Part shown: in pieces, positions 1 through 64,000 of the stretch
Layout: each line of letters opens with the position of its first letter
Position numbering within the stretch: the first letter of the stretch is position 1
Source: Bacteroidota bacterium
Lineage (GTDB): Bacteria; Bacteroidota; Ignavibacteria; UBA10030; UBA6906
Length of the DNA stretch: 64,000 nucleotides
Direction: 5' to 3'
Assembly: GCA_049587715.1 (NCBI GenBank)
Contig: JBAVEL010000186.1
Coordinates: 16,567 to 80,566 of the forward strand
The notes under the pieces: model-generated
What the model was told of the DNA's origin: nothing
Seen by the model: the letters and a program-made list of their open reading frames with translations, nothing else
Databases searched by the model: none
Program-made: the position numbers and the translations under genes

Positions 1-1064
1 CCGGGGCGAAGGCGCCGGAAAAGGTCCATCGTGAGGAGCGTGGACGTGGAGTTGAAGGTGGCGCTGAGCGACGACATCAATGCGGCCAGAAGCCCCGCCA
101 CCACCAGCCCCCGGAGGCCGGGCGGGAGCAGCGTGGTCACCATCCAGGCGTAGGCGCCGTCTCCGCTCACCTTCCCCCCGGAGAGATGGAGCGCGATGAT
201 TCCCGGCAGGATTAGAAGGAACACGGGGAGGATCTTGAGGAAACCCGCCAGGATGGTGCCCGCACGGGCATGATCCAGGTTCCGGGCGCTCAGGACCCTC
301 TGGACGATGTATTGATCGGTGCACCAGTACCAGATGCCCAGGATCGGCGCCCCGAACACGATGCCGGTCCAGGGGAAGTCCGGATCCGTCACCGGCTTGA
401 ACATGCTCCAGAACTCCCGGGGGGTGCCGGCGACAAGGGCGTCCCACCCGCCCGCCCGATCCAGGCCGATGAGGGTGAGCACCACCGATCCGCCGAGGAG
501 AACGAATGTCTGGAGAAGGTCCGCGTAGATGACGGCGGCAAGCCCCCCCATGACCGTATAGAGACCGGTGACGAGGACGATCAGCACGGCCGAGGTTGTC
601 ATATCCCAGCCCACCACGGCCTGGAGCAGGATTCCCCCCGCATACAGTGAGATGGACGTCTTCGTGAAGACGTAGGCAACCACGGACACGCTGCTGAGAT
701 ACCACCGGGAGGTGCTGTTGTAGCGCCGCTCCAGGAACTCGGGCATGGTGAAGACACCCGAGCGCAGGTAGAACGGCGTGAACACCCAGCCCAGGAGGAG
801 GACGATCAGGCAGGCGAGCCACTCGAAATGGCCCACGGCGAGACCCGACCGGGAGCCCGTCCCCGCCAGACCCAGGAAATGCTCGCTGGAGATGTTGGTG
901 GCGAACAGGGATGCGCCGATGGCGACCCACCCCACATGGCGGCCTGCCAGGAAGTAGTCGGTGCTTGTCTTGCCGCGGCGGGAGAAATACGCCCCGATGG
1001 CAAGGACCGCCCCGAAATACAGGACGAGGATCACGAGATCCACCGTCCCGAGCGAACCGGTCAT
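1..1064 (-). CDS. Sodium:solute symporter (SSS family, SGLT-like), N-terminal ~354 codons; gene continues past window start
   Basis: Reverse translation from ATG at 1064 reads MTGSLGTVDLVILVLYFGAVLAIGAYFSRRGKTSTDYFLAGRHVGWVAIGASLFATNISSEHFLGLAGTG... Further in it reads LLPPGLRGLVVAGLLAALMSSLSATFNS. Both are typical SSS-family TM segments. Absent from the ORF track because it runs off the window edge. Confidence 0.75.
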   Translation of the reverse strand, partial: MTGSLGTVDLVILVLYFGAVLAIGAYFSRRGKTSTDYFLAGRHVGWVAIGASLFATNISSEHFLGLAGTGSRSGLAVGHFEWLACLIVLLLGWVFTPFYLRSGVFTMPEFLERRYNSTSRWYLSSVSVVAYVFTKTSISLYAGGILLQAVVGWDMTTSAVLIVLVTGLYTVMGGLAAVIYADLLQTFVLLGGSVVLTLIGLDRAGGWDALVAGTPREFWSMFKPVTDPDFPWTGIVFGAPILGIWYWCTDQYIVQRVLSARNLDHARAGTILAGFLKILPVFLLILPGIIALHLSGGKVSGDGAYAWMVTTLLPPGLRGLVVAGLLAALMSSLSATFNSTSTLLTMDLFRRLRP

Positions 1065-1088
1065 ACGCGCCTTCCCCGGAGGTGTGCC

Positions 1089-2192
1089 TCAGAGCGAGGC
1101 ATCGGTGGCGGAGTCGAAGAAGTGCAACCGGGAGGCATCGAAGAGGAGTTCGAAGGGTTTGCCCACTTCCGGCGGCGCGTCCGTCGCCAGCCGGGCCACG
1201 AATCTGGCTTCCGGGCCGGCGGCAAAATAGACGAAGACCTCGTTGCCCACCGGTTCCACGACCTCGATGGAGGTCCCGAAGGGGATGACATCCCCGGTCC
1301 CGTGGGGTCTCCGGGCATAGATGTGCTCGGGCCGGATGCCCAGCGTGACCTTCTTCCCGGCGTGCGGCCGGAGGGCTGCCTCCCGGGAGGAGGGCAAGGG
1401 GACGGCGAATTCCGCACCCTCCTGGCGGAATGTCAGCCGTTCACGGACCTCGAGAGTCCCCGGCATGAAGTTCATCGTCGGGCTGCCGATGAAACCAGCC
1501 ACGAACCGGTTTCGCGGGCTGTGATAGATGTTGAGCGGCGTGTCCACCTGCTGGACCACTCCGTCCTTCATGACCACGATCCGGTCCCCCATGGACATCG
1601 CCTCGATCTGGTCGTGGGTCACGTAGATCATGGTGGTCTGGAGCTGGAGGTGGAGCCGGGAGATCTCCGTCCGCATCTGGACCCGGAGATTGGCATCCAG
1701 GTTGCTGAGCGGCTCATCAAAGAGGAATACCTTGGGCTGGCGGACGATGGCCCGACCGAGCGCCACCCTCTGCCGCTGTCCGCCCGAGAGGGCCTTGGGC
1801 TTCCTGTCCAGGAGCCCGTCGATGCCCAGGATCCGACCGGCGTGCCCCACGCGGCGCGCGATCTCCTCCTTGCCCATCTTCCGGAGCTTCAGTCCGAATG
1901 CCAGGTTCTCGGCGACGGACATATGAGGATAGAGGGCGTAGTTCTGGAACACCATGGCAATGTCCCTGTCCTTGGGCGGGATCTGGTTGACCACCGCACC
2001 TCCGATGCTGATGGTGCCCCGGCTGATCTCCTCGAGCCCGGCGATCATCCGGAGGGCGGTGGACTTGCCGCAGCCGGAGGGCCCGACAAGAACCACAAAC
2101 TCCCTGTCGTCCACCGTCACGCTCATATCCCGGACGGCTGTCACCTTGCCGTCGAAGATTTTCCAGACGTTTTCCAGTCGGACTTCTGCCAT
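1089..2192 (-). CDS. Sugar ABC transporter ATP-binding protein (MalK/MsmK/UgpC type)
   Basis: Track ORF 1089..2765(-) trimmed to the internal Met MAEVRLENVWKIFDGKVTAV. Walker A is GPSGCGKST, ABC signature LSGGQRQR, Walker B VFLFDEPLSNLD. A C-terminal MalK-type regulatory domain is present. The upstream 190 codons are low-complexity and treated as a spurious extension. Confidence 0.9.
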   Translation of the reverse strand: MAEVRLENVWKIFDGKVTAVRDMSVTVDDREFVVLVGPSGCGKSTALRMIAGLEEISRGTISIGGAVVNQIPPKDRDIAMVFQNYALYPHMSVAENLAFGLKLRKMGKEEIARRVGHAGRILGIDGLLDRKPKALSGGQRQRVALGRAIVRQPKVFLFDEPLSNLDANLRVQMRTEISRLHLQLQTTMIYVTHDQIEAMSMGDRIVVMKDGVVQQVDTPLNIYHSPRNRFVAGFIGSPTMNFMPGTLEVRERLTFRQEGAEFAVPLPSSREAALRPHAGKKVTLGIRPEHIYARRPHGTGDVIPFGTSIEVVEPVGNEVFVYFAAGPEARFVARLATDAPPEVGKPFELLFDASRLHFFDSATDASL

Positions 2193-2341
2193 GATTCCGG
2201 GGTTCCTCGGGGGGAGGGATGAGGGAACGTTGCGGGTCAATATACCCAGTAGGAGCCGAAAACACAAACGGCGGGGGCTCTCCCGCCGTTTCCGGGGGTC
2301 GACCCGAACGCCCGAGGGGAGGGGGATGGGGAGAAAAGGGC

Positions 2342-2369
2342 TTGACAAACCATCCGGATATGATATATT
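2342..2369 (+). promoter_or_regulatory. Sigma70-like promoter TTGACA-N16/17-TATATT for the lacI-family/GH13 operon
   Basis: cttgacaaaccatccggatatgatatatt lies 50 bp upstream of the LacI-family start at 2418. Confidence 0.55.
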
Positions 2370-2370
2370 T

Positions 2371-2386
2371 GTGGAAGCGCTTCCAC
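2371..2386. promoter_or_regulatory. Perfect 16-bp palindrome GTGGAAGCGCTTCCAC, candidate LacI-family operator
   Basis: Perfect inverted repeat immediately after the -10 element. It sits between the divergent malK-like and lacI-family genes. Confidence 0.6.
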
Positions 2387-2417
2387 GGAAATCGGCTTTC
2401 GGGCTTCTGCACTCCGC

Positions 2418-3491
2418 ATGGCTGTCACCATCTACGATCTGGCGCGGGAAGCCGGTGTCGGCATCGGCACGGTTTCCCGCTGCATGAACAACCATCCCAG
2501 CGTCGCCCCCGGAACCAGACAGCGCGTTCTCAGCATCGCGAAGCGGCTCTCCTATGTTCCGCACGCGCACGCACAGCGCCTCGCCTCCAAGAAGACAAAC
2601 ACGATCGCCATGATCATCCCCTACTTCACGAACTACTTCTTCGTGAAGATCCTGGAGGGGGTGCAGGATCGTGCGTCCGAGTCGGGATTTGATCTCATCC
2701 TGTACGGTGTCAACAACCCGCTCCAGGCGGATGAGTACCTGCGGAAGTCTCTCCGGCGGGGTCACGTGGACGGGGTGCTCTTCTTCTCCATGCGCTTCCC
2801 GGAGGCCTATGTCTCAAAGTTCATCGAGATCCGGCTCCCTCTCGTGCTGGTGGACGCCTTCCATCCCCGGTTCGACTCGATCAGCGTGGAGAACCGGCAG
2901 GGGGCGGTGCTGGCCGTCCGGCACCTCATCCGTCTGGGCCACAGGTCCATCGCGATGATCAATGCCAGTCCCGACGCAGCCCCCGCCCGGGAGCGGATGG
3001 AGGGATACCGCCTGGCGCTGGAAGAGGCCGGGATTCCGTTTTACCCCTCCAGGGTGGTGGTGCCGGAGCGGGGCCGGCAGGACGGATTCCACAGGGACAC
3101 GGGGCGCGCCGGCATGCTGCGGATCCTGGACTCCATGCGGAGGCGGGATCGCGTGACGGCGGTTCTTGTGGCGAGCGATGTGCAGGCCCTCGGAGCGATG
3201 GAGGCCGCCCGGGAGGGGGGAGTGCGGATCCCGGAGGATCTTGCCATGGTCGGGTTCGACGACATCGACCTGGCGGCACAGGCCCGTCTCACCACGATGC
3301 GCCAGCCGATGTACGAAATGGGGATGCTGGCTCTGGAGCGGCTGATGGGCCGTCTCCGGGAGCCCGACGCGCCGCCCAGAGCTGATTCCTTCGTCCCCGA
3401 GCTGGTGGTGCGGCACACTTGCGGCGCGCAGGACGGGGCCGAGGCCCCGTCCCGGCCCGCCCGGAACCTCTCACTCGGGAAGTCTGCATGA
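2418..3491 (+). CDS. LacI-family transcriptional regulator
   Basis: N-terminal HTH IYDLAREAGVGIGTVSRCMNN, followed by a periplasmic-binding-protein-like sugar-binding core. Confidence 0.9.
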   Translation: MAVTIYDLAREAGVGIGTVSRCMNNHPSVAPGTRQRVLSIAKRLSYVPHAHAQRLASKKTNTIAMIIPYFTNYFFVKILEGVQDRASESGFDLILYGVNNPLQADEYLRKSLRRGHVDGVLFFSMRFPEAYVSKFIEIRLPLVLVDAFHPRFDSISVENRQGAVLAVRHLIRLGHRSIAMINASPDAAPARERMEGYRLALEEAGIPFYPSRVVVPERGRQDGFHRDTGRAGMLRILDSMRRRDRVTAVLVASDVQALGAMEAAREGGVRIPEDLAMVGFDDIDLAAQARLTTMRQPMYEMGMLALERLMGRLREPDAPPRADSFVPELVVRHTCGAQDGAEAPSRPARNLSLGKSA

Positions 3492-5380
3492 TCATTGTGC
3501 TACGAATTTGTCCGTCGAAGCTCTACCTCCGGCCGGCGCTTCTTGCAGCGGCCGCCGGCTTCGCCCTTCTCCCCATCCACCCGGCTCGCGCGGAAGGGGA
3601 GGGCCGGGACCCCTCCTCGGTCCCTTCCTGGGCGGCGGAGGCGGTCTGGTATCAGATCTTCCCCGAGAGATTCCGGAACGGCGACCCGGGGAACGATCCT
3701 TCCCCCGCCGACATGGAGGGGTCCTGGCCGCACGAAACGCCTGGACTGTGGCGTGTCTCCGACTGGAAGGGGGACTGGTACGCCCTCCAGGAATGGGAGA
3801 GGGACCCGGGGAAGGGGTTCTTCCACACTGTGCAGCAACGCCGGTACGGGGGAGACCTGCAGGGGGTCCTGGACAAGCTGGACTACCTGGCCGAGCTGGG
3901 CATCACCGCGATCTACTTCAATCCCCTCTTCGAATCCCCGTCGCTGCACAAGTACGACGCGGCGATGTACCATCACATCGACAACAACTTCGGGCCGGAT
4001 CCGGCCGGAGACCGCCTGATCTGGGCCGCCGAGAACCCGGCGGACCCGGCCACGTGGCGCTGGACCTCGGCGGACAGCCTCTTCCTGCGGCTCATTGCGG
4101 AGGCGCACCGGCGGGGGATCAGGATCATCATCGACGGCGTGTTCAACCACGCGGGGATCACCTTCTGGGCGTTCCGGGATGTCCGCCGGCGCGGCGCGGC
4201 GTCGCCGTATGCCGACTGGTTCCGCATCAGGCAGTGGGACGATCCGGCAACCCCCGGGGACGAGTTCGACTACGAGGGCTGGTACGGCGTACGGGAGCTT
4301 CCCGAGTTCCGGGAGGATGACGGAGGCATCGTCCCCGGACCCAGGGAACACATCCGCCATGTGGTGCGCAGGTGGATGGATCCGAACGGAGACGGAGATC
4401 CCTCCGACGGGGTGGACGGGTGGCGCCTGGATGTGGCGGAGATGGTGGCCGTCCCCTTCTGGAGAGAGTTCCGGACCTGGGTGCGGTCACTGAATCCCGA
4501 GGCCTACCTCGTGGGCGAAGTCTGGTGGGAGGACTGGAACGCGGAAAAGATGTTCAACGCCGAGCCGTGGCTCCGGGGCGACGTATTCGACGCCGTCATG
4601 AACTACCGCTGGGCGAGGGAGGCCGGGAGGTTCTTCAAGGCCGACCGGCATCGCATCGGCGCCCCGGAATTCGACGCCCGTCTTGCGCGGCTCCGCGCGG
4701 ACTACCGCCCCGAAGTGAACGGGGTCCTCCTGAACCTGCTGGACAGCCACGATACCGACCGGCTTGCTTCCCAGATTGTGAATCGGGACGCCCTGTACGA
4801 CAAGGGGACGGGTGTGAGCGACAACCGCGCGTATGCGGTGCGGAAACCCGACGCCCGGGAGCGGAGCATCCAGAAGCTGATGGTGCTGCACCAGATGACC
4901 TACGTGGGCGCGCCGTGCGTGTACTATGGAGACGAGGCGGGCATGTGGGGGGCCGACGACCCCGACTGCCGGAAGCCGATGCTCTGGGCGGATGCGGCCT
5001 ACACCCCCGAGGTCTCCCATCCGTTCGGCCTGGAGCGGCCTGCCGACGACAACACCTTTGATGCGGATCTGTTCGCATACTACGCGGAAGCGATCCGGCT
5101 CCGGAAGTCCTTCCCCGCCCTCCGCCTGGGAAGCGTGGAAACGGTGCTGGCCGACGGCCGGAGCAACCTGCTGGTGTACCTGCGCGTCCTTCCCTCCCAG
5201 CGGGTGCTGACGGCGCTCAACCCCGGGGACGGGGCGGCGGCCTGCATCCTGACGGAGAAGGCCCTGGGGGGCGGGCGCCTGATCCGGGTCTTCGGAGAGG
5301 GGAGCGCGGAGCCCGCTCCGGGCGGCGTGTCGGTGACCATCCCCGGGAGATCCGGGTCGGTGTTCAGGGTGGCCCCGTGA
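3488..5380 (+). CDS. Secreted GH13 alpha-amylase-family glycoside hydrolase (cyclomaltodextrinase/neopullulanase-like)
   Basis: Start MIIVLRICPSK... overlaps the LacI stop (ATGA). Signal-peptide-like N-terminus. GH13 conserved regions: IIIDGVFNHAG, GWRLDVAEMV, EVWW, LLDSHDTDR. Track ORF 3419 start rejected because it is read in LacI's own frame. Confidence 0.85.
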   Translation: MIIVLRICPSKLYLRPALLAAAAGFALLPIHPARAEGEGRDPSSVPSWAAEAVWYQIFPERFRNGDPGNDPSPADMEGSWPHETPGLWRVSDWKGDWYALQEWERDPGKGFFHTVQQRRYGGDLQGVLDKLDYLAELGITAIYFNPLFESPSLHKYDAAMYHHIDNNFGPDPAGDRLIWAAENPADPATWRWTSADSLFLRLIAEAHRRGIRIIIDGVFNHAGITFWAFRDVRRRGAASPYADWFRIRQWDDPATPGDEFDYEGWYGVRELPEFREDDGGIVPGPREHIRHVVRRWMDPNGDGDPSDGVDGWRLDVAEMVAVPFWREFRTWVRSLNPEAYLVGEVWWEDWNAEKMFNAEPWLRGDVFDAVMNYRWAREAGRFFKADRHRIGAPEFDARLARLRADYRPEVNGVLLNLLDSHDTDRLASQIVNRDALYDKGTGVSDNRAYAVRKPDARERSIQKLMVLHQMTYVGAPCVYYGDEAGMWGADDPDCRKPMLWADAAYTPEVSHPFGLERPADDNTFDADLFAYYAEAIRLRKSFPALRLGSVETVLADGRSNLLVYLRVLPSQRVLTALNPGDGAAACILTEKALGGGRLIRVFGEGSAEPAPGGVSVTIPGRSGSVFRVAP

Positions 5381-7053
5381 CCAGGGCAGGGCTCGTCTGC
5401 GCCGGAGGGATGCTCCTCCTGTGCGCGGCCTGTGGAAGGGAGGAGGAGGGGGTGCTGGCCCGCGCGGGTGATGTCATCGTCCGGGTGGACGAATTCCGCG
5501 AGCGCTATGCGGCCTACCTGGCAATGGGTTCCGTGCGGGACAATATCGCGGCGCGGCGGGACGTTCTCAACAACATGCTGAACGAAGGGCTCATCCATGC
5601 CGACATGCGGCGCCAGGGGCTGGACCGCGACGCCGAGGCGCGTGACCGCATCGACGCGATCCGCGCTCAGGCTCTCCTGGACGGCTACGCGCGCCGCATC
5701 TCCACCGATACCCTCACGGTCCCGGAAGAGGAGCTGAAGGAGGAATTCCGGCGGACAAACACGCGGGTCCGGGCCCGCTACGTGTACGGGCCCACCCGGG
5801 AGGATGCCCTGCGTCTCAGGAGGCGTCTGGAGTCGGGGGAGAGCTTCGAGGCGCTGGCCCGCGAGGTCTTCGAAGACCCGGGACTCGCCTCCAACGGAGG
5901 ATCCCTCGGGTCTTTCACGGCGGGGGAGATGGAGCCCGCCCTGGAAGAGGCGGCGTTTGCCCTCCCCCCGGGAGCCCTCTCCGGGCCCGTGAAGCTCTCC
6001 ATGGGATTTGCCATCATACGGGTGGACGACCGGAGGCAGGTTCCCCTCGCTTCGGAATACGACTACGCCCGGAAGAAGGAACAGCTTGCCCGGACCGTTG
6101 TCGAGAGGAAGACCCTGGAGTATCTCGGCAGGGAGCTGGAGGGGATTCGCGGGCGCCTTGCCCCCCGCTTCCGGAAGGAAACCGCGGCGGAGCTGCTCGG
6201 GTCCTGGAACGCCCTGTTTCCGGAGGAGGGGGCGGCCGTGGAGCAGTCCGGATCCGCCGCCTCCCCCGACTTCCGTGCCCGCGAGCTTGTCCGGTGGCAG
6301 GAGGGTGCATGGAGCGTGGAGGAATTCATCCGGAGGGCCCGTGCATCGACGGACCGCCAGCGGCGCCGGGTGAAGACCGAAGCGGACCTGGAGGAATTCG
6401 TCACCGGGCTGGCGGCCCGGGAGGTGCTTGCCGTGCGCGCGCGGGCCTCATCCCTGGAGGAGGACCCCGCCGTGCGGGCCCAGGTGGAGAAGCACACCGG
6501 AATCTACATGCTCAAGCGCTGGCGGAGCCGGGTGGAAGAGGCCGCCGTGCGGGGAGGGTGGCCCGAGGATTCCCTGCGGGATGAGTTCCGCCGCAACGGA
6601 AGCCGGTACATGGTACCCCCCGAGGTGAACGTGGCGGAGATCCTGGTACGGACCCGGAAGGAGGCGGAGGATCTGGCTCGGCGGGTCCGCCGGGGCGAGG
6701 ATTTCGGAGCCCTCGCCCGCAGGTACTCCATACGGCCCTCTTCGGCGCGGGCATCAGGGGAACTGGGCTTCGGAACCCGGACGACCTTCGGGATTCTGGG
6801 GGACCGGTTTTTTTCCGCCCGCAGGGGGGCGATCATCGGGCCGGAGTTCGTGGACCCGTACTACGGGGTCTTCACAATTCTGGAACGGAGGGAAGGAAGG
6901 CCCATGACCTTCGAGGAGGCCCGTGGGGCCCTCCTCCGGGACCGGACGGCCTCGGCCAGAAGCGTCGCGTTCCGCGCGGCGGTGGATGGGCTCCGGTCGC
7001 GGGCCGAGGTGGTGATGGATATGGACATGCTTGCCAATCTCGTCGTCGAGTAA
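5377..7053 (+). CDS. SurA/PrsA-like peptidyl-prolyl cis-trans isomerase (two parvulin domains), lipoprotein
   Basis: Lipobox LLLCAACG. Two PpiC-type rotamase domains (GGSLGSFTAGEMEPALEEAAF... and SGELGFGTRTTFGI...). GTG start overlaps the upstream stop; ATG at 5407 is an alternative start. Confidence 0.75.
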   Translation: MTRAGLVCAGGMLLLCAACGREEEGVLARAGDVIVRVDEFRERYAAYLAMGSVRDNIAARRDVLNNMLNEGLIHADMRRQGLDRDAEARDRIDAIRAQALLDGYARRISTDTLTVPEEELKEEFRRTNTRVRARYVYGPTREDALRLRRRLESGESFEALAREVFEDPGLASNGGSLGSFTAGEMEPALEEAAFALPPGALSGPVKLSMGFAIIRVDDRRQVPLASEYDYARKKEQLARTVVERKTLEYLGRELEGIRGRLAPRFRKETAAELLGSWNALFPEEGAAVEQSGSAASPDFRARELVRWQEGAWSVEEFIRRARASTDRQRRRVKTEADLEEFVTGLAAREVLAVRARASSLEEDPAVRAQVEKHTGIYMLKRWRSRVEEAAVRGGWPEDSLRDEFRRNGSRYMVPPEVNVAEILVRTRKEAEDLARRVRRGEDFGALARRYSIRPSSARASGELGFGTRTTFGILGDRFFSARRGAIIGPEFVDPYYGVFTILERREGRPMTFEEARGALLRDRTASARSVAFRAAVDGLRSRAEVVMDMDMLANLVVE

Positions 7054-7072
7054 TCTACCAAAGGAACAACTC

Positions 7073-9877
7073 ATGAACGAACCACGCCGTCATGCCGTCC
7101 TCCTCGGATTGCTGTTGTGCCTGGGAGGAGTCGCCGTTGCCGGAACCACGGGGAAGATCACCGGGACGGTCCGAGACGCCCAGACGGGCGAGCCGATCGT
7201 GGGGGCCAGCATCGTCATCGAGGGAACCCGGACCGGGGCCGCCACGGATGTCGATGGGTACTATGTCATCCTGAACGTTCCGCCCGGCCGCCATACCCTG
7301 GCGGGTTCGGCGGTGGGCTACACCCGCAAGACCATGAGGGACGTGTCCGTTTCGGTGGATCTCACAACGCGGGCGGACTTCTCCCTCTCGCAGGAGGCGG
7401 TGCAGGCGGAGGAGATCGTGGTGACGGCGGAGCGCCGGGTCATCAAGAAGGACCTCACCTCCTCGGAGTCGAGGGTGACGGCCCAGCAAATCGAGAGCCT
7501 CCCCGTCTCGGAAGTGGCGGAGGTGCTGTCGCTCCAGGCCGGGATTACGACGGACAAGGGGGGCGGGATCCACATCCGGGGGGGGCGTACCAGCGAGGTG
7601 GCATACTGGGTGGACGGGGTGTCGGTCTCCGACGTATATGACGGCACGCAGGCCGTGCAGGTGGACAACAACTCCGTGCAGGAGCTGCAGGTCATCAGCG
7701 GCACCTTCAACGCCGAGTACGGCCAGGCCATGTCGGGCATCGTCAACATCGTGACGAAGGACGGGGACCAGGAGTTCCGGGGGAGTCTCTCCTCCTATGC
7801 GGGGGACTATCTCACCGCCGATGACGGCATCTTCTTCAACAGCGACGACATCCGTCCCTTCGCCAGCCGGAACGTGGAAGGGAGCATCAGCGGTCCGGTG
7901 CCGGGGATCCAGGGCCTGACATTCTACGTTTCGGGCCGCTATTTCGAGACCGACGGCTGGCTGTACGGCAACAGGGTGTACAACGCCGACGGCACGCTCG
8001 CATCGGCGGCGGATACAAACCGCGACGATTCCGGGAATCAGCTCTCCCTGGTTCCGGGATCGCATCCCGTCCCCATGAACAACCGCACCCGCCTGTCCGG
8101 GCAGGCCAAGCTGACCTACCAGTTCTCGGGGGACATGAAGCTCGCCCTGAGCGGGCTTGCGAGCGATGTGGAGTTCCGGGACTACAATCACGACTACAAG
8201 TACATGCCGGATGCGGATGTGCGGAAGTTCGACCGGGGATACAGCGTGTCGGCCCTCTGGACACATTCCCTTTCCCCCACATCGCTCTACACCGTCAACA
8301 CGTCCTACTTCATGAAGCAGTTTGACGAGTATCTGTACGAGAACCCCCTGGACCCCCGGTACATTGTCACTCCCGACCCGGTCCTCCGGCAGAGGAACCT
8401 GAGGGAATTCCTGAAGTTCGGGACGAACAACCACCAGTTCGTCCGGCGGACGGAGTCGCGCGTCGCCAAGCTGGACTATACCGACCAGGTCAGCCGGCTG
8501 CACCAGATCAAGGCGGGGGTGGAGGGGAAGCTGCACCGGCTGTATCTGGAGGATTACAACGTCCGCAACGCCCCCAACACCACGACCGTCGTGGTGATTC
8601 CGGAGTGGTACGGCCCCCAATACCAGGAGTACACGGAGCGGCCGGTTGAGTTCTCGGCGTACCTCCAGGACAAGCTGGAGTACGAGAGCATGATCGTGAA
8701 TGTGGGGCTCCGGTTCGACTACTTTGACTCGCGCGGGAGGGTCCCCCTGGATCCCCAGGATCCCAACGCCTTCAATCCCGCCAAGGACGAGAACCGTGTG
8801 GATCTGAACGGGGACGGCATCAAGTCGGATCTGGAGCAGGTGGAACCCGGAGTGCTCTCGGCCCGGCTGGCACGGTGGTACCGCAGCGCCACGGCCAAGT
8901 ACAGTGTGAGCCCCCGCCTCGGCATCTCCTACCCCATTACCGACAGGGGGGTCCTGCACTTTTCCTACGGGCACTTCCTGCAGATTCCCTCTTTCATACA
9001 CCTCTACCAGAACCCCGGCTTCAAGGTGCAGCCCACGCTGGCAGGCGTGCAGGGGGTCTACGGGAACGCCGACCTGGAAGCGCAGAAGACGGTCCAGTAT
9101 GAGCTGGGACTCCAGCAGCAGCTGACCGAGGACTTGAGCTTCGACCTGACCGGGTTCTACCGCGACACGCGGGAGTGGGTGACCACCAGCACCGCCATCC
9201 CCGTCCGGGACCCGGCCACGGCCATCTCCAGCTACACGACCTACGAAAACAAGGACTACGCCAACGCCCGGGGCATCACGCTCTCGTTGAACAAACGTCC
9301 CAGCAATCTCTGGTCCCTCTCCCTCTCGTATACATACCAGACCGCCGAGGGCATCAACTCCAATCCGGACGACGCCCAGGCGGCCCTGGTGAACAACTCA
9401 CAGCCGGCGCAGCAGCTCATCCCCCTGGACTGGGACCAGACACACACCGCCAACCTGACCGTGGGAGTGGGGGAACAGGACTGGGGGGTCTTCCTGCTTG
9501 CCCGTTACGGCTCGGGTCTTCCCTATTCCCCCGTGCTGAACCAGGCGGAGGGAAGTGGCCAGGATGCGAACCGCGCCGCCCTGCGGAACAGCCGCAGACG
9601 GCCCCCCTCCTACACTGTGGACATGCGTCTGTTCAAGAACTTCAGGGTGGAACCCCTGGATGTGAGCGTCTTCCTGAAGGTCTTCAACCTCTTTGACCGC
9701 AGGAACGAGAACGACATCTACGGCGAGACCGGACGGGCCACCGCCACGCCCGCCGCCCTGGGACTCCCCGCTTCGCCCGGCACCGACAGGGTGAACACGG
9801 TGGTGGAGTTCCTGAACCAGCCGCAGTTCTATTCCGAGCCGCGGGAAGTGCAGATCGGACTGGAAATCAACTTCTGA
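7073..9877 (+). CDS. TonB-dependent receptor (carboxypeptidase-regulatory-like domain + plug + beta-barrel)
   Basis: Start MNEPRRHAVLLGLLLCLGGVAVAG (signal peptide). CarboxypepD_reg-like GKITGTVRDAQTGEPIVGASIV..DVDGYYV. Plug motifs IVVTAERR, ESLPVSEVAEVLSLQAGI. Ends in an aromatic residue (..LEINF) typical of OM barrels. Track TTG start at 7031 trimmed. Confidence 0.8.
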   Translation: MNEPRRHAVLLGLLLCLGGVAVAGTTGKITGTVRDAQTGEPIVGASIVIEGTRTGAATDVDGYYVILNVPPGRHTLAGSAVGYTRKTMRDVSVSVDLTTRADFSLSQEAVQAEEIVVTAERRVIKKDLTSSESRVTAQQIESLPVSEVAEVLSLQAGITTDKGGGIHIRGGRTSEVAYWVDGVSVSDVYDGTQAVQVDNNSVQELQVISGTFNAEYGQAMSGIVNIVTKDGDQEFRGSLSSYAGDYLTADDGIFFNSDDIRPFASRNVEGSISGPVPGIQGLTFYVSGRYFETDGWLYGNRVYNADGTLASAADTNRDDSGNQLSLVPGSHPVPMNNRTRLSGQAKLTYQFSGDMKLALSGLASDVEFRDYNHDYKYMPDADVRKFDRGYSVSALWTHSLSPTSLYTVNTSYFMKQFDEYLYENPLDPRYIVTPDPVLRQRNLREFLKFGTNNHQFVRRTESRVAKLDYTDQVSRLHQIKAGVEGKLHRLYLEDYNVRNAPNTTTVVVIPEWYGPQYQEYTERPVEFSAYLQDKLEYESMIVNVGLRFDYFDSRGRVPLDPQDPNAFNPAKDENRVDLNGDGIKSDLEQVEPGVLSARLARWYRSATAKYSVSPRLGISYPITDRGVLHFSYGHFLQIPSFIHLYQNPGFKVQPTLAGVQGVYGNADLEAQKTVQYELGLQQQLTEDLSFDLTGFYRDTREWVTTSTAIPVRDPATAISSYTTYENKDYANARGITLSLNKRPSNLWSLSLSYTYQTAEGINSNPDDAQAALVNNSQPAQQLIPLDWDQTHTANLTVGVGEQDWGVFLLARYGSGLPYSPVLNQAEGSGQDANRAALRNSRRRPPSYTVDMRLFKNFRVEPLDVSVFLKVFNLFDRRNENDIYGETGRATATPAALGLPASPGTDRVNTVVEFLNQPQFYSEPREVQIGLEINF

Positions 9878-9893
9878 CTCAAGGAGAACGTTC

Positions 9894-12800
9894 ATGAAGC
9901 GCCTTTCTCGATGGCTTGCAGCGGGTCTCCTGTGCCTGGCCGCCATGCCGTGGGTCTCCCCCGCACAGCACGTTCCCAGCAAGGAGCGGGTGGACGCGAG
10001 CCTCCGCCGCCGGACGGAGATTGACGGCAACAACGTCCGGACGAGCGTGTTCAATTTCGTCTTCTCGGGTCGTACGAGCGGGGATCCCAGCGCCGGGGTC
10101 CCCTACGAATGGCCCAAGAACACAAAGCGGTACTACGTGGCCCTGGTGGCCCTGTTCGTGGGAGCGGAGGTTTCGGACGACACGGGGAGAACGGTACGGA
10201 TTGTGGACCTCCCGGAGTACCGGCAGAGCCCTTCGGGGGGGAACTGGAACATGAACCCGGTCAAGGGCTACTTCAACGTGGCCCGGGGCAGGATCGCCAA
10301 GAGCGACGAGCCCGATACGTGGCCGGTGTTCTGGCCCGACAAGATGTCGGACCCCGTGGATCCCGGCTGGAGATTCGAGGGGCCCAACAACACCGACCCT
10401 GATCCGACGCGTCCCGCCTGGAACGGCTTCTTCGGGAAGGGGCAGTTCAGCGCCGACCAGGAGCTCTATGCCCGCGTGGGGGACAACAACTACGACCGCT
10501 TTAACTACTCCCCCGACACGACCGACCCGACCCGCCGGGGTCTCGGGCTGATCATTGACCAGAGGGTGCTCGCCTGGTCGCAGGCCTCGGTGGCGGACGC
10601 GGTGTTCTTCATCCACGAGGTGAAGAACGACGGGTCCAAGGACATCAAGAAGACGGCCGTCACGCTCTGGCTTGCCGACTTTGTGGGAGGAGACGGGGAC
10701 TCGCAGGACGACACCCCCGATTTCGACCTGATTCTGGATGTGGCATTCTCCCTGGATGCGGACGGCCTGAGCAGCAATCCCGCCTTCCAGGGGGCCTACG
10801 TGGGAGCGGCTGCCACTCTGTACCTGGAGACCCCCGGCAACGCAGTGGACCGGATCGACAACGACGGCGACTGCCCCGAGTTCGCCATGGGGCCGCGGGT
10901 CCTGTTCCAGACCACCCAGGGGGCCGGTCCGTTCGGGCCGGAGGTACCCGGGAACCAGCTGGATGACAACGGGAACGGGCTCATCGACGAGGACTCCACC
11001 TACATCCCCTTCGGGCAGCAGAGGGGTGTGGGCTTTGCGGACGGAATCGACAACGACGGAAACGGGGAAGCGGGCAGTCCCCTGGTCACGACGGCCATGG
11101 TCAACCAGGCCTCCTCCGATCCCTGGCAGCGCTGGCCCGCCAATCCCGAGAGCGATCCCTTCATGCAGGGCCTCATCCACCTGATTCAGGTGGGGTCGGA
11201 GGACGAGGGGGCGGCTTTCCGCGACCGCATCGACAACAACGGGGACTGCCCGGACTCGCTCCCCACGGTCACGCAGGCCATGATTGATGAGGCCGCCGGC
11301 GATCCCTTCCGACGCTACAGGGTCCCCGGCACCGGGATCATCCTCTATGACGTGGGATCGGAGGATCTGGGACGGAAATATCTCCACAGGGACAACCTGA
11401 GTGTGGCGTTCCTGGATGAAGGCATCGATGAGATGATCGACGAATCCCGGAACGACGGCATCGACAACGACGGCGACTGGGACCCCCTGCGCGACGACGT
11501 GGGGCTGGACGGGGCGCCGGGAACGGGGGATGTGGGGGAGGGGGACGGGAAACCCACTTCGGGCGTGGGAACACCCTTCCCGGGTGAGCCCAACATCGAC
11601 AAGACGGATGTCTCGGAGGCCGACCAGATCGGGCTCACGAACGTCCAGTATCTTCCGGCGGGCGCCATCAACTTTTCCACCACTCCCGACATCTTCTTCT
11701 GGGCCAGTTTCATGCTCCCGGGCAGTTTCGTGGATCCCAGTCTCATCGGCACGGGGGAGTATGACCTCTTCGTCTCCTCGGGTGTGTTCCCCATGCGGGC
11801 GGGTCAGATCGAGCGGATCTCGTATGCCGTGGTGTTCGGCGCGGCCGTGCGTCCCGGGAACGCAATGGTCTCGGGAGCCAAGGCCGACGCGCTGCGGAAG
11901 AGGGATTTCGCGGTGCTGGCCTACAGCGAGGATTACCAGTTTGCCCAGGCGCCCGTGGAGCCGACGCTTACGGCCGTGGCGGGGGACGGGAGGGTCACCC
12001 TGTACTGGGATGACCGGGCGGAATCCTCCGTGGACAGGTTCCTGGCCGGCATCCCGGGAGCCCAGGCCATGGACTTCGAGGGATACCGCATCTACAGGGC
12101 CACGGACGCGGCGTTCGAGGACGCCCGACTGATTACCGACGGATACGGCAGCCCCGCGCCCTTCCTGAAGCCGATTGCGCAGTTCGACATCAAGAACGGC
12201 ATCAAGGGATTCCACCCCACCCCGTACAACGGTGTGCAGTTCGACCTGGGGTCGGACAACGGTCTGATCCATGCCTGGACGGATTCCACCGTCCAGAACG
12301 GCCAGAGATACTACTATGCCATCCGCGCGTACGATCAGGGGTACGTGCCCCTCAGCATCAGCCCGGCGGAGAGCAACCTGAAGATCAGCATCGACAACGT
12401 GACGGGGGAGGTCACCTCGGTGGGAACCTCCATCGCCATCGTGACGCCCGAGGCGCCCGTGGCGGGCTACCTTCCCCCCGAGGTGAGTCCGATCCAGCTC
12501 GTCCGGGGGACCACCACGGGGGTTGTGGGATACACGGTGGTGGATCCCAACCTGGTGAAGGACGGACACCGCTACCGCATCACATTTGCGGACTCGGTGC
12601 TTCCGGGCTCCACCCCGACCGCTCCCGATACCTTCCGGACCACGAGCTACACGCTGGCGGATATCACGGAGGCTGCGTTTCCCGATACCCTGGTGAACCA
12701 GAAGCGGGAGCTGGCCGACACCTCGGAGCAGCCCATCGTGGACGGCTTCCAGCTCACCTTCCGGAACGAGCGCTTCTTCGGCGTGAACCCCGAGCGGTCC

Positions 12801-13628
12801 GGGTGGTCCAACGACAGCATCTGGGCCCTGGATTTCCGGCAATGGAAAGCCATCCCGTTCTTCCAGGGACTCCAGAAACCGGCCGACTATCTGCTGACCT
12901 TCGGCCCCGTGGGATCCGACACCTCCACCCAGTTCACCGTGGCGAGCGGCCCGAGCGGCACCCCGCCCGCCCGACCGGTGAACTTCCGTGTGTTCAACAC
13001 GAGCGAGAACAAACAGATTGACTTCGCCTTCCTGGAGCTGGATAACGGCGGCGGGGCGGGCCTGTTCAGCGCCCGCTACGACGCCTTCGGACGGACCATC
13101 AGCGACATCATCGTGTTTCTGGAGCGCGACGCAAGCGACAGTGTGGTGATCACCTGGAGTTTCCGGGCCGTCTTCGATTCCAGCAGCAGGCGGAGGGGCC
13201 CGCGCGACGGTGACACCGCCGTGGTGGTTCTGGCCAAGCTCTTCCGGTCCTCGGATGTATTCGAGTTTGCGACTTCGGCCCAGAGGGTGGATCCCGACAG
13301 GGCCCGGCGCGAACTGGACCGCATCAAGGTGGTGCCGAATCCCTACGTGGCGGCCGCCGCCTGGGAGGGGAGAAACCCGTTCTCCTCGGGACGCGGCCCC
13401 CGGTCGCTCCACTTCATCCACCTTCCGCAGCGGTGTACCATCAGGATCTTCACGGTGAGCGGGGAGCTTGTGTCCACGATCGAGCACGAGAGCGGGATCC
13501 TGGACGGCACGGCGGAGTGGAACCTTCTCACCCGCGACAACCTGGACGTGGCCTACGGAGTGTACATCTATCACGTGGATGCGCCGGGACTGGGGGAGAA
13601 GGTGGGCAAGTTCGCCATCATCAAGTAG
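9894..13628 (+). CDS. Large (1244 aa) secreted protein with thrombospondin-type-3-like Ca-binding DxDxDG repeats and a T9SS/FlgD-Ig-type C-terminal sorting domain
   Basis: AAGGAG RBS 8 nt upstream. Signal peptide MKRLSRWLAAGLLCLAAMPWVSPA. Repeats RIDNDGDCPE, GIDNDGNGEAG, RIDNNGDCPD, GIDNDGDWDPLRDDVGLDGAPGTGDVGEGDG. C-terminus VVPNPYV..CTIRIFTVSGELVSTIE..GVYIYHV..GKFAIIK. Confidence 0.75.
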   Translation: MKRLSRWLAAGLLCLAAMPWVSPAQHVPSKERVDASLRRRTEIDGNNVRTSVFNFVFSGRTSGDPSAGVPYEWPKNTKRYYVALVALFVGAEVSDDTGRTVRIVDLPEYRQSPSGGNWNMNPVKGYFNVARGRIAKSDEPDTWPVFWPDKMSDPVDPGWRFEGPNNTDPDPTRPAWNGFFGKGQFSADQELYARVGDNNYDRFNYSPDTTDPTRRGLGLIIDQRVLAWSQASVADAVFFIHEVKNDGSKDIKKTAVTLWLADFVGGDGDSQDDTPDFDLILDVAFSLDADGLSSNPAFQGAYVGAAATLYLETPGNAVDRIDNDGDCPEFAMGPRVLFQTTQGAGPFGPEVPGNQLDDNGNGLIDEDSTYIPFGQQRGVGFADGIDNDGNGEAGSPLVTTAMVNQASSDPWQRWPANPESDPFMQGLIHLIQVGSEDEGAAFRDRIDNNGDCPDSLPTVTQAMIDEAAGDPFRRYRVPGTGIILYDVGSEDLGRKYLHRDNLSVAFLDEGIDEMIDESRNDGIDNDGDWDPLRDDVGLDGAPGTGDVGEGDGKPTSGVGTPFPGEPNIDKTDVSEADQIGLTNVQYLPAGAINFSTTPDIFFWASFMLPGSFVDPSLIGTGEYDLFVSSGVFPMRAGQIERISYAVVFGAAVRPGNAMVSGAKADALRKRDFAVLAYSEDYQFAQAPVEPTLTAVAGDGRVTLYWDDRAESSVDRFLAGIPGAQAMDFEGYRIYRATDAAFEDARLITDGYGSPAPFLKPIAQFDIKNGIKGFHPTPYNGVQFDLGSDNGLIHAWTDSTVQNGQRYYYAIRAYDQGYVPLSISPAESNLKISIDNVTGEVTSVGTSIAIVTPEAPVAGYLPPEVSPIQLVRGTTTGVVGYTVVDPNLVKDGHRYRITFADSVLPGSTPTAPDTFRTTSYTLADITEAAFPDTLVNQKRELADTSEQPIVDGFQLTFRNERFFGVNPERSGWSNDSIWALDFRQWKAIPFFQGLQKPADYLLTFGPVGSDTSTQFTVASGPSGTPPARPVNFRVFNTSENKQIDFAFLELDNGGGAGLFSARYDAFGRTISDIIVFLERDASDSVVITWSFRAVFDSSSRRRGPRDGDTAVVVLAKLFRSSDVFEFATSAQRVDPDRARRELDRIKVVPNPYVAAAAWEGRNPFSSGRGPRSLHFIHLPQRCTIRIFTVSGELVSTIEHESGILDGTAEWNLLTRDNLDVAYGVYIYHVDAPGLGEKVGKFAIIK

Positions 13629-13678
13629 AGCCGTCCTCCCATGCGTACAACGAAAAGAATGACGGAGAGGAGAAACCC

Positions 13679-14707
13679 GTGAAACGGTCAGCCGGTTTGT
13701 TCGCCATCATCTTCCTCCTTGGTGCCGCGGCCGCCCCGGCGGCGCAGGCGCAGGAGGTCACCAAAGTCGGCACCACCTCGGCGAAGTTCCTGAGCATCCC
13801 CGTGGGTGCACGCGCGGTGGGAATGGGAGGGGCGTTTGTGGCCGTAGCCAACGATGCCTCCGCCATGTTCTGGAATCCGGCCGGGATCACGAAGATCTTC
13901 CAGGCGGAAGCCCTCTTCACCCATGCCCAGTGGCTTGCCGACATCGACTTCAACTACGGGGGGGTGGTGTTTCCCGTGGAGGGGGTGGGTGTCCTGGGCG
14001 TCAACTTCACCTCGCTGACAATGGACGAGATGGAGCGGACGACGGAACGGCAGCCCGAGGGTACGGGGGAGTTCTTCTCCGTGGGGAGCATCGCCGTGGG
14101 TGTGGCGTACGCGCGGGAGCTCACGGACTGGTTCTCCATCGGGGGAAACGCCAAGTACGTCCGGGAAAGCATCTGGAACTCCAGCGCCACCGGCTTCGCC
14201 GTGGACGTGGGAACGCTGTTCCAGACCCCCTTCTCGGGTCTCCGCTTCGGCGCCGCCATCACGAATTTCGGGACGAAGCTCCAGATGACCGGAGAAGACC
14301 TTCTGGTCCAGAAGGACATCAGCCCGAACAACGGGAACAACCCCAACGTGAACGCGGAGCTGAAAACCGACCGCTTCGACATGCCCCTGACCCTGCGGAT
14401 CGGGCTGGCCTATGAGCCGATTGCGGACGAAGACCAGCAGCTCACGATTGTGGCCGATGCGGTGCACCCCAACGACAACTCCGAGAGCATCAGCATCGGG
14501 GGAGAGTACAGCGGGTTCCGGCGGATACTCTCCATCCGCGGGGGATACCGCTCCCTGGGCCAGCTCGACGCGGAAGAGGAGTTCACCGTGGGAGGCGGAG
14601 TGCGGTACCCCGTGTCACCCGCGCTGACACTGAAGTTCGACTATGCCTTCGAGCGGTTCGGCCGGCTGGACAACGTGCACAAGTTCTCGTTCGGGATCAT
14701 GTTCTGA
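13679..14707 (+). CDS. PorV/PorQ-family outer-membrane beta-barrel (FadL-like, T9SS shuttle/anchor paralog)
   Basis: GTG start with GGAGAGGAG RBS. Signal peptide then hallmark TSAKFLSIPVGARAVGMGGAFVAVANDASAMFWNPAGI. C-terminal ...KFSFGIMF. Family assignment is from motif memory only. Confidence 0.6.
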   Translation: MKRSAGLFAIIFLLGAAAAPAAQAQEVTKVGTTSAKFLSIPVGARAVGMGGAFVAVANDASAMFWNPAGITKIFQAEALFTHAQWLADIDFNYGGVVFPVEGVGVLGVNFTSLTMDEMERTTERQPEGTGEFFSVGSIAVGVAYARELTDWFSIGGNAKYVRESIWNSSATGFAVDVGTLFQTPFSGLRFGAAITNFGTKLQMTGEDLLVQKDISPNNGNNPNVNAELKTDRFDMPLTLRIGLAYEPIADEDQQLTIVADAVHPNDNSESISIGGEYSGFRRILSIRGGYRSLGQLDAEEEFTVGGGVRYPVSPALTLKFDYAFERFGRLDNVHKFSFGIMF

Positions 14708-14762
14708 GGGGAATCCACACAAACAACGTCCGTTCACCCACAACAACAAGCAGGAGGAAGCC

Positions 14763-16664
14763 ATGAGACACCGTTGGCTCATGCATGCCGTAGCCCTGGG
14801 CGTGCTCGTCTGTCTGGCCGCGGGCCTGTCGGTCGCCCAGAACGACGCAACGTTCCAGGTCAACATGAAGATCAAGATGAAGGAGGGAACCTTCCTGCCC
14901 GGGAGCGGGGATATTGTCCGCGTCGCGGGAGGATTCAACAACTGGGGGAGCTCCACCGACACCCTGCGGGATGGGGATGGAGACAGCATCTACACCAAGA
15001 CCATCTCCCTTGCCACCGGGGCCATCCTCTACAAGTTCCTCAAGACCCCGCGGGGAGGCCTCGACTGGGAGGCGGACCCGAACCGGGAATACACGGTGGT
15101 GGCGGGATCCCAGACGATTCCCGTCGTCTATTTCGACCGCGACTCCATCTACAACCCCCCCACGGCGGACGTTCCGGTGACCTTCGGGGTGGACATGGGA
15201 GTGCTCATGTGCGAGGGGTTGTTCCTTCCGGGAAGCGGGGACATCGTGCGCGTGGCGGGGGGGTTCAACAACTGGGGTGGATCCACGGACACCCTCAAGG
15301 ATGCGGACAATGACAGCATCTACACCAAGACGATCACCCTGATGGAGAGCCAGGCCATCCGGTACAAGTTCCTGAAGACCCCCCGGGGGGGGATTGACTG
15401 GGAGGGGAACGTGAATCCCTCCGATCCCGACGGAAACCGCACCTACACCGTTCCCACCGGCGGAGGTCCCATTCCGGTCGCCTACTTCAACAACGATTCG
15501 GTCTGCAGCATCGTGGTGACCGCCAACGTCCTCTGGCAGGCGGAGATGACCCCGTACCAGCAGCTGGGGTGGTTCAACCCCGTCATCGATTCCCTACAGG
15601 TGCGGGGAGGGTTCAACTCATGGGGCGGGTCCCTCATGGACTTCGACCCGCTCACCACGGGGACCTACTTTGTGACCGTGCCCGTGACGGGCTCCGTCGG
15701 AGAGCCGGTGTTCCACAAGTACTTCATCGACCTGGACGAGGCCACGGCCGAGACCCGCTTCCCCGGATACTCGGGGGATGCGGACGGAGTCCGCTATGAG
15801 CATCCATACACCCGGGGAGACGGGAACCGGGGCTTTGCCATTCCCGGCGGCGGCAACCAGGCCACGGAGCTCTTCTGGTTCAGCGACATTCATCCGGGGG
15901 GCCTCCTGAAGAACCTCACGGACACCGTGTCGGTCACGATGCGGGTGGACATGGGGCCGGCCACGCGGGACGCCATCGCCTTCGACCCGGCGGCGGACAG
16001 CGTGCGGATCATCTTCTTCGACCGGATGTGGGTGGGGGCGCAGGCGGCCCGGCAGGGCGGGACGTCGTCGTCGTTCCCCAATATCGATCTCCTCCCCACG
16101 CCCGATCCGGCCGACACGATCTACCAGGGGACCTTCAAGGTCGTGGGGAAGGCCCACTACGGCATCCTGTACGGGTATGAGTTCCGCCAGCCCGGCGGGG
16201 CCACCTCCAGCGAGGGTGCGGGACTCGGCGCCCAGGGAGGGCGGAGGGTCCGTTTCATCCAGCCCCTGGCTCCCAACTCGTTCCCCCGGTTCTATACCGC
16301 TCCGCTGGACAGCTGGAAGAAGAACGCGCCGCTGTTCGGGGAGACTCCTCCCTACAACCCTTCAGCGGGTGTGATCGAAGATCCCACGCCGGGGGTGCCC
16401 GAGGGCTTCACCCTGGGGCAGAACTACCCCAACCCCTTCAACCCGAGCACGAAGTTCCGGTACAGCGTGCCCGAGAAGGCGCGGGTGATGCTCCGGGTGT
16501 ATGATATCCTCGGGCGTGAAGTGGCTACCCTGGTGAATCAGGAGCAGGCGGCGGGAAGCTACATTGCTCTGTTCGAGTCCAACAACCTGCCCACGGGCGT
16601 CTACTTCTACCGCCTGGAGGCGGGCAGGTTCAGCGAGACCCGGAAGATGGTGCTGCTGAGGTAG
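14763..16664 (+). CDS. Secreted protein with three tandem starch/glycogen-binding CBM-like domains (VAGGFNNWG motif) and a T9SS C-terminal sorting domain
   Basis: AGGAGGA RBS. Signal peptide MRHRWLMHAVALGVLVCLAAGLSVAQ. Repeats GDIVRVAGGFNNWG(S/G)STDTL..YKFLKTPRGG(L/I)DWE. C-terminal tail QNYPNPFNPSTKFRYSVPEKARVMLRVYDILGREVATLV..GVYFYRLEAGRFSETRKMVLLR. Confidence 0.8.
   Translation: MRHRWLMHAVALGVLVCLAAGLSVAQNDATFQVNMKIKMKEGTFLPGSGDIVRVAGGFNNWGSSTDTLRDGDGDSIYTKTISLATGAILYKFLKTPRGGLDWEADPNREYTVVAGSQTIPVVYFDRDSIYNPPTADVPVTFGVDMGVLMCEGLFLPGSGDIVRVAGGFNNWGGSTDTLKDADNDSIYTKTITLMESQAIRYKFLKTPRGGIDWEGNVNPSDPDGNRTYTVPTGGGPIPVAYFNNDSVCSIVVTANVLWQAEMTPYQQLGWFNPVIDSLQVRGGFNSWGGSLMDFDPLTTGTYFVTVPVTGSVGEPVFHKYFIDLDEATAETRFPGYSGDADGVRYEHPYTRGDGNRGFAIPGGGNQATELFWFSDIHPGGLLKNLTDTVSVTMRVDMGPATRDAIAFDPAADSVRIIFFDRMWVGAQAARQGGTSSSFPNIDLLPTPDPADTIYQGTFKVVGKAHYGILYGYEFRQPGGATSSEGAGLGAQGGRRVRFIQPLAPNSFPRFYTAPLDSWKKNAPLFGETPPYNPSAGVIEDPTPGVPEGFTLGQNYPNPFNPSTKFRYSVPEKARVMLRVYDILGREVATLVNQEQAAGSYIALFESNNLPTGVYFYRLEAGRFSETRKMVLLR
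14844..15590 (+). repeat. Intragenic tandem duplication of a CBM-like domain (two ~370-nt units with high nucleotide identity)
   Basis: Unit 1 ...ttcctgcccgggagcggggatattgtccgcgtcgcgggaggattcaacaactggggg... and unit 2 ...ttccttccgggaagcggggacatcgtgcgcgtggcgggggggttcaacaactggggt... A third more diverged unit follows. Confidence 0.6.
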
Positions 16665-16694
16665 GCCGGAGGCCCGTTCCGGGATGCCACATTC

Positions 16695-16740
16695 GGGGCC
16701 CCGGCTTCCCTTCACCGGGAGGCCGGGGCCCCCTGTTTCA
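16695..16740. terminator. GC-rich hairpin (GGGGCCCCGGC...GCCGGGGCCCC) between convergent genes
   Basis: 11-bp perfect stem followed by ctgtttc on the plus strand. Lies between the CBM gene end (16664) and the stop of the convergent SGNH/TPR gene (16738). Confidence 0.45.
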
Positions 16741-18765
16741 GGGGGGTGGGAGCCGGCCGAGGAGACCCCGTGCAAGTTCGTTCGCGGGATCCAGAGTGAG
16801 GGACTCCTCCAGGTCCCGCCGGGCTTCCGCCTGCCTCCCCTGCCGGAGCCGGGAAAGGGCCAGGAGGTACCAGGCCGAGGAATGGGCTCCGGCTCCGAAT
16901 TTCCGGGGGCCCGTGCGCTCCACCTCCAGAGCCCGCAGGATCTCCCTCTCGGCTTCAGGGCCGTTGCCCTCGTCCACCAGGATGATGGCAAGCTTCATGC
17001 GGGCGTAGGGGTTCTCCTCCACCCGGAAGCACTCCCGGTAGGCCCGCTTGGCTTCGGTGTTCAGGCCTTCGTCCCTGTAGTAGTCCGCCACTCTCAACAG
17101 GGGCTGGTAGGAGAAGGGGATGACCTTTGCCACGGCCAGGCATTCCCGGCGGGCGGGGCCGTACATCCCCCGGGCCGCGTAGCGGTCGGCCAGAAGGTAG
17201 CGCGCGTCGGACCACGCAAGGCGTCCCCGGATGTACTCGAAGGCCAGGCTGTCCAGGAATCCCGCAGGTATGAATCGGACATCGGGCGGTCCCGACGCAA
17301 ACGGCCATCGGCGCATCAACAGCTCCACGCGGATGCGTCCCACGGTCCTGTCGAAATCGGAAACCGTGGAGGATTCCATGAGCGCATCATCCCCCTTCTC
17401 TGCGGAGTCCGCCCATGCATCGGCGGGAACAAGCAGCCGGTTTCCGCGGATCGTGCGGGCCAGCACCTTTGCCATCAGGAAATAGCCGTCCACATTCGGG
17501 TGCAGGTGCTCCAGGAGGAGCTCCGATCCCGGGATGCCGCCGGGGCTCCGTCTCCGGAATGCGGAATCCACGGGCGCGAGCGGGGTGCCGGTGGCGCGGC
17601 ATATGCGCCCGAGATCATCCATGAATTCGGCGCTGGCCCGGAACCGGAGGGCGTCCAGATCCCGGGCCCGCGCGAACATCGCTTCTGCTTCCCGGTAGTC
17701 TCCCTTTCCAAAGAGCACACTGCCGGCGGCGAAGAATGCCCCCGCGTGGAGGGTATCCAGCGCGGCTGCCTGCCGGTAGCAGGCAAGGGCCGCCTCTGCA
17801 TCCGTGCGCATTTCCAGGTATGTCCCCCGCGCCATGAGGGAGTCCCACCGTCGCCGGGTTTCGTCCGGGAGCCCGGGCCCGTGCACGGCTGAAAAGGGAG
17901 CCTGGGTCCGTGTGTTGCTGACCAGGGAGCACAGGATGAGGGGGACCCCCTGGGAGCGGGCCTCCCGGATGATCATCCCCAGGTTCTCCGTGTAGATTTC
18001 CCTCGCCCTGCGGTAGAGGTCCGATCCGTACGGGATGGTCTGCTCCCGGACCACCTGTGCCATGAGGCTTCCCCGACGGGGATCGGGGGGAGGGGCCAGG
18101 CGGTCGCGCAACTCAAGGTATGCGTCCCGCGCCAGGAGGAAGGTCCGGAATCTGAGCAGAGACAGCGCCAGGCGCGCGGCCAGCCCCCCGCCGGGGATCC
18201 CCACCCGGGAGCCCACCCCGTAGGCCCCGTAGAACTCGTTGTGCCCCACATAGACGATGTAGAGGTCCGGCTGGTAGTTTCCCAGTTCCTCCAGGAAGTC
18301 CCCCACGATGAAGCTCCCGGCCGCGGAAAGCCCCGCATTCACCATCTCAACCTCGTAGCCGGGGAGGAGCGCCCTCAGCCGGTCGCGCAGGAAACCGGGG
18401 GCCGTCGCGTGGAATTCATAGGGGAAACCCGCCATCGTGGATTCGCCCAGGCAGAAGATGCGGATGGTGTTCTTCGGCTTCCGCACCCGGAAGGCGTCGT
18501 CGGCCGGTTCCGGGATGGAAGTGCCCGAACCCGCGAAGTAGCGCCGTCCCACATCCCGGTTGATCCTGAACATCTCCTCCTTGGCGATGCGGGTGCGGAC
18601 CACCAAGTCCAGGTTGCCTCCGTAGTCGATGCGGCGGAGGAACAGCTCCAGACCGGCGAGGAGCAGCCAGGGGATGACGGCCACGACGATCGTAAACAGC
18701 CGGCGACGCGCACGCGGGAGGGGGAGGGCCGGCGGGCGGACCCGGGGCTTGCGGATGCGCTTCAC
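16738..18765 (-). CDS. Membrane-anchored SGNH/GDSL-hydrolase-like domain + C-terminal TPR repeats (paralog A)
   Basis: Track ORF 16738..19176 trimmed to GTG (VKRIRKP...) that overlaps the upstream paralog's stop (GTGA). TM helix LFTIVVAVIPWLLLAGLELFL. SGNH blocks IFCLGESTMAG, VNAGLSA, VYVGHNEF, LLEHLHPN. TPR-like C-terminal half. Confidence 0.65.
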   Translation of the reverse strand: MKRIRKPRVRPPALPLPRARRRLFTIVVAVIPWLLLAGLELFLRRIDYGGNLDLVVRTRIAKEEMFRINRDVGRRYFAGSGTSIPEPADDAFRVRKPKNTIRIFCLGESTMAGFPYEFHATAPGFLRDRLRALLPGYEVEMVNAGLSAAGSFIVGDFLEELGNYQPDLYIVYVGHNEFYGAYGVGSRVGIPGGGLAARLALSLLRFRTFLLARDAYLELRDRLAPPPDPRRGSLMAQVVREQTIPYGSDLYRRAREIYTENLGMIIREARSQGVPLILCSLVSNTRTQAPFSAVHGPGLPDETRRRWDSLMARGTYLEMRTDAEAALACYRQAAALDTLHAGAFFAAGSVLFGKGDYREAEAMFARARDLDALRFRASAEFMDDLGRICRATGTPLAPVDSAFRRRSPGGIPGSELLLEHLHPNVDGYFLMAKVLARTIRGNRLLVPADAWADSAEKGDDALMESSTVSDFDRTVGRIRVELLMRRWPFASGPPDVRFIPAGFLDSLAFEYIRGRLAWSDARYLLADRYAARGMYGPARRECLAVAKVIPFSYQPLLRVADYYRDEGLNTEAKRAYRECFRVEENPYARMKLAIILVDEGNGPEAEREILRALEVERTGPRKFGAGAHSSAWYLLALSRLRQGRQAEARRDLEESLTLDPANELARGLLGRLPPP

Positions 18766-20771
18766 GGCCGCGCCTTTCCTTTGTGCTCCAGCAGACGTCG
18801 GGCAGGGGCAAAAGAGGGATCCGCCCGGAGGACCTCCTCCAGCACGGTCCGGGCCTCCGCCTCCTGCCCGCTCCGGCGGAGGGCGACTGCAAGGAGATAC
18901 CCTGTTTCCGATCTCTCCTGCTTCCGTGCAGCCAGGGGGAGGGCCGATCGCAGGTACCGGGCGGCCGAGGGCAGGTCCTGCTGTTCCAGGGCAATCCCCC
19001 CCAGCATCCGCAGGGCCGTGAACGTCTTTTCCAGGCCGAGGGACCTCTCGTAGGCCTCGCGTGCGTGCTCCAGTCTTCGCTCCTGGACGTAGACCTCGCC
19101 CAGGAGGAGATAGGGAGAGACATTGAAGGGGAATTGGTCCATGAGAACCAGGTACTCCCGGGCCGCCTTTTCCCACTCCCCCGATCGACGGTAGTGTTCC
19201 GCCATGCGCACATGGGCCCTCTCCCAGGTGAGAGCCCCCCGCACCGCTGATTCACCGATCTGAGCCAGCGCGTCCTGTGCCGGGGGAGGAGGGGCAGGGC
19301 GACCCGGCGGAACAAAGGGCCAACCCGAGGTGAGGAGCCGGATGCGGCGCCGGGCGCACCACTCGTCCAGCTCGGTCACGGCCCTGCGTTCCCAGAGCCC
19401 GTTCTCGGGTATGGTGTCCCGTTTCGCCCAGACCGCCTCGTTCTCCACGAGACCCAGCGACCTCACCGCACGGGCGAATTCGCTCCCCATCAGGAAGTAA
19501 CCCCGGAGCGTGGGGTGGAGGTGTTCCAGAATCAGCTCGCGTCCCACGATGGAATCGGGCGAGGCGGCGGCAAAGGCCTGCTCCATGTCAACCACATGCA
19601 CACCGGGTGCGCGCCGGCGGAGAAGGGCCTGGTTGAAGCCGGAACTCTGGCGGAAGCGGAGGAGGTCCAGATCCCGCGCCCTCACGTATTCGGTGCGCGC
19701 CTCGGGTATCCGGCCAAGGGAATCGAGGGCACAGGCCGCCAGAAACCGCGCTCCGGCGTGCGTGCTGTCGATGTTCCGTGCCGCGCGGAAACAATCGAGG
19801 GCGCTCTCGGGAGACGACTCCAGAAGGCGCATGAGCCCTTCGTTCAGCAGGTCGTCGAACCGGTCCTGCATGGTGCCGGAGAGGCCGGCCCGCCGTCCCG
19901 AAACAAAGGGGGGTTGGTGCCGGATATTGGATACCTGCGTGGAGAGGATGACGGGAATGCCGCTCTCCCGGCAGAGTGCAATGATGCGGTCGGTGTTCTC
20001 CAGGTAGATGGAGAGGGCCTCCTCGTAGAGGGGACCGCCGAGGGGCACCTCCTGCCCCCGGGCAAGCCGTTCCATCATGGTTCCCCCGCCCTCCCCAGTG
20101 CCTCCGCCTTCTCCCAGGCGCCCGAGCCCTCCGTAGAGATCCCGGGCGAGTTGAAACACCTTCCAGTGCACCAGCCGCAGATAGAGACGGGTCAACAAAG
20201 CCGAGCGTCCCCCCGACTCCCGCGATGCGGCTCCCAGGGCGCCGTAGAACTCGTTGTGTCCGTCGTAGACGATCACCAGATCCGGTTCCCAGGGGAAGAT
20301 CTCGTCGGCGATGTCGGCAGCGGTGACGCTGTTGGTGGCTGTCATGCCCAGGTTGATGGTCTCGATTGTCTTCTCGGGGAAGAGCGCCCTCAACCGCGTC
20401 CGCAGAAAGGTGGCGAAGGAGCCCCCGTAGCCGTAGGGGTACCCCACCGTTGTGGATCCCCCGAGGAAGAAGATGCGGAATGTCCCGGGGGCCTTGGCGG
20501 AGGGGAAAAAGTCGTGGGACGTGGTGGGGGTGAAGTCCACGCGCGAGAAGTAGCGGGCCTTCACATCGGGATTCATCACGCGGAAGTCCCTGCCGCCGGT
20601 CTGCTCCGCACGGAACAGCTCCAGGTCCGGTCCGTAGCCGGCAATGCGAAGGACGGTTTCCGCCAGCACGAGCAGCAGCAGGGGGAAGACGAGCGTGAAG
20701 ACGAGGTACGCCCGTGCGCGGGTGCGCGGGATGGGGTGGGAGGAGCTCCTGGTGCGGCTCTCTCTCTTCAT
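18762..20771 (-). CDS. Membrane-anchored SGNH/GDSL-hydrolase-like domain + C-terminal TPR repeats (paralog B)
   Basis: Track ORF 18762..21272 trimmed to MKRESRTRSS.. at 20771. TM helix AYLVFTLVFPLLLLVLAETVL. SGNH blocks IFFLGGSTTVG, INLGMTA, VYDGHNEF, ILEHLHPT. TPR-like C-terminal half. Same architecture as paralog A. Confidence 0.65.
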   Translation of the reverse strand: MKRESRTRSSSHPIPRTRARAYLVFTLVFPLLLLVLAETVLRIAGYGPDLELFRAEQTGGRDFRVMNPDVKARYFSRVDFTPTTSHDFFPSAKAPGTFRIFFLGGSTTVGYPYGYGGSFATFLRTRLRALFPEKTIETINLGMTATNSVTAADIADEIFPWEPDLVIVYDGHNEFYGALGAASRESGGRSALLTRLYLRLVHWKVFQLARDLYGGLGRLGEGGGTGEGGGTMMERLARGQEVPLGGPLYEEALSIYLENTDRIIALCRESGIPVILSTQVSNIRHQPPFVSGRRAGLSGTMQDRFDDLLNEGLMRLLESSPESALDCFRAARNIDSTHAGARFLAACALDSLGRIPEARTEYVRARDLDLLRFRQSSGFNQALLRRRAPGVHVVDMEQAFAAASPDSIVGRELILEHLHPTLRGYFLMGSEFARAVRSLGLVENEAVWAKRDTIPENGLWERRAVTELDEWCARRRIRLLTSGWPFVPPGRPAPPPPAQDALAQIGESAVRGALTWERAHVRMAEHYRRSGEWEKAAREYLVLMDQFPFNVSPYLLLGEVYVQERRLEHAREAYERSLGLEKTFTALRMLGGIALEQQDLPSAARYLRSALPLAARKQERSETGYLLAVALRRSGQEAEARTVLEEVLRADPSFAPARRLLEHKGKARP

Positions 20772-21057
20772 GCGTGCTCCGTCTTCCGGGGTGCGGAGGG
20801 CTCCTGAAGGGCCCCTTCCGTGGAGGGTCAATATAGAACCTTTGGGCTGGGATTCAACGGAAGGGCCGCCGTTCGTTGATTTTCGAGCCCTTCTTTCGTA
20901 TGTTGGGCGTGCACCGCGGCGCGAGAATCCGTCCCCCCGGCACCGTGCGCGCATGCGGTCGCCCCCCAGCCGAAGTTCTCCGAGAGGCATGCCTCCGCCG
21001 GCGTTGCCGGGATGGGCAGAAGGGGAAGAATTGCGAAACCGAGGAAGGAGCAAGACA

Positions 21058-23823
21058 ATGAAACGATGGATCCGCGCAGCATGGCTTCTTGCGGCGGGGT
21101 TCTGGACCCTGCACGCCCAGGACAGCGTGGATGTTACGTTCCGGTATGCCGTGACTCCCTTCCCGACCGGGCTGGAGGTGCGCGGGGAGGCGGACAACTG
21201 GGGAAGCCCTCCCGCCTGGCTCATGCAGTACCAGGGCGGCAACCTCTGGTCGTATACCGCCCGCCTGCGCATCGGGGGACATCAGGGGGGCGGAGTCCCC
21301 GGCGGATACCAGTACAAGTTCTGGCACAACGGCATCACGGGGAACTGGCCGAATGATCCCCTCAACCACCATGTGAATACCTCGGACAACGACAACACGG
21401 TGGTGTATGTGCGGAATCCCACCATCTATCATTTCCTTCCGAACCAGCGGAGCGGTACCGTGGGCTCGGAGTTCCCGGTGATCAGCGCGTACCTCTATCC
21501 CGCGGTGGGAAGCACCCTGGATACCGGTTCCATCACGCTCACCATCGACGGAACCCCGTACACGGGTCTCGGGAGCGGATACAACCCGGCCGCGAAGCTC
21601 TTCAGCGTCACCTCGCCGGTCTCGCTGGCCGACGGGGGCCACTCCATGATCCTCCGGGCGGGCTCGAGCGCCGATACGGTCACCTTCATCGTGCAGGTGG
21701 GGGGGCCTCCGGTGGCTCCGCTCCCCCCCTATGCCCGGCACGGTGTGACCCTCCCGCAGCAGGCCTCGAACGATTCCACCACCTTCCGTCTGCGTGTCGG
21801 GGGAACCACCTACGTGGTGCTGCGGGTGGCCCCCCTGGGCCAGCCGGTCTCCTCCGCCCCGCCGGTGTTCATGCGGAAGAACCCCTCTTCGGATGACTGG
21901 TGGCTGAACGTGAAGCTTCCCCCCGGGACCTACGAGTACCAGTACCAGACGAGCAGCGGGGCGCTCTTCAACGACCCCTGGGGGAGACACACCGGGACGT
22001 TCGGCACCCGCTTCACGGTGGGACCCGAAGGCCTGAGTGCGGATGACTACGTCTGGAGGAGCACCTCCTACACCCGCCCCCCCCTGGAGAAGCTGGTGAT
22101 CTATGAGCTGCATGTGGGGGAGTTCGCGGGGGGATTCTACGGCCTCCCCGCGGGTCAGGCGGGTTTCCCCCAGCTGACGACCCTCCTCCCGTATCTGGAT
22201 TCCCTGGGTGTGAACGCGGTGGAGCTGATGCCCATCAACGACTTCGGTCTGGTGGGTCCATCGGGCCACAGCTGGGGGTACGACCACAACTCCCACTTCG
22301 CCCTGGAGCCCTCCTACGGCTCGCCCAGGGATTTCAAGGTCTTCGTGGACTCCGCCCACGCCAGGGGGATCGCCGTCATTGTGGATATGGTGCTGAACCA
22401 CCTGAACGACACGGGTCCCCTCTGGAAGATGCAGCCGGATGTCGGTGCCAACCCGTACTTCAAGGCCTTCAACGACCTCCGCTACAACGAGGACTACTTC
22501 GAGTTGTTCAGGGACATGGACCACTGGACCGATGAAACCCAGGAATACGTCACCGAAGCCCTGAAGATGTGGATCGACCAGTACCGGGTGGACGGCTACC
22601 GGTATGACCTGACCCAGGGAATCGGCTGGAACGTGAATGAGCCCACCCGCGGCGTCCTGGGGTGGGCCAACCGGATTGCGCAGGATTACAGCGGCGCGGT
22701 GTACCAGATTGCGGAGCACCTCCCGGAAAGCCCCGCACTCATCTACTACAGCGGCCTCACCGGAGGATGGCACGACAGCTTCCGGGATGAGATCTTCGAC
22801 GAAGCGCGGTTCCGGAACACGTCTCTTCTCGATTTCGAAAACCTGATTCTGGACCTGGGGGCCTATCCGGGGAACGACACCCCTTCCCTCCCGAACCGCT
22901 ATGCGAACAGGACCGAGCCGGTCAACGCGAACGTCAACCACGACGAGCAGTCCCTCATCTATGAGATGACCACCTTCCAGGGCGTGCCCCTGCCGGAGGC
23001 GCTCGTGCGCGACCGTCTCTATGCGGTCTTCATGTTCACCTCCCTCGGCATCCCGATGCTCTGGGAGGGGATGGAGCTGAGCGCCCCCCGGGGATGGCAG
23101 AACGACGGGCAGAAGCTGAGCTACAGGCCCGTGGAGTGGAATCTGCGCCCCACCGCGCGCGGACAGGAGCACCTGGGGTACTACCGGAGTCTGATCCGCC
23201 AGCGCACGCTGAATCCCGCCCTCACGCGTGGGACCCTCCGGAAGCTTTTCCGCTACAATGCCGAGAAGGTTCTGGTGTGGGGCCTGGAAGACACCGTCTC
23301 GGGGGCGCGGGTCATGGCCGTGGCCAATCTCAGCGGCTTCCAGCGCACCGTTGCCGGAGTTCCCTGGCTCGCTCCCGGGGCGTGGTACGACATCTGGACC
23401 CAGGCCCTTTTCCAGGTTTCCTCCGTCCCTCTGGATACCATGACGCTGGCCCCCTATACGGCCCGTGTGTACTCCACCCTGAGCGACAGCATCCTGTTGC
23501 CGGTGGCGCAGGACCGGGCCGCCCTGCCCCGAGAGCCGGCCCTCCGGCAGAACTACCCCAATCCCTTCAACCCGTCCACCACCATCCTCTTCGACATCGC
23601 GGCCGCGGGCGGAGTGAAGCTGGAGGTGTTTACCGTCGCAGGGCGCCGTGTGCGGACGCTCCGGGATGGTGCTTTCCCGGCCGGGCGGTTTGCGGCTGTC
23701 TGGGACGGCACGAACGACGCCGGTGAGCCCGTCTCCAGCGGGGTCTACATCTATCGCCTGACGGCGGAAGGCGGCGGGGGGTCGCCAGCGGTCCTGACGA
23801 ACCGCATGGTGCTCTTGAGATGA
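21058..23823 (+). CDS. GH13 pullulanase/isoamylase-type alpha-glucan hydrolase with N-terminal beta-sandwich domains and T9SS C-terminal sorting domain
   Basis: RBS GGAAGGAG. Signal peptide MKRWIRAAWLLAAGFWTLHAQ. LVIYELHVGEF and AVIVDMVLNHL, GYRYDLTQ are GH13 regions. C-terminal QNYPNPFNPSTTILFDIAAAGGVKLEVFTVAGRRVRTLRDG..GVYIYRL..NRMVLLR. Track start 20644 rejected. Confidence 0.85.
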   Translation: MKRWIRAAWLLAAGFWTLHAQDSVDVTFRYAVTPFPTGLEVRGEADNWGSPPAWLMQYQGGNLWSYTARLRIGGHQGGGVPGGYQYKFWHNGITGNWPNDPLNHHVNTSDNDNTVVYVRNPTIYHFLPNQRSGTVGSEFPVISAYLYPAVGSTLDTGSITLTIDGTPYTGLGSGYNPAAKLFSVTSPVSLADGGHSMILRAGSSADTVTFIVQVGGPPVAPLPPYARHGVTLPQQASNDSTTFRLRVGGTTYVVLRVAPLGQPVSSAPPVFMRKNPSSDDWWLNVKLPPGTYEYQYQTSSGALFNDPWGRHTGTFGTRFTVGPEGLSADDYVWRSTSYTRPPLEKLVIYELHVGEFAGGFYGLPAGQAGFPQLTTLLPYLDSLGVNAVELMPINDFGLVGPSGHSWGYDHNSHFALEPSYGSPRDFKVFVDSAHARGIAVIVDMVLNHLNDTGPLWKMQPDVGANPYFKAFNDLRYNEDYFELFRDMDHWTDETQEYVTEALKMWIDQYRVDGYRYDLTQGIGWNVNEPTRGVLGWANRIAQDYSGAVYQIAEHLPESPALIYYSGLTGGWHDSFRDEIFDEARFRNTSLLDFENLILDLGAYPGNDTPSLPNRYANRTEPVNANVNHDEQSLIYEMTTFQGVPLPEALVRDRLYAVFMFTSLGIPMLWEGMELSAPRGWQNDGQKLSYRPVEWNLRPTARGQEHLGYYRSLIRQRTLNPALTRGTLRKLFRYNAEKVLVWGLEDTVSGARVMAVANLSGFQRTVAGVPWLAPGAWYDIWTQALFQVSSVPLDTMTLAPYTARVYSTLSDSILLPVAQDRAALPREPALRQNYPNPFNPSTTILFDIAAAGGVKLEVFTVAGRRVRTLRDGAFPAGRFAAVWDGTNDAGEPVSSGVYIYRLTAEGGGGSPAVLTNRMVLLR

Positions 23824-26486
23824 AACCCTCCCCGGTCGTGATGTGCCCTGGCGCGTTGCGGGCGCGCGGGGCTGCCCTTGCCGCCTTTCTTGCGATCCTG
23901 TCCTCCGGGTTCTTTCCGATCGCAGCTCAGCCGCGCCCGGCGGGGGAAGGGGTGGAGTTCTCGTTTCAGGGCTCCGGGGGGGAAACGGGCGTCTCCCTTG
24001 TGGGTGATTTCAACGGATGGTCCGGCGACGAGGATCGCCTCACCCCCGGAGAGGGAGGAATCTGGAGAATCACCCGGACGATGCGCCCCGGGGTGTACCA
24101 GTATCTGTTTCTGGTGGACGGCCGGGAATACGTCCGGGATGCCGGCAACCCCGCCTCCGTGGAGAACTACAACGCGTCCTCCCGGAACTCGGTCTTCGTC
24201 CTTACGGAGGATTTCCGTGTGCTCTTGTCCCCCTCCCGGGACCGGCCGCTTGCCAATCCCGGGGATGTCTACCCTCCGGCCCCCGATGCGGGGACGCTCT
24301 ACCTCAACATCGTGTGGCACCAGCATCAGCCCCTCTACGTCAACCCTGAAACCGACGAGCTCCGCGGTCCGTGGGTCCGCACCCATGCCACCAAGGATTA
24401 CTACGACATGGCGGCGATCCTGCGGCGCTATCCGGACATCCATTGCACCATCAACCTGACGTCTTCCCTCCTGCACCAGCTTCAGGAGTACTATGTGGAT
24501 CGGCTCCGGCCCTTTGTGGACGCGCGCGCATCCCGCGTGGATGCCTCGGGCTTCCTCGCTGCATGGAAGGGGAGAACGGATCCCTGGATCGACCTCGCTC
24601 TCACCCCCGCCGAGGAATTCCGGGGCGAACAGATCGACCTGCTCTACCGGAACGCCTGGAATGCCTTCGGGATCAGCGAGGTGCAGATCGGGCGCTTCCC
24701 CGCGTATGCCGGCCTGAAGAAACGGTGGGAGAGCGCGGGTGATTCCCTTGCGGTGTTCTCCGTGCAGGAGATGCGGGAGATCAAGTTCTGGTTCTATGCG
24801 GCGCATTTCGATCCCGACTTTCTCCGGGGTCCCGTGCCGCTCCCGGGAGGCGGCCTCTGCAATCTGAGCGACGTGGTGGAGGAGAGATCGGACGGCACGT
24901 TCCACGTCCGGGTGCCCGTCACGGAGGACCTGTGCAACCGGATGGTGGCCGAAGCGTGGAAGGTTATGGCAGCCGTGGTGCCGGTGCACCGGGAGCTCAT
25001 GGGCGCTCCGGGGAGAATGGACGGGCAGATCGAGGTCATCACTACTCCCTTCTATCATCCGATTCTCCCTCTGGTGTACGATTCCGACCTGGCGCGCATC
25101 TGCCAGGGCGATGACGTCCTGCCTCCCCGGTTCTCGTACCCGGCCGACGCGGACGCGCAGGTGGAGAAGGCGGTCCGGATGTACCGGTCGCTCTTCGGCG
25201 CACCCCCCCTGGGCATGTGGCCCGGGGAGGGGGCTCTGGCCCAGGAGGTGCTTGGCATCCTGGCGCGGCACGGGATCCTCTGGACCGCCACGGACGTGAA
25301 GGTGCTCCAGCGCTCCGAGCCCTCCGGCCGGCCCAACACCACGCCGTACGGATTTTCCGCGTCCGCGGGGAGGGAAGACGGAACGGGAAAGACGGTCGCC
25401 GTGGTCTTCCGGGATACCGATCTCTCCGACAGGATCGGGTTCAAGTACCAGAACGAAACGGGCGAGGAGGCGGCGGAGGACTTTGTCCGTTCGCTTCTCT
25501 CCATGGCGCCCCGCAGGGGAGGGGAGGACGTGCTCATCACGGTCATCCTGGACGGGGAGAACGCCTGGGAGTGGTACCGGAAGGACAACGACGGAAAGCA
25601 GTTCCTGAACGCCTTCTACAGGAAGCTGAGCGTTCTCCACGCCGGGCGGCGGATTGTCACCGTCACGACGGCCGAGTATCTGGGGGGGAATCCGGCCCGC
25701 GGAGTGCCTCCCCACCCCCTGGAACGGCTGCCCCGCATGGACCGGCTCTGGCCCGGATCCTGGATCAACGCAAACTACGACACCTGGGTGGGGGAGCCGG
25801 AGGAGAACCGTGCCTGGGAGTACCTTCTCCGCGCGCGGCAGGATCTGGAGCTGTCGGGACTTCCGCAACCCGACCCCTCCGCCTCTCCTCCCGGGCAGGG
25901 AACCCCTGCCTGGCACGCCTACCGGGCATGGGAGGCGATGTACGCAGCCGAGGGTTCCGACTGGTTCTGGTGGTACGGGGCGGATCAGACCGCCCCCGCG
26001 GGAGAACAGCCGTTCGATGACGCATTCCGCACGCACCTGGAGAACGTGTACCGGTTTGCCGCCCTGGCCGGGTCGGCCATCCGGTCGCCGGGCTTCGATC
26101 CCGTGATCCGGCAGGGACACCATTCCGCGCCCGGACAGGGGGCCATGGCCCGCAGCACGAGGATGGTCCGGTTCGTCTGCGATGTGCGCGCGGTGGAAGT
26201 CCCGACGGCCGTCTACATTGTGGGGAACAGAGACGACCTGGGTGCATGGACCCCCAACGCCGTCGCCATGCGGGATGACGGCAGCGGGGGGGATGCAGTT
26301 GCGGGAGACGGCTTCTGGACCCTCGAGATATCCGTTCCCCTTGGAGAGGGGGTCGAGTACAAGTACACGAACAGCGGCGCGCGGGGACAGTGGGTCCCCG
26401 GCGAGGAATTCCCCTCCCGGCACCGGTCGGTCGTGGTTGCCCCGGGAGACGGGGTGCAGATCGTTCAGGACGTTTTCGGGAAGTAA
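23820..26486 (+). CDS. GH57-family alpha-glucan-active enzyme with N-terminal CBM48-like and C-terminal CBM20-like domains
   Basis: ATGA overlap with the upstream stop. Signal-like N-terminus. GDFNGWSGDE..YQYLFLVDGREY is an AMPK-beta/CBM48-like module. NIVWHQHQPLYV is the GH57 signature. C-terminal VYIVGNRDDLGAWTPNAVAM..EYKYT is starch-binding-like. Confidence 0.8.
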   Translation: MKPSPVVMCPGALRARGAALAAFLAILSSGFFPIAAQPRPAGEGVEFSFQGSGGETGVSLVGDFNGWSGDEDRLTPGEGGIWRITRTMRPGVYQYLFLVDGREYVRDAGNPASVENYNASSRNSVFVLTEDFRVLLSPSRDRPLANPGDVYPPAPDAGTLYLNIVWHQHQPLYVNPETDELRGPWVRTHATKDYYDMAAILRRYPDIHCTINLTSSLLHQLQEYYVDRLRPFVDARASRVDASGFLAAWKGRTDPWIDLALTPAEEFRGEQIDLLYRNAWNAFGISEVQIGRFPAYAGLKKRWESAGDSLAVFSVQEMREIKFWFYAAHFDPDFLRGPVPLPGGGLCNLSDVVEERSDGTFHVRVPVTEDLCNRMVAEAWKVMAAVVPVHRELMGAPGRMDGQIEVITTPFYHPILPLVYDSDLARICQGDDVLPPRFSYPADADAQVEKAVRMYRSLFGAPPLGMWPGEGALAQEVLGILARHGILWTATDVKVLQRSEPSGRPNTTPYGFSASAGREDGTGKTVAVVFRDTDLSDRIGFKYQNETGEEAAEDFVRSLLSMAPRRGGEDVLITVILDGENAWEWYRKDNDGKQFLNAFYRKLSVLHAGRRIVTVTTAEYLGGNPARGVPPHPLERLPRMDRLWPGSWINANYDTWVGEPEENRAWEYLLRARQDLELSGLPQPDPSASPPGQGTPAWHAYRAWEAMYAAEGSDWFWWYGADQTAPAGEQPFDDAFRTHLENVYRFAALAGSAIRSPGFDPVIRQGHHSAPGQGAMARSTRMVRFVCDVRAVEVPTAVYIVGNRDDLGAWTPNAVAMRDDGSGGDAVAGDGFWTLEISVPLGEGVEYKYTNSGARGQWVPGEEFPSRHRSVVVAPGDGVQIVQDVFGK

Positions 26487-26487
26487 C

Positions 26488-28422
26488 ATGCCCGCTTCCG
26501 GTCTTGCGGCTCTCGAGCACGCGCTCCTATCCTCGCGGAGGGGGCGCCGACGGGGACCCGTCTACGAGGTTCCTTCCCTCTGGACTTCGCATGGGACTCC
26601 CCCCAGGCGGCTCCGGGTGGATCCCGTTCTCCACTATCTTTCCCTTGTGCGGCGGATCCGCAGGCTCCGCCCGCGTCCGCGCCCCCGGATCCCGTCGGGA
26701 GGGGAGTGGAGCCGCGACGCCGTCGTCTACAACATGTTCGTGCGGTGCACGGCGGCTTTCGATCATAACGGGAACGGACGACTCGAGACGGGGGTCCGGT
26801 CCGACGGTTTCAGGGAGACCGGAACCTTCCTGAAGGCGATCGCCATGCTTCCCTACGTCCGGTGGCTGGGGGCCGACACCGTCCATCTGCTCCCCATCAC
26901 GGCCATCGGCCGGGACGGCAACAAGGGGACCCTCGGGTCTCCGTATGCCATCCGCAATCCGTACCTTCTGGACGAGAACCTTGCGGAGCCGGCTCTGGGA
27001 CTGGGTGTGGAAACCGAGTTCAAGGCCTTCATGGAGGCGGCGCACCGCCTGGGCCTGCGGGTGGTGGTGGAGTTCGTCTTCCGCACGGCTGCGAAGGATG
27101 CAGACTGGGTGGCGGAACACCCCGAGTGGTTCTACTGGATACGCGCGGATGTCTCCGACCGGGGCGGGCACGGCGCGGATGAAACCCGCTACGGTTCCCC
27201 CCTCTTCACACCCGAGGAACTCGGATCCATCCACCGGATGGTGGGAGAGCACGCCTTCAACGCGCTGATACCCCCCCACGAGATATACCGCTCCATGTTC
27301 ACCGACCCTCCCCCTGCGTCCAGCATCCGGAAGCGGGGGGATTCCTGGGTCGGAACCCTTCCGGGAGGAACCCTGGTGAAGATCCCCGGGGCGTTCGCCG
27401 ATTGGCCCCCCGACGACCACCAGCCCCCCTGGGGGGACGTGACGTACCTGCGGCTCTACGACATGCCCGGGTTCAACTACATTGCCTACAACACGATCCG
27501 CATGTACGACTCCCGGCTCGCGCAGCCGCGCAACGAAAACCGGCCCCTCTGGGACCGGATTGCCGGGATCATTCCCCATTATCAGAAGGCGTTTGGAATA
27601 GACGGTGTGATGATCGACATGGGCCATGCCCTGCCGATGCCGTTGAAGGCGGAAATCGTGCGCGCCGCCCGGTCCGTGGACGGCGATTTCGCCTTCTGGG
27701 ACGAGAACTTCTCGATCCAGCGGAAGAGCAGGGAGGAGGGGTACAATGCCGTGTTCGGCTTTCTCTGGGCCGACCAGCACCATCCCCCGCGGGTCCGGTC
27801 GCTCTGGAGGAGGATGGGCGAGGAGGGCTTTCCCATCCCCTTCTTTGCCACGCCCGAAAACCACAATACCCCGCGGGCAGCTTCCCGGGGCGGGGGCCTG
27901 GTGTACGCCCGCTGGGCCTGGCTGGTGAACAACTTCATACCGGCGATTCCCTTCCTGCACTCGGGTTTCGAGCTGGGAGAGACGCACCCCATCAACACGG
28001 GGCTGGACTTCACGCCCGACCAGCTCCGGAGCCTTCCTTCCGCCGGGCTCCCGTTGTTCAGCGAGCATGCTTTCCGCTGGACCCGCCGGCAGGCATTCCC
28101 CGCGTGGGTGCGGAAGGTTTCGGCCCTCCGGACAGCGTACAGGGGGCTCATCACCGATTCTGCTCCCGGCCGCTTCCGGCTGCTGCACGACCCGAACGAG
28201 AGGATCCTTGCGTTCGCCAGGGTTCCGGAGGGGGCCGGGCCCTGTCTGGCCGTGGTGACCAATATGAACTGGGAGGGAAAAGAGGCCGCCGCCACGCGGC
28301 TCGAAACCTCCAAGAAGGCGGTCCGGGACCTTCTCACGGGGAGGTCCCTGGCCGTGCAAGGGGGATGGCTGCGGAGTGAGCTTCCTCCGGGCGGCTCCAT
28401 TGTTTTCGAGTTCTCCGCATGA
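26488..28422 (+). CDS. Alpha-amylase catalytic-domain protein (GH13-like), apparently cytoplasmic
   Basis: Track ORF 26182 trimmed to MPASGLAAL.. one nt after the GH57 stop. Motifs AMLPYVRWLGADTVHLLPI, GIDGVMIDMGHAL, AFWDENF, FFATPENHNTP resemble GH13 regions I-IV. No signal peptide. Confidence 0.6.
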   Translation: MPASGLAALEHALLSSRRGRRRGPVYEVPSLWTSHGTPPRRLRVDPVLHYLSLVRRIRRLRPRPRPRIPSGGEWSRDAVVYNMFVRCTAAFDHNGNGRLETGVRSDGFRETGTFLKAIAMLPYVRWLGADTVHLLPITAIGRDGNKGTLGSPYAIRNPYLLDENLAEPALGLGVETEFKAFMEAAHRLGLRVVVEFVFRTAAKDADWVAEHPEWFYWIRADVSDRGGHGADETRYGSPLFTPEELGSIHRMVGEHAFNALIPPHEIYRSMFTDPPPASSIRKRGDSWVGTLPGGTLVKIPGAFADWPPDDHQPPWGDVTYLRLYDMPGFNYIAYNTIRMYDSRLAQPRNENRPLWDRIAGIIPHYQKAFGIDGVMIDMGHALPMPLKAEIVRAARSVDGDFAFWDENFSIQRKSREEGYNAVFGFLWADQHHPPRVRSLWRRMGEEGFPIPFFATPENHNTPRAASRGGGLVYARWAWLVNNFIPAIPFLHSGFELGETHPINTGLDFTPDQLRSLPSAGLPLFSEHAFRWTRRQAFPAWVRKVSALRTAYRGLITDSAPGRFRLLHDPNERILAFARVPEGAGPCLAVVTNMNWEGKEAAATRLETSKKAVRDLLTGRSLAVQGGWLRSELPPGGSIVFEFSA

Positions 28423-29669
28423 GGAACCGCCGCGCATGGGGATGGGCCCTCCTGGCCGTGGGCGCCGGCTTCCTGTTCGGGCTCTGGGCGGGGTGCGCCC
28501 CTCCCCGGGACCCCCGGCACCTCGTCATCTGGCACCAGATGCGGGTGGACGAGCGGCTGATCCTGGAGGAACAACTCCGGCAGTTCATGGCGGAGAACCC
28601 GGGTGTGAGGGTGGAGCAGATCTACAAGGAGACCGAGGAGCTGAGGTCGGGCTTCATCATTGCCGCCATTGCAGGGCAGGGTCCCGACCTGGTGTACGGC
28701 CCGTCGGATCAGGTGGGGCCGTTCGAAGTCATGGGCATCATCCGGCCCCTGGAGGACCTGTTTTCCCCCGCGTATCTTGCCTCGTTCACCCCCGCCGGAC
28801 TGACCTGGTACCGGGGGCATCTGTATCAGATGGCCGACAAGCTCGGCAATCACCTGACCCTCATCTACAACAAAGACATGCTCCGCAGGCCCCCCGAGAC
28901 GGACGAGGACCTGATTGCGGAAGGCATGCGCCTGACCTCCGATACGGACGGGGACGGGAAGACGGACGTGTACGGCCTTTGCTGGAACTACACCGAGCCC
29001 TTCTTCTTCATCCCATTCATGACGGGTTTCGGGGGCTGGGTGATGACGGAGGAGGGCGTTCCGACGCTGGAGAGCAGGGGGACGGTGGACGGCCTGCGGT
29101 TCATCCGGGACCTGCGGGACCGGTTCAAGATCATCCCCGGGGAGGCGGACTACAACATCGCCGACATGCTCTTCAAGGACGGGAAGAGCGCCATGATCAT
29201 CAACGGGGACTGGTCCTGGGCCGGGTACAGAAAAGCGGGAATCAACATCGGTGTGGCTCCTCTGCCGCGCATTACCTCCACGGGACTCTGGTGCGCCCCC
29301 ATGGTATCCCCCAAGGGGTATTCCCTGAACGCCAATGTGCCGGCCGAAAAGACCGAACTCGTGGTGCGCCTTCTGGAGTTCCTGATGCGGCCCGAGATCC
29401 AGCTCTCCACGGCCCGGGCTCTCTCCACGATGCCCACCCGGCGGGAGGCCCTCCAGTCGGAATACGTCCAGAATGACGAGACGCTCCGGAATTCCGCCCG
29501 GCAGATCGAGCAGGGGAGGCCCATGCCGGTGGTGCCCGAGCTGCGGGCCATCTGGGACGCCATGCGCCCCGCCTATCAGGCCGTTCTGGGGGGGGCCATG
29601 ACGCCGGAAGAGGCGGCCCGCGCCATGCAGCAGCTTGCCCTCCGGAAGATCAGGGAGCTCAATGAATAA
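28419..29669 (+). CDS. Maltose/maltodextrin ABC transporter substrate-binding lipoprotein (MalE-like)
   Basis: ATGA overlap with the upstream stop. Lipobox LFGLWAGC. Extracellular solute-binding protein family 1 features along its length. Confidence 0.8.
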   Translation: MRNRRAWGWALLAVGAGFLFGLWAGCAPPRDPRHLVIWHQMRVDERLILEEQLRQFMAENPGVRVEQIYKETEELRSGFIIAAIAGQGPDLVYGPSDQVGPFEVMGIIRPLEDLFSPAYLASFTPAGLTWYRGHLYQMADKLGNHLTLIYNKDMLRRPPETDEDLIAEGMRLTSDTDGDGKTDVYGLCWNYTEPFFFIPFMTGFGGWVMTEEGVPTLESRGTVDGLRFIRDLRDRFKIIPGEADYNIADMLFKDGKSAMIINGDWSWAGYRKAGINIGVAPLPRITSTGLWCAPMVSPKGYSLNANVPAEKTELVVRLLEFLMRPEIQLSTARALSTMPTRREALQSEYVQNDETLRNSARQIEQGRPMPVVPELRAIWDAMRPAYQAVLGGAMTPEEAARAMQQLALRKIRELNE

Positions 29670-29720
29670 GGGCACCCATACCGGGCGCCGGCCCGGACCT
29701 GTCGCGGGGAGTGACACCGC

Positions 29721-30617
29721 ATGAACCGTTCATCCAACCGGCTCTTCATCGCCTTCCTGGTGGTGCCCGCCTTTCTGATTCTCCTGGCGGTGGTGTTCTA
29801 CCCCTTCGTCTACAATGTGGTGATCTCCTTCTCGAACATGAACCTCCGCCACATCAAGGACTGGGAGCTGATCGGGCCGCGCCAGTACGTCAAGGTGTTT
29901 ACCGAACCGACCCAGCCCGATTTCTATATGGTCTTCGGGAAGACGATCATTTGGACAGCCGTGAACGTCTTCTTTCACGTGGTGGTGGGCGTGTTCCTTG
30001 CGCTCGTGTTGAACCAGAAGGACATCCGGGGGAAACCCCTCTTCCGCACCCTCCTGATACTGCCCTGGGCCGTGCCGCAGTACATCGTGGCCCTCACCTG
30101 GCGCGGGATGTTCAACTACGAATACGGGTCCGTCAACCTCCTGCTCACGCGCTACCTGAACCTTCCCGCCGTGGAGTGGCTCAAGAGCCCGACGGAGGCG
30201 TTTCTCGCATGCATCATCACCAACGTCTGGCTCGGGTTCCCGTTCATGATGGTGATCGCCCTGGGCGCTCTCCAGAGCATCCCCCACGAGCTGTACGAGG
30301 CGGCGGACATAGACGGCGCCTCCTGGCGGCACAAGCTGACGAAGATCACCCTCCCCCTGATCCGGCCCGTGATGATTCCCGCCGTCACGCTCGGCACGGT
30401 CTGGACATTCAACAACCTGAACATCGTCTGGCTGGTGAGTAATGCGGGGGAGCCCTCGGACCAGACGCACATTCTTGTTTCCTTTGTGTACAAGGCGGCC
30501 TTCAACCTGTACCGGTACGGCTACGCGGCGGCCCTTTCCATGGTGATCTTTGCCCTGCTGCTGGCCTTCAGTCTCTTCTTCATGAAGCGGACCCGGGCAA
30601 CCGAGGCGGCCTACTGA
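29721..30617 (+). CDS. Sugar ABC transporter permease (MalF/UgpA-like)
   Basis: Six-TM permease. EAA-type motif region YEAADIDGASWRHKLTKITLPLIRP. Confidence 0.9.
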   Translation: MNRSSNRLFIAFLVVPAFLILLAVVFYPFVYNVVISFSNMNLRHIKDWELIGPRQYVKVFTEPTQPDFYMVFGKTIIWTAVNVFFHVVVGVFLALVLNQKDIRGKPLFRTLLILPWAVPQYIVALTWRGMFNYEYGSVNLLLTRYLNLPAVEWLKSPTEAFLACIITNVWLGFPFMMVIALGALQSIPHELYEAADIDGASWRHKLTKITLPLIRPVMIPAVTLGTVWTFNNLNIVWLVSNAGEPSDQTHILVSFVYKAAFNLYRYGYAAALSMVIFALLLAFSLFFMKRTRATEAAY

Positions 30618-30638
30618 CCGGCGCCTGAAAGGATCATC

Positions 30639-31472
30639 ATGCGGCCCAAGACCATCCTGCGGCGTGTCGCCAGCTATGCAGTGCTCATCCTCTTCTCGGC
30701 AATCGCCGTCTATCCCGTCCTCCAGGTGGTGACCATTTCGCTGCGCCCTGCGGACCGGCTGCTCTCCACATCGCTCGAGGTGATCCCCGAGAACGCAACC
30801 CTGGAGGCCTACCGTTCGCTGTTCACCGACCGTCCCTTTCTGCTCTGGATGGGGAACAGCCTGCTGGTTTCGCTTGTGGTCACCCTGACCGGGGTGGTGC
30901 TGGCCTCCACCACCGGGTATGCCTTCAGCCGGTTCAACTTCGCGGGGAAGAGGCTGGGGCTCCTCAGTCTCCTGACCACGCAGATGTTCCCCGCCACGAT
31001 GCTGCTCCTCCCCCTGTATATCATGCTCATCCACCTGGGGCTCATCAACACCTTTCTGGGGGTCATCGTCATCTATACGGCCACGGCGCTCCCGTTCACC
31101 ATCTGGACCATGAAGGGATACTACGATACCATTCCATACAGTCTGGAGGAGGCGGCGAGGATCGACGGCTGCAACCAGTTCCAGGCCTTCTACAAGATCA
31201 TCCTTCCCTTGGCCGCGCCTGCCCTGGTCATTACCGCCCTCTTCTCATTCATGACCGCGTGGTCGGAGTACCTGGTGGCCGCACAGATCCTTCAGGACAC
31301 GGGTCTCTGGACCCTGCCGCTGGGGCTCAAGTCGTTTGAGTCCAACATGACCACGGAGTGGGGCCTCTACGGGGCCTCCTCCCTGATCGTGGCGGTGCCC
31401 GTGGTGGTTCTGTTCCTGGGACTCAGCCGGTATCTTGTGTCCGGGCTGACCCTGGGGAGTGTGAAGGGCTGA
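30639..31472 (+). CDS. Sugar ABC transporter permease (MalG/UgpE-like)
   Basis: Permease with EAA-type motif LEEAARIDGCNQFQAFYKIILPLAAP. Confidence 0.9.
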   Translation: MRPKTILRRVASYAVLILFSAIAVYPVLQVVTISLRPADRLLSTSLEVIPENATLEAYRSLFTDRPFLLWMGNSLLVSLVVTLTGVVLASTTGYAFSRFNFAGKRLGLLSLLTTQMFPATMLLLPLYIMLIHLGLINTFLGVIVIYTATALPFTIWTMKGYYDTIPYSLEEAARIDGCNQFQAFYKIILPLAAPALVITALFSFMTAWSEYLVAAQILQDTGLWTLPLGLKSFESNMTTEWGLYGASSLIVAVPVVVLFLGLSRYLVSGLTLGSVKG

Positions 31473-31478
31473 GAAGTC

Positions 31479-34400
31479 TCAGCGGCGGCTGCGCGCCGCG
31501 TCGTAGAGGTTGGATTCCCGGGCCGATTCTCTTCCTCCACCCGTCCATTCGGAGGCCCGCAGGGAAACGGTTCTGAATTCCCCGAGTCCCGCTGCACCGT
31601 GGTCGTCCTGGGCCCCCGCCAGCACCGTGATACCCCAGGCGGAATCCGGCACGCCCAGATAGCGGAGGGGAAGGGAAAACGCGACCCGCGCCCTCTGCGC
31701 GTCCCCGATGGGGGAGACCGCATCACCGGGAGCGGGTACGTAGGCGGCCAGGGTCTCCCCCGAGGCGTCCTCCACGCGGACTCCTCCCCCCACGAGTATC
31801 AGACGTTCATACGCATCCCGCGCATCCATCAGAAAGCCGGCATTGGCGGGGATACTGACCGCGCCCGAGCCGGGGATGCCGTCTGTGTCGATTGCGATGG
31901 CCGCGAGGGTGAGCTGGAACCCGTACTCGGGGTGCCAGCCGGGGTCGGCCAGGGACCGGAACCGAAGCTCCAGGTATGCGTTGGAGTCGTCCCGGCTGAG
32001 GGTGAATCCCGTGAGATCCAGACAGCCCCCCCGGAAGGCCGGATGGGTGGGGTAGGTGTACCTGCCCAGCGTCTCTCCCCCCGGACCCACCCCTGTGTCG
32101 TCCCCCTCGGGGTCCTCCAGTCGCACAAGCACCCGCGCGGCCGGGTTGGCTGCTTTGACCTGTGCCAGATTGAGGATCGGATGGGTGGGGCCGCCCACGG
32201 ATCTCAGGCCGGGAAGGAGCATGGGAACGGCGAACCTCAGACCCCCGAGGGCAGGATCCGGGTGACGGAGGGTTTCGGATACTTCAGCCGGGGTGGTCTT
32301 CTGTCCATTGACGTAACAGGTTATCTCTCTCCCTCTCAACACGACTCTCAGCTCGCCCCGGGGCGGGATGGCGACCTTGAGGCCCAACTCCGCTCCGTCC
32401 TCCCCCGGGAGCGAGAGCTCCACCGTACCCCCCCGGCGGAGGTTCCTCCCCCACAGGAGGACCGTTTGCGTGGGTCCGTCCCGCAGGATCTCCACAGGGA
32501 CCCCCCGTCCGTCCAGGTTCAGAACAGCCCTCACGTTTCCCAGGGCCCGGGGGATCCGTGGCCGGAGCCGTATTCTGTGGTGGAGAATCTCCACCCGGGC
32601 CCCCAGGTAGTCGTCGTAGAAGTTCCGTATGAACTCGGCCAGATTCCAGGCCTGCGAGAAGGTTCCGGAAAGCTCCGGTTCCTGCGCCCCCTCCCTGGGG
32701 AGAGCATCCAGGAGCTCCGACTGCGTCCCCACTGCTCCCCGGTCCAGGATCTGGGCGGCTGCGTTCGAGGTGAGCCGGAAGGCCGTTTCCTGAAGGGAGA
32801 AGCGGCAGAGCTCCGCAACCACGGGTCCCGAGAGCCATGTCCAGACGGTTCCGTTGTGGTAGGCCGCGTCGGGGGGGTAGAAGGGCTGGTTCCTGTGATA
32901 CGGATGGAAGCCCGGGTCCCCCTGCCACAGGGAGGCCACTCCGTGCTCATAGGTGAGGTTTCCCACAATCCGGGCGAGCGCCTCCGCCCGTACGGAGTCG
33001 GGGAGAAGCTCCATCGTGAAGATGGCGTTGGGCCTCAGACGAACGTCCGCTGAGCCGTCGCGGTTCAGGTGGTCGGCGATCCCCGCCGGCGTGATGAAGC
33101 GTTCCCGGAAGGATGCCCCGACACGTGTGTGGAGGCTGTCCCACCGCCGGGCGGATGGGGCATCCCCCATCCGTGTGGCGAACCAGACCCCCGCCTCCAG
33201 CTGGCGCGACCAGAGGGCCTGTATGTCGTTTGCCCTGTCGCCGCGCGCACTCCAGGGGCCGTCGGGACCGACCGCATCCATCCAGGTCTCGGCATCTCCG
33301 TGGATGAGGAATCCCGAGCTGTCGGTGTGCCGGCGGATGGTTCCTTCGATGGACCGGATCACCGTGGGATAAACGGCAAGGGCGAATACCGAGTCGCCGG
33401 AGCGGAGGACGTAGTCCCGCGCCGTCTCCACAAAGCGGGGGGTCCCGTCCGCCGTGTTGTAGGCCTTCTCCCGCGCGGTCACGATGTTGGGAATGCGGCC
33501 CTCATCGGGGGAGGCGGGGTCCGTGTTCTGAAACCCCGCGAACGAAAGGAGGATTTCCCTGGCCAGACTCCAGCGACCCGTGACCAGCGCCGCTCCGGGG
33601 AGCGAGATGAAGGTATCCCTACCCCAGTAGGAGTTGAACCAGGGGAGCCCCGCAAAGATGCCGCGCCCGCGCTGATTCATAACCAGCGCATCCAGGGACA
33701 GCTTCGCCCAGGCAAGAGCGCGATCGAAGCGGGGGTCCGAGGTGCGGACCCCGGTGGCCGAAAGGAGGGCTTCCATCCGGTCGCGGCGGCGTTTCTCCAG
33801 CATCCCCACGCGCCCGGGTACGGAGCGGAGGAGCGCTTCGGCCTGCTCCCGGGATCCGCCCCCCGCAAAGACGAAAAGGTGCAGCCGGGCATTGCGCCGG
33901 GAGAGCCGGATGAGCGCCCTGCGGGCCTCCGCCCCCTCTCCCTCCTGCACGCGCGCAGGGAGGCATGCGGGCCCCCCTGCGGAGAGCCAGCGTCCCGGCG
34001 GCGGGGTCCCGGGTGCCTCTGCCCCGGTGCCCGAGAAATCCATGGAGGCCGTGTTCTCCGAGAGGAACACACCGGCCTGTGCGGGATATGTCCCGCCTCC
34101 CGGGTAGACCTCCACGCCCGCCTGGACGGGACGCGGCGCCTGGAGGCGCACGTAGAAGACAGGGAGGGAATCCGCCATTCTCACCTCCTCGGTGATTCCC
34201 CCGCCGTACCGGCGCACCAGGCGGTCGGGGAATACCGTGACCTCCACGGCGTCCGCCCTGTCCAGAGGGCGTCCCTCCAGGAAAAGCCGGTAGTCGTCCA
34301 GAAGCTCGGTCCCGTCCACGTTGAACCCCTGCCAGCCGCTCCGGGAGCGCCCGTGGGTTTCCCCGTACAGGAACGCGGATTGTCCGTTCGTGAAGGAGAA

Positions 34401-34517
34401 CTCCCGGGAGGTTCCCTCCACACGAATGCCCAGTTCATCCAGGGTGATTGCGCTCCCGCCCCCTTCAGCCGGCGCTGCAAGGAGAGAGAAGAGGGAGAGG
34501 ATGAGTGCTTTCATCAC
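31479..34517 (-). CDS. Secreted amylo-alpha-1,6-glucosidase-family (glycogen-debranching GDE_C/GH133-like) protein with extra C-terminal domains
   Basis: Signal peptide MMKALILSLFSLLAAPAEG. GLPWFNSYWGRDTFISLPG and YHNGTVWTWLSGP are characteristic of the GDE C-terminal (alpha/alpha)6 barrel. Confidence 0.75.
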   Translation of the reverse strand: MMKALILSLFSLLAAPAEGGGSAITLDELGIRVEGTSREFSFTNGQSAFLYGETHGRSRSGWQGFNVDGTELLDDYRLFLEGRPLDRADAVEVTVFPDRLVRRYGGGITEEVRMADSLPVFYVRLQAPRPVQAGVEVYPGGGTYPAQAGVFLSENTASMDFSGTGAEAPGTPPPGRWLSAGGPACLPARVQEGEGAEARRALIRLSRRNARLHLFVFAGGGSREQAEALLRSVPGRVGMLEKRRRDRMEALLSATGVRTSDPRFDRALAWAKLSLDALVMNQRGRGIFAGLPWFNSYWGRDTFISLPGAALVTGRWSLAREILLSFAGFQNTDPASPDEGRIPNIVTAREKAYNTADGTPRFVETARDYVLRSGDSVFALAVYPTVIRSIEGTIRRHTDSSGFLIHGDAETWMDAVGPDGPWSARGDRANDIQALWSRQLEAGVWFATRMGDAPSARRWDSLHTRVGASFRERFITPAGIADHLNRDGSADVRLRPNAIFTMELLPDSVRAEALARIVGNLTYEHGVASLWQGDPGFHPYHRNQPFYPPDAAYHNGTVWTWLSGPVVAELCRFSLQETAFRLTSNAAAQILDRGAVGTQSELLDALPREGAQEPELSGTFSQAWNLAEFIRNFYDDYLGARVEILHHRIRLRPRIPRALGNVRAVLNLDGRGVPVEILRDGPTQTVLLWGRNLRRGGTVELSLPGEDGAELGLKVAIPPRGELRVVLRGREITCYVNGQKTTPAEVSETLRHPDPALGGLRFAVPMLLPGLRSVGGPTHPILNLAQVKAANPAARVLVRLEDPEGDDTGVGPGGETLGRYTYPTHPAFRGGCLDLTGFTLSRDDSNAYLELRFRSLADPGWHPEYGFQLTLAAIAIDTDGIPGSGAVSIPANAGFLMDARDAYERLILVGGGVRVEDASGETLAAYVPAPGDAVSPIGDAQRARVAFSLPLRYLGVPDSAWGITVLAGAQDDHGAAGLGEFRTVSLRASEWTGGGRESARESNLYDAARSRR

Positions 34518-35719
34518 GGCTTCGTTTCCCAGAATTGAATGAGGATGTCGTCGATGCGCGCCCGCCAGTTGACCCAGTTATGCCCTTCGGGGTATTCCGC
34601 GTACGTGCAGGGCACCCCCCGGTCCTGGAGGATGTCCGCCATCCTCCGGGTGTGGACCCGTGCATCCCGGATGGTTCCCGTATCCAGATAGAACCGGATC
34701 CCCAGGGGGGGGGCCGCTGCCATCAGCCGCATCATCCGCTCTTCATCCCACCAGTAGGCCGGACTCTGTGCCGCGCAAAGCCCGAACAGGTCGGGCCTCC
34801 GGAAGGCGGCGTATGTTGCGATGAGGCCCCCCAGGGAGGCCCCCATGACGGCGTGCTCGGCGGGAGCCGAAAGAACCCTGTACCGGGCCGATAGTGCCGG
34901 CAGGACTTCCTCCGTCAGGTACGCTACAAACGTGTCGCTCATGGCGTAGTCCTGCATCCGCATGCTTGTGCGGGAATCTCCGGGATCGGTCCGCGGATCC
35001 AGAAAGACCGCCAGGATGGGTCTGATCTTCCCCTCATCCAAGAGGTTGTCCAGCACCGTCTGCATGAAGCCCAGAGAAAGGTACTCCCCGCCGTCCATCA
35101 CGAGAAGGAGACCCAGCGAGTCCTCCTCCCCGCTCCGGGAGGGGGGGAGGTAGACCGTTGCGGGGTGGGTCCTCCCGAGGAGGGAGCTCCTGATGTGCAG
35201 GGTGTCCAGACGGCCCCGTCTCACCCCGCTCCGGGAGAGGACCCAGGGAGACGACACATAGTCCGGCATCCGGATCTCGGAGTTCGGGCCGTACCCCCCC
35301 TGGGCCTGCAGGGTGTTGAAGGGGTCCAGCATCCAGACCGAATCCACGACGAGCTTGTACTCGAAGCGGGCGGCCCGGGGTACGGAAACGGCCAGATGAA
35401 ACAGGTCTGTACCCCCAATGCGGCGCATGGTGTCGGCCGAGGGGTTCCAGCCGTTGAGATCGCTCGGCACGGAGACCCGCCCTCCCACCCCCGAGTAGAG
35501 GAAATGCACGACGGTATCCTCCACCACGGGGAGGCCCCGGACGGCGATCCCCCGTGTGAAGGCCGCCGCCAGGGAATCCCGTTCCGCCGGATTCTCAAGC
35601 CGCTCGATCCGCTCCAGGAAGAGGGAGAAAGCCCGAGGGGACTCGGGCATCCGGGCTCGCGCCGGAGGAGGAAGGGCTCCCGCGACGAGCCAGGCAAGCA
35701 GCAGGACTGCTGTTGCCAT
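34514..35719 (-). CDS. Esterase-family alpha/beta hydrolase with N-terminal CBM48/Ig-like domain (paralog 1)
   Basis: Track ORF 34514..36166 trimmed to MATAVLLLAWLVAGALPPPA (signal). DLNGWNPSAD is a CBM48-like motif. Nucleophile elbow MGASLGG. Enterochelin-esterase/putative-esterase fold. Confidence 0.75.
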   Translation of the reverse strand: MATAVLLLAWLVAGALPPPARARMPESPRAFSLFLERIERLENPAERDSLAAAFTRGIAVRGLPVVEDTVVHFLYSGVGGRVSVPSDLNGWNPSADTMRRIGGTDLFHLAVSVPRAARFEYKLVVDSVWMLDPFNTLQAQGGYGPNSEIRMPDYVSSPWVLSRSGVRRGRLDTLHIRSSLLGRTHPATVYLPPSRSGEEDSLGLLLVMDGGEYLSLGFMQTVLDNLLDEGKIRPILAVFLDPRTDPGDSRTSMRMQDYAMSDTFVAYLTEEVLPALSARYRVLSAPAEHAVMGASLGGLIATYAAFRRPDLFGLCAAQSPAYWWDEERMMRLMAAAPPLGIRFYLDTGTIRDARVHTRRMADILQDRGVPCTYAEYPEGHNWVNWRARIDDILIQFWETKP

Positions 35720-35747
35720 GGGGGATGCCGCCCTCGCCGGCCGCACC

Positions 35748-36983
35748 TCAGGGTCTCCAGCCGAAAAACCGGCGGAGGATGTCAGGGAGTTCGTTCCGCC
35801 ACCTCCCCCAGCTGTGCCCGTCGGGGAATTCCCTGTAGGCGAGGGGGTATCCCCGCTCTTCGAGCACCTGCCGCAGACGGCGATTCCCGGCGATGAAATC
35901 GCCCTCGCGGGCCCGTGCCGCTCCTCCCACGGAGGTCTCGTACGTACCGCAGTCGAGATAGAGCGAAACATCCGGCCGGGGGAGACGTGCCGCCAGGGAG
36001 GCCAGCGTGTCGGACCGGAACGAGACGTACCCCGACTGGCTTGCCGCATTGGCGAACACATCCGGCCGGGAAAGTGCAAGCCCCAGGGATATGAGCCCGC
36101 CGTACGACGCTCCCATCGCCAGGCGGGCGGAAGGGCGTGGGATGGTGCGGAAGAGGCTGTCCACAAGCGGAACCAGCTCGTCGGCGACGAAGGAGATGTA
36201 GCTGCCGTTCAGCCCGTATTCCGTGGTGCGGTCGGTCCCGGGACCGGGAGGGGGGACGATGAAGACGGCTGCAAGCGGCGGGACCGCTTCCGCCCCATGC
36301 ATGGCGTCGAGCACGAGGACCGCCTGCGCAAACCTCAGGTAGTCCCCTCCGTCCTGGAAGTAGGCCACCCCACAGCGGAAGGAGGCCCCGGCGTATCCCG
36401 GCGGCGTGTACACGTGCACCTCGTGGGCATAGCCGAGATGGGCGCTCTTTACTCTGAGCGTGGAGAGACTCCCCCCGGGCGCCTCCGGGGCCGCGTCCGG
36501 CTCCGGAGCCCTGCGGAAGCCCGGCATGGCAAGCTCCGAGTTGGGCCCGTATCCTCCCGGCGCCGTGCGGGGGTTCTCGGGATCAAGAATGAAGGAGCCG
36601 TTCCCCAGAAGGAGCTTGTAATCCAGCCGCGCCTCGCACGGGAAGCCCATGCGGAGATGGAAGAGGTCGGTCCCCGGAAGCCGCCGGAAGGGGATCCGGG
36701 AACTCCACCCGGTCATGTCTCCCGTCAGAAAGACGCTGTCGGTGCTTCCACGGTAGAGGAAGGTCGCCGTGTCTCCCGCCGCATCCACGAGGGGAAGGCG
36801 TCCCCTGGCACTCCGGCTCCAGAGCCCCTCGACCAGACGCTCCCGTTCCTCCCCGGGGGGCGCCGCCTCGGCGCCCGCCAGCAGCGCGGGGAACCCGGGT
36901 TCAACGCCCTGCGGTCGTGTGGCGGCGCATCCGGCCGCACTCAGGAGGGCGGGGATCAGGAGGAGGAAGACGGTGGACTTCAC
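35748..36983 (-). CDS. Esterase-family alpha/beta hydrolase lipoprotein with N-terminal CBM48/Ig-like domain (paralog 2)
   Basis: GTG start. Lipobox LLSAAGC. GDMTGWSS module. Nucleophile elbow MGASYGG. Same architecture as the adjacent paralog. Confidence 0.75.
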   Translation of the reverse strand: MKSTVFLLLIPALLSAAGCAATRPQGVEPGFPALLAGAEAAPPGEERERLVEGLWSRSARGRLPLVDAAGDTATFLYRGSTDSVFLTGDMTGWSSRIPFRRLPGTDLFHLRMGFPCEARLDYKLLLGNGSFILDPENPRTAPGGYGPNSELAMPGFRRAPEPDAAPEAPGGSLSTLRVKSAHLGYAHEVHVYTPPGYAGASFRCGVAYFQDGGDYLRFAQAVLVLDAMHGAEAVPPLAAVFIVPPPGPGTDRTTEYGLNGSYISFVADELVPLVDSLFRTIPRPSARLAMGASYGGLISLGLALSRPDVFANAASQSGYVSFRSDTLASLAARLPRPDVSLYLDCGTYETSVGGAARAREGDFIAGNRRLRQVLEERGYPLAYREFPDGHSWGRWRNELPDILRRFFGWRP

Positions 36984-37036
36984 CTTCGGGCATGCGCCTG
37001 TGGATGGCGGAATATACGCACGCGGGATGCGGGAAG

Positions 37037-37044
37037 CAATCGGC
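37037..37044. repeat. Target-site duplication copy 1 (CAATCGGC)
   Basis: 8-bp direct repeat abutting IRL. The identical 8-mer abuts IRR at 40053-40060. Confidence 0.65.
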
Positions 37045-37079
37045 GGTACTGTCCTAATTAGGGGGAGGTTGTCCTAAAT
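37045..37079. repeat. Left terminal inverted repeat (IRL, 35 bp; contains two tgtcctaa sub-repeats)
   Basis: See the mobile_element entry. Confidence 0.75.
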
Positions 37080-37185
37080 CGGTGGGAGTTCCACGATCCT
37101 CGCGCCATACATGAAACGCGAGTTTAGAATCCAACCAGCTTGGAAGGCTGGTTTTCTTCATGACCGCTTCACTCCCACCGATTCA

Positions 37186-38025
37186 TTATGCGGCCGCCCT
37201 CTGTGTTGCCCAACCCGACAAACCCGTCCATGTCCAAATGTGCTTTGTTAGACCCGCCTCCATCGCGGGGGTAACGCGTAGCGTCTCGTGGACCCTGGCG
37301 AAGTTGTAATGCCAGAAGTACAGCGCCAGAGCCGCTTTTAGGTTCTCCCATTTCTTGCTGTAGGCGTTGGTGAGACGCGCAAACCGCTTCATCCCTATCC
37401 TCATGCTGAGATTCTGCCTCTCAATGTGGGAGGTTGAAATGTGCTTCCGCTTAGGCTTGCCGAAGACGGGTATTATTTCCACCCGGACAATGCCTGCCGG
37501 ACTGTACCGCCTTTCAGGGCTTCTATCCACCTGGGCGTAACTCTTCGCAACCTGCCCGTAGTCAATATCTGCCCCCCAAATCCTATCCACAACATCGCGG
37601 TAGGGCGAGAAGGCATCGGTTGAAAGTTGGAATCGTGTCTTGACGCGGGCGGCCACATCCCGCATGAATACCTCTGCGGTCTGGACGGTCCGCTTCCCAA
37701 GTCTGAAAGACGGGATGAGCTTGGAGTCGCTGTCCATAGCCACAAAGCAATACTGATCGCCCGTAAACTCGTCTTGGTTTTCGGGGCGAATGAAACGCTG
37801 GTGCTTCCCTACATAGGTCCAGATTTCATCAACTTGGAGTCTCTTCACGCTCAGGTCCCGCATTTCAGAGTCCATGAACGCCTCACACGCTTCCCCGGCT
37901 GATACGAGAAGCCGCATGATCGTGTCCCGGTGAATCCCGGATAGGCGTTCGGTGGATCGGATTGAGTTCCCTTCGGCCAAGAGGGAAAGGGCAAGGGCCT
38001 TCTTTTCAGCAGACAGTACGTTCAT
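37186..38025 (-). CDS. IS1-family-like transposase (single ORF: N-terminal HTH + DDE catalytic domain)
   Basis: N-terminal HTH MNVLSAEKKALALSLLAEGNSIRSTERLSGIHRDTIMRLL. Catalytic region KRLQVDEIWTYVGKH...CFVAMDSDSKL...ISTSHIERQNLSMRIGMKRFARLTNAYSKKWENLKAALALYFWHYNF. Its spacing parallels E. coli IS1 InsB (MDEQWGYVG...[25 protein letters not shown]). GGAG RBS. An IS1595-like assignment is not excluded. Confidence 0.75.
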   Translation of the reverse strand: MNVLSAEKKALALSLLAEGNSIRSTERLSGIHRDTIMRLLVSAGEACEAFMDSEMRDLSVKRLQVDEIWTYVGKHQRFIRPENQDEFTGDQYCFVAMDSDSKLIPSFRLGKRTVQTAEVFMRDVAARVKTRFQLSTDAFSPYRDVVDRIWGADIDYGQVAKSYAQVDRSPERRYSPAGIVRVEIIPVFGKPKRKHISTSHIERQNLSMRIGMKRFARLTNAYSKKWENLKAALALYFWHYNFARVHETLRVTPAMEAGLTKHIWTWTGLSGWATQRAAA

Positions 38026-38048
38026 CGCGAGTCTCCGTCAGATTCCGA

Positions 38049-38077
38049 TTTGACTTTCCCCCGCGATGAACGTATAT
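38049..38077 (+). promoter_or_regulatory. Sigma70-like promoter TTGACT-N17-TATATT facing away from the transposase start
   Basis: ttgactttcccccgcgatgaacgtatatt lies immediately upstream (on the plus strand) of a structured ~190-nt region ending in an intrinsic terminator. Confidence 0.5.
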
Positions 38078-38084
38078 TAGGTCA

Positions 38085-38275
38085 GGGTCTATGTCCGTTC
38101 ACGCGGGCATGGATTTCAGGGCTTCGAAGGTGGTCACACACCTGAGAAGCCCGCTTGTAAGCGGGCCTACTGTGGTATTTTGAGCTGCTTACTCATACAC
38201 CCATCCTTTCCCGAAGCGTTGCAGCGCTTCGATTGAGGTTTGACAGAGGCGCTCTTAGTGAGCGCCTTTTTATTT
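38085..38275 (+). ncRNA. Candidate small RNA (~190 nt) inside the mobile element, between the transposase 5-prime end and the 128-aa gene 3-prime end
   Basis: Bounded by the TTGACT-N17-TATATT promoter and an intrinsic terminator (aggcgctc ttagt gagcgcct + ttttattt). Two further hairpins lie inside (gcccgcttgtaagcgggc, cgaagcgttgcagcgcttcg). The only ORF is 30 codons without a convincing RBS. Confidence 0.3.
38247..38275 (+). terminator. Intrinsic terminator (8-bp GC stem + TTTTATTT) for the candidate sRNA
   Basis: AGGCGCTCttagtGAGCGCCTttttattt. Oriented for plus-strand transcription. Overlaps the stop codon of the convergent 128-aa gene. Confidence 0.5.
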
Positions 38276-38656
38276 GAGGTCATAGACCCCTCGGGCCGCC
38301 CGCTTAAGTCTTGCACTCTTCTTATCACATTCCTGGGACAGAATAGCACCAAGAGCCCTCGCCTTGTCCTTGTTATCGCCCAGACTGATCCCCTTTTCCT
38401 CCACCGCGAACTTCAAGACCTCTTCATTCGTCACATGTCTCCCCATCCTATGAATCAGCTCGATAGTCGCATCTACAACACGGCCTCGGATCGTGTTCGA
38501 GCCTGGGCGTGGCGGAGAGACTGAGACGGCCAACGCTCCTGTCTCGCCCCCAGACTCGCCCTTGCGTATCGCGATCAGTTGAAGAAGAAGCTCCCTTTCC
38601 CTTTCAATCTCTGTAAGTCGGGCCTCCAGGACTTCGGTCGAAAGTGTGGCACACAT
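38270..38656 (-). CDS. Hypothetical 128-aa protein (N-terminal coiled coil, possible C-terminal DNA-binding fold), cargo of the mobile element
   Basis: ATG at 38656 with AGGAG RBS. Its own TTGACA-N17-TATACT promoter lies upstream. Sequence is MCATLSTEVLEARLTEIERERELLLQLIAIRKG...TIRGRVVDATIELIHRMGRHVTNEEVLKFAVEEKGISLG... No family recognised. Confidence 0.6.
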   Translation of the reverse strand: MCATLSTEVLEARLTEIERERELLLQLIAIRKGESGGETGALAVSVSPPRPGSNTIRGRVVDATIELIHRMGRHVTNEEVLKFAVEEKGISLGDNKDKARALGAILSQECDKKSARLKRAARGVYDLK

Positions 38657-38683
38657 GTTTAGGTTCTCCTATTAGCCGGGTAT

Positions 38684-38712
38684 AGTATACAAAAAAACCC
38701 TTTACTTGTCAA
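38684..38712 (-). promoter_or_regulatory. Sigma70-like promoter TTGACA-N17-TATACT for the 128-aa gene (minus strand)
   Basis: Reverse complement reads cTTGACAagtaaagggtttttttgTATACTataccc, about 28 nt upstream of the ATG. Confidence 0.6.
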
Positions 38713-38748
38713 GCCCACCACGGTCCGCATTTTAGGCTTCCTATGGAC

Positions 38749-38776
38749 GCCGCAATGCATTATGCCGCAATCAATT
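38749..38776. promoter_or_regulatory. Two direct 13-mer repeats GCCGCAATnnATT between divergent promoters (candidate operator)
   Basis: acGCCGCAATgcATTatGCCGCAATcaATTgtgg lies between the 128-aa gene promoter and the panA-like promoter. Confidence 0.35.
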
Positions 38777-38784
38777 GTGGTTGC

Positions 38785-38813
38785 TTGCTTTTTGTGTTTC
38801 GCTGTTGTATATT
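38785..38813 (+). promoter_or_regulatory. Promoter TTGCTT-N17-TATATT for the Panacea-domain operon
   Basis: ttgcttgctttttgtgtttcgctgttgtatatt. The transcript would start ~25 nt before the strong AGGAGG RBS of the 38844 gene. Confidence 0.45.
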
Positions 38814-38843
38814 GGGTTGTAGAACATACCAGGAGGTCACAAC

Positions 38844-39314
38844 ATGTATCCCATGAAGGCCATCGCCAACTTCTTCATTGATAGGGCGATGAAGGAGGGG
38901 GCCGAAATGAGCCCTATGAAGATCCAAAAGCTGTTATATTTCGCTTACGGGATATACCACGTCAAAACGGGGGAACCTTTGTTTAGCGATAGGTTCGAAG
39001 TATGGAAATACGGTCCCGTTATCTCTGAGCTTTACCATTTGCTCAAGGGATACGGAAGCGATCAGATCGACAGGCTTTTGCCGGATTTTGACATGGCAAC
39101 TATGAGAGTTGTCACGCCGACGATCCCGAGGGAAGAAAAGGAATTACTCGTCTTTCTAACTGAGTTTTGGGAGGTCTACAGGGGGTATTCGCCTATTCGG
39201 CTCTCAAATGCAACCCATCTTCCTGGAACACCGTGGGATGAGGCGAATCGAGCAGGCGAGAAGGTCATCAGCGATCAACGCATGGATGCCTACTTCAGCG
39301 GCTTGGTGCAATGA
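38844..39314 (+). CDS. Panacea-domain (DUF4065) protein, PanA-like putative antitoxin
   Basis: AGGAGG RBS 7 nt upstream. MSPMKIQKLLYFAYGIYHVKTGEPLFSDRFEVWKYGPVISELYHLLKGYG matches the conserved Panacea core (SocA/PanA antitoxins). Stop overlaps the next start (ATGA). Confidence 0.8.
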   Translation: MYPMKAIANFFIDRAMKEGAEMSPMKIQKLLYFAYGIYHVKTGEPLFSDRFEVWKYGPVISELYHLLKGYGSDQIDRLLPDFDMATMRVVTPTIPREEKELLVFLTEFWEVYRGYSPIRLSNATHLPGTPWDEANRAGEKVISDQRMDAYFSGLVQ

Positions 39315-39661
39315 AACTCATGGGAGTCCCGAAGTTACCCCCAGGTCCAGAAGCGCCCACGCTCCAAACACAGCAGGAAATGGAGCTTTACCATTGTAAG
39401 GAGTCGGACCTTAGACTAAGGGGGATAGCACAGGACATTGAGGAAAGAAAGACCTACGCTCGAAAAACCTTCAGATTAGCAGGCTGGTGGCTCTTTGGGG
39501 TGTTTGTCTTGCTTATCCTGGGTGGGCTCAAAATGGAGCCTCTCATGTTCCAATTGCCCGAGAGCGTATTGTTGGCTGTGATCGGGGGAACAACTCTAAA
39601 CATACTGGGGGTCTTTGTGTTCGTAATGAAGTACCTCTTCGATGTGAAGAGGGAGGTATAG
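39311..39661 (+). CDS. Small (116 aa) protein with a soluble N-terminal region and two C-terminal TM helices; candidate cognate toxin of the Panacea antitoxin
   Basis: Translationally coupled to the Panacea gene. TM1 FRLAGWWLFGVFVLLILGGL, TM2 SVLLAVIGGTTLNILGVFVFVM. No family recognised. Confidence 0.55.
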   Translation: MKLMGVPKLPPGPEAPTLQTQQEMELYHCKESDLRLRGIAQDIEERKTYARKTFRLAGWWLFGVFVLLILGGLKMEPLMFQLPESVLLAVIGGTTLNILGVFVFVMKYLFDVKREV

Positions 39662-39696
39662 AAAAAACCCCGAAGCTGTTTGCAGCAACTTCGGGG
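39662..39696 (-). terminator. Perfect 8-bp GC hairpin (CCCCGAAG/CTTCGGGG) with the T-run on the minus strand, immediately after the 116-aa gene stop
   Basis: Plus strand aaaaaaCCCCGAAGctgtttgcagcaaCTTCGGGGtcgg. The U-tract exists only for minus-strand transcription. It may also serve as a 3-prime stabiliser of the plus-strand operon. Confidence 0.45.
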
Positions 39697-39766
39697 TCGG
39701 AAACCGTTCCGCCCGGCTAACTGATGGGGCAAGCTTCGAGGCGGAGGGCTCAAGGTATTGCTCTCC

Positions 39767-39795
39767 AATATACAAAACTCTGAGCCCGAAAGCAA
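39767..39795 (-). promoter_or_regulatory. Possible convergent promoter TTGCTT-N17-TATATT (minus strand), same architecture as the panA-like promoter
   Basis: Reverse complement reads gcTTGCTTtcgggctcagagttttgTATATTgg. It shares ttgtatattgg with the 38785-38813 promoter. It would drive a short transcript ending at the 39662-39696 terminator. Confidence 0.3.
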
Positions 39796-39984
39796 GCCCC
39801 CGCCACTCATCGAAAGGGCCTCTTCTATGGCCATTTCAGGGTCTCGGCAGGGCTATAGGCTCATTTTCGTTGCCTATATCACGCTGAGAAATAGGAAGCG
39901 GATCTACGCAAGAGATTATGGCTTGCGGGCGTTCGCGATTTGGGTGAGGGACGATTAGTCTCTGACCCATCTGAGGCAAAACAC

Positions 39985-40021
39985 GGGACCCCGCATTGCT
40001 GTTCGGGGTCCCGTTCTATTT
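39985..40021. terminator. Bidirectional hairpin terminator (GGGACCCCG/CGGGGTCCC) just inside IRR
   Basis: 9-bp perfect stem. gttctattt follows on the plus strand and gtgttttg follows on the minus strand. Confidence 0.45.
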
Positions 40022-40052
40022 AGGACAAAACCCCTCTAATTAGGACAGCACC
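40018..40052. repeat. Right terminal inverted repeat (IRR, 35 bp)
   Basis: atttaggacaaaacccctctaattaggacagcacc is the inverse complement of IRL at 30/35 positions. Confidence 0.75.
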
Positions 40053-40060
40053 CAATCGGC
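40053..40060. repeat. Target-site duplication copy 2 (CAATCGGC)
   Basis: 8-bp direct repeat abutting IRR. Confidence 0.65.
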
Positions 40061-40150
40061 CCTCTGTTTGATTTTCGTGGCACCAGGCGTTATCTTGAGC
40101 CGGGCGCACGCGGCGGGGGCGCGTATCGGGGACCATCAGACGAACGCTGC

Positions 40151-40531
40151 ATGGAGCAGGAACACAGGCCGGGAGTTCTCCTCTGCGAGGACCAGGAGCA
40201 GATCCTGGAGCTGATGGTCCTTGTCTTCGAGATGGAGGGCTTCGAAGTCCACCGGGCCAGGGACGGCGAGGAGGGTCTGGCTGTCCTGGGAGCGGCAATG
40301 GAACGGATTGACGCCCTGGTGACGGACCTGGGCCTTCCCCGCCTGGAGGGGCTGGAGTTGATCGCCCGGGCCCGCGCGATCAAGCCCTCCCTCAAGATCA
40401 TAGGATCCAGCGGCTACGGACGGGCGAACGTGCGGGAGGAGGTCCTGGCGGCGGGAGCAGACGATTTCATGGGGAAGCCGATTGCAGCGAAGGATCTCGT
40501 GGACAGGGTGAAGGGACTCCTGGGGCTGTGA
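40151..40531 (+). CDS. Single-domain response regulator (CheY-like receiver)
   Basis: REC-domain features: phospho-acceptor region [11 protein letters not shown] and lysine in FMGKP. Confidence 0.8.
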
Positions 40532-40941
40532 AGACCGCTACGGAGTACCTCTGGTTCGAAACTCCCGCCCGGAGAGACTACGTCAACATCACCGCCGAGG
40601 TGGAGCGCATCGTCGCCCGGAGCGGGGTGACGGAGGGGATGGCGCTCGTTTCCGCCATGCACATCACCTCCGCGGTGTACGTCAACGACGCGGAGGAGGG
40701 GCTCATCCGGGACATTGACGAGTGGCTGGAGAAGCTCGCTCCGTTCGGGAAGGACTACCGGCACCACCGGACCGGCGAGACAAACGGGGATGCGCACCTG
40801 AAGAGCCTCCTCCTGCACCACGAGGTGATTCTCCCCGTGACCGCCGGGAAACTGGACCTCGGGACCTGGCAGCAGGTCTACTACGCGGAATTCGACGGGA
40901 GGAGGAGAAAGCGTGTGGTGGTGAAGGTGATCGGACAATGA
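40528..40941 (+). CDS. YjbQ/UPF0047-family protein (secondary thiamine-phosphate synthase-like)
   Basis: GTG start overlapping the upstream stop. [45 protein letters not shown] matches the YjbQ family. Confidence 0.75.
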
Positions 40942-42326
40942 GCGCGCGCAAACGACAGGCGGTCGCGTTGTTGCTGGCGCTGGCATGCGCCCCCTGGGCC
41001 CGCCCTGTTGCGGGGACCGGCCTCTCGCAGGGAGTCCCCCCCTCGGAGCCCCTTTCCCTCATGGTGGACGTTGCCAGGTTCCGGGGGGATGAAGAACGGG
41101 CCTGGGTGGAGATTTCCTACGCAGTCCCCGAGCGCACGCTGACATACGGCCGGGATGCGGCGGGCCTCACGGCCCGGCTGGAGATGGAGGCGGATGTGCT
41201 CGCAGGGGACTCGGCGGTGTTCACCCAGCGGTGGAACGTCCCGCACTCCGCCGCCGATTCGGCCCGGATCGCCGTCATGAACCTGGTGGGGGTGGTGCAG
41301 GTCCCCCTTGCACCCGGATCCTACATGCTCCGTCTCACGGCGCGCGATGCCCTTGCCCCCTCCCGCCTTGCCACGGTGACCCTTCCACTCTCCGTAGCGG
41401 CCCCGGCCCGCACACGGCCCGTTCTGAGCGACATCCAGCTTGCGGCCCGGATCACACGCAACGCCGGACAGGGGAGCCAGTTCTACAAGAACACGCTGGA
41501 GGTGCGGCCCAGCGTGGAAGGTGTCTTCGGGCCCGGGCACGACCTCTACTACTATGCGGAGGCGTACAACCTGGATGCGGAGGGGGGGCCGGGCGAATTC
41601 CGCCTCCGGGCTTCGGTGCGGGATGCGGTGGGGCGGGAGCTCATCGCCCGGGACCGGGTGCGCAGACGGCCCGGTGAGTCGGCGGTTCTGGTGGACAGCA
41701 TCGGCGTGGCCGCGCTCCCGACGGGGAGCTATGTGCTGACCCTGATGTTGTGGGGCGCAGAGCCGGCCGCAGCCGACAGCTCCCTCCGCCGCTTCTTTGT
41801 CTACAATCCCTCCCTGGGAGTGGATTCCACCCTGGTATTGCTCGATGCCCGGGTCCCTTCGGCGGAATATGCGCGCATGGAAGATTCGGAGCTGGATCGT
41901 GAGTTTGCGTGGCTCCGGTACGAGGCCTCCGGGGACGAGAAGAACAGGTTTGAGGAGCTGGAAGGCGCGGATGCCAAACGGCGCTATCTGGAGGATTTCT
42001 GGAGCCGGCGCCCCCCCGGGAAACGCCTCGTATGCCTGGAGCGGGTCCGCTACGCCAACACCCACTACGGGTTTCTGGGGAGGCACGGGTACCGGTCCGA
42101 TCGGGGCCGGGTACACGTGGTGTACGGGCCGCCGGACGACATCGAACGCCATCCAAACGAAGCCGAAAGCAGACCCTATGAGATCTGGACGTATCACGCG
42201 ATACAGACCGGCGTCATCTTCGTTTTCGTCCTCCGTCAGGAGGGGGGGGACTATGAACTGGTGCATTCCACCCACCGGAACGAGTTGCAGGATGCGAACT
42301 GGCAGAGGTTTGCCGTTACCCGGTAG
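40938..42326 (+). CDS. GWxTD-domain secreted protein
   Basis: Track ORF 40722 trimmed to [23 protein letters not shown] (signal). C-terminal [40 protein letters not shown] is the GWxTD-type domain. Confidence 0.65.
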
Positions 42327-42413
42327 GGCCGGGGCCCCCGCGCCCGCCCCGATGCGGAGGCCCCGGGCGGCTGCGCCCGGGGCTTTTGTCTGTCCGAGAG
42401 TGTTCCTCGCCTC

Positions 42414-43310
42414 ATGATGGAGATGCTGGAGTACGGCGGATTTGCGGTTCTCCGCTGGTGCGCCGGGCGGCTTTCCTTCCGGGGTGCGGGGCGCCTGGGG
42501 AAGGCGCTGGGGAGCGCCGTCTTTCTCCTGACTCCCTTCCGGAAGCGCGTGACCCTGGAGAACCTGCGGCGGGCCTTTCCGGAGCGCACGGGGAAAGAGC
42601 TGCGCGATCTGGCCCTGGAGGCGTACGAGAACTTCGGGATCACATTCCTCGAGATGCTCTGGTCCGGCAGGCAGCCTGCCGGGGAGCTCATGCGGGTGGT
42701 GGAACTGCGCAACTCCCGGGCGGTCGAGGCCCGCCTCCGGGAGGGGGGAGGAATCATCATTCTCTCGGGGCACTTCGGGAACTGGGAGTTCATCCTTCAG
42801 GGAGTCCGGCTTCGCCTGGGGGTTCCCGTTGCGACGATCGTGCAGCGCCAGCGGAACGGCCGGGTGGATGCCGCCTTGGACGCGATCCGCACGAGGTTCG
42901 GAAACCGGACCATCTCGATGGGCGTGGCCTCGCGCGAAGCCGTGCGCATCCTGAAGGGAGGGGGAGTGCTCTGCGTTCTGGGGGACCAGAGCGGGCCGAG
43001 GGAATCGGTGTTTGTGGACTTCTTCGGCCGCCCTGCGGCCACACACCGCGGTGTGGCGGCCTTTGCCCTGAGGATCGGCGTCCCGCTGGTGATGGTGTAC
43101 GTGGAGCGGCACGAAGACGGCACGTATGAGGCCCTCTTCGAGGAGGTCCCTCTCCCCGCAGGAACCGGGGAGGACGCCGTGACGGAGCTGACCCGGACGC
43201 ACGCGGCCATGCTGGAGCGGCGGATCCGGATGCACCCCGGGCAGTGGCTCTGGATGCACAAACGATGGAAGCACCGGGAACCGTTGCCCCAGCGGGGGGA
43301 TGAGGCATGA
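42414..43310 (+). CDS. Lipid A biosynthesis late acyltransferase (LpxL/HtrB family, LPLAT)
   Basis: HFGNWE acyltransferase motif. Lauroyl/myristoyl-acyltransferase family-like length and layout. Confidence 0.75.
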   Translation: MMEMLEYGGFAVLRWCAGRLSFRGAGRLGKALGSAVFLLTPFRKRVTLENLRRAFPERTGKELRDLALEAYENFGITFLEMLWSGRQPAGELMRVVELRNSRAVEARLREGGGIIILSGHFGNWEFILQGVRLRLGVPVATIVQRQRNGRVDAALDAIRTRFGNRTISMGVASREAVRILKGGGVLCVLGDQSGPRESVFVDFFGRPAATHRGVAAFALRIGVPLVMVYVERHEDGTYEALFEEVPLPAGTGEDAVTELTRTHAAMLERRIRMHPGQWLWMHKRWKHREPLPQRGDEA

Positions 43311-44356
43311 GCCCGGACGGGAAGACCCGCTTTCTGGTCGTTCAGACGGGGTTTCTGGGGGATCTGGTGCTCACCCTCCCCTGTGTGCAGTTGCTCCGGG
43401 ATCGTATGGAGGGGGCCCTCATCACGGTGGCCGCGATTCCCCCAACGGCCCCGGCTCTGGAGAACCATCCGGCCGTGGCCGGCGTCCTGGTCTATGACAA
43501 GAAGGGGTCCGATGCGGGGTGGGCGGGGTTTCGACGGGTGAAGGGCGCGGTGCGGAGCGGAGGGTTCGATGCGGCCGTCATTCCCCACCGATCGATCCGG
43601 AGTGCGGCCCTCTGCCGGTTGGGAGGCATACGGCGGAGGATCGGCTTCGACAGGAGCGCAGGGCGGTTTCTCCTTACCGATGTGGTCCCCTACCGGAGGG
43701 ACCTGCATGAGAGTGCGCGGAACATCCGCCTGCTCCATCCCCTGGGGATCCGGGAGGAGGGAATCGTCCTCCCCGCGCTCTATCCGGACGAAGAGGACCG
43801 GAAGGCGGTGGACGCGCTCCTTCGGGCGGGAGGCGTTGGGCCGGGCGCGGCTCTCGCTGCCGTGGCCCCCGGCTCCGTGTGGGCCACCAAGCGCTGGCCC
43901 GAGGACCGCTATGTCACCCTCGTGCGGGGACTGCGCCAAGCCGGCATGGGTGTGGTATTGGTGGGGGGCCCCGGAGATGCGGCCCTCGCCGGGAGAATCA
44001 GGGAGGCGGCAGGGGCGGAGGGTGTTCTGAATGCGGCGGGGCCCATGAGCATCCTCCAGTCGGCGGAGCTCATCGGACGCTGCCGGGTCTGCATCACCAA
44101 TGACAGCGCCCCGCTTCACCTTGCCGCGGCCATGCGGACGCCTGCCGTGGCGATTTTCGGTCCCACGGTTCCGGCCTTCGGGTTCGGGCCTGTGGGGGAG
44201 AGGGATGCCGTGGTGGAGCTGGCGGGGCTGGGGTGCCGCCCGTGCGCAATACACGGGGGGAGGGAGTGTCCGATCGGCACCTTCGAGTGCATGAAGGGCA
44301 TTCCGCCCGGGCCCGTGCTGGTCGAGGCCCTGCGTTCGGCCGGATGTCCGGGTTGA
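43307..44356 (+). CDS. Glycosyltransferase family 9 (LPS heptosyltransferase-like)
   Basis: FLVVQTGFLGDLVLTLP N-terminus and C-terminal ITNDSAPLHLAAAMRTPAVAIFGPT are GT9 hallmarks. Confidence 0.8.
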   Translation: MSPDGKTRFLVVQTGFLGDLVLTLPCVQLLRDRMEGALITVAAIPPTAPALENHPAVAGVLVYDKKGSDAGWAGFRRVKGAVRSGGFDAAVIPHRSIRSAALCRLGGIRRRIGFDRSAGRFLLTDVVPYRRDLHESARNIRLLHPLGIREEGIVLPALYPDEEDRKAVDALLRAGGVGPGAALAAVAPGSVWATKRWPEDRYVTLVRGLRQAGMGVVLVGGPGDAALAGRIREAAGAEGVLNAAGPMSILQSAELIGRCRVCITNDSAPLHLAAAMRTPAVAIFGPTVPAFGFGPVGERDAVVELAGLGCRPCAIHGGRECPIGTFECMKGIPPGPVLVEALRSAGCPG

Positions 44357-44413
44357 TAGGCAGCTTTTTTTTGGGTATCATAAATATCAGGCCGGCCCCG
44401 AGGGGGGCGGCGC

Positions 44414-44487
<74 letters not shown>

Positions 44488-44531
44488 CACATCGCCTTAT
44501 CCACAGAGGACACATCCAGGGAACCGGGAGC

Positions 44532-45221
44532 ATGCTGCGACCCAAGCACAAGATCAGCAGGCGCGAGATGAAGGAGGATGCGCTTGTCACCACCTACGCG
44601 CAGGTGACGTCGTTCTACGAGCGTCACCGGAGGACCATCCAGTACGGCGTGCTGGCGGCGGCCGGCCTCATCATTCTTGCCGTCGTCCTGGCCAACAACA
44701 GGAGTTCGGGGAATGAAAAGGCCATGACCGCCCTGGGGAAGGTGTATCCTCTCTATGATGCGGGCCAGTTCCAGCAGGCGGTGGACGGGGTGCCGGAACG
44801 CAACATCCAGGGCCTGGCATCCATCGTGGACAACTACGGGAGCACTCCGTCGGGCGAGCTGGCGCGATTCTACCTGGCCGGCTGCTACTTCCAGCTCGGC
44901 CGTTACGACGAGGCGCTGGAACACTTCGAGGACTGCAGCCCCGAAGGGGACTTTCTCGAGGCCTCCCGTCTGGCGGGAATGGGCGCCTGCCGGGAGGCGC
45001 GGGGGGAGCACGCCGAGGCGGCATCCCTCTTCGAAAAGGCGTCCGGGCTGGACCGCAAGGCGGCCGCCGCTCCCGAGAACCTCTTCCACGCAGCACGGAA
45101 CCTGGGCCTGGCGGGGGAGAAGGAGCGGGCCATCGAGCTGTACACCCGCCTGAAGAAAGAGTACCCCGCGAGCGTGTATGCCCGGGAGGTGGACCGCGCC
45201 ATTGCAGGGCTCTCCGTGTAG
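44532..45221 (+). CDS. Membrane-anchored TPR-repeat protein (YfgM-like)
   Basis: N-terminal TM helix [23 protein letters not shown]-like repeats follow. Confidence 0.55.
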
Positions 45222-45266
45222 GCCCGGCCCGCGCCGCGTTCCCCGGGGAACGGCGGCACCCCCCCT

Positions 45267-46616
45267 ATGACCCTATTCCCGGACAGGGAACTGACGGGGA
45301 AAGTCCTGAGGATCTCGGCGCCCGCCGTGGCCGGGCTCTCCTCTCAGATGCTGGTGTCGGTAACGGAAACGGCGATGGCGGGCCGGCTGGAAAACACTGA
45401 GGTCGTGCTTGCCGCGCTGGGGCTGGGTCTTCTGGCCACCTGGGCGGTCACCAGTTTCTTCTCCAGTTTTTCCACAGGCACGCATGTGCTGGCGGCCCGC
45501 CGGACGGGGTCCGGGGATCCGGAGGGCGCCGGAGCCGTTCTGAACAACTCCCTGGCCGTGGCGGCCGTTGTGGGGGTCGGATGCGGGGCCCTCGGCTTTC
45601 TTTTCTCCTACGACATCCTGGATTTCTTTGCCAGCGACCCTGCGGTGGCCCGGGCCGGGACCGCGTACATGCAATGGAGGTTCGTGGGTCTCGCCTTCTT
45701 CCTGGTGGTGGTTTCCTACCGCGGGTTCTTCAACGGCATCGGACACACCGGGGTCTTCATGATCTCGGCCATCATCATCAATTTCTCCAACGTCCTTCTG
45801 AACTACCTGCTGATCTTCGGATCCCTGGGATTCCCCCGGATGGGTCTTGCGGGCGCCGGGCTGGCCTCCGCCCTGAGCAACGCGGTCGGCGTCCTCTTCT
45901 TTGCGGGTGCAACTTTCCTCCCCGGCTACCGAAGGACCTACAGGTACTACCGCGCCCTCCAGCTCCGGACTCATGTGGTGGCTCAGATTGTCCGGATCTC
46001 GGCGCCGGTGTCGTTCCAGAACATACTGATCCTGGTCGGGTTCCTGGTGTTTGTGGCCGTGGCGGGCCGGCTGGGGACCCCCGAACAGGCGGCAAGTCAG
46101 GTGGTCATCTCGGCCCTGTTCATGTCTTTTCTTCCCTGCTTCGGCTTCGGGATCGGGGCGCAGACCCTGGTGGGGCAGAGTCTCGGGACGGGAGACCACG
46201 GCCTGGCGCGCCGCTACGGCATGGAGGCCGCCCGGCTGGCCACCATGTTCACCGTGGTGCTGGGGGCGGTGTTTGTCTTCTTTCCCGGATGGGTGATCTC
46301 CCTCATCACCAACGACGTGTCCGTCTCCCTGCGGGCGCGTCCCATCCTGCAGCTTGCGGGGGGGACGCAGGTGTTCTATGCGGGCGGGATCGTGCTGGCG
46401 CACGCGCTCCAGGCGGCGGGCGCCACCGTGTACGTCATGGTGGTGGAGGTTCTGACCCACTGGGTTGTGTTCCTCCCGGCCTGCTACGTCATGGGCGTGG
46501 TCCTCGAAGGGGGGCTTCTCTGGGCCTGGCTCGCCCTCCCTGTCTACATCCTTTCCTACACGGGGCTCATCTACGCCCGCTACCGCGGGACCGGGTGGGT
46601 GCGCATACGGGTCTGA
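45267..46616 (+). CDS. MATE-family efflux transporter
   Basis: 12-TM protein. N-terminal LRISAPAVAGLSSQMLVSVTETAMAGRL and repeated second half are typical of NorM/MatE. Confidence 0.85.
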   Translation: MTLFPDRELTGKVLRISAPAVAGLSSQMLVSVTETAMAGRLENTEVVLAALGLGLLATWAVTSFFSSFSTGTHVLAARRTGSGDPEGAGAVLNNSLAVAAVVGVGCGALGFLFSYDILDFFASDPAVARAGTAYMQWRFVGLAFFLVVVSYRGFFNGIGHTGVFMISAIIINFSNVLLNYLLIFGSLGFPRMGLAGAGLASALSNAVGVLFFAGATFLPGYRRTYRYYRALQLRTHVVAQIVRISAPVSFQNILILVGFLVFVAVAGRLGTPEQAASQVVISALFMSFLPCFGFGIGAQTLVGQSLGTGDHGLARRYGMEAARLATMFTVVLGAVFVFFPGWVISLITNDVSVSLRARPILQLAGGTQVFYAGGIVLAHALQAAGATVYVMVVEVLTHWVVFLPACYVMGVVLEGGLLWAWLALPVYILSYTGLIYARYRGTGWVRIRV

Positions 46617-46623
46617 CGGACGC

Positions 46624-48765
46624 ATGAAGATACGGCGATTCATAAGCGTCGGGTCCGCCCTGCTGCTTCTGGGGCTGGTTCTTGCCGCGGACGTCGTGCG
46701 CCGGAACGTGGACCTGGACATCGGGTGGCTGGGGGCGGTGAGAGACCTCATGATCATTGCCGCTCTGACCCTCGGCTCGGTCTCCCTGGACTCCACCCTG
46801 GCCCGGCGCGATGCCACCGCGGTGCGCCGGCTTGCCATCGCGCTGATTGCTACGGTCGTGACGGGCGTGCTGGCTGTCACGATCGCCCTGAGCGTGGATC
46901 TGGCGTTCGATGCCAAGGACTTTCTGCTCCTCCCCTTGAACTACCAGGCGCTGTTCGGGGCCACGGTGATTTCGACAGCCCTTGGCCTCTACGCCGCGCT
47001 CCTCCTCCGGATTCTGGTGGAGTTCGTGCTCTACAAGCGGCGCAAGGCCGCCCTGCGCATCCTGAGGGTCTTTCTCATTGTCGCGGCCGCCTCCGCCCTG
47101 CAGGGGTTCTTCTTGCGGCCTCTGGAAGCCGGGGTGGTCTCCGCCGTCCTGTTCGGTCTGGGAGCGGCGCTGGCCGCCGCCAACAGTTTCCGGCTCTCCT
47201 GGATCGTGTATCTTTCCCGCCGGGAGAAGTTCTTCAGTCTCGTGTTTTCGCTTCTGCTCTTCCTGGGGCTGCTGGGGATGAACGTGGCCCTGGCGGGAGA
47301 GGGTTCCGTCAGCCAGGCCGTCCTCTTCTGGTCGCACCCCGTGGCCCGGTTCGTGAGCCTGGTGCTCCTGTTCGGGAACATCTACTTCGGCATGGCGTTC
47401 GTCAGTGCCCTCTTCCATCTTCCCACCGCCGATGCATTCGACCGCAAGATCACGGAGGTCTCATCCCTGCATACCCTGAGCCGGCTGGTGACGCAGGCCT
47501 TCGATTTCGACAAGCTGGCGGGGAGCGTGACGTCCATGACGCTGCAGGTCTGCGAGGCGCAGAGCAGCTGGCTGGAGGTGATCCAGACGGGGGACCGGGG
47601 AGGACCGGATCCCCGTGCGGGGGTGTTTCGCGTGCGGGTTGCCGGGCTCCGGAACATCACGCCCGCCGAGATCGACCGTCTGTTCCCGCCGGAGAAAAGG
47701 GGCCTGCGGGAGCTGGTCATGGAGCAGCGCTCGCCGCTTGTGGTGGACGACGTGGCGCGGGACGAGCGGTTCGGCCGGGTGCAGAAAGCCGGGCTGCGGG
47801 TGGGCTCGCTCGTGATGGTGCCCCTCGCCTCTCACACGGGCCCCGTGGGGTTTCTCTACGTCACGAAGGATTCCGAGCACGGGTTCTTCAAGGACGATGT
47901 GGATGCCGTCTCGGCCTTCGCGGACCAGGCCACCATTGCGATCGAGAACTCGCGTCTCATCAGCACCTCCCTCGAGAGGGAGCGGCTCCTCAGGGAAATG
48001 ATGCTGGCCGCCGAGATGCAGAGGCGGCTTCTCCCCCAGACGCTGCCCCGGCTGGGAGCGGTGGAGCTGGACGCCGTCTCCACTCCGGCGTTTGAAGTCG
48101 GAGGAGACTACTACGATTTCCTGCAGCTCGATGCAAACCGCCTGGGGATCGTGGTGGGCGACGTTTCCGGAAAGGGGATCTCGGCCGCATTCTACATGTC
48201 GGAAGTGAAGGGGATCTTCCAGTCCCTGGGACGCCTGTACCCTTCCCCCGCGGAGTTCATGGTGAGGGCGAACGAGGCGCTGGGCACCTCGATTGACAAA
48301 CACTCCTTTATTACCTTACTTTATGCCGTTCTCGACGTCGCGTCGGGGACCCTCACGCTCGCGCGTGCGGGCCACTGTCCGATGCTGCATGTCTCCGGAA
48401 GCGGGGCCTCCTATGTGCGTCCCCCGGGGATGGGCCTCGGACTCAGCCGTGACGCCACCTTCGCCGCCACCCTCCGCGAACAGACCGTACGCCTGCGGAG
48501 GGGGGATGTCTGTGTGTTCTACACGGACGGGGTGACCGAGGCCCGGAAGGGGGACGAGGAGTACGGCTACGACCGCCTGGCGGGGGCCGCCGTCCGGGCC
48601 GCGGGGCTCCCCGCGGCCGGCATACGGGACGCGATTCTCGGGGACATCCGCGCGCATGTGGGCCAGCGGGTGAACGACGACGATCTTACCCTCGTCGTCC
48701 TGCGCTGGCGGGGGAATTCCGCGGCCGCCGTGACAGGTCACGCCCAACCGGAGGTTCGTCCATGA
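46624..48765 (+). CDS. Membrane-bound GAF + PP2C-type serine phosphatase (SpoIIE/RsbU family)
   Basis: Track ORF 46465 trimmed to MKIRRFISV. Multiple N-terminal TM helices. GAF-like middle region. C-terminal PP2C motifs GGDYYDF, VGDVSGKGISAA, FYTDGVTEA, DDDLTLVVL. Confidence 0.8.
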   Translation: MKIRRFISVGSALLLLGLVLAADVVRRNVDLDIGWLGAVRDLMIIAALTLGSVSLDSTLARRDATAVRRLAIALIATVVTGVLAVTIALSVDLAFDAKDFLLLPLNYQALFGATVISTALGLYAALLLRILVEFVLYKRRKAALRILRVFLIVAAASALQGFFLRPLEAGVVSAVLFGLGAALAAANSFRLSWIVYLSRREKFFSLVFSLLLFLGLLGMNVALAGEGSVSQAVLFWSHPVARFVSLVLLFGNIYFGMAFVSALFHLPTADAFDRKITEVSSLHTLSRLVTQAFDFDKLAGSVTSMTLQVCEAQSSWLEVIQTGDRGGPDPRAGVFRVRVAGLRNITPAEIDRLFPPEKRGLRELVMEQRSPLVVDDVARDERFGRVQKAGLRVGSLVMVPLASHTGPVGFLYVTKDSEHGFFKDDVDAVSAFADQATIAIENSRLISTSLERERLLREMMLAAEMQRRLLPQTLPRLGAVELDAVSTPAFEVGGDYYDFLQLDANRLGIVVGDVSGKGISAAFYMSEVKGIFQSLGRLYPSPAEFMVRANEALGTSIDKHSFITLLYAVLDVASGTLTLARAGHCPMLHVSGSGASYVRPPGMGLGLSRDATFAATLREQTVRLRRGDVCVFYTDGVTEARKGDEEYGYDRLAGAAVRAAGLPAAGIRDAILGDIRAHVGQRVNDDDLTLVVLRWRGNSAAAVTGHAQPEVRP

Positions 48766-49133
48766 GTGAATTCAGAATCGCACACAGGGAATCCGGCGAT
48801 GTCCAGGTGCTCGAGTTGCGGGGGTACCTGGATGCGCACACGGCACCCAGGCTGGAGGAAGCATTTCAGTCCCTCCTGGACGGGAAACGCTACCGGATCG
48901 TCGTCAACTGCCGGGACCTCTCGTACATCAGCAGTGCGGGCCTGGGAGTGTTCATGGCCTTCATCGAGGATGTGCGCAAGAATGCGGGGGACATCAAGCT
49001 CACCAACCTCTCCCCCCGGGTGTACAATGTCTTCGACCTTCTCGGATTCCCGATTCTCTACGAGATCTTCAAGGAGGAGCAGGAGGCCGTTGCCCGCTTC
49101 TTCGCCGCGTCCCGTGCAGGACAGGGCACATGA
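48762..49133 (+). CDS. STAS-domain anti-sigma-factor antagonist (RsbV/SpoIIAA-like)
   Basis: VLELRGYLDAHTAPRLEE..DLSYISSAGLGVF has the conserved phosphorylatable Ser in the SSAGLG context. Confidence 0.85.
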   Translation: MSEFRIAHRESGDVQVLELRGYLDAHTAPRLEEAFQSLLDGKRYRIVVNCRDLSYISSAGLGVFMAFIEDVRKNAGDIKLTNLSPRVYNVFDLLGFPILYEIFKEEQEAVARFFAASRAGQGT

Positions 49134-49567
49134 CCCTGCATGCCGCCGTGCCCGAACGGAGGATGGACATAGAGAGCCGCACCGAACGGCTGATGGAGGT
49201 CCGGGAGTTCGTCTCCTCGGCGGCCAGAGCATTCGGCTTCAGCGAAGATGAAGCCGGCAAGATCGCCCTGGCTGCGGACGAGGCCTGCACGAACATCATC
49301 AAGCACGCGTACGCCTTCGACCCTGCCCAGAAGATCGCCATCACCATCCAGGACGGGCCCGAGGCCTTCGAGATTCTCATCTCCGACAGCGGAAGGTACT
49401 TCGACCCGGACGCCATTCCGGCCCCCGACATGAAGGAGTATCTCTCCCACTACCGCCGCGGCGGGCTGGGAGTGTACCTCATGCGCGCCCTCATGGACCG
49501 GGTGGAGTACACCATCGTTCCCGGTCAGCGGAACCAGGTCCGCCTGGTGAAGTACCTCCGGCGCTGA
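49130..49567 (+). CDS. Anti-sigma regulatory factor Ser/Thr kinase (RsbW/SpoIIAB-like, HATPase_c)
   Basis: DEACTNIIKHAY N-box and GGLGVYLM G-box. ATGA overlap with the STAS gene. Confidence 0.8.
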   Translation: MTLHAAVPERRMDIESRTERLMEVREFVSSAARAFGFSEDEAGKIALAADEACTNIIKHAYAFDPAQKIAITIQDGPEAFEILISDSGRYFDPDAIPAPDMKEYLSHYRRGGLGVYLMRALMDRVEYTIVPGQRNQVRLVKYLRR

Positions 49568-49586
49568 ACCTCTTTCCTCCCCCGCC

Positions 49587-51329
49587 ATGAGCAAAGGCCG
49601 CACCGCACGCCCCCGCACCCCGGGCGACGAAGCCGGATTCAGCCACGACACGCTCTTCGAGTTCAGCAAGGTCGTCAATTCGGCCGTGGACCTGAAGTTC
49701 ATCCTGAGCCACGTCCTTCTCACCATTATGGGACGGCTCCTTGCCTCGCGGGGGCTTGCCCTGCTGACAGAGCCCGAGGGAGAGTGCGCCACCGCCATGG
49801 TGAAGGGGTTTCCCCCCGGCACGACGGATCTCCGTCTGCGTGTTGTACGGCCTCCCCGCTCGCTGCTTGCGGCTGGAAGGGGTGCGGGCCGTCAGAAGCC
49901 CTGGCGGCAGACGCTTTCCCGGTTGGGGGTGGAGCTGGTGCTCCCCATGTACGCCGATGACCGGTTGGCCGGCATGCTCTGCTTCGGGGGAAGGTTCTCC
50001 CGGGCGCCTCTCTCCCCGCAGGAGAAGACCCACCTCCTGGCCCTTGCCAACATCTCCGCCACGGCCATTCAGAAGGCGGACATGCTGGCCCGCCTGGAGG
50101 AGACCAACCGGCGTCTGGACGGGAAGATCCAGGAGCTGAACACACTCTTTGAGCTGGGAAAGGAGCTGAGCGCCGTGCTGGACCCCGAACGCCTGGTCCG
50201 CACGCTCGTCTTCTCCCTGTTGGGACAGATCGGAGTGAGCCGCTACCTCATCGCCCTGAGGCAGGGCCCCGATGTGCATGTGGCGGCCTCCCGCATCGAC
50301 GGGCCCCCTCCGCAGGGGGAGCTCCTCGCGTCGCTCCTCCGGCTGAAGGGTCCCCGGCTCCTGGCGGATGTGGTGCCGCAGAAGGGGACCGACGCGGGCC
50401 CCACCCTCGCCTCCGCAGGCCTCCAGGTTGCCGTGCCCATGATCACGCAGGGCGAGGCACGGGGCCTCCTCCTTCTGGGAGAAAAGCTGAGCCGGGAGCC
50501 CTACGGGCAGGCGGATCTGGAATTTCTCTTCTCAGCCGCGAACCTGGCCATCATCTCTCTGGAGAACGCCCGCCTGTTCCAGGAGGCGATCGAGAAACAG
50601 AAGATGGAGGACGAACTGGCCATCGCCCGGGAGATCCAGAAGGGGCTTCTCCCGAGGGTCCTGCCCGTGGTGGGAGGGCTGGAGGTGGCTGCCGTCAACA
50701 TCTCCTCCCGGCAGGTGGGAGGGGACTACTATGATGCCATCGAAGCGCCGGGTGGAAAATGCGTGTTCGCCGTGGGGGATGTCTCGGGGAAGGGGACTCC
50801 GGCATCGCTTCTGATGGCCAACCTGCAGGCCGCCATCCGCGCCCTGGTGCCGCTGGATCTTCCCCTGGGGGAACTGACCGCCAGGGCCAACGATCTGGTC
50901 TGCCGGAACACGGGATCCGATCGCTTCATCACGTTCTTCTGGCTCGTGATGCACCCCCCGACCCGCTCTCTCCGCTACGTGAATGCGGGACACAACTATC
51001 CGATGCTTCTCCGGCGCGACGGGTCCCTGGAGCGGCTGAGCCGCGGGGGCATGATCCTGGGGGTGCTTCCCTCTGCCGGCCCCTACGAAGAGGGGTGCAC
51101 GCAGCTTGACAGCGGGGATGTGCTGGTTCTTTTCACGGACGGGGTGAGCGAGGCCTTCGACCCGGAGGGACGGGAGTACGGGGAGGAGCGGCTCCAGGCC
51201 GTTGTGCGGGCCCGGGCCTCCGATCCGGCGGGGGCGATCCTGGATGCGGTCCAGGAGGATATCAGGAACTTCACCCGTGGCGCCCCCCCATCCGACGACA
51301 TCACCCTCATGGTGCTGAAGGCCGTGTAG
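49587..51329 (+). CDS. Cytoplasmic GAF + PP2C-type serine phosphatase (SpoIIE/RsbU family), second copy
   Basis: PP2C motifs GGDYYDA, VGDVSGKGTPASL, FTDGVSEA, SDDITLMVL. GAF-like N-terminal half. Confidence 0.8.
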   Translation: MSKGRTARPRTPGDEAGFSHDTLFEFSKVVNSAVDLKFILSHVLLTIMGRLLASRGLALLTEPEGECATAMVKGFPPGTTDLRLRVVRPPRSLLAAGRGAGRQKPWRQTLSRLGVELVLPMYADDRLAGMLCFGGRFSRAPLSPQEKTHLLALANISATAIQKADMLARLEETNRRLDGKIQELNTLFELGKELSAVLDPERLVRTLVFSLLGQIGVSRYLIALRQGPDVHVAASRIDGPPPQGELLASLLRLKGPRLLADVVPQKGTDAGPTLASAGLQVAVPMITQGEARGLLLLGEKLSREPYGQADLEFLFSAANLAIISLENARLFQEAIEKQKMEDELAIAREIQKGLLPRVLPVVGGLEVAAVNISSRQVGGDYYDAIEAPGGKCVFAVGDVSGKGTPASLLMANLQAAIRALVPLDLPLGELTARANDLVCRNTGSDRFITFFWLVMHPPTRSLRYVNAGHNYPMLLRRDGSLERLSRGGMILGVLPSAGPYEEGCTQLDSGDVLVLFTDGVSEAFDPEGREYGEERLQAVVRARASDPAGAILDAVQEDIRNFTRGAPPSDDITLMVLKAV

Positions 51330-51494
51330 GCCGGGCGCGTTGTTTCTGTCGGCCCGAATGGGTACATTCACCGTGGGAATGGCCCTTATCCGATGCATGG
51401 TACCCCTTCTTTTCCAAGGCGTTAGCCGGCCCGCTTCAGGTATTGCCGACGGGCCGCCGGCGCCCTCCCCCCGTGGACGGAGCACGAACAGGCG

Positions 51495-54077
51495 ATGAGC
51501 TACCCGTTTCGTTCCATCGAACCCAGGTGGCAGGCCTACTGGGAACAACAGAAGACCTTCCGGACGGAGGATCCTCCCCCGGGGACCCCCAAGGCCTACG
51601 TGCTGGACATGTTTCCGTATCCCTCGGGCTCAGGGCTTCATGTGGGGCATCCCGAGGGCTACACGGCCACCGACATCCTCTGCCGGTATCTGCGGATGAA
51701 GGGGGTGCGCGTGCTGCATCCCATCGGCTGGGACGCTTTCGGGCTGCCGGCGGAGCGGTACGCCATGCAGACCAACATCCACCCCCGGGTGACTACCGCC
51801 CAGAACATCGCGACCTTCCGGAGGCAGATCCGGATGCTGGGTCTCAGTTACGATTGGGACAGGGAGGTGGACACCACCCATCCCGACTACTATCGCTGGA
51901 CCCAGTGGATCTTCCTGCGGATCTACGACTCCTGGTATGACACCCGGGCTGGGCGCGCCCGCCCCGTGAGCACCCTGGTGGAGGAGCTGGAGAGGGAGGG
52001 AACCTGCGGCCTGGACTGCGAGACCCGTCTGACGGCCGCCGGCTGGCGGGGTCTGTCACGGAAGGAGAAGCACGACTTCCTCGCAGGGTTCCGCCTTGCA
52101 TACCTGGCGGAGGTTCCGGTCAACTGGTGCGAGGCCCTGGGGACCGTTCTGGCGAATGAAGAGGTGGATGAGTGGGCGGAGAAGGGCTACACGGTGGAGC
52201 GCCGGCCCATGCGGCAGTGGATGATGCGCATCACGGCTTACGCCGAGAGGTTCCTTGAGGATGCGGGGCGTCTGGACTGGCCCGCCTCCACACTGGAGCA
52301 GCAGAGGAACTGGATCGGACGCTCCGAGGGGGCCGAGATTCTTTTCCCTGCCGCCGGGACCGGTGCCCCGGTCAGGGTTTTCACCACCCGGCCCGATACC
52401 CTCTTCGGGGCGACCTACATGGTCCTGGCCCCCGAGCATCCCCTGGTGGACCGGTTTGTGGCGGCGGAGCGGCGTGCGGAGGTGGACGCCTACAGGGAAC
52501 GTTCCCGCACCCGGACCGACCGGGAGCGGGGGATGGACCAGGCCAAGACGGGGGAGTTCACCGGGGGATACGTGCAGAACCCCGCCACCGGGAGGCCCAT
52601 CCCGGTCTGGATTGCGGATTACGTGCTGATGGGGTACGGAACCGGCGCGATCATGGCGGTCCCCGGCCACGACGAGCGGGACCATGCCTTTGCCCTTGCG
52701 CACGGGCTCCCGATTCTGGAGGTCGTGGCGGGAGGGGACGTCTCGCGGGAGGCCTTCTCAGCAGACGGCACCTCCGTGGCATCCTCCAACGCAGAAGTGT
52801 CCCTGGACGGCCTTTCCAGCGTCGAGGCCAGGAAGCGCATCACGGCGTGGCTCGAGGCCCGCGGCCTCGGACACACCGCCGTGCAGTACAAGCTCAGGGA
52901 CTGGCTCTTCTCCCGGCAACGGTACTGGGGCGAGCCCATTCCCATCATGCACCTGGAGGACGGGACCATGACCACCGTCCCCGAGGAGCAGCTTCCCCTT
53001 CACCTTCCCGACCTGAAGCGCTTTCAGCCCAGCGGCACCACCGAGTCGCCGCTGGCGCTTGCGCGGGAGTGGGTGGAGGTGACGGACCCGGCGACGGGGC
53101 TCCGGGGCCGCCGGGAAACCAACACGATGCCCCAGTGGGCGGGATCCTGCTGGTACTACCTGCGGTTCATCGATCCCCGGAACGGAAAGGCGTTTTGCGA
53201 CCCGGCCCGGGAGCGGACCTGGATGCCGGTGGACCTGTACGTGGGAGGGGCCGAGCATGCCGTGCTGCACCTTCTGTATGCGCGTTTCTGGCACAAGGTT
53301 CTGTACGACCTGGGGCATGTGAGCACACCGGAACCGTTCGTGAAGCTCCGGCATCAGGGCATCATCCTGGGGGAGGACTCCAGCAAGATGTCCAAGTCGC
53401 GGGGCAACGTGGTGAACCCCGACGATATCGTGCAGGAATACGGGGCCGACGCCATGCGGCTGTTCGAGATGTTCATGGGGCCCCTGGAAGACATGAAGCC
53501 CTGGAACACCCGGGGGGTGGAGGGGGTGCAGCGCTTTCTGAACAGGGTCTGGCGGCTGTACGCGGCCGAGGACGGCTCCCTCCATCCCGACCTGAAGGAT
53601 GTGCCCGCCCCCGCGGAACTCCGGCGCACCTTCCATGCCACGGTCCGGAAGGTGGGGGAGGACATCGAGGCGCTCCGTTTCAACACCGCCATTGCCCAGA
53701 TGATGATCTTCGTGAACGAGGCGACGAAGGCGGAACTGCGTCCGCGGGAGGTGCTGGAGCCCTTCCTGCTCCTGCTGGCCCCCTTTGCCCCGCACTGCGC
53801 CGAGGAACTCTGGCGCCTCACGGGTCACGGGGAGAGTCTGGCGCGCGGGCCGTGGCCGGCGTACGACCCGCTCATCCTGGAACTTGAGCACCTGGAGGTG
53901 GTGGTGCAGGTGAACGGAAAGGTGCGGTCCAGGATCTCGGTGCGGGCCGGCACCCCCGAGAAGGAGCTGGAGGCGCTCGCCCTGGCCGACCCCGATGTGC
54001 AGAGGCACATGGAGGGGAAGCAGTTCGTGCGGGCGGTCGCGGTGAAGGACAGGATCGTGAACCTGGTGGTCCGGTAG
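51495..54077 (+). CDS. leuS: Leucine--tRNA ligase
   Basis: [22 protein letters not shown] (HIGH-type motif), KMSKS present (SKMSKSRGN), full-length class I LeuS layout. Confidence 0.95.
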
Positions 54078-54078
54078 C

Positions 54079-54900
54079 GTGGAGCCGAAGCTCTCGGTGG
54101 TGCTCACGACGCTCAACGAAGAGCGGAATGTTGAGCGGTGCCTCGGAAGCGTGCGGTGGGCCGACGAGGTCGTGGTGGTGGATTCCTTCAGCCGGGACGG
54201 CACGGTGGAGCGCGCCCGGGCGTTCACAGACAGAATCTATCAGCATGAGTACCCGGGCTCCAGCAGGCAGGTGGAGCGGGGCATCGGCTACGCACGCGGC
54301 CCCTGGATACTGGTGCTGGATGCCGATGAGGAGGTGACACCCCCCCTGGCGGCGGAGATACGGGAGACCCTCGCTGCGGACCCCGATGCGGCGGGATTCG
54401 ACATCCTCCGGAAGCCCTCCGCTTTCGGGCGGTGGATCGAGCACGGGGGGTGGTTCCCGGACTACCAGTTCCGCCTCTTCCGGAAGGACCGGTACAGGGC
54501 CAATCACCGGGAGGTGCACGGGGGGTTCGAGCCCCTGGGAAAAAAGGGGCGGCTGCGGCACCTTCTCCTCCACCATACCTACGAGACGATCTACTCGTAT
54601 GTGGGGAAGATGAACGACTACACATCCCTCCAGGTGTCCACGATGCTCGCGGAGCGTCCGGGGATCCGTGTGGTCCGGCGGGATCTCCTGCTCCACCCCC
54701 TCTCGCATTTCCTGCGGATGTACTTCTCGCGCCGCGGCTACCGGGACGGCTTCCACGGCTTCGTGCTGGCCCTTCTGGATGCCGTCTACACCCTGCTTCT
54801 CTATGCCAAGGTCTGGGAGTACGGCGAGCGGAAGGCCCGGCCAGAGGGCCCGCTCCCCCCCGTGACGAACACCGAACTGAACCGGCTGAAGCACCCATGA
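54079..54900 (+). CDS. Glycosyltransferase family 2 (LPS core-type), paralog 1
   Basis: GTG start. LSVVLTTLNEERNVERCLGSVRWADEVVVVDSFSRDGT and LVLDADE are the GT2 DXD region. Confidence 0.75.
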   Translation: MEPKLSVVLTTLNEERNVERCLGSVRWADEVVVVDSFSRDGTVERARAFTDRIYQHEYPGSSRQVERGIGYARGPWILVLDADEEVTPPLAAEIRETLAADPDAAGFDILRKPSAFGRWIEHGGWFPDYQFRLFRKDRYRANHREVHGGFEPLGKKGRLRHLLLHHTYETIYSYVGKMNDYTSLQVSTMLAERPGIRVVRRDLLLHPLSHFLRMYFSRRGYRDGFHGFVLALLDAVYTLLLYAKVWEYGERKARPEGPLPPVTNTELNRLKHP

Positions 54901-56741
54901 TTGCCGTCTACAAACGCATCCTTTCGTTCGTCCGCCCCTACGGTGGGCTCCTGGCGCTCTCGGTTGTGTTGTCGCTGTTCTTCTCTGTCTTCAGCGGCCT
55001 CTCCCTCTATCTCACCATTCCCCTTCTGGAAACCCTCTTCAGCGGGCCCCCGGGCGCCGCGACGGCGCCCGCCTCGGGAGCCCCGGCGCTCCTTCCCGGA
55101 TGGCTGGCGGGGTTGCGGGAGGGACTGGGAGACCTTATCCGCGGCGCGCTCTTCCGGGACACGGTGGGGGAGACCCTCCGGAACATCTGCGCAGCCATCG
55201 TGGGTGCCTTTCTGCTGAAGAACCTCTTCGGCTATCTGCAGTCGAACCTGATGACGCACGTGGAGCAGGGGCTGGTGCGCGACATCCGGAACCGGCTCTA
55301 CGCGCACATCCACAACCTCCCCCTGGCCTACTTCACGAATGAGCGGACGGGGAACCTGATTTCCCGTGTGATGAACGACGTGACCATCGTGAACTCGGGC
55401 ATATCGGCCACATTCAACACCCTCATCCGGGAGCCCCTCCTTGTGGCGGTGTACATGGGCATCGCCCTGATGCTGAGCTGGCAGCTCACGTTGACCGCCT
55501 TTCTCGTGTTTCCCGCGGTGCTGCTGGTCATTGCCTCCGTGGGCCGGCGGGTCCACCGGGAAAGCGGGAAGGTGCAGGAGCGCATGGCGGACATGACCTC
55601 GGTGCTCCATGAGACCATCACGGGCGTGAAGGTGGTGAAGGCCTTCGGGATGGAGGAATTCGAGACCAGGAAATTCCGGGGGGAGAACAACCGCTTTTTC
55701 CAGACGGTCCTGGGTATCACCCGGATCCGGAACCTCTCCTCCCCCGCCACCGAGTTTCTGAGCGCCCTGGGGGGCGCCGCGGTCATCTGGTACGGGGGCA
55801 TGCTTGTGCTTTCCGAAGGCACCATGCGGGCCAGCGAGTTCCTGGGCTTCCTGTTCGCCGTGTTCCAGCTTCTTCCCCCCATCAAGGAGCTGAGCAGCGT
55901 GAACAACAGGATGCAGGAGGCGGCCGCCGCCGGCAGGCGGGTCTTTGACATCCTGGACACCGAGCCCCACATCCGGAACGCCGCCTCTCCCGTGCGCCTC
56001 CGGGGATTTGCGGACAGCATCGAGTTCCGGAACGTCTCGTTCCAGTACGAACGGGGCGACCCCGTGCTGACGGACATCAACCTGACGGTGCGCAAAGGGG
56101 AGGTGGTGGCCGTTGTGGGGCCCAGCGGGAGCGGCAAGTCCACGCTGGCGGACCTGATTCCCCGGTTCTACGACCCCACCGCGGGCATCATCACGATCGA
56201 CGGGGTGGACCTGCGGCAGGCGGAGGTGGGCTCGCTGCGCGAGATGATCGGCATTGTCACCCAGGAGACCATCCTCTTCAATGACACGGTGCGCAACAAC
56301 ATCGCCTACGGACTGGAAAGCTGCGACGCCGCCAGGGTACAGGCCGCCGCGGAGGCCGCCAACGCCCATGCCTTCATCATGGAGATGCCCGGGGGCTATG
56401 ATGCGGTGATCGGGGAGCGGGGTGTGAAGATCTCGGGCGGGGAGAGACAGCGGCTGGCCCTGGCCCGGGCCATTCTCAAGAACCCCCCGATCCTCATCCT
56501 GGACGAGGCCACCTCCGCCCTGGACACGGAATCCGAGATCCTGGTCCAGCAGGCCATCGAGCGCCTGATGGCGGGGAGGACCTCGATGGTGATCGCCCAC
56601 CGGCTCTCCACCATCCAGCACGCAAACCGCATCCTTGTGCTGGACGGGGGGAGGATCGTGGAGTCGGGCACGCACAGGGATCTGCTGGGGAACCCGCAGG
56701 GTCTGTACCGGAAGCTCTATGAGCTCCAGTTCCGTGCATAG
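54897..56741 (+). CDS. msbA: Lipid A/lipid export ABC transporter permease-ATPase (MsbA-like)
   Basis: Track ORF 54432 trimmed to MIAVYKRILSF (ATGA overlap). Six-TM domain followed by an NBD. Walker A GPSGSGKST, ABC signature ISGGERQR, Walker B ILILDEATSALD. Confidence 0.85.
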   Translation: MIAVYKRILSFVRPYGGLLALSVVLSLFFSVFSGLSLYLTIPLLETLFSGPPGAATAPASGAPALLPGWLAGLREGLGDLIRGALFRDTVGETLRNICAAIVGAFLLKNLFGYLQSNLMTHVEQGLVRDIRNRLYAHIHNLPLAYFTNERTGNLISRVMNDVTIVNSGISATFNTLIREPLLVAVYMGIALMLSWQLTLTAFLVFPAVLLVIASVGRRVHRESGKVQERMADMTSVLHETITGVKVVKAFGMEEFETRKFRGENNRFFQTVLGITRIRNLSSPATEFLSALGGAAVIWYGGMLVLSEGTMRASEFLGFLFAVFQLLPPIKELSSVNNRMQEAAAAGRRVFDILDTEPHIRNAASPVRLRGFADSIEFRNVSFQYERGDPVLTDINLTVRKGEVVAVVGPSGSGKSTLADLIPRFYDPTAGIITIDGVDLRQAEVGSLREMIGIVTQETILFNDTVRNNIAYGLESCDAARVQAAAEAANAHAFIMEMPGGYDAVIGERGVKISGGERQRLALARAILKNPPILILDEATSALDTESEILVQQAIERLMAGRTSMVIAHRLSTIQHANRILVLDGGRIVESGTHRDLLGNPQGLYRKLYELQFRA

Positions 56742-56811
56742 CGGTCCCGCTGCGCCGGACTTCCCCCCGGGGGCGGCCGGCGGCACCACGGGTCCCTCCC
56801 TCTGGGAGCGG

Positions 56812-57996
56812 ATGCTTCTGGTGTGCGTGGTTCTCCTTCTCGCCTCCTCGTATGTCTCCATTGCCGTGAACTCCCTGGCTCTGGGGGCCTGCGCCCTCCT
56901 CTGGGCCGCCGCCATGATCCGGGAACGGCGCTGGGGAGTCTCCGCCACCCCCCTCGACTGGTGCTTTGCGGCCTACGCGGGGGCGGAGATCCTCTCTTCC
57001 ATCTTCTCGGCCGACCCGGCGCAGTCCTTCACCCTCGCCCGCCGCGTGTTGCTTGTGGGGATTGTGTACCTGCTGGCCTCGACGGTCGGAACCAGGCGCC
57101 GCCTGCAGATGCTGGCGGTCGTGCTGCTTGCCTCGGCGGCGGCTGTGGGGACCCTGGGCGTCGGGAAGCTCGCATTCGGGAACCCGGTGGAGAACACCCG
57201 TCTGGGCATCTTCCAGTTCTACATGACCACATCGGAGCTCATGATGATCGGGGTCCTGCTCCTGGCCCCCTTCACGGTGCACCCCGGCACCCCATGGCGC
57301 ATCCGTGCGGCGTGTGTCGCGGGGCTTGTGCCGGTGCTCGTGTCGCTCTATGCCACCGTGACGCGGGGTTCCTACCTGGCGGCCGCCGGCGGACTGGTGT
57401 TCATTGCCCTGGCGCGGAGGCCGCGCGTGCTCCTTCCCCTCCTCGTGCTGTTCGCGGCGGTGCTGGTGTTCGCCCCTCCGTATGTCCGGAGCAGGATCGA
57501 GAGCATCGTGGATTTTTCGCACCACGAGAATGCCTCGCGGCTGATGCTCTGGAAGACGGGCCTCCGGATGTTCGCCGACCACCCCCTGGTGGGAATCGGC
57601 GACATCGACATGCACGAGCTCTACCTTCGCTATGCCGAGGAGGGGGATCCCGCCCAGCACGGGCACTTTCACAATGTGGCGGTGCAGTTCCTGGTGACCC
57701 TGGGGATCGCGGGCTTTGCGGCGGTGGCGGCCCTCTTCGTGCAGATCGTCCGGACGGAGTGGCGGATCTACCGGCGAGTCCGGGATGACTGGTTCGGGGG
57801 ATCCCTCGTGCTGGGATCTCTGGCTGTGTTCGTGGGGTTCCACGTGAGCGGCCTCACCGAATGGACGTTTGGAGACCAGGAGATCGTGACGCTCTTCTGG
57901 ATCACCGTCGGGTTCGCCCTGGCGGCGGAGAAGACCGCCCTTCCACTCAAGGAGGATCATGGCCACCCTCACGGTGGTGACGCTCGCCCTGAATGA
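56812..57996 (+). CDS. O-antigen ligase/polymerase-family membrane protein (WaaL-like)
   Basis: Polytopic membrane protein with a periplasmic loop ...ASRLMLWKTGLRMFADHPLVGIGD... typical of the Wzy_C/O-antigen ligase domain. Start uncertain (ATG 56812 chosen; in-frame upstream GTG is possible). Confidence 0.65.
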   Translation: MLLVCVVLLLASSYVSIAVNSLALGACALLWAAAMIRERRWGVSATPLDWCFAAYAGAEILSSIFSADPAQSFTLARRVLLVGIVYLLASTVGTRRRLQMLAVVLLASAAAVGTLGVGKLAFGNPVENTRLGIFQFYMTTSELMMIGVLLLAPFTVHPGTPWRIRAACVAGLVPVLVSLYATVTRGSYLAAAGGLVFIALARRPRVLLPLLVLFAAVLVFAPPYVRSRIESIVDFSHHENASRLMLWKTGLRMFADHPLVGIGDIDMHELYLRYAEEGDPAQHGHFHNVAVQFLVTLGIAGFAAVAALFVQIVRTEWRIYRRVRDDWFGGSLVLGSLAVFVGFHVSGLTEWTFGDQEIVTLFWITVGFALAAEKTALPLKEDHGHPHGGDARPE

Positions 57997-58723
57997 GGAA
58001 CGGAACATCCGGGATTGCCTTGCCTCCGTGCGGTGGGCGGACCAGATCCTGGTGGTGGATTCAGGGAGCACGGACCGGACACGCGAGATAGCGGCCGGCT
58101 TTACGGACCATGTGCTCCGGCTGGAGTGGAAGGGGTTCGGAGGCACCAAGAACGAGGCCCTCGCGCATGCCTGCGGAGACTGGATTCTCTGGATGGATGC
58201 CGACGAGCGGGTGACCCCGGAGCTGGAGGCGGAGATCCGCCGCATCCTGGAAGAGGACCCGCCCGACATCTGTGCCTACGATGTGGCCCGGCGCTCCCAT
58301 TTCCTGGGGCGGTGGATGCGGCACGGGGGTTGGTACCCTTCCCGGGTGGTCCGCCTCTTCCGCCGCGGCAGGGGCCGCTTCACGGAAGCCCGGGTGCACG
58401 AGGGGCTCGAGGTGGAGGGAGGGAAGGGGAGCCTGCGGAGTGACCTGCTCCACTACACGGACCCGGATCTCCACCACTACTTCCGGAAGTTCAACAGGTA
58501 CACCACCCTGGCGGCCGAGGAGCTGGGGGCGGGGGGAAGGCGGTTCTCCCTCCGGGACCTCCTCCTTCGTCCCCCGTTCCAGTTCGTGAAGATGTATCTG
58601 CTGCGGCGGGGTTTTCTGGACGGCATACAGGGGTTCGTCCTGGCGGCGTGTTCGGCCGCCTACGTGTTCGTGAAGTACGCCAAGCTCTGGGAACGGGAAC
58701 ATCCTCGGAAGGAGAACTCATGA
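57959..58723 (+). CDS. Glycosyltransferase family 2 (LPS core-type), paralog 2
   Basis: LTVVTLALNEERNIRDCLASVRWADQILVVDSGSTDRT and LWMDADE. Clear paralog of the 54079 gene. Confidence 0.8.
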   Translation: MATLTVVTLALNEERNIRDCLASVRWADQILVVDSGSTDRTREIAAGFTDHVLRLEWKGFGGTKNEALAHACGDWILWMDADERVTPELEAEIRRILEEDPPDICAYDVARRSHFLGRWMRHGGWYPSRVVRLFRRGRGRFTEARVHEGLEVEGGKGSLRSDLLHYTDPDLHHYFRKFNRYTTLAAEELGAGGRRFSLRDLLLRPPFQFVKMYLLRRGFLDGIQGFVLAACSAAYVFVKYAKLWEREHPRKENS

Positions 58724-59022
58724 GCGACAGGGAGCAACAGGCGGCGCTCTTTGCGGCCCTGGTCTCGATGCTTCAGGCATCCGCCATGCAGGCCATGGGA
58801 AAGCTCCGGAACGACCACACGGGCAAGGTGGAGCGGAACCTCCCTCTGGCCCGGCTCCTGATCGATATGCTGAACATGCTGCACGAGCGGATGGGGGGGG
58901 TGCTGGAGCCGGGCGAGGAGCGGACCCTTGCCTCCGTGCTCACCGACCTCCGGCTCAACTTTGTGGATGAGTCGGCCAGGCAGGAGCCGGAGAAGGAAGA
59001 GAAGGGAGAAACGCCGCCATGA
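58720..59022 (+). CDS. DUF1844-family small protein
   Basis: Track ORF trimmed to MSDREQQAALFAALVSMLQASAMQAMGKL (ATGA overlap). Matches the DUF1844 pattern. Confidence 0.55.
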   Translation: MSDREQQAALFAALVSMLQASAMQAMGKLRNDHTGKVERNLPLARLLIDMLNMLHERMGGVLEPGEERTLASVLTDLRLNFVDESARQEPEKEEKGETPP

Positions 59023-59891
59023 TGTTCGGAGTAGTGGGAAACCTGGAGAAGGAGGGACTGGCGGAGGCGGCGGGACGGTTTCTGGATCTCTGCGCCCGCG
59101 CCCGCGCCAGGTGCCTTGTGGATGAGCGGATCGCGGCCCTGATGCCAGGCCCTGGCCTCGGGTCCGCCGACCGGGTGAGTGTGGAGGATTGCATCGCGGG
59201 GGCGGGAGTGCTCGTGGCTTTCGGAGGGGACGGCACCATTCTCTCTTTCGCCCGCCGTGTGGGAAGGAGGGAGACCCCCATTCTGGGCATCAACCTCGGG
59301 AAGCTGGGCTTCCTGGCGGAGTTCGCCCCCGAGGAGATGGAGCAGGCCATCGGAGACATCACCGCGGGGAAGTTCCGGGTGGAGGAGCGCCTGGTGCTGG
59401 AGGGAACCCTGGAGGGAAAGCCCCAGCGCCTGCTCCATGCGGTGAACGACATCGTGGTGGACAAGTCCCGCTCACCCCGCGTGATGGCCCTGGAGGTGTT
59501 CGTGGACGGCGCCTTCGCCGCAACCTACGCAGCCGACGGGTTGATTGTCTCCACACCGACGGGCTCCACCGGCTACGCCCTCTCGAGCGGAGGCCCCATT
59601 GTGGCCCCCACGAGCAGGGTCTTGGGCATCACGCCCATCTCCCCCCATACACTGAGCGGGCGTCCGCTCATCGTTCCCGAGGAGAGCCGCATCCGGCTTG
59701 TGGTGCGCGGTCCGGTGGAGGAGGTGCTGGTGGCATCCGACGGACAGGTGGAGGAGCTTCTCCCTCCCCCCGTGAAGGTGCTGATAGGCAGGGCGGACTT
59801 CCGCCTGAAGCTGGTGAAGCGTGTGGACAGGACCTATTTCGATGTCCTGCGCGCCAAGCTCTTCTGGGGGAACGACGTGCGCCGGAGCTGA
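59019..59891 (+). CDS. nadK: NAD(+) kinase
   Basis: GGDGT motif (VAFGGDGTILS), NE/D short motif region DGLIVSTPTGSTGYALSSGGPIV. Confidence 0.9.
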   Translation: MMFGVVGNLEKEGLAEAAGRFLDLCARARARCLVDERIAALMPGPGLGSADRVSVEDCIAGAGVLVAFGGDGTILSFARRVGRRETPILGINLGKLGFLAEFAPEEMEQAIGDITAGKFRVEERLVLEGTLEGKPQRLLHAVNDIVVDKSRSPRVMALEVFVDGAFAATYAADGLIVSTPTGSTGYALSSGGPIVAPTSRVLGITPISPHTLSGRPLIVPEESRIRLVVRGPVEEVLVASDGQVEELLPPPVKVLIGRADFRLKLVKRVDRTYFDVLRAKLFWGNDVRRS

Positions 59892-59901
59892 GGCCGGCGG
59901 C

Positions 59902-60324
59902 TCAGTTGTTCTGGGCCCCTTCCGCGATCCAGGTGCGGATGCCGTTGATCTGATTCTGGTTGAGGGGATTCCTGTTGAGGGGCATCCGCTGTCCCAGCCG
60001 GTTCTCGATCCGGAGCACGAGGTTGCTCTCATCGGGCCGGGTGGGGATGATCGTGCCGATGGGAGAGTTGTACACGGTGTTGGCGTGGGATGTGAGCTGA
60101 AGGGGGCTCGTGTGCTGCCCGTCGTCATGACAGCCCGCCAGGGCGCAGGTCTGCCGGAAGAGAAGGTCCACGTGGAGGCCGTACCGGACTCCCGAGAGGG
60201 GAAACACCACGTCCGAGGGACTTCCGTCGGGACCCGCGGCAGGTTCGTCCTTGCATCCGTAGAGACCCAGCGCGGCAAAAAGGATCACTCCCGGGATGAG
60301 GGGAAGCCGGGCAGGCGTTCTCAT
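59902..60324 (-). CDS. Hypothetical lipoprotein
   Basis: Lipobox LGLYGC. Contains CALAGCH (CX4CH, not canonical CXXCH). Confidence 0.5.
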   Translation of the reverse strand: MRTPARLPLIPGVILFAALGLYGCKDEPAAGPDGSPSDVVFPLSGVRYGLHVDLLFRQTCALAGCHDDGQHTSPLQLTSHANTVYNSPIGTIIPTRPDESNLVLRIENRLGQRMPLNRNPLNQNQINGIRTWIAEGAQNN

Positions 60325-60977
60325 ACCGCCCCCTCGGGGGCAAGGAGGAGCCCCGCCAGGTGCGCCGACACCAGGTATGAGTAGAACACCGTGAACACCA
60401 CCCCCACGAAGAAGAGCACAATCCCCGCTCCCGCCAGGGACTGGATCCCGGCGATGAGAAGGGCGGCCACGAGCGAGTTCTCCCAGTTGCGGCCGAACCG
60501 CCGGAAGACGTCGGCCACATCCAGCGCATCCGCGATGGACTCCCTCTCGGCGAACTTCCCCGCAATGACGGGGGCAAAGACGGTGAAGAGGAGGGCGTAG
60601 GGGAGAGCCAGGAGCATGATGAACATCGCCGCGAACCCCCGCAGGATGCCGGACCCCCCGCCTGCGCCCAGGTTCTCACCCAGGATTCCGAGGACCAGAA
60701 AAGGAATGACGACCAGGAAGATCGGCACACTGTAGGCCGCCAGGACAACGCAGAACTTGAAACCCGCCACGAACTTCCCCCCGATGTCGTCCCACTCGGG
60801 AAGGGGATTGGCTTCCCCCCGCATGACCCGCTGTGTCACCCGCACGCAGTAGCCCGCCAGGATGAAGATCCCTATGATGAGGGCCGAGAGCAGCACGAAC
60901 AGCCCCCCCACCAGGAATTTCCGTATCCAGTCGGGGTCCTTGAAGGGAAAGGAGAATGCCTTGGCCAGGCCCTGCAT
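60321..60977 (-). CDS. DUF4013-like polytopic membrane protein
   Basis: Four or more TM helices. N-terminal FSFPFKDPDWIRKFLVGGL is typical of DUF4013. Confidence 0.55.
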   Translation of the reverse strand: MQGLAKAFSFPFKDPDWIRKFLVGGLFVLLSALIIGIFILAGYCVRVTQRVMRGEANPLPEWDDIGGKFVAGFKFCVVLAAYSVPIFLVVIPFLVLGILGENLGAGGGSGILRGFAAMFIMLLALPYALLFTVFAPVIAGKFAERESIADALDVADVFRRFGRNWENSLVAALLIAGIQSLAGAGIVLFFVGVVFTVFYSYLVSAHLAGLLLAPEGAV

Positions 60978-61042
60978 CCGCGCCTCCGCATGTGCAAGCG
61001 AAAGTACGCAAACCGGGGCGGAGATTCAACACATCAGGCGCG

Positions 61043-61071
61043 TTGACATTCGGGATGCGATTCGGTATATT
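61043..61071 (+). promoter_or_regulatory. Consensus sigma70 promoter TTGACA-N17-TATATT for tRNA-Ala
   Basis: cgTTGACAttcgggatgcgattcggTATATTtc, about 45 nt upstream of the tRNA. Confidence 0.6.
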
Positions 61072-61114
61072 TCATTCCCCGGAGCGGGCAGACACCCCAG
61101 GCCGGTCCGGAATC

Positions 61115-61187
61115 GGGGCTGTAGCTCAGCTGGGAGAGCGCGTGAATGGCATTCACGAGGTCAGGGGTTCGATCCCCCTCAGCTCCA
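61115..61187 (+). tRNA. tRNA-Ala (anticodon GGC)
   Basis: Acceptor ggggctg/cagctcc with the G3:U70 wobble pair, the alanine identity element. Anticodon arm cgtga-atGGCat-tcacg. T arm agggg-ttcgatc-cccct. CCA not encoded. Confidence 0.85.
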
Positions 61188-61190
61188 CAA

Positions 61191-61220
61191 GGCCTTCCAG
61201 CGAGGAAGGCCTTTTTTCTT
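61191..61220 (+). terminator. Intrinsic terminator after tRNA-Ala
   Basis: GGCCTTCCagcgaGGAAGGCC followed by ttttttctt. Confidence 0.7.
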
Positions 61221-61494
61221 GCCTCCTTGGAGATCCGCCCGCGTGTTCCGCCTTCTCACCCCGGGTACACGGCCCCGCCCGGATGGGGTCTGTGACCCGG
61301 GCCGGATTCCGGTCTCGCCGCTGTGCTTCTGCCCCCCCCCGCGCGGGCAGGATCCGATTGCGTCTTGGACGGCGGATGGCTATCATGGCACGGGTGAGGG
61401 CCTCGCGGCCCGAGTCCGGATCCCCTCCTCCAGCATCTGATTCAATCCCGAGCCCGGACAGAGGGGATTCCGCCGATACGCCCATCCGGATACG

Positions 61495-63603
61495 ATGAAC
61501 ACCATCCGAATGAACCGGCTGGCGGGGGAGAAGAGCCCCTACCTGCTCCAGCATGCTTCCAATCCCGTGGACTGGTATCCGTGGGGGGAGGAGGCCTTCC
61601 GCGAGGCGAGGGACAAGGGGAAGCCCATCCTCCTCTCCATCGGCTACTCCGCCTGCCACTGGTGCCACGTGATGGAACAGGAGTCCTTCGACTCTCCCGG
61701 AACCGCCCGTATCATGAATGCCCGCTTCGTGAACATCAAGGTGGACAGGGAAGAGCGTCCCGATGTGGACCGGGTGTACATGGCGGCGCTCCAGGCCATG
61801 GGGGAGGGGGGCGGATGGCCCATGACCATGTTTCTGACCCCGGACCTGAGGCCCTTCTTCGGGGGCACGTATTTCCCTCCCGTTGCGCGCCACGGTCGGA
61901 TAGGGTTCCCCGAGCTTCTGGAACGCGTGGCACACGCCTGGGAACATGACAGGGAGAAACTCCTTGGATCAGCAGGCCGGCTCATGGGGTTTCTGGCCCG
62001 TCCGGGGCCTTCCGGAGCCGGGGAACCGGGCGAGGACGTCCCGCCGAAATGTCTGGAGGAACTCTCCCGCCAGTACGATCCCGTGCACGGCGGATTCGGA
62101 GGCCCCCCGAAATTCCCCCGGCCCTCCGTATTCCGCTTCCTGATCACCCGTCATCTCCTCACCCGGGACTCCGATGCGCTCCGCATGTGCCGGAACACCG
62201 TCAGGGCCATCCTCCGGGGAGGGATCCATGATCAGATCGGAGGGGGATTCCACAGGTATTCGGTGGACGGCGAGTGGCGCACCCCCCATTTTGAGAAGAT
62301 GCTGTACGATCAGGCCCAGATGGCGGAGGCATGCCTGGATTTGTACCTCCTGGATCGGGAACCTGTCTGGGCCGAGGGGGCCCGCGGAGCCCTGGAATAC
62401 GTGCGGGAGCACCTGACCTCCCCCGACGGGGGATTCTACTCCTCGGAAGACGCCGACAGCCCCCGCCCCGGGAACCCCTCCGAGCGGGGAGAGGGAGCCT
62501 ATTATCTCTGGAGCCGGAAAGAGGTGGATCGGATTCTGAGCGCGGAGGATGCAGGGCTCTTTGCCCGCACCTACGGGGTGACGGAGGAGGGGAACGCTCT
62601 CGCCGATGCGCACGGGGAATTTGCGGGGCTGAACATACTCCACCTGTCCCGCGGGGAAGAGGGCGCACCCGATGGCGCCGCCCGGGCCATCGACCGCTCC
62701 ATCCGGATTCTGAAGGCCCGGCGGAGCAGGCGGCCCAGCCCCTTCCGGGATGAGAAGGTGCTGGCGGCCTGGAACGGGCTCATGATCGGGGCCTTTGCAC
62801 GCGGGTTCCAGGTGCTTGGAGAGCCCGCCTACCTGCAGGCGGCCTGCCGGGCTGCCGCATTCGTGTGGGCGAACCTGTTCCATCCCCCCGACGGTCCCCT
62901 TCTGAGGCGCTGGCACCAGGGGGAGCCCCGCCACCGCGGGCAGCTTGAGGACTACGCCTTCCTCGTACAGGGGTTTCTGGACCTCTACGAGGCATCGCTG
63001 GATCTGGGGTGGCTGGAGAAGGCCCTGGTTCTCACCCGACTTCAGACGGAGACATTCAGGGATGGTGAACGCGGGGGATTCTTCGACAGCCCCGGGGATG
63101 ATTCCTCCATCCTGATCCGCACAAAGGACCTCCACGACGGGGCCGAGCCGTGCGGGAACTCCGTTGCCGCCATGAACCTCGTCCGCCTCTGGCGCATGAC
63201 GGGAAAGGGGGAGTACCTGGAGGGGGCATCGGGCGTGTTCCGGGGGGCCGCGGCGGTGCTGGAGGAAATGCCTTCGGTGCTCCCTCTCATGTGTGCGGCC
63301 CTCTCGCTTCTGGGGGGACCCGCATTCGGGGTCGTCATCACGGGGCGGAAGGGGGAGGCGCAGACCGAGGCGCTCATCGCCCAGGTCCGGCACAGACACA
63401 TCCCCGGAAGGGTGCTGCTTCTGGCGGAGGCGGGCGATGAGCGGCTGGAGCGGATCGCCCCTTTCGCCGCGCAACTTGCCGCCTCAGCAGGCGGGCCGGC
63501 CGCCTATCTGTGCGATGCGGGAAGCTGCCGCCTCCCCGTGTCGGATCCGGTCGATTTGGGGAAGTTGCTGGATGCTCAGCCGCCCGGTCCAGGCCTTCCC
63601 TGA
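61495..63603 (+). CDS. Thioredoxin-domain protein YyaL/DUF255 family (thioredoxin fold + six-hairpin glycosidase-like domain)
   Basis: N-terminal [32 protein letters not shown] is the DUF255 thioredoxin-like motif with CxxC. Long (alpha/alpha)6-like C-terminal part. Confidence 0.8.
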
Positions 63604-64000
63604 TGGCGAAGACTGATGAAGAGCCCCGCTCCTCCTATCGTCATCATGATGAGGGATTGTATGGCCGTCTTGTAGGAGACGGACGTCTCCCCGAAAGCCG
63701 AGACCAGGAACAGCGCCCCTGTGGCAAGCAGCAGCGCATAGAGAGCCAGCATGACCGTCCGTGCCCGGTGCCTCGTGGCGGGCGTATCCGCGGCGAAATA
63801 GCGGTTGTAGAGGATCAGCCCCGTGATCGCCAGCAGATTCATCCCGGCAAACAGAAGCCAGAAAGTCCGGATGACGGAGGAGGGATCGGCGCTCCTGACC
63901 ACCGGCTTCAGCATGGTCTCGTACAGCGTGCCGCCCAGATTCGATCCCAGGAGACTCCCGATCACGCCGTACAGGAAGGCGTATCCCATGTACACGGCCT
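63576..64000 (-). CDS. Polytopic membrane protein, C-terminal part (gene continues beyond window end)
   Basis: Track ORF 63576..63995 shows three or more TM helices ([47 protein letters not shown]). The true start is probably outside the window. Confidence 0.45.

Follow-up and report, generated by a model that had tools for sequence, protein, structure and literature searches.

The window, by which we mean the whole 64,000-nucleotide stretch of DNA analysed, contains an IS1-family transposon that carries a predicted small RNA (sRNA) gene upstream of, and divergent from, its transposase gene (tnp; Table 1). The element has the traits by which the IS1 family is recognized, namely an IS1-type DDE transposase, inverted repeats starting with GGT (GGTACTGTCC and GGTGCTGTCC) and a target duplication of 8-9 bp, and its GC content is ~52%, versus ~67% in the flanks. 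The tnp product matched the NCBIfam model transpos_IS1 (E = 3.7e-17, below the curated cut-off of the model) and Pfam DDE_Tnp_IS1, the latter with a score slightly under the gathering score. More than 6000 homologues of tnp were found, and those of the 120 listed that have a source name bear the label “IS1 family transposase”; the nearest transposase relative among the matches listed is P0002 (79%). When searched for in the window, the inverted-repeat motif was present at the two element ends only, and a covariance model of the sRNA gave a single match there, with no second copy of the RNA. In the plasmid collection, the transposase had distant relatives only (42.5% identity or less), and nothing matched the sRNA region.

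Upstream of tnp lies a gene for a 128-aa protein with a coiled coil and a winged-helix-like C-terminus, for which matches to HARE-HTH and Rok were weak. The first-pass annotation had called this gene convergent; it is indeed on the minus strand, but it is co-directional with tnp, so that the predicted sRNA is antisense, and along its full length complementary, to the spacer between two same-strand genes. The 128-aa gene has a near-consensus promoter, and tnp-sense transcripts crossing the sRNA region probably originate from this gene. A same-strand ORF or called gene also precedes tnp in 21 of the 26 RNA-bearing loci, and three of the other five have too little upstream sequence to judge. These upstream genes belong to at least five small families (jackhmmer, blastp), and comparison of profiles between families gave a weak result (45% probability) in one pair and none in a second. 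Homologues of the 128-aa protein itself were identified in L166, L170 and L089. The last of these loci, which has no sRNA and carries a tRNA-Leu in the spacer, is uninformative.

Table 1. Features of the transposon and of the predicted sRNA gene within it.
Feature	Position	Strand	Remarks
Target duplication, 8 bp	37037-37044 and 40053-40060		CAATCGGC
Host element, IS1-family transposon	37045..40052		3008 bp
Terminal inverted repeats, 35 nt	37045-37079 and 40018-40052		86% complementary
tnp, IS1-family transposase gene	37186..38025	-	279 aa; start codon 38025-38023; NCBIfam and Pfam matches
Segment a'	38018..38029	-	CGCGAUGAACGU; on tnp mRNA, holds tnp start codon
Predicted sRNA promoter	38050..38078	+	-35 TTGACT 38050-38055; 17-nt spacer; -10 TATATT 38073-38078
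Segment b'	38062..38073	-	ACGUUCAUCGCG; tnp-sense copy of sRNA promoter spacer
Predicted sRNA	38085..38277	+	~190 nt; start from -10 box, 3' end from terminator T-run
Hairpin H1	38085..38116	+	14 bp, loop UCAC; from covariation and individual folds of 22 homologues
30-codon ORF	38091-38183	+	Within sRNA
Segment c	38095-38108	+	CCGTTCACGCGGGC; H1 apex and 3' side
Segment c'	38095..38108	-	GCCCGCGUGAACGG; complement of H1 apex
Hairpin H2	38119..38152	+	7 + 5 bp
Hairpin H3	38149..38166	+	GCCCGC-UUGUAA-GCGGGC; window's subgroup only
Mini-ORF	38167..38196	-	MSKQLKIPQ*; SD-like GGAAAGGA at 38204-38211
13-mer	38189..38201	+	TTACTCATACACC; outside every conserved hairpin
Hairpin H4	38212..38231	+	CGAAGCG-TTGCAG-CGCTTCG
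Predicted intrinsic terminator of sRNA	38245..38277	+	Overlaps stop codon of 128-aa gene
128-aa gene	38270..38656	-	Upstream of tnp, co-directional; stop codon 38270-38272
Promoter of 128-aa gene	38684..38712	-	TTGACA-N17-TATACT; 11/12 consensus positions

The predicted sRNA gene in the window

The plus-strand promoter reported by the first-pass annotation is located as claimed, its -35 box beginning 24 bp beyond the tnp start codon. It agrees with the consensus at 10 of 12 positions, and three such sites occur in the 3-kb region where 1.5 are expected. The 5' end of the sRNA was placed from the position of the -10 box and the 3' end from the T-run of the terminator, which was likewise present as proposed and whose T-run covers the stop codon of the 128-aa gene. 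The terminator consists of GGCGCTC-TTAGT-GAGCGCC (38248-38266) followed by TTTTTATTT, the stem being lengthened by a scan to 10 pairs (38245-38269), and works for the plus strand only; on the minus-strand side the hairpin is followed by TCTGTCAAAC. The predicted transcript folds at -88.4 kcal/mol (z = -6.4), which was equalled by none of 200 shuffles, and its complement gives z = -4.3; the signal above chance comes from the conservation described below rather than from the window taken by itself. The first-pass annotation had counted two further stable hairpins inside the interval; there are four (H1 to H4), among which H2 and H3 are mutually exclusive, given that the 3' arm of the former and the 5' arm of the latter have GCCC in common.

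Rfam 15 was searched with cmscan over 36500-40500 (E <= 10), with no plus-strand match in 38040-38280 and thus no family near its gathering score. Only Trp_leader matched within the interval, on the opposite strand and with 16.7 bits (E = 9.2; gathering score 41), which reflects a generic hairpin. The reading that this match hints at, H3 as a minus-strand terminator or attenuator, was rejected because U-tails on the minus strand are not conserved in L001 and L164.

Two short ORFs overlap the sRNA. The 30-codon plus-strand ORF noted in the first reading exists, with an ATG that is homologous in position in only 6 of 25 sequences and within 2 nt in three more; ORF lengths at this site range from 19 to 67 codons among relatives, and the ORF is missing from the close relatives L164, L166 and L173. 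As neither start codon nor frame is conserved, a micro-protein gene was rejected. On the minus strand, a mini-ORF antisense to the 3' half of the sRNA is kept as 8-9 codons in eight members of the window's subgroup, with synonymous changes at third positions. The opposite strand of its start region is the 13-mer UUACUCAUACACC (38189-38201), identical in seven of the eight subgroup members and with one change in L176.

Conservation and covariation among related elements

Using covariance models, we identified the 5' core of the RNA (H1 and H2) in 27 of ~170 tnp-bearing loci, on the strand opposite tnp in every match and starting 40-55 nt from the tnp start codon in 23 of the 25 matches with a placed start. 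Among the loci searched, the family is confined to two tnp clades, and 16 of the 18 members of the clade holding the window possess the motif. The RNA-bearing elements with organism names come from Bacteroidota, Ignavibacteriota, Acidobacteriota and Proteobacteria. The sRNA lies inside the inverted repeats in the window, L006, L034 and L101, and in L001 and L002 the DNA of the sRNA region is more conserved than the tnp coding sequence.

Sequence comparison also revealed that the pairs of both hairpins are maintained. In an alignment of 24 sequences, 91.3% of H1/H2 cells were paired versus 73.8% in shuffles and at most 52% in slid controls, and the observed pairing was reached by 0 of 500 shuffles, a count that is not a probability, since the sequences share ancestry and their alignments were fitted to the model; the analysis was also run on an 18-sequence set. 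Double changes were found in 16 of the 18 pairs of H1 and H2 (24 sequences), and an independent MAFFT and RNAalifold run scored nine of 18 pairs as compensatory. Furthermore, G-U or U-G pairs make up ~16% of H1/H2 cells, and the sRNA sense was more stable than its complement in 22 of 22 homologues, by a mean of 12.4 kcal/mol (Wilcoxon p = 4.8e-7). Together, these comparisons identify the region as a predicted structured non-coding RNA in which compensatory changes preserve pairing on one strand, with H1 and H2 at the putative transcript start and under selection on the sRNA strand.

The signals bounding the transcript are similarly retained. Promoters with at least 8 of 12 consensus positions occur in 18 of 22 relatives, and 16 of those 18 promoters stop 1-10 nt short of the H1 base. 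The mean score among relatives is 8.2/12 versus 5.0 in shuffles, which marks out a conserved predicted promoter of sigma-70 type directed away from tnp. The whole ~190 nt is kept in the closest relatives, L164 and L166, and H4 and the terminator are also kept in L176; in all three the terminator stem is identical and H4 has undergone one compensatory C-G to U-A change. In L001, L170 and L172, unrelated terminator-like hairpins with T-rich tails occupy the same place. H3 was found in 10 relatives with its stem kept and its loop variable, and the H2 apex, GUG...CAC, in most family members. In the wider family, conservation is limited to the first ~70 nt (H1 and H2); in distant relatives H2 doubles as a terminator stem and is followed by a U-rich tail, so that the RNA would end at ~75-80 nt. 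The predicted end is an intrinsic terminator throughout. In the window and the elements most closely related to it, the terminator lies ~190 nt downstream, as the first-pass annotation proposed; in distant relatives it comes immediately beyond H2, and the ~190-nt length does not hold for the family as a whole. The central proposal of that annotation, that the element contains beside the transposase start a discrete plus-strand sRNA gene bounded by a promoter and a terminator of its own, is supported, having withstood those of the annotation's refuting conditions that sequence can address.

Alternative pairings on the transposase-sense strand

The tnp-sense strand of the spacer holds three short segments, of which b' can pair with a' or, alternatively, with c', the same b' nucleotides serving both pairings. 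Across the family, a' contains either the Shine-Dalgarno (SD) sequence or the start codon of tnp, and in the window and most of 22 relatives a predicted a'-b' fold-back hairpin hides one or the other. Cognate duplexes were stronger than non-cognate ones for b'-a' (-22.6 vs -14.1 kcal/mol) and for b'-c' (-23.4 vs -15.6 kcal/mol), each with a permutation P < 2e-4, a significance that is inflated by the relatedness of the sequences. In addition, b'-c' was better than its sense-strand control in 25 of 25 cases, and the tnp-sense strand was the more stable for the two pairings in 21 of 25 (p = 1e-4) and 18 of 25 (p = 0.004). These comparisons identify a', b' and c' as three co-evolving segments of the spacer, with both predicted pairings co-varying. 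Selection for the two pairings in the tnp sense would imply transcripts that span these segments, and any tnp-sense transcript starting upstream of 38085 is by construction complementary to the sRNA.

Predicted accessibility of the tnp start site across eight loci was mostly 0.4-0.66 with c' and ~0.2 without it. For the window and its closest relatives, the equilibrium fold has the start site closed with or without c', and a switch would consequently have to be kinetic.

A search for a conserved tnp promoter in the relatives found none. The first-pass annotation had suggested a minus-strand -10 hexamer for tnp (TAATAT) overlapping the -10 region of the sRNA; this hexamer is not conserved, and promoter occlusion is therefore not the best-supported mechanism. 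A second candidate -10 for tnp, in the H1-H2 linker (TGAAAT, TAAAAT), was rejected, having passed the A2/T6 rule in few loci only.

Probable antisense repression and competing explanations

We are moderately confident that the sRNA region encodes a cis-antisense regulatory RNA of the IS1-family transposon, repressing tnp by pairing with its leader. A separate transcription unit inside the element, on the opposite strand and near the 5' end of the transposase gene, is the arrangement that marks IS-encoded antisense regulators, and the predicted sRNA gene has it. According to this model, tnp would be transcribed mostly by read-through from the promoter of the upstream gene, and pairing of c' with b' in the read-through transcript would leave the tnp start site open. 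The sRNA, in excess owing to its stronger promoter, would capture c', probably beginning with a loop-loop contact at H1; b' would then be released to close the start site, and a substrate for RNase III would probably be formed as well. Translation of the transposase would be held down in this way, potentially in trans on all copies of the element, and convergent transcription from the sRNA promoter may contribute transcriptional interference. The invariant H2 apex and the conserved 13-mer are left unexplained by the antisense-repressor model.

RNA-OUT of IS10/Tn10, which is antisense to the transposase mRNA RNA-IN (PMC5006887), offers a first comparison. Both are small, stably folded RNAs that lie within an insertion sequence, adjoin the transposase start and have their own promoter, the stronger one (here a prediction), and both would be expected to act in trans, holding down transposase translation from every copy of the element. 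In IS10, a fold-back structure also blocks translation of read-through transcripts. The two RNAs share no similarity in sequence or structure (no Rfam match), and the transposases belong to different families (IS4 and IS1). Moreover, RNA-OUT overlaps the 5' end and ribosome-binding site of RNA-IN, whereas the sRNA described here starts (~38085) 60 nt upstream of the tnp start codon (38025) and runs away from it, and so cannot cover the start site in cis. A second precedent is IS200, which combines the art200 sRNA with an SD-sequestering hairpin in the tnpA 5' UTR (PMC4513863). The present element resembles it in having a predicted antisense sRNA opposite the transposase leader together with a predicted mRNA hairpin that would hide the ribosome-binding site, and differs in its transposase (DDE here, HUH in IS200). 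In IS200, art200 overlaps the start region, unlike here, and acts independently of the hairpin; here the 5' arm of the hairpin has a second conserved partner, c', in the region complementary to the sRNA, which suggests that the two layers are coupled.

Segment c, comprising the H1 loop and its 3' side, resembles b' and might instead pair in trans with the ribosome-binding region a', occluding it directly as RNA-OUT does; such an action would also block short mRNAs that do not overlap the sRNA gene. In the window, the sRNA sequence 5'-CGUUCACGCG-3' is complementary to 5'-CGCG-A-UGAACG-3' of the mRNA over the start codon (10 bp, one bulge), and cognate c-a' duplexes were stronger than non-cognate ones (-19.3 vs -16.2 kcal/mol, permutation P = 2e-4, again subject to inflation by relatedness). 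This signal is, however, far below that of b'-c' (median cognate rank 8 of 25 vs 1), and no clear cognate preference emerged when entire sRNAs were tested for trans pairing against the tnp start region. Given also that c lies partly within the H1 stem and, in the second clade (the L101 group), pairs with just 4-6 nt of the start region, we consider direct occlusion unlikely.

Function might also reside in the DNA and in the leader read in the tnp sense, with a strong outward-facing promoter that interferes transcriptionally with read-through into tnp and a short transcript that is a by-product. The sRNA promoter does oppose the near-consensus promoter of the upstream gene, its spacer also serves as b', and it is in the tnp sense that selection acts on the fold-back and on c'-b' pairing. 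A by-product, however, would need neither selected hairpins nor terminators, and the wobble pairs and sense-strand stability given above point to selection of H1 and H2 on the sRNA strand, where terminators or U-rich tails are maintained even with unrelated sequences. We regard interference as the whole explanation as quite improbable.

Two other readings appear highly improbable. In one, a, b and c are repeated operator sites through which a DNA-binding protein, either the transposase with its N-terminal HTH or the upstream HTH-like protein, controls both divergent promoters; a motif of ~12 bp does recur three times in alternating orientation, over the tnp start, the promoter spacer and positions +10 to +24 of the sRNA, and InsA of IS1 represses at the IS1 end. 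The motif is nevertheless wholly different between clades (CGCGATGAACG vs GGCAAGCC) while its complementarity is kept, it shifts from the start codon to the SD between them, wobble pairs give both pairings strand specificity, and the upstream proteins fall into several sequence families without established relatedness. In the other, the RNA regulates host or cargo genes in trans, using the 13-mer as a seed, or is a cofactor of transposition. The 13-mer lies outside the conserved hairpins and is nearly invariant in the subgroup, the H2 apex is invariant in most members, and conservation of the RNA exceeds what antisense function by itself would need; on the other side, the transposase is an ordinary DDE enzyme of the IS1 family, and the 13-mer coincides with the start of the conserved mini-ORF, an overlap that can explain its conservation. 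A related and somewhat less remote idea, to which we give a slim chance, is that the 13-mer and H2 apex contact a partner other than the tnp leader and that the RNA is more than a copy-number brake. Were the partner the transposase or the upstream HTH-like protein, the RNA could be a cofactor or sensor of transposition; were it host or cargo mRNAs, the RNA would be a transposon-borne trans-acting regulator.

Mobile elements also encode guide RNAs, such as the bridge RNA of the IS110 family, the seekRNA of IS1111 and the omega RNA of IS200/IS605. These are co-directional with the gene for the recombinase or nuclease, or overlap it, and have loops complementary to donor and target DNA. The sRNA is like them in being a conserved structured RNA in a non-coding part adjoining a recombinase gene, but a guide function was rejected, as the sRNA is divergent from a gene for a DDE transposase, with no DEDD recombinase or TnpB/IscB, and its duplex energies with both ends and flanks of four elements (both strands) were not above shuffles (|z| <= 1.4).

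For the cis-antisense repressor that we favour, there are parallels in logic among the antisense RNAs of plasmid copy-number control, namely CopA/CopT of R1 with the tap leader peptide and Inc RNA of ColIb-P9 with repY/repZ. In common with these, the predicted sRNA is ~70-190 nt long and made of stem-loops, is complementary to a putative leader upstream of the regulated start site rather than across the start, has a regulated start closed by local structure and an expected loop-loop initiation, and, in the window's subgroup only, covers a short leader ORF. The context is a transposon here and a replicon there, and no pseudoknot activator was identified. Unlike in the plasmid systems, the mini-ORF is unlikely to be directly coupled to tnp in translation, since it ends ~140 nt before tnp.

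Few bacterial insertion sequences are as widespread as those of the IS1 family, and the control known for the family is by protein, through programmed frameshifting and repression by InsA. No RNA regulator of IS1-family elements was found in the literature searched, nor is there a matching Rfam model. The predicted sRNA represents a new family of antisense RNAs, defined in two clades of IS1-type elements, within an established class of IS regulators. Should the model hold, the plasmid-style logic of an antisense RNA that captures an activator segment would enter transposon biology, annotation pipelines would gain a model for a feature that is presently blank, and a small, portable translational switch would be on offer. 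The layout of the locus is unusually compact, the same ~100 bp holding an RNA structure under selection on the sRNA strand and a predicted three-segment alternative-pairing switch under selection on the opposite strand, with the sRNA promoter spacer doubling as the arm that would close the transposase start site.

The predicted small RNA gene and its host transposon

The predicted ~190-nt small RNA (sRNA) is held by a complete, 3008-bp IS1-family transposon (37045-40052), which is a recent insertion of ~52% GC in a host of ~67% GC. Each of its terminal inverted repeats contains two copies of TGTCCTAA, and a transposase identical to that of the window is on record in a contig named "MAG: Bacteroidota bacterium". 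A TTGACT-N17-TATATT promoter beginning 24 bp beyond the start codon of the transposase gene, tnp (38025-38023, minus strand), and a canonical terminator overlapping the stop codon of a 128-aa gene are both present as described in the first-pass annotation. The 128-aa gene, there called convergent, lies on the same strand as tnp, which makes the sRNA antisense to the 245-nt stretch separating the two genes. The 193-nt sRNA interval has a fold energy of -88.4 kcal/mol (z = -6.4; complement, z = -4.3), and an Rfam 15 scan returned no plus-strand match to it, even at E <= 10; the sRNA is outside every Rfam family. The alternative of a 30-codon micro-protein gene was ruled out, as the ORF is not conserved in relatives.

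Features of the sRNA locus and its transposon, in window positions
Feature	Position	Strand	Remark
Target duplication, 8 bp	37037-37044 and 40053-40060		CAATCGGC, intact
Terminal inverted repeats, 35 nt	37045-37079 and 40018-40052		GGTACTGTCCTAATTAG...
tnp	38025 to 37186	-	
sRNA promoter, -35	38050-38055	+	TTGACT, then 17-nt spacer
sRNA promoter, -10	38073-38078	+	TATATT
b' (5' arm of leader hairpin)	38073 to 38062	-	copy of sRNA promoter spacer
H1	38085-38116	+	adjoins H2
c'	38108 to 38095	-	complement of H1 apex
H2	38119-38152	+	
H3		+	GCCCGC-loop-GCGGGC; four bases in common with H2
Mini-ORF MSKQLKIPQ*	38196 to 38167	- (tnp-sense)	SD-like sequence at 38204-38211
Intrinsic terminator	38245-38277	+ only	GGCGCTC-TTAGT-GAGCGCC + TTTTTATTT
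128-aa gene	38656 to 38270	-	upstream of and co-directional with tnp
Promoter of 128-aa gene	38712 to 38684	-	TTGACA-N17-TATACT, near-consensus
SocA/Panacea antitoxin and two-transmembrane partner	38844-39661	+	

The 128-aa protein has a coiled coil at its N-terminus and is winged-helix-like at its C-terminus, with weak matches to HARE-HTH and Rok; homologues occupy the same position in the related loci L166 and L170, and different small HTH-like genes do so in most other RNA-bearing elements. The cargo, probably a toxin-antitoxin pair, comprises genes for a 156-aa SocA/Panacea-domain antitoxin and, downstream, a two-transmembrane protein of 116 aa, the stop codon of the first overlapping the start codon of the second; in L166 the SocA_Panacea pair lies on the other side of the transposase gene. 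Just downstream of the toxin-like gene, the minus strand carries a strong intrinsic terminator (39698-39666; 13 pairs and a T-run). The 350 nt from there to the right inverted repeat (39662-40017) contain no convincing ORF and give a weak Rfam anti-hemB match (E = 0.098); this region may encode another small transcript or block read-in transcription.

Conservation of the 5' core and promoter

Genomes, metagenomes and assemblies yielded about 175 loci with relatives of the transposase (about 170 non-redundant). In the nearest relatives, conservation of the DNA upstream of tnp extends across the promoter and ~125 nt into the sRNA. Two rounds of covariance-model searches of the non-redundant loci identified the 5' core (hairpins H1 and H2) in 27, bearing out its conservation in related elements; every match lies on the strand opposite tnp, and the core starts 40-55 nt from the tnp start codon in 23 of the 25 matches with a placed start. 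RNA-bearing elements group in the transposase tree, comprising 16/18 of the window's clade and a second block of nine.

Folding each homologue individually gave the same two adjacent hairpins. Across 24 sequences, in alignments fitted to the model and of sequences related to one another, 91.3% of cells were paired versus 73.8% in column shuffles, none of 500 shuffles reached the observed pairing values, and 16 of 18 pairs had changed on both sides. Sliding the partners by 1-3 columns lowered pairing to <=52%, G-U or U-G made up about 16% of paired cells, and the initial eight sequences, independently aligned with MAFFT and analysed with RNAalifold, gave 9/18 compensatory pairs. The sRNA sense was more stable than its complement in 22/22 comparisons (mean 12.4 kcal/mol). 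A sigma-70-type promoter matching eight or more of the 12 consensus positions was found in 18/22 relatives (mean match 8.2/12 versus 5.0 in shuffles); in 16 of these 18, between 1 and 10 nt separate its end from the base of H1. Together, these comparisons show a predicted promoter-hairpins-terminator unit that is conserved and selected on the plus strand.

An IS1 subgroup without the H1/H2 RNA (L015, L019, L100 and L122) carries a conserved palindrome, CATACGTGAGCnGnTCACGTATG, adjoining the transposase start or up to ~260 nt upstream of it, possibly an operator or the hairpin of another RNA. In another locus, L089, the spacer separating a homologue of the 128-aa gene from an IS1-family transposase gene contains a tRNA-Leu(CAG) gene (3793-3865) and a second tRNA-like stretch uncalled by ARAGORN.

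The 3' part of the sRNA

In distant relatives a U-rich tail directly follows H2, suggesting an RNA of about 75-80 nt there. In the subgroup of the window, the RNA continues beyond H2 with H3, the conserved GGTATTTTAAGC, the near-invariant 13-mer TTACTCATACACC, H4 (with one compensatory change) and the terminator. All of these are common to the window, L164 and L166, while L176 keeps H4 and the terminator with small changes upstream; the transposases of these three loci share only 63-65% identity with that of the window. In L001, L170 and L172 the last third is replaced, at the same distance, by unrelated terminator-like hairpins with T-rich tails. The full length in common with L164/L166 and the alternative terminators elsewhere support the original ~190-nt estimate for the window element. 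Between H4 and the terminator, GGTTTGACA (38238-38245, plus strand), which includes a perfect -35 hexamer without a matching -10, is kept in L164 and L166; L176 has GGTTTGGTCA instead.

The 3' half of the sRNA also covers a mini-ORF of the opposite strand, whose stop codon abuts H3. An 8-9 codon version is kept in eight relatives (e.g. MSKPLKIPA*, MSNVLKIP*, MSEPLKIPL*, MSKVLKLIQ*), with synonymous third-position changes at Leu5, Pro8 and Lys3, and MSKQLKIPQ* may be a leader peptide.

Alternative pairings in the transposase leader

A predicted hairpin of the tnp-sense leader, pairing b' with a', sequesters the start codon in the clade of the window and, in the second clade, the Shine-Dalgarno sequence, and c' is complementary to the same b' nucleotides that pair with a'. 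Cognate pairings were more stable than non-cognate ones for both b'-a' (-22.6 versus -14.1 kcal/mol) and b'-c' (-23.4 versus -15.6 kcal/mol; permutation P < 2e-4 for each). The b'-c' pairing (-21.0 kcal/mol) also exceeded a sense-strand control (-13.6 kcal/mol; better in 25/25) and shuffled b' (-10.0 kcal/mol), and stability was higher in the tnp sense in 21/25 cases for b'-c' (p = 1e-4) and 18/25 for b'-a' (p = 0.004). The three-way relation is kept although the clade sequences wholly differ (CGCGATGAACG versus GGCAAGCC). On the minus strand of the ~100 bp that also carry the sRNA unit, two mutually exclusive predicted pairings are shown to be conserved and under selection. Across eight loci, predicted start-site accessibility was mostly 0.4-0.66 with c' and about 0.2 without it; the predicted equilibrium favours the closed start site in the subgroup to which the window belongs.

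We propose that tnp is read mainly from the promoter of the upstream gene. A same-strand ORF or called gene lies upstream in 21/26 RNA-bearing loci (in three of the other five the upstream sequence is too short), and a search across relatives found no conserved tnp promoter. Pairing of c' with b' would hold the start site open; the sRNA would pair with its perfect complement, c' included, and capture of c' would free b' and close the start site, the sRNA-leader duplex probably being cut by RNase III. Since release of b' would close the start site, the sRNA would be a repressor, and one that could reach every copy. The H1 loop may also pair directly with the tnp start region, forming 10 bp with one bulge in the window, but this is weakly supported across the family. 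Promoter occlusion through the overlapping minus-strand TAATAT, suggested by the first-pass annotation, was not supported, and no support was found for a guide-RNA role.

The literature searched reports no RNA regulator for the IS1 family. RNA-OUT of IS10 is an antisense regulator overlapping the start site (PMC5006887), as is art200 of IS200, where a hairpin also hides the Shine-Dalgarno sequence (PMC4513863). The sRNA resembles both in its proposed working, but unlike them does not overlap the start site. Some plasmid copy-number RNAs bind a leader at a point upstream of a start site that is closed by structure, and the geometry of the sRNA is closer to theirs than to that of RNA-OUT or art200.

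Follow-up and report, generated by a model that had tools for sequence, protein, structure and literature searches.

In a 3-kb IS1-family transposon, the 128-residue reading frame at 38656→38270 on the minus strand (38270–38656; hereafter R128) was found to be a real gene, conserved directly upstream of the transposase gene, and its product is a probable small DNA-binding protein, as judged from a modelled structure. That R128 is a dimeric regulator which represses its own promoter, and hence the transposase, is our best explanation, and is held at about even confidence. The first-pass annotation had suggested a regulator of the adjacent toxin-antitoxin (TA) operon or of the transposase; of this suggestion, regulation of the element remains as the most plausible reading, and R128 is not tied to the Panacea pair encoded alongside. 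The window, that is, the whole stretch of DNA analysed, comprised 64,000 nt from a Bacteroidota bacterium (Ignavibacteria; UBA10030; UBA6906; assembly GCA_049587715.1, contig JBAVEL010000186.1, positions 16,567–80,566).

The element and the linkage of R128 to its transposase

The element (3008 bp, 37045–40052) is bounded by 35-nt terminal inverted repeats, one at the transposase end (37045–37079, starting GGTACTG) and one at the cargo end (40018–40052, ending ...CAGCACC; 86 % complementary to the other), each containing two 20-nt sub-repeats. An 8-bp target-site duplication, CAATCGGC, was read from the sequence on both sides (37037–37044 and 40053–40060). IS1-family elements have GGnnnTG ends and 8–9 bp target duplications, and the ends and duplication found here agree with this pattern. 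The G+C content of the island is ∼52 %, against ∼68 % in the flanks.

The transposase (279 aa; 37186–38025, minus strand) has an N-terminal helix-turn-helix (HTH) and a DDE domain. It was matched by the NCBIfam model transpos_IS1 (E 3.7e-17; 62.9 bits, cutoff 100) and weakly by Pfam DDE_Tnp_IS1 (23.0 bits, cutoff 24.1). NCBI lists an identical protein as "IS1 family transposase", relatives are named likewise by NCBI and JGI, and PGAP-named IS1-family transposases on plasmids are 42 % identical to it. On the plus strand, a 156-aa antitoxin (38844–39314) consists of a Panacea domain (Pfam SocA_Panacea, E 3.5e-18; NCBIfam SocA antitoxin, E 6e-29, below cutoff) without an HTH domain. Its stop codon is overlapped by the gene of a 116-aa putative toxin (39311–39661) with two hydrophobic segments, judged by eye to be two predicted transmembrane helices; the sole Pfam match of this protein was a weak two-transmembrane one, and it is conserved beside the antitoxin in four loci (42–63 % identity). 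The cargo module ends with a conserved 43-aa gene (39827–39958, plus strand; 64–72 % identity by tblastn), which differs among four loci mainly by synonymous third-position changes and matched no family in Pfam or NCBIfam.

R128 had been described as cargo, a label that has to be replaced: it is a conserved companion of the transposase. Homologues with as little as 21 % identity immediately precede the same IS1-family transposase gene. The order R128-type gene, ∼240-nt spacer, transposase gene was seen in the window and at loci L004, L012, L013, L015, L022 and P0013; R128-type genes also precede the transposase in L023 and L027, and the linkage holds down to 21–34 % identity of the R128-type proteins. 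Three independently bounded elements (window, L012 and L023) carry such a gene inside their inverted ends; the L023 element has an 8-bp target duplication, AAACGGTC, and none was found in the flanks of the L012 element. A left end was looked for and not found in L022, nor was one found in L004, in which the contig boundary comes too early. When transposase relatives were sampled independently of R128, they too had a neighbour combining a coiled coil with a winged helix (hhalign: probability 69 %, E 4.5e-5).

The divergently transcribed neighbours vary between loci, and no consistent co-occurrence of R128 with one TA family emerged: a Panacea antitoxin with a transmembrane toxin, an Xre protein with an M78 peptidase, HicAB, or no TA pair was found. 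Interchangeable cassettes of these elements would be Panacea, Xre-M78, HicAB, RelB-YafQ, an MvaI/BcnI restriction-modification (R-M) pair and even a tRNA gene.

Since the antitoxin of the window has no DNA-binding domain, R128 might instead be a dedicated regulator and third component of the Panacea pair, comparable to PaaR of paaR-paaA-parE and binding the GCCGCAAT repeats at the divergent promoter. An HTH is present in just a part of the PanA proteins, and such systems can include a third gene, in some cases a regulator (PMC8832971). In five distinct loci R128 and the Panacea pair have kept their divergent orientation, and in L001 and L011 R128 is still under purifying selection without a transposase. 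Against this, homologues of 48–60 % identity with almost the same recognition helix lie beside Xre and M78, beside HicAB or beside no TA pair, so R128 is not restricted to the Panacea pair. With the promoter evidence below, we regard this explanation as unlikely.

Purifying selection on R128 was also detected in L024, which like L001 and L011 no longer has a transposase, leader or ends; R128 must therefore have some transposase-independent job, a point against the preferred explanation. This retention also tells against R128 being a transposition cofactor rather than a transcription factor, binding the sub-terminal end repeats or the transposase and assembling or inhibiting the transpososome. 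Tight synteny with the transposase would suit a cofactor, as would the two sub-repeats per end, which offer more binding sites than one HTH needs, and InsA, too, competes at the ends of IS1 (PMC12428005). The transposase, however, has its own N-terminal HTH, and inspection revealed no motif common to the element ends and the R128 control region. A cofactor role is thus considered improbable.

The R128 gene, its predicted fold and its family

All features of the minus-strand frame reported earlier were found in the sequence: 128 codons, an AGGAG ribosome binding site (38666–38670, 9 nt before the ATG) and a near-consensus TTGACA-N17-TATACT promoter. Full-length homologues in more than 25 loci, pN far below pS, and conservation of the promoter and ribosome binding site support the view of the first-pass annotation that R128 is a real gene, and it is probably expressed. 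A chance frame or a pseudogene in decay, its promoter match being accidental, for which the want of a curated family at threshold might be cited, is refuted by the same observations together with a confidently predicted fold, and can be set aside with near certainty.

Structure prediction, which had been proposed as a check, gave a 28-residue helix (residues 7–34) of coiled-coil type where a heptad-like N-terminus had been noted, a disordered linker (residues 35–55, pLDDT below 50) and a winged helix (residues 56–127) in the C-terminal part, for which a small DNA-binding fold had been considered. The predicted winged helix comprises helices 56–71 and 77–88, a recognition helix (98–111) and a wing formed by strands 117–121 and 124–127. 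On this model, R128 probably dimerises through the N-terminal coiled coil and contacts DNA through the C-terminal winged helix. The recognition helix is strongly conserved; a glutamate within it, E109, is nearly invariant, which was counted against R128 being a regulator.

No curated family in Pfam or NCBIfam was matched at threshold; NCBIfam gave no match at all, and tblastn of R128 against 72,556 plasmids was likewise empty. PDB sequences searched with profiles returned marginal matches only (E 0.03 or worse). In Pfam, R128 matched HARE-HTH (PF05066; E 0.09) at 13.6 bits, against a gathering threshold of 25.9. HARE-HTH was also the commonest Pfam match among the relatives (30 of 82; best E 5.8e-5, all below the gathering score), and the modelled structure of R128 has the three helices and C-terminal β-hairpin of the HARE-type winged HTH. 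The family is currently nameless and consists of about 90 clusters.

As in the HARE-HTH proteins (RNA polymerase delta subunit, ASXL, restriction enzymes), the winged helix ends in a hairpin with an R-G-x-Y/F motif. In contrast to these, R128 has an N-terminal coiled coil, which is not a described HARE-HTH context, and is not linked to DNA-modification enzymes, the one exception being L012 with its R-M pair as additional cargo.

Rok was matched less often: the Pfam model WH_Rok was matched by 13 of the 82 relatives (best E 1.8e-4, all sub-threshold), and Rok chains were among the weak PDB matches. Rok and other H-NS-like proteins share with R128, as modelled, the order of an oligomerisation helix, a flexible linker and a C-terminal winged helix, and they are likewise encoded on mobile DNA that is AT-richer than its host; Rok, however, has 191 residues, so that R128 is much shorter, and the similarity is sub-threshold only. 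R128 could accordingly be an element-encoded nucleoid-associated or silencing protein that coats or bridges the relatively AT-rich element, making it less costly or less visible in a host of 68 % G+C. Besides the base composition of the island, the modelled architecture with its flexible linker is compatible with such a role, and so are the look-alike neighbours of other transposase copies, which have charged tails and in one case an AT-hook. The single short helix of R128 (about three to four heptads), however, leaves no second oligomerisation interface, HARE-HTH is matched more often than Rok, and the strong conservation of the recognition helix points to a specific target. Silencing is distinctly improbable on this evidence.

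Control region, leader and proposed regulation

The promoter of R128 (P_R, TTGACA-N17-TATACT; 38684–38712, minus strand; −35 box 38712–38707, −10 box 38689–38684) scored 11/12 in a consensus scan, the top site of the 3.3-kb island, and is conserved in all homologous loci. The same scan detected no sense-strand promoter between R128 and the transposase gene. In the relatives L036 and L031, where the winged-helix gene is divergent, a CTTGACA-N17-TATATT-type promoter directly heads the same transposase leader. P_R thus appears to be the promoter for the whole R128-leader-transposase operon.

The divergent promoter assigned earlier to the Panacea operon, TTGCTT-N17-TATATT, is present (38785–38813, plus strand), provided that, where two TTGCTT copies overlap, the second is taken. 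It was read from the sequence and fell below the scan threshold, because its −35 box matches the consensus at only three of six positions. Relatives have TTGCTT or TTGACT in the same place, and both hexamers are conserved.

Between the two promoters, the first-pass annotation had placed its operator candidate, two direct 13-mers GCCGCAATnnATT (38749–38776, plus strand). Both copies are there, GCCGCAATGCATT at 38749–38761 and GCCGCAATCAATT at 38764–38776, 15 bp apart from start to start. With one mismatch allowed, the pattern had only these two sites in 64 kb (expected 0.65); at least two sites were obtained in 11 of 100 shuffles, so the counts alone are not decisive. For the features of the control region, conservation is the stronger sequence evidence: although synonymous sites are saturated between relatives, both promoters, the repeat copy nearer R128 and CTTGACAAGTAAAG have been kept in five diverged loci. 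The nearer copy (38749) is retained as ATT(A/G)CGnn on the other strand in all five Panacea-linked loci, its distance from the Panacea −35 box being constant, and this speaks for a regulator of the Panacea pair; the copy at 38764 is weakly kept (GTTAC in 3/5 loci). The GCCGCAAT repeats, however, were found only in Panacea-linked loci and are absent from the others, and the 15-bp spacing puts the copies on opposite helix faces. Relative to the Panacea start they lie at about −45 to −72, and relative to the R128 ORF start at about −72 to −99; they are upstream of both −35 boxes and overlap neither core promoter, which does not fit a classical operator. Their position would be activator-type or auxiliary, making them the weaker operator candidate.

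The preferred candidate, also on sequence grounds, is the near-palindrome CTTGACAAGTAAAG over the R128 −35 box (38700–38713, minus strand). Apart from one or two positions it is invariant in five diverged loci, and in the distant relatives L023 and L027 the transposase promoter carries it in perfectly palindromic form, CTTGACAAGTCAAG. Part of this conservation is explained by promoter function alone, as the −35 hexamer is included. In more distant subfamilies, different repeats, GCTTGTAA, surround the −10 box, so that no single operator motif is common to the whole family; when one motif for all subfamilies was sought, only CTTGAC in the −35 region proved universal.

R128 is followed by a conserved structured leader of 244 nt (38026–38269, minus strand), aligned from six loci, whose core motif is also found in L030. 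It contains a hairpin right after the R128 stop codon, a mini-ORF with a Shine-Dalgarno (SD) sequence and nine codons (38196→38167), a CCCGC..GCGGG hairpin and a second one with apparent covariation. A 61-aa ORF overlapping this region (38167–38352, minus strand) was rejected as a gene, only its last nine codons, the mini-ORF, being conserved. The compensatory changes were read by eye from the six-locus alignment; with RNAalifold, register problems in the MAFFT alignment meant that the hairpins were recovered only in part. The folding z-score of the leader was −6.0. Rfam, searched with the leader and the rest of the island, gave no family and one weak terminator-like match (E 0.08).

At the end of the leader, a hairpin predicted to sequester the transposase start codon (38017–38074, minus strand) has 13 perfect pairs, or 15 in the predicted minimum-free-energy fold, with the transposase SD (GGAG) in the loop, shortly before the 3′ arm begins. 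Equivalent start-codon pairings of different sequence were found in L004, L012, L013, L015 and L022. On the opposite strand, the promoter and the terminator of a candidate antisense RNA of ∼190 nt were both called by scan (38050–38276, plus strand; folding z-score −6.6), with the promoter TTGACT-N17-TATATT at 38050–38078 and, as terminator, the 38245–38269 hairpin with a T-run overlapping the R128 stop codon. Both hexamers as well as the A-run/T-run have been kept in the other loci.

These features can be combined in a model in which R128 is a small accessory or regulatory protein of the cargo transposon and the first cistron of a transposase operon driven by P_R. Transcription would read through the hairpin after R128, which has no U-tract on this strand, into the leader and the transposase gene. 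R128 would bind P_R, with CTTGACAAGTAAAG as candidate site, and by negative autoregulation cap transcription of the transposase; further brakes, acting after transcription, would come from the start-codon hairpin and the candidate antisense RNA. The divergent promoter of the cargo lies in the same 190-bp control region and is possibly co-regulated. More tentatively, the elements may represent a clade of IS1-type transposons (Bacteroidota, Ignavibacteria) with an undescribed control module of R128-type or more distant look-alike protein, structured leader with mini-ORF and start-codon hairpin, and antisense RNA, specialised in interchangeable addiction and defence cassettes, in which R128 couples cassette expression to the state of the transposon or silences it.

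To our knowledge, almost nothing has been reported on the regulation of insertion sequences in the phylum-level group of this host. If R128 is an element regulator, it would provide a simple, testable handle on poorly studied small IS1-type transposons with TA and R-M cassettes, and would show how these hold their transposase low and yet keep their cargo. It would also give an annotation to the nameless family and the look-alikes beside other transposase copies, and explain how Panacea pairs without an HTH can occur on such elements. The wiring of addiction modules into a transposition control region, argued so far for Tn3, would extend to a second, much smaller family.

Comparison with known transposon regulators

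InsA represses the IS1 promoter (PMC12428005). It resembles R128 in being a small, promoter-proximally encoded DNA-binding protein of an IS1-family element, and repression of the promoter that feeds the transposase is expected of R128 likewise; both elements would, in addition, place a translational or RNA-level brake on the transposase, which for the present element is predicted. InsA, however, combines a zinc finger with an HTH; a −1 frameshift gives it and the transposase a common DNA-binding domain, and its binding sites are the inverted ends that hold the promoter. R128, by contrast, is a separate protein with a predicted coiled coil and winged helix, and its gene lies 244 nt before that of a transposase with an HTH of its own. 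A programmed frameshift between R128 and the transposase was rejected on account of the non-coding 244-nt spacer; no frameshift site is present. P_R is internal, about 1.3 kb from the nearest end, whereas the InsA promoter lies in the left end.

In Tn3-family transposons, TnpR regulates tnpA and tnpR, and TA pairs adjoin that control region (Lima-Mendez et al. 2020, PMC7157771). The arrangement is similar here: exchangeable and usually divergent TA pairs lie beside the gene of a small DNA-binding regulator, here a putative one, and share its control region, and the repressor role proposed for R128 would be functionally like that of TnpR. The Tn3 family differs in having a DDE transposase of about 1000 aa and a resolvase that is also a recombinase; the present element is a 3-kb IS1-family one, and R128 has no detectable recombinase domain. 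The predicted RNA-level brakes recall RNA-OUT/RNA-IN and fold-back inhibition in IS10, in that a conserved promoter and terminator lie antisense to the transposase leader, and in transcripts arriving from upstream the start codon would be buried in a hairpin. Unlike in IS10, the antisense RNA predicted here covers the intercistronic leader and does not overlap the transposase start codon.

The 128-aa gene and its predicted fold

The ORF of the 128-aa protein (R128; minus strand, 38656 to 38270) is preceded by an AGGAG ribosome binding site 9 nt upstream of the ATG and by a TTGACA-N17-TATACT promoter (P_R; minus strand, 38712–38684), which scored 11/12 in a consensus scan and was the top site in an island of ∼52 % G+C (surrounding DNA ∼68 %). 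The promoter TTGCTT-N17-TATATT (plus strand, 38785–38813), upstream of the gene for the Panacea-domain antitoxin, was not called by the scan because its −35 box agrees with the consensus at only three of six positions. The region between these divergent promoters contains two 13-mers GCCGCAATnnATT, one beginning at 38749 and the other at 38764. The ORF, AGGAG, promoters and 13-mers described in the first-pass annotation were all found in the window sequence. For the 13-mer, 0.65 matches were expected per window and at least two occurred in 11 of 100 shuffles; the repeat count by itself is not significant.

Homologues (n=15, 46–100 % identity) were recovered by word-index search, and an exhaustive profile search gave a family of 88 cluster representatives. 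Non-synonymous differences in codon alignments (0.15–0.35 per site) were well below synonymous ones (0.7–0.9, saturated). On this comparative evidence the ORF is a real gene, which had been considered very likely; that it is not a gene was given next to no probability. Since synonymous (neutral) sites are saturated, conserved blocks in the adjoining non-coding DNA were taken to be under selection.

The AlphaFold2 model of R128 (82 sequences; mean pLDDT 87.9) contained an N-terminal helix hydrophobic at a/d positions (residues 7–34), a disordered linker (35–55) and a canonical winged helix (helices 56–71, 77–88 and 98–111; β-hairpin 117–127). R128 reached the threshold of no curated family, missing those of both HARE-HTH and Rok, and HARE-HTH membership is not established. 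The commonest Pfam matches of its relatives were winged-helix families without exception: HARE-HTH in 30 of 82 (best E 5.8e-5), WH_GDS1 in 16, WH_Rok in 13 and AbiEi_4 in 8. Model and matches therefore support, at the level of fold, the small C-terminal DNA-binding fold that had been proposed. With WH_Rok matches among relatives and the Rok threshold missed by R128 itself, a Rok/H-NS-like silencer was judged unlikely.

The transposon and its exchangeable cassettes

Imperfect 35-nt inverted repeats starting with GGTACTG (37045–37079 and 40018–40052) bound the island, and immediately outside them an 8-bp sequence, CAATCGGC, occurs as a perfect direct repeat (37037–37044 and 40053–40060); the whole 3008-bp unit therefore moved as a single piece. 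Along with R128 it contains the transposase gene (minus strand, 37186–38025), the Panacea antitoxin gene (38844–39314), a putative 116-aa toxin gene (39311–39661; two hydrophobic segments, predicted by eye as transmembrane helices) and a real, conserved 43-aa gene, MAISGSRQGYRLIFVAYITLRNRKRIYARDYGLRAFAIWVRDD (plus strand, 39827–39958), with third-position synonymous variation over four loci. In structure the element shows the IS1-family hallmarks, namely its ends and the 8-bp duplication; the transposase matched IS1 profiles with scores under the cutoffs. It is named "IS1 family transposase" by NCBI and JGI and shares 42 % identity with transposases of alphaproteobacterial plasmids that carry the IS1-family name from PGAP; one of these transposases adjoins a RES-Xre pair. 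Each terminal inverted repeat (37045–37089, 40015–40053) consists of two tandem 20-nt units, TGTCCTAAnT..., giving four potential protein-binding sites per element. The 43-aa gene had no family match and lies constantly downstream of the Panacea pair, also where the transposase is missing; it is a possible third cassette component.

About 15 distinct R128 loci were compared, all from Bacteroidota/Ignavibacteria metagenome-assembled genomes or metagenomes. Constant was an R128 homologue directly upstream of the same transposase and co-oriented with it, with identities down to 34 % (L015) and 21 % (L023) at transposase-linked loci. The spacer was ∼240 nt in the window, L004/5/6, L012, L013, L015, L022 and P0013, and different in L023 and L027. 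The divergent neighbours were Panacea, TM toxin and the 43-aa gene (window, L001, L004, L011, L016), Xre and M78 peptidase (L012, L024, L026, L007), HicB and HicA (L022; HicB only in L014), or unrelated or none (L015, L023, P0013); in L013 a RelB-YafQ pair lies downstream of the transposase. This constant order beside varying neighbours points to R128 as a backbone companion of the transposase, with toxin–antitoxin and restriction–modification cassettes as exchangeable cargo, and the earlier label "cargo protein" was abandoned. R128 is divergent from Panacea at the loci listed; co-occurrence with one single toxin–antitoxin family was not found across the loci compared, and a dedicated Panacea regulator was considered unlikely.

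R128 also stands beside cargo without leader, transposase or ends (L001, L011, L024), where it remains under purifying selection and therefore has a transposase-independent function. The reading of R128 as a transposition cofactor acting at the element ends was rated unlikely.

A check independent of R128 was made on a small sample, three relatives from the transposase family (>6400 proteins at E ≤1e-20). A true R128 homologue was present in none, and all three had a 169–204-aa protein of the same design right next to the transposase (L030, 3134–3748; L031, 2953–3501; L036, 2907–3416): N-terminal helix, linker, HARE-like winged helix and charged tail, with an AT-hook in one. Profile–profile alignment with the R128 family (hhalign) gave 69 % probability and E 4.5e-5 across the winged helix. 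The design being common to all three, a coiled-coil and winged-helix partner seems general in this clade, as judged from a small sample. Full-text literature searches gave no description of the partner protein, the leader or the clade's carriage of exchangeable addiction/defence cassettes.

Further observations were made on individual elements. The L023 element (2998 bp; 8-bp duplication AAACGGTC) carries a 269-aa gene, the homologue R140, a tRNA-Leu gene and the transposase; in this distant relative with TIRs and duplication, a tRNA gene lies inside an IS1-family transposon, and tRNA-Leu(UAG) with a second tRNA-like fragment (1873–1970) takes the position of the structured leader. The L012 element has defined ends (3722–8062, 4341 bp) and carries M78 peptidase, Xre, the homologue R127, the transposase and, between transposase and right end, a complete N6/N4 methylase and MvaI/BcnI endonuclease pair; a target duplication was looked for and none was seen. 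In L022 (2770–2830), the right end of the element is followed immediately by a 20-nt end-to-end remnant, TGTCCTAATAGGACAGTATC, with direct repeats AAATTTCGGG on either side; the remnant may have been left as a footprint of the same IS or may be a miniature form derived from it. On two plasmids, L028 (Acidiphilium, NZ_CP041717) and L029 (Hoeflea), IS1-family transposases 41–42 % identical to that of the window have as neighbours a RES/Xre pair of MbcTA-like type and a long regulator of the XRE family; this clade's association with toxin–antitoxin-type genes may therefore reach beyond the FCB group.

Leader and predicted antisense RNA

The R128–transposase spacer (leader; 244 nt, minus strand, 38026–38269) was conserved in seven loci. 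Right after the R128 stop codon comes a hairpin in which changes appear to be compensatory; since it is preceded by an A-run, it makes a good intrinsic terminator on the opposite strand only. There follow the block GAAAGGAnGGGTGTATGAGTAAG, a Shine–Dalgarno (SD) sequence with a mini-ORF of 8–9 codons (nine in the window, 38196 to 38167), a hairpin of the form CCCGC..GCGGG, another hairpin with apparent covariation, and a 13–15-bp hairpin burying the transposase SD and/or start codon (38017–38029 with 38062–38074). In the window copy the start codon is buried, with the SD in the loop; the arms vary in sequence by locus with pairing retained. GTGAACG upstream of this hairpin could pair with its 5′ arm as a possible anti-sequester. 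Both strands folded far better than shuffled sequence (z-scores −6.0 and −6.6), and no Rfam match was obtained for 38026–38276.

A conserved plus-strand promoter (TTGACT-N17-TATATT, 38050–38078) and a conserved plus-strand terminator (hairpin and T-run, 38245–38276) were called by scan and predict an antisense RNA of ∼190 nt. The consensus scan detected no sense-strand promoter between R128 and transposase, and in L036 and L031, which have a divergent winged-helix gene, a CTTGACA-N17-TATATT-type promoter stands directly at the head of the same leader; we therefore infer that P_R is the transposase operon promoter in the window, with R128 as first cistron.

Candidate operators and proposed role of R128

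Intergenic alignment of five Panacea-linked loci showed conservation of both promoters and of an extension over the R128 −35 box, CTTGACAAGTAAAG, a near-palindrome. A perfect palindrome, CTTGACAAGTCAAG, is present at the transposase promoter of L023 and L027; other subfamilies have GCTTGTAA repeats on both sides of the −10 box instead. Of the direct 13-mers, earlier proposed as operator, the copy nearer R128 is conserved as ATT(A/G)CGnn at the Panacea-linked loci and the second only weakly. The GCCGCAAT repeats lie upstream of both −35 boxes and were absent at the non-Panacea loci compared, where the recognition helix (…AILSQE..KKSARLKR…) is nearly unchanged; for these reasons the −35 palindrome was ranked above them as candidate R128 site. 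The repeats could serve the weak Panacea promoter, as an auxiliary site or one of activator type.

R128 is proposed, with about an even chance of being so, to be a dimeric winged-helix repressor of P_R. The dimer would thereby repress transposase transcription, the leader hairpin and antisense RNA would act as additional brakes, and co-regulation may extend to the divergent cargo promoter. Such a role would functionally resemble that of InsA of IS1 (PMC12428005) and the regulatory role of TnpR; in the Tn3 family, toxin–antitoxin pairs adjoin the TnpR control region (PMC7157771), as they do beside the control region of the window element. Membership of the InsA family was rejected: R128 has no frameshift fusion, its fold differs and its promoter is internal.

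The Panacea-type promoter (TTGCTT-N17-TATATT) recurs on the minus strand, directed leftward and with the same GTTGTATATTGG (39800 to 39765); a strong terminator on this strand (39698–39666) comes after it, predicting a small RNA of ∼90 nt convergent with the toxin gene. The sole Rfam match in the 39660–39800 region was weak (anti-hemB, E 0.08), and the promoter hexamers are kept in four loci.

Follow-up and report, generated by a model that had tools for sequence, protein, structure and literature searches.

A probable PanA-PanT toxin-antitoxin pair as cargo of a 3-kb IS1-like element in a Bacteroidota genome

The element and its gene cassette

The window analysed here, a 64,000-nucleotide stretch of a Bacteroidota bacterium contig, contains an IS1-like element of 3,008 bp (positions 37045-40052) with a GC content of about 50%, against 65-70% in the host. 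The features of the element are listed in Table 1. The two CAATCGGC octamers stand immediately outside the inverted repeats. IR-L holds two TGTCCTAAWT units 20 nt apart, and this unit is present in four copies in the window, at the two element ends only, where 0.02 copies would be expected. The whole 3-kb unit was transposed as one piece, as the terminal repeats and the 8-bp duplication indicate. The carriage of the gene pair on a mobile insertion sequence, as proposed in the original prediction, was therefore confirmed. The empty site predicted for the 3,008-bp element would read GGGAAGCAATCGGCCCTCTGTT. A 1.1-kb IS mobilising the flanking DNA through a distal solo repeat was also considered and was rejected, because an internal repeat copy is absent and a related locus, L057, has the identical layout.

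Table 1. Features of the IS1-like element and of its cassette (positions in the window; a dot marks features without a strand)
Feature	Position	Strand	Basis
Left target-site duplication copy, 8 bp, CAATCGGC	37037..37044	.	Read from sequence
IR-L, left terminal inverted repeat	37045..37079	+	35 nt, 86% complementary to 40018-40052
IS1-family-like DDE transposase, 279 aa, N-terminal HTH	37186..38025	-	NCBIfam, Pfam, L057 relative
Putative ORF of 38 aa, or leader, located between the transposase and 128-aa genes	38170..38283	-	Equivalent ORF of relatives
Divergent 128-aa gene: N-terminal coiled-coil helix, disordered linker, C-terminal helix-turn-helix/winged-helix-like domain	38270..38656	-	
Near-consensus sigma-70 promoter of the 128-aa gene, TTGACA-17-TATACT	38684..38712	-	11/12 matches
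Conserved promoter-like blocks and AGGAGG ribosome-binding site, 5' of PanA	38783..38836	+	Intergenic alignment
PanA, single-domain Panacea antitoxin, 156 aa	38844..39314	+	PF13274, PHROG 1281
PanT, 116-aa two-TM membrane protein, predicted toxin	39311..39661	+	Hydropathy, AlphaFold2, family, hhalign to T3-anchored subgroup
Stable hairpin directly past the toxin stop	39667..39697	.	dG -18.2 kcal/mol, z -3.3
43-aa basic protein gene, fourth of the cassette	39827..39958	+	tblastn, codon substitutions
Strong hairpin followed by UUCUAUU, just inside IR-R	39983..40014	+	dG -23.7 kcal/mol, z -4.1
IR-R, right terminal inverted repeat	40018..40052	-	35 nt
Right target-site duplication copy, 8 bp, CAATCGGC	40053..40060	.	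Identical octamer

The transposase scored 62.9 bits with the NCBIfam model transpos_IS1 (cut-off, 100) and 23 bits with Pfam DDE_Tnp_IS1 (cut-off, 24.1). Its identity to the L057 transposase (278 aa) is 63%, and the transposases of relatives are above the Pfam IS1 cut-off (36.2 bits for L057 and 33.2 bits for L114). In L057/L058, the same cassette lies beside a 63%-identical transposase. Scanning metagenomes for the inverted repeats yielded at least 120 contigs, with a related transposase nearby in only 6, and related elements bear an identical cassette or other cargo.

The 156-aa ORF had been predicted to encode a Panacea/DUF4065 protein, and the Pfam search confirmed this, with a PF13274 (SocA_Panacea) match of 67 bits (cut-off, 25.7; E 3.5e-18) in which residues 27-131 align to profile positions 1-112 of 113. 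The score with the NCBIfam SocA_antitoxin model, 100.9 bits, was below the equivalog cut-off of 190. H125 and W131 are invariant across the 42 PanA partners of the 116-aa toxin family, and W54, G57, P58 and V59 are nearly so. PF13274 is the sole Pfam domain of the window PanA, which lacks an N-terminal DNA-binding domain of the HTH, RHH or AbrB type; likewise, none of the 42 PanAs of the toxin family has a further Pfam domain. The PanA stop overlaps the start of the 116-aa gene by 4 nt (ATGA). Both ORFs carry the predicted sequences, and the antitoxin-first order and the stop/start overlap were found as described. Coupling or overlap of the gene pair is also kept in relatives.

The strong ribosome-binding site anticipated for PanA is present as AGGAGG at 38831-38836, 7 nt before the ATG. 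Further upstream, the blocks GCTTGCTTTTTG (38783-38794) and TTGTATATTG (38805-38814) are conserved in three diverged loci, as seen when the intergenic region of the window was aligned with those of L001 and L009. Scoring of the plus strand 5' of PanA gave no sigma-70 consensus promoter. A Bacteroidota -33/-7 promoter was rejected there, since the spacing from TTTG to TAtaTTGG is 13 nt and thus too short, and the claim is therefore limited to conserved promoter-like blocks. The TTGACA block of the promoter of the divergent 128-aa gene is invariant in three diverged loci. The hairpin predicted downstream of the pair is real, but with a T-run on the side of the minus strand it is no canonical plus-strand terminator. 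The hairpin just inside IR-R is likely the terminator of the plus-strand operon. An Rfam search of the element gave a chance-level match only.

Two further conserved genes, overlooked in the original prediction, accompany the pair in this subclade. The 128-aa protein, with a putative HTH-like fold that may relate it to the HARE-HTH/winged-helix regulators, is a candidate regulator; it had no match in PADLOC or NCBIfam. Every cassette-bearing locus has the 43-aa protein in the corresponding place (tblastn, 67-86% amino acid identity). Substitutions in its ORF are mostly at the third codon position, with 15-24 synonymous-only against 4-10 amino-acid-changing codons of 37, a pattern pointing to purifying selection. 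No family match was found for this protein. The 38-aa putative ORF has 72% amino acid identity to its equivalent in the transposase-bearing relatives L057-L059 only. All four genes (128-aa, PanA, PanT and 43-aa) are retained in constant order in the close-cassette loci, and HMM and tblastn matches to the 128-aa and 43-aa genes are limited to the close subclade. The coupled PanA-PanT pair of the original prediction is upheld, but its two-gene model may be incomplete, since the conserved unit of this subclade comprises four genes.

The membrane protein and its relatives

Hydropathy revealed two hydrophobic segments in the 116-aa protein, with centres near residues 62-73 and 93-98. The AlphaFold2 model (pLDDT 89.9) has a continuous helix at 18-72, a loop and a second helix at 84-110, i.e., a hairpin. 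Both analyses agree with the prediction of a two-TM membrane protein. The first 51 residues form a hydrophilic stretch with 8 K/R and 8 D/E. The soluble part is about 50 aa long instead of the predicted 65 or so, given the hydropathy and the limits of the AlphaFold2 helices; the two C-terminal TM helices were retained from that description. No curated family in Pfam, NCBIfam or PADLOC was above threshold for this protein, the best Pfam match being PF20712 (16.2 bits; gathering threshold, 24.3). Foldseek searches of the PDB with both structure models gave non-significant matches only, and sequence-profile searches of the PDB with all three families gave no match. Among 50,697 phage and 72,556 plasmid records, tblastn of the toxin returned nothing usable.

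The family of the 116-aa protein comprises 3,189 cluster representatives at E<=1e-3 and 1,410 at E<=1e-10. These more than 3,000 representatives stem mostly from soil and peat metagenomes and cover at least eight phyla. The T3-like toxin family is thus much larger and more widely spread than the RefSeq-based survey suggested. The neighbourhood of toxin homologues was examined in 44 loci from Acidobacteriota, Bacteroidota, Alphaproteobacteria, Gemmatimonadota, Planctomycetota, Dehalococcoidia and others, found with a 9-sequence alignment. In 42 of them, a PanA gene of the same orientation immediately precedes the toxin gene, and each of these upstream ORFs matches PF13274 alone; an upstream PanA is absent in L038 and L041. 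Toxin homologues are therefore recurrently located beside Panacea genes, and as the pair recurs in dozens of independent genomes, the pairing is not due to chance. The family is an almost obligate PanA partner that still lacks a curated model.

Small toxins with a charged N-terminus and C-terminal TM helices, encoded with PanA, are a published class, in which membrane disruption was shown experimentally for three toxins (Kurata et al. 2022, PNAS, PMC8832971). Cluster T3 of that study includes the validated PanT of E. coli STEC O31 (WP_000019185.1; partner PanA, WP_000287252.1). This toxin causes depolarisation and permeabilisation of the inner membrane, and its own PanA neutralises it (PMC8832971). 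Dataset S1 of the same study pairs PanA WP_090337573.1 with WP_090337575.1, a T3 toxin, and gives a gap of 25 nt between the two (PMC8832971). WP_090337573.1 is the PanA of our locus L052 (Dyadobacter koreensis), in which an ATG stands exactly 25 nt past the PanA stop. The window protein and the L052 toxin are about 33% identical (BLASTP, E 6e-11), and hhalign aligned the window subgroup (A1) with the Dyadobacter subgroup (A6) at a probability of 99.85% (E 8e-31). By these comparisons, the 116-aa protein is homologous to a T3 member, and its tie to the validated E. coli toxin runs through the D. koreensis member and the published clustering. The mapping of the family onto that clustering rests on one anchor, D. 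koreensis, the other matches being almost all metagenome proteins, and the window protein may belong to a sister cluster instead of T3 proper. The original view of an unrecognised partner and a novel pair was not sustained, as the partner has a T3 homologue and the class is already published. Judged by homology, the pair is a further example of a catalogued toxin family and not a new system.

Proposed function and alternative readings

The best explanation, with a probability of roughly 0.72, is that PanT and its cognate PanA make up a type II toxin-antitoxin pair of the membrane-toxin class, carried as cargo by a 3,008-bp IS1-family transporter IS. The two genes would be co-transcribed and translationally coupled. 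The C-terminal helical hairpin of PanT would insert N-in/C-in, as suggested by the positive juxtamembrane segment ERKTYARKTFR, the short acidic loop and the basic C-terminus. PanT may then oligomerise through a conserved small/polar face of TM2 (IGGTTxN) together with W60/G63 of TM1, and the oligomers would dissipate the membrane potential. By analogy with the Bartonella choladocola pair, PanA would bind the cytosolic helix and the juxtamembrane segment (conserved QDIEERKxYA) and so keep the toxin harmless. Loss or inactivation of PanA would release free toxin, and this could result in post-loss killing that stabilises the element, in abortive infection, or in both. Because PanA is without a DNA-binding domain, transcription from the shared 187-bp control region would most likely be regulated by the 128-aa HTH-like protein.

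It is very improbable that the 116-aa protein is a non-toxic partner of PanA in the membrane, such as its anchor or target, and that the pair is no toxin-antitoxin system. Some predicted PanTs were indeed non-toxic or non-neutralised in the published assays (LabReport column, Fig. S4 legend; PMC8832971), but the homology to a cluster that includes a validated membrane toxin, the strict PanA linkage (42/44 loci) with frequent gene overlap, and the mobile, patchy distribution typical of toxin-antitoxin modules all speak for a toxin. A different question is whether the module acts mainly in abortive infection or anti-phage defence, in which PanA would sense a phage cue and then free or activate the membrane effector, and the IS would carry the module for host benefit. 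This concerns the biological role and is compatible with the toxin-antitoxin reading; we regard it as a tentative possibility. PanA matches a phage family strongly (PHROG 1281, E 5e-40), the toxin matches PHROG 26171 (E 1e-6), and the 43-aa protein has a weak homologue in Microcystis phage MACPNOA1. Two-TM effectors are common among defence systems, and the toxin is weakly similar to PF20712, a TM module of conflict systems. However, no PADLOC model matched PanA or PanT beyond a chance-level DarG hit, the cassette is flanked in the window by the transposase and by host genes, with no defence genes beside it, and the tblastn search of the 50,697 phage records with the toxin found nothing.

It is likewise doubtful, though not negligible, that the functional unit is the four-gene cassette, a multi-component PanA system in which the 128-aa and 43-aa proteins are obligatory, for example as a regulator plus a second antitoxin, a chaperone or a trigger adaptor. 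The retention of four genes in the same order in every close-cassette locus fits this, as do the purifying selection on the 43-aa ORF and the conservation of the 128-aa protein (65-74%), which exceeds that of the toxin (40-63%) and of the toxin-antitoxin genes overall. Accessory third genes are also recorded in some PanAT loci (PMC8832971). Distant loci, in contrast, have the PanA-PanT core without either extra gene, and since the matches to the extra genes are confined to the close subclade, the core is self-sufficient elsewhere; the 128-aa family is also present without PanA. A bolder and rather unlikely extension is that IS1-like elements with doubled TGTCCTAAWT ends have a dedicated cargo slot for interchangeable conflict cassettes, and that the 128-aa and 43-aa proteins are new obligatory components coupling toxin release to transposition or phage attack. 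The slot would lie between the transposase and the distal repeat. It would be occupied by the four-gene PanA cassette here and by a DUF3467 protein with HTH-like and Gp49-like proteins elsewhere. If this were true, a toxin-antitoxin or defence module would be integral to the life cycle of a minimal IS, as has been proposed for Tn3.

With the cognate PanA-PanT pair as the preferred reading, the toxin-antitoxin field gains little beyond another pair of PanA and a membrane toxin. A compact IS with clean ends and PanAT cargo is nevertheless a small, tractable system for asking whether toxin-antitoxin modules help insertion sequences persist. The 128-aa HTH-like and 43-aa proteins may provide the regulation that is missing where PanA lacks a DNA-binding domain.

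Comparison with known systems

IS1-family elements have a single DDE transposase with an N-terminal HTH, terminal inverted repeats starting with GGTnCTG and an 8-bp target duplication, the duplications being typically 8-9 bp. Those with passenger genes between the inverted repeats are termed transporter IS in ISfinder usage. The window element has one DDE transposase, such repeats, an 8-bp duplication and passenger genes. It differs in that the transposase scores at or below the curated IS1 cut-offs, the element is unusually long at 3 kb, and the repeats hold a doubled 10-nt unit.

The toxin resembles PF20712 (CyanoTRADDas_TM), a cyanobacterial TRADD-N-associated two-TM module, in its two-TM hairpin and similar length. 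Weak profile matches were found in 5 of 9 close toxin-family members (best E 8e-4), all below the gathering threshold, and the TRADD-N association is absent at the window locus. Classical autoregulated type II systems differ in that their antitoxin has its own DNA-binding domain, which the window PanA does not have.

The closest likeness in gene arrangement and toxin architecture is to the PanAT T3 systems, with a stand-alone Panacea antitoxin first, a small partner whose N-terminal region is charged and whose TM helices are C-terminal, and tight spacing or overlap of the genes. Unlike these, the window pair lies inside an IS with two extra conserved genes, in the MAG of a high-GC Bacteroidota host. 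With respect to the PanAT rule of no more than three genes per neighbourhood operon, the close subclade keeps four genes and distant relatives have only the PanA-PanT core. In Bartonella choladocola (B. apis), the neutralisation interface of PanT(T12/D11):PanA was modelled and mutagenised, and the stand-alone Panacea contacts the N-terminal region and the pre-TM helix of a membrane-depolarising toxin (Ernits et al. 2023, PMC10440598). The conserved Panacea core motifs (WxYGPV, H125 and PW) are kept in the window PanA, whereas the interface of the window pair is proposed by analogy only.

Tn3-family transposons carry toxin-antitoxin modules as cargo, for which a role in element stabilisation has been proposed (Lima-Mendez et al. 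2020, mBio, PMC7157771). Here, too, a type II module lies within a transposable element beside transposition genes, and different toxin-antitoxin-like cargo occupies the same position in related elements. PanAT is not among the families reported there (PMC7157771), and the window element is a 3-kb element with an IS1-like DDE transposase and without a resolvase, whose cargo occupies the stretch from the transposase to the distal inverted repeat.

PanA and its pairing with the PanT family

The two overlapping ORFs were found exactly as the original prediction had placed them. The stop codon of the Panacea gene (PanA) overlaps the start codon of the two-TM gene (PanT) as ATGA, and an AGGAGG lies 7 nt 5' of the PanA ATG. 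The prediction that the first ORF encodes a Panacea protein was confirmed by the Pfam search, in which PanA matched PF13274 with 67 bits (gathering score, 25.7) over 112 of the 113 profile positions. PanA also matched NCBIfam SocA_antitoxin with 100.9 bits, under the cut-off of that equivalog, and PHROG 1281 (E 5e-40). The protein is a stand-alone Panacea domain.

Features of the element and its surroundings (window positions)
Feature	Position	Strand	Remark
Esterase-like gene	35748-36983	-	flanking gene
Target duplication	37037-37044, 40053-40060		octamer CAATCGGC, directly outside both repeats
Terminal inverted repeats	37045-37079, 40018-40052		35 nt, 86% complementary
IS1-like transposase	37186-38025	-	
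38-aa ORF	38170-38283	-	
128-aa gene	38270-38656	-	divergent from PanA
Promoter of 128-aa gene	38712-38684		TTGACA-17-TATACT
Tandem 15-nt direct repeat	38749-38778		GCCGCAATGCATTAT / GCCGCAATCAATTGT
PanA	38844-39314	+	156 aa
PanT, two-TM protein	39311-39661	+	116 aa
Hairpin after toxin gene	39667-39697		39666-39698 in the wider delimitation
43-aa basic protein gene	39827-39958	+	MAISGSRQGYRLIFVAYITLRNRKRIYARDYGLRAFAIWVRDD; 165 nt past toxin stop
Stronger hairpin	39983-40014		just inside IR-R, the right inverted repeat
Response-regulator receiver gene	40151-40531	+	flanking gene

A word-indexed search returned only nine close relatives of PanT, and a 156- or 157-aa Panacea gene was directly 5' and overlapping in all of those with enough DNA to judge. 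The exhaustive profile search gave 3,189 cluster representatives at E<=1e-3 and, at the stricter E<=1e-10, 1,410; the proteins are all about 100 to 190 aa long. When one genome per species was scanned, 44 loci were obtained from Acidobacteriota, Bacteroidota, Alphaproteobacteria, Gemmatimonadota, Planctomycetota, Dehalococcoidia, Latescibacterota, Treponema and others. The neighborhood check on homologs of the 116-aa protein showed a Panacea gene to be the recurrent neighbor: a same-strand ORF homologous to the window PanA lay upstream in 42 of the 44 loci, with its end anywhere from 128 nt within the maximal ORF of the two-TM gene to 163 nt ahead of it. All these upstream ORFs matched PF13274, and the Pfam search detected no second domain in them. 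H125 and W131 were invariant across the 42 PanA partners, and W54, G57, P58 and V59 were nearly so. The two loci lacking an upstream Panacea gene, in a Prevotella MAG (L038) and an Acidiferrales MAG (L041), are orphans or have decayed; the gene 5' of the two-TM member in L041 is on the opposite strand. The PanT family is large, dedicated to PanA and still uncurated, and it is counted as new in a modest sense.

The element and its accessory genes

The claim that the pair rides on a mobile IS was upheld by the 35-nt inverted repeats, the 8-bp duplication and a low-G+C island, the G+C content being 47 to 55% in ~37050-40050 versus 65 to 70% on either flank. Each inverted repeat holds two units of TGTCCTAAWT, a motif absent elsewhere in the 64-kb window. 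The inverted repeats and the identical flanking octamers indicate a 3,008-bp insertion that transposed as a whole and duplicated 8 bp of its target. The IS1-like transposase of the element scored level with or marginally below the curated cut-offs, and two relatives scored above the Pfam cut-off. The insertion site is intergenic in a high-GC host, whose contig NCBI annotates as a Bacteroidota MAG, and neither flanking gene appears disrupted.

The 128-aa protein was found in all close relatives of the four-gene cassette (128-aa gene, PanA, PanT and 43-aa ORF) with 65 to 74% identity, above the 40 to 63% of the toxin. Its near-consensus sigma-70 promoter is kept across three diverged loci. In the structural model (pLDDT 77), a disordered linker joins a long helix at the N terminus to a C-terminal domain of three helices. 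The protein combines a coiled coil with an HTH-like part, and its conservation exceeds that of the TA genes. Because a DNA-binding domain is absent from all PanAs of this family, the 128-aa protein is the best candidate for an operon regulator. Its family also occurs 5' of an IS1-like transposase without PanA (the context of P0187) and divergent from an Xre-HTH and HExxH ImmA/IrrE-like pair (loci L060 and L061); its association may be with mobile elements at large. The tandem 15-nt repeat, which lies between the two promoters of the divergent control region, is a possible operator and is not clearly conserved in the related loci L001 or L009. The 38-aa ORF, located ahead of the transposase gene and overlapping the 128-aa gene at the 3' end of the latter, is conserved (72% amino acid identity) only in the transposase-bearing relatives L057-L059; it may serve the transposase as a leader or regulatory ORF.

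The 43-aa ORF has the same position in every cassette-bearing locus (67 to 86% amino acid identity) and is absent from every distant PanA-PanT locus. Its substitutions cluster at third codon positions, as under purifying selection, indicating that it is a real gene. The product matched none of the families searched and has a weak homolog, ARB07020.1, annotated in Microcystis phage MACPNOA1. The gene was missed by gene callers in most relatives.

A hairpin does follow the toxin gene as predicted, but its T-run is on the minus-strand side. An A-run precedes it on the plus strand, so that it scores as an intrinsic terminator for minus-strand transcription only; it may keep antisense transcripts from reading through into the toxin gene. 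The stronger hairpin is followed by UUCUAUU. Judging from the two hairpins, the plus-strand transcript probably includes the 43-aa gene.

Related elements and their cargo

Two peat metagenome loci (L057 and L058) have the layout of the element: a transposase (63% identical), the 38-aa ORF, a 125-aa gene, PanA, a 139-aa toxin of the same family and the 43-aa ORF, with the same kind of end adjoining the transposase. The four-gene cassette was also present without a transposase in three loci (L001, L009 and L063). Carriage of a Panacea-antitoxin TA (PanAT) system in a compact IS1-like element with two conserved accessory genes is modestly new; transposon-borne TA modules have a precedent in the Tn3 family (PMC7157771).

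Soil and peat metagenomes yielded at least 120 contigs (L068-L187) with the end motif GGTRCTGTCCTARTT-N10-TGTCCTAAWT; only six of them had a related transposase within 4.5 kb, and the interiors had no sequence in common. The other repeat-bearing contigs may carry solo ends, derivatives of the MITE type or different elements with the same ends. In one contig (L107, 9756-9833), two end motifs stand back to back, facing outward and 8 bp apart, as expected of an IS circle or tandem-dimer junction or of two abutting elements. In the six contigs, the 1.6 to 1.8 kb between end and transposase held other cargo. One type (L072, L079 and L134; interior 100-1900 from the repeat) encodes a DUF3467 protein (28 bits), a 226-aa protein with a weak HTH_3 match and a 127-aa weakly Gp49-like protein, perhaps a further TA pair; the second type (L114 and L186) encodes a 245- to 301-aa protein of no known type. 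A cargo slot with exchangeable content in related IS1-like elements is faintly suggested. We consider it unlikely that these elements form an IS family with a dedicated slot for exchangeable conflict cassettes, in which the 128-aa and 43-aa proteins link control of the toxin to transposition or to attack by phages.

Relation to known PanAT toxins

The N-terminal 51 residues of PanT are hydrophilic, and two hydrophobic segments are centered at about residues 62-73 and 93-98. The charge pattern, basic in the juxtamembrane stretch and at the C terminus and acidic in the short loop, suggests an N-in/C-in hairpin. The AlphaFold2 model, built with 63 relatives, is confident (pLDDT 89.9); in it, the cytosolic part continues into TM1 as a single long helix (18-72), and a loop leads on to TM2 (84-110). 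The conserved core of the family is QDIEERKxYA...W...G in TM1 and LSDxVLLAxIGGTTxNVLGIFxxVxxYLF in TM2. No curated family matched above threshold, the best being PF20712 (16.2 bits versus 24.3) and PHROG 26171 (E 1e-6).

PanAT systems were defined by Kurata et al. (2022), and many PanTs are small TM-helix proteins (PMC8832971). In experiments, three such toxins (E. coli T3, Bartonella T12 and Helicobacter T4) stopped all macromolecular synthesis and depolarized the membrane, and those of E. coli and Bartonella also permeabilized it (PMC8832971). The PanA of the Dyadobacter koreensis DSM 19938 locus (L052) was identified by exact look-up as WP_090337573.1, which Dataset S1 of that study pairs with toxin WP_090337575.1 in cluster T3 (order A|T, gap 25); the ATG opening the two-TM ORF of L052 is exactly 25 nt past the PanA stop. 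The validated E. coli toxin WP_000019185.1 is placed in T3 in the same dataset (PMC8832971). Homology between the window subgroup and the subgroup anchored by Dyadobacter is clear at the sequence level (hhalign, 99.85%, E 8e-31, 81 columns; pairwise BLASTP, E 6e-11, 33% identity). The original prediction regarded the partner as unrecognized; this was not borne out, since the T3 anchor and the subgroup homology indicate that the window PanT is not an unrecognized toxin type. Judged by homology, it is related to a catalogued cluster with an experimentally validated member and is linked to the tested toxin through the clustering of Kurata et al.; its own place could be in a sister cluster.

Homology and architecture make the 116-aa PanT a likely membrane-depolarizing toxin. 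For stand-alone PanAs, modeling and mutagenesis showed that the Panacea core directly contacts the N-terminal region and pre-TM helix of the Bartonella membrane toxin, and Panacea was argued to be a sensor and not a transcriptional regulator (Ernits et al. 2023, PMC10440598). Since the conserved core is retained in the window PanA, this protein may, by analogy with the Bartonella contacts, directly sequester the cytosolic helix and juxtamembrane segment of PanT, which would be released when PanA is lost or triggered. The window pair would function like the membrane-toxin class of PanAT systems and, by the tests run, belongs to that class.
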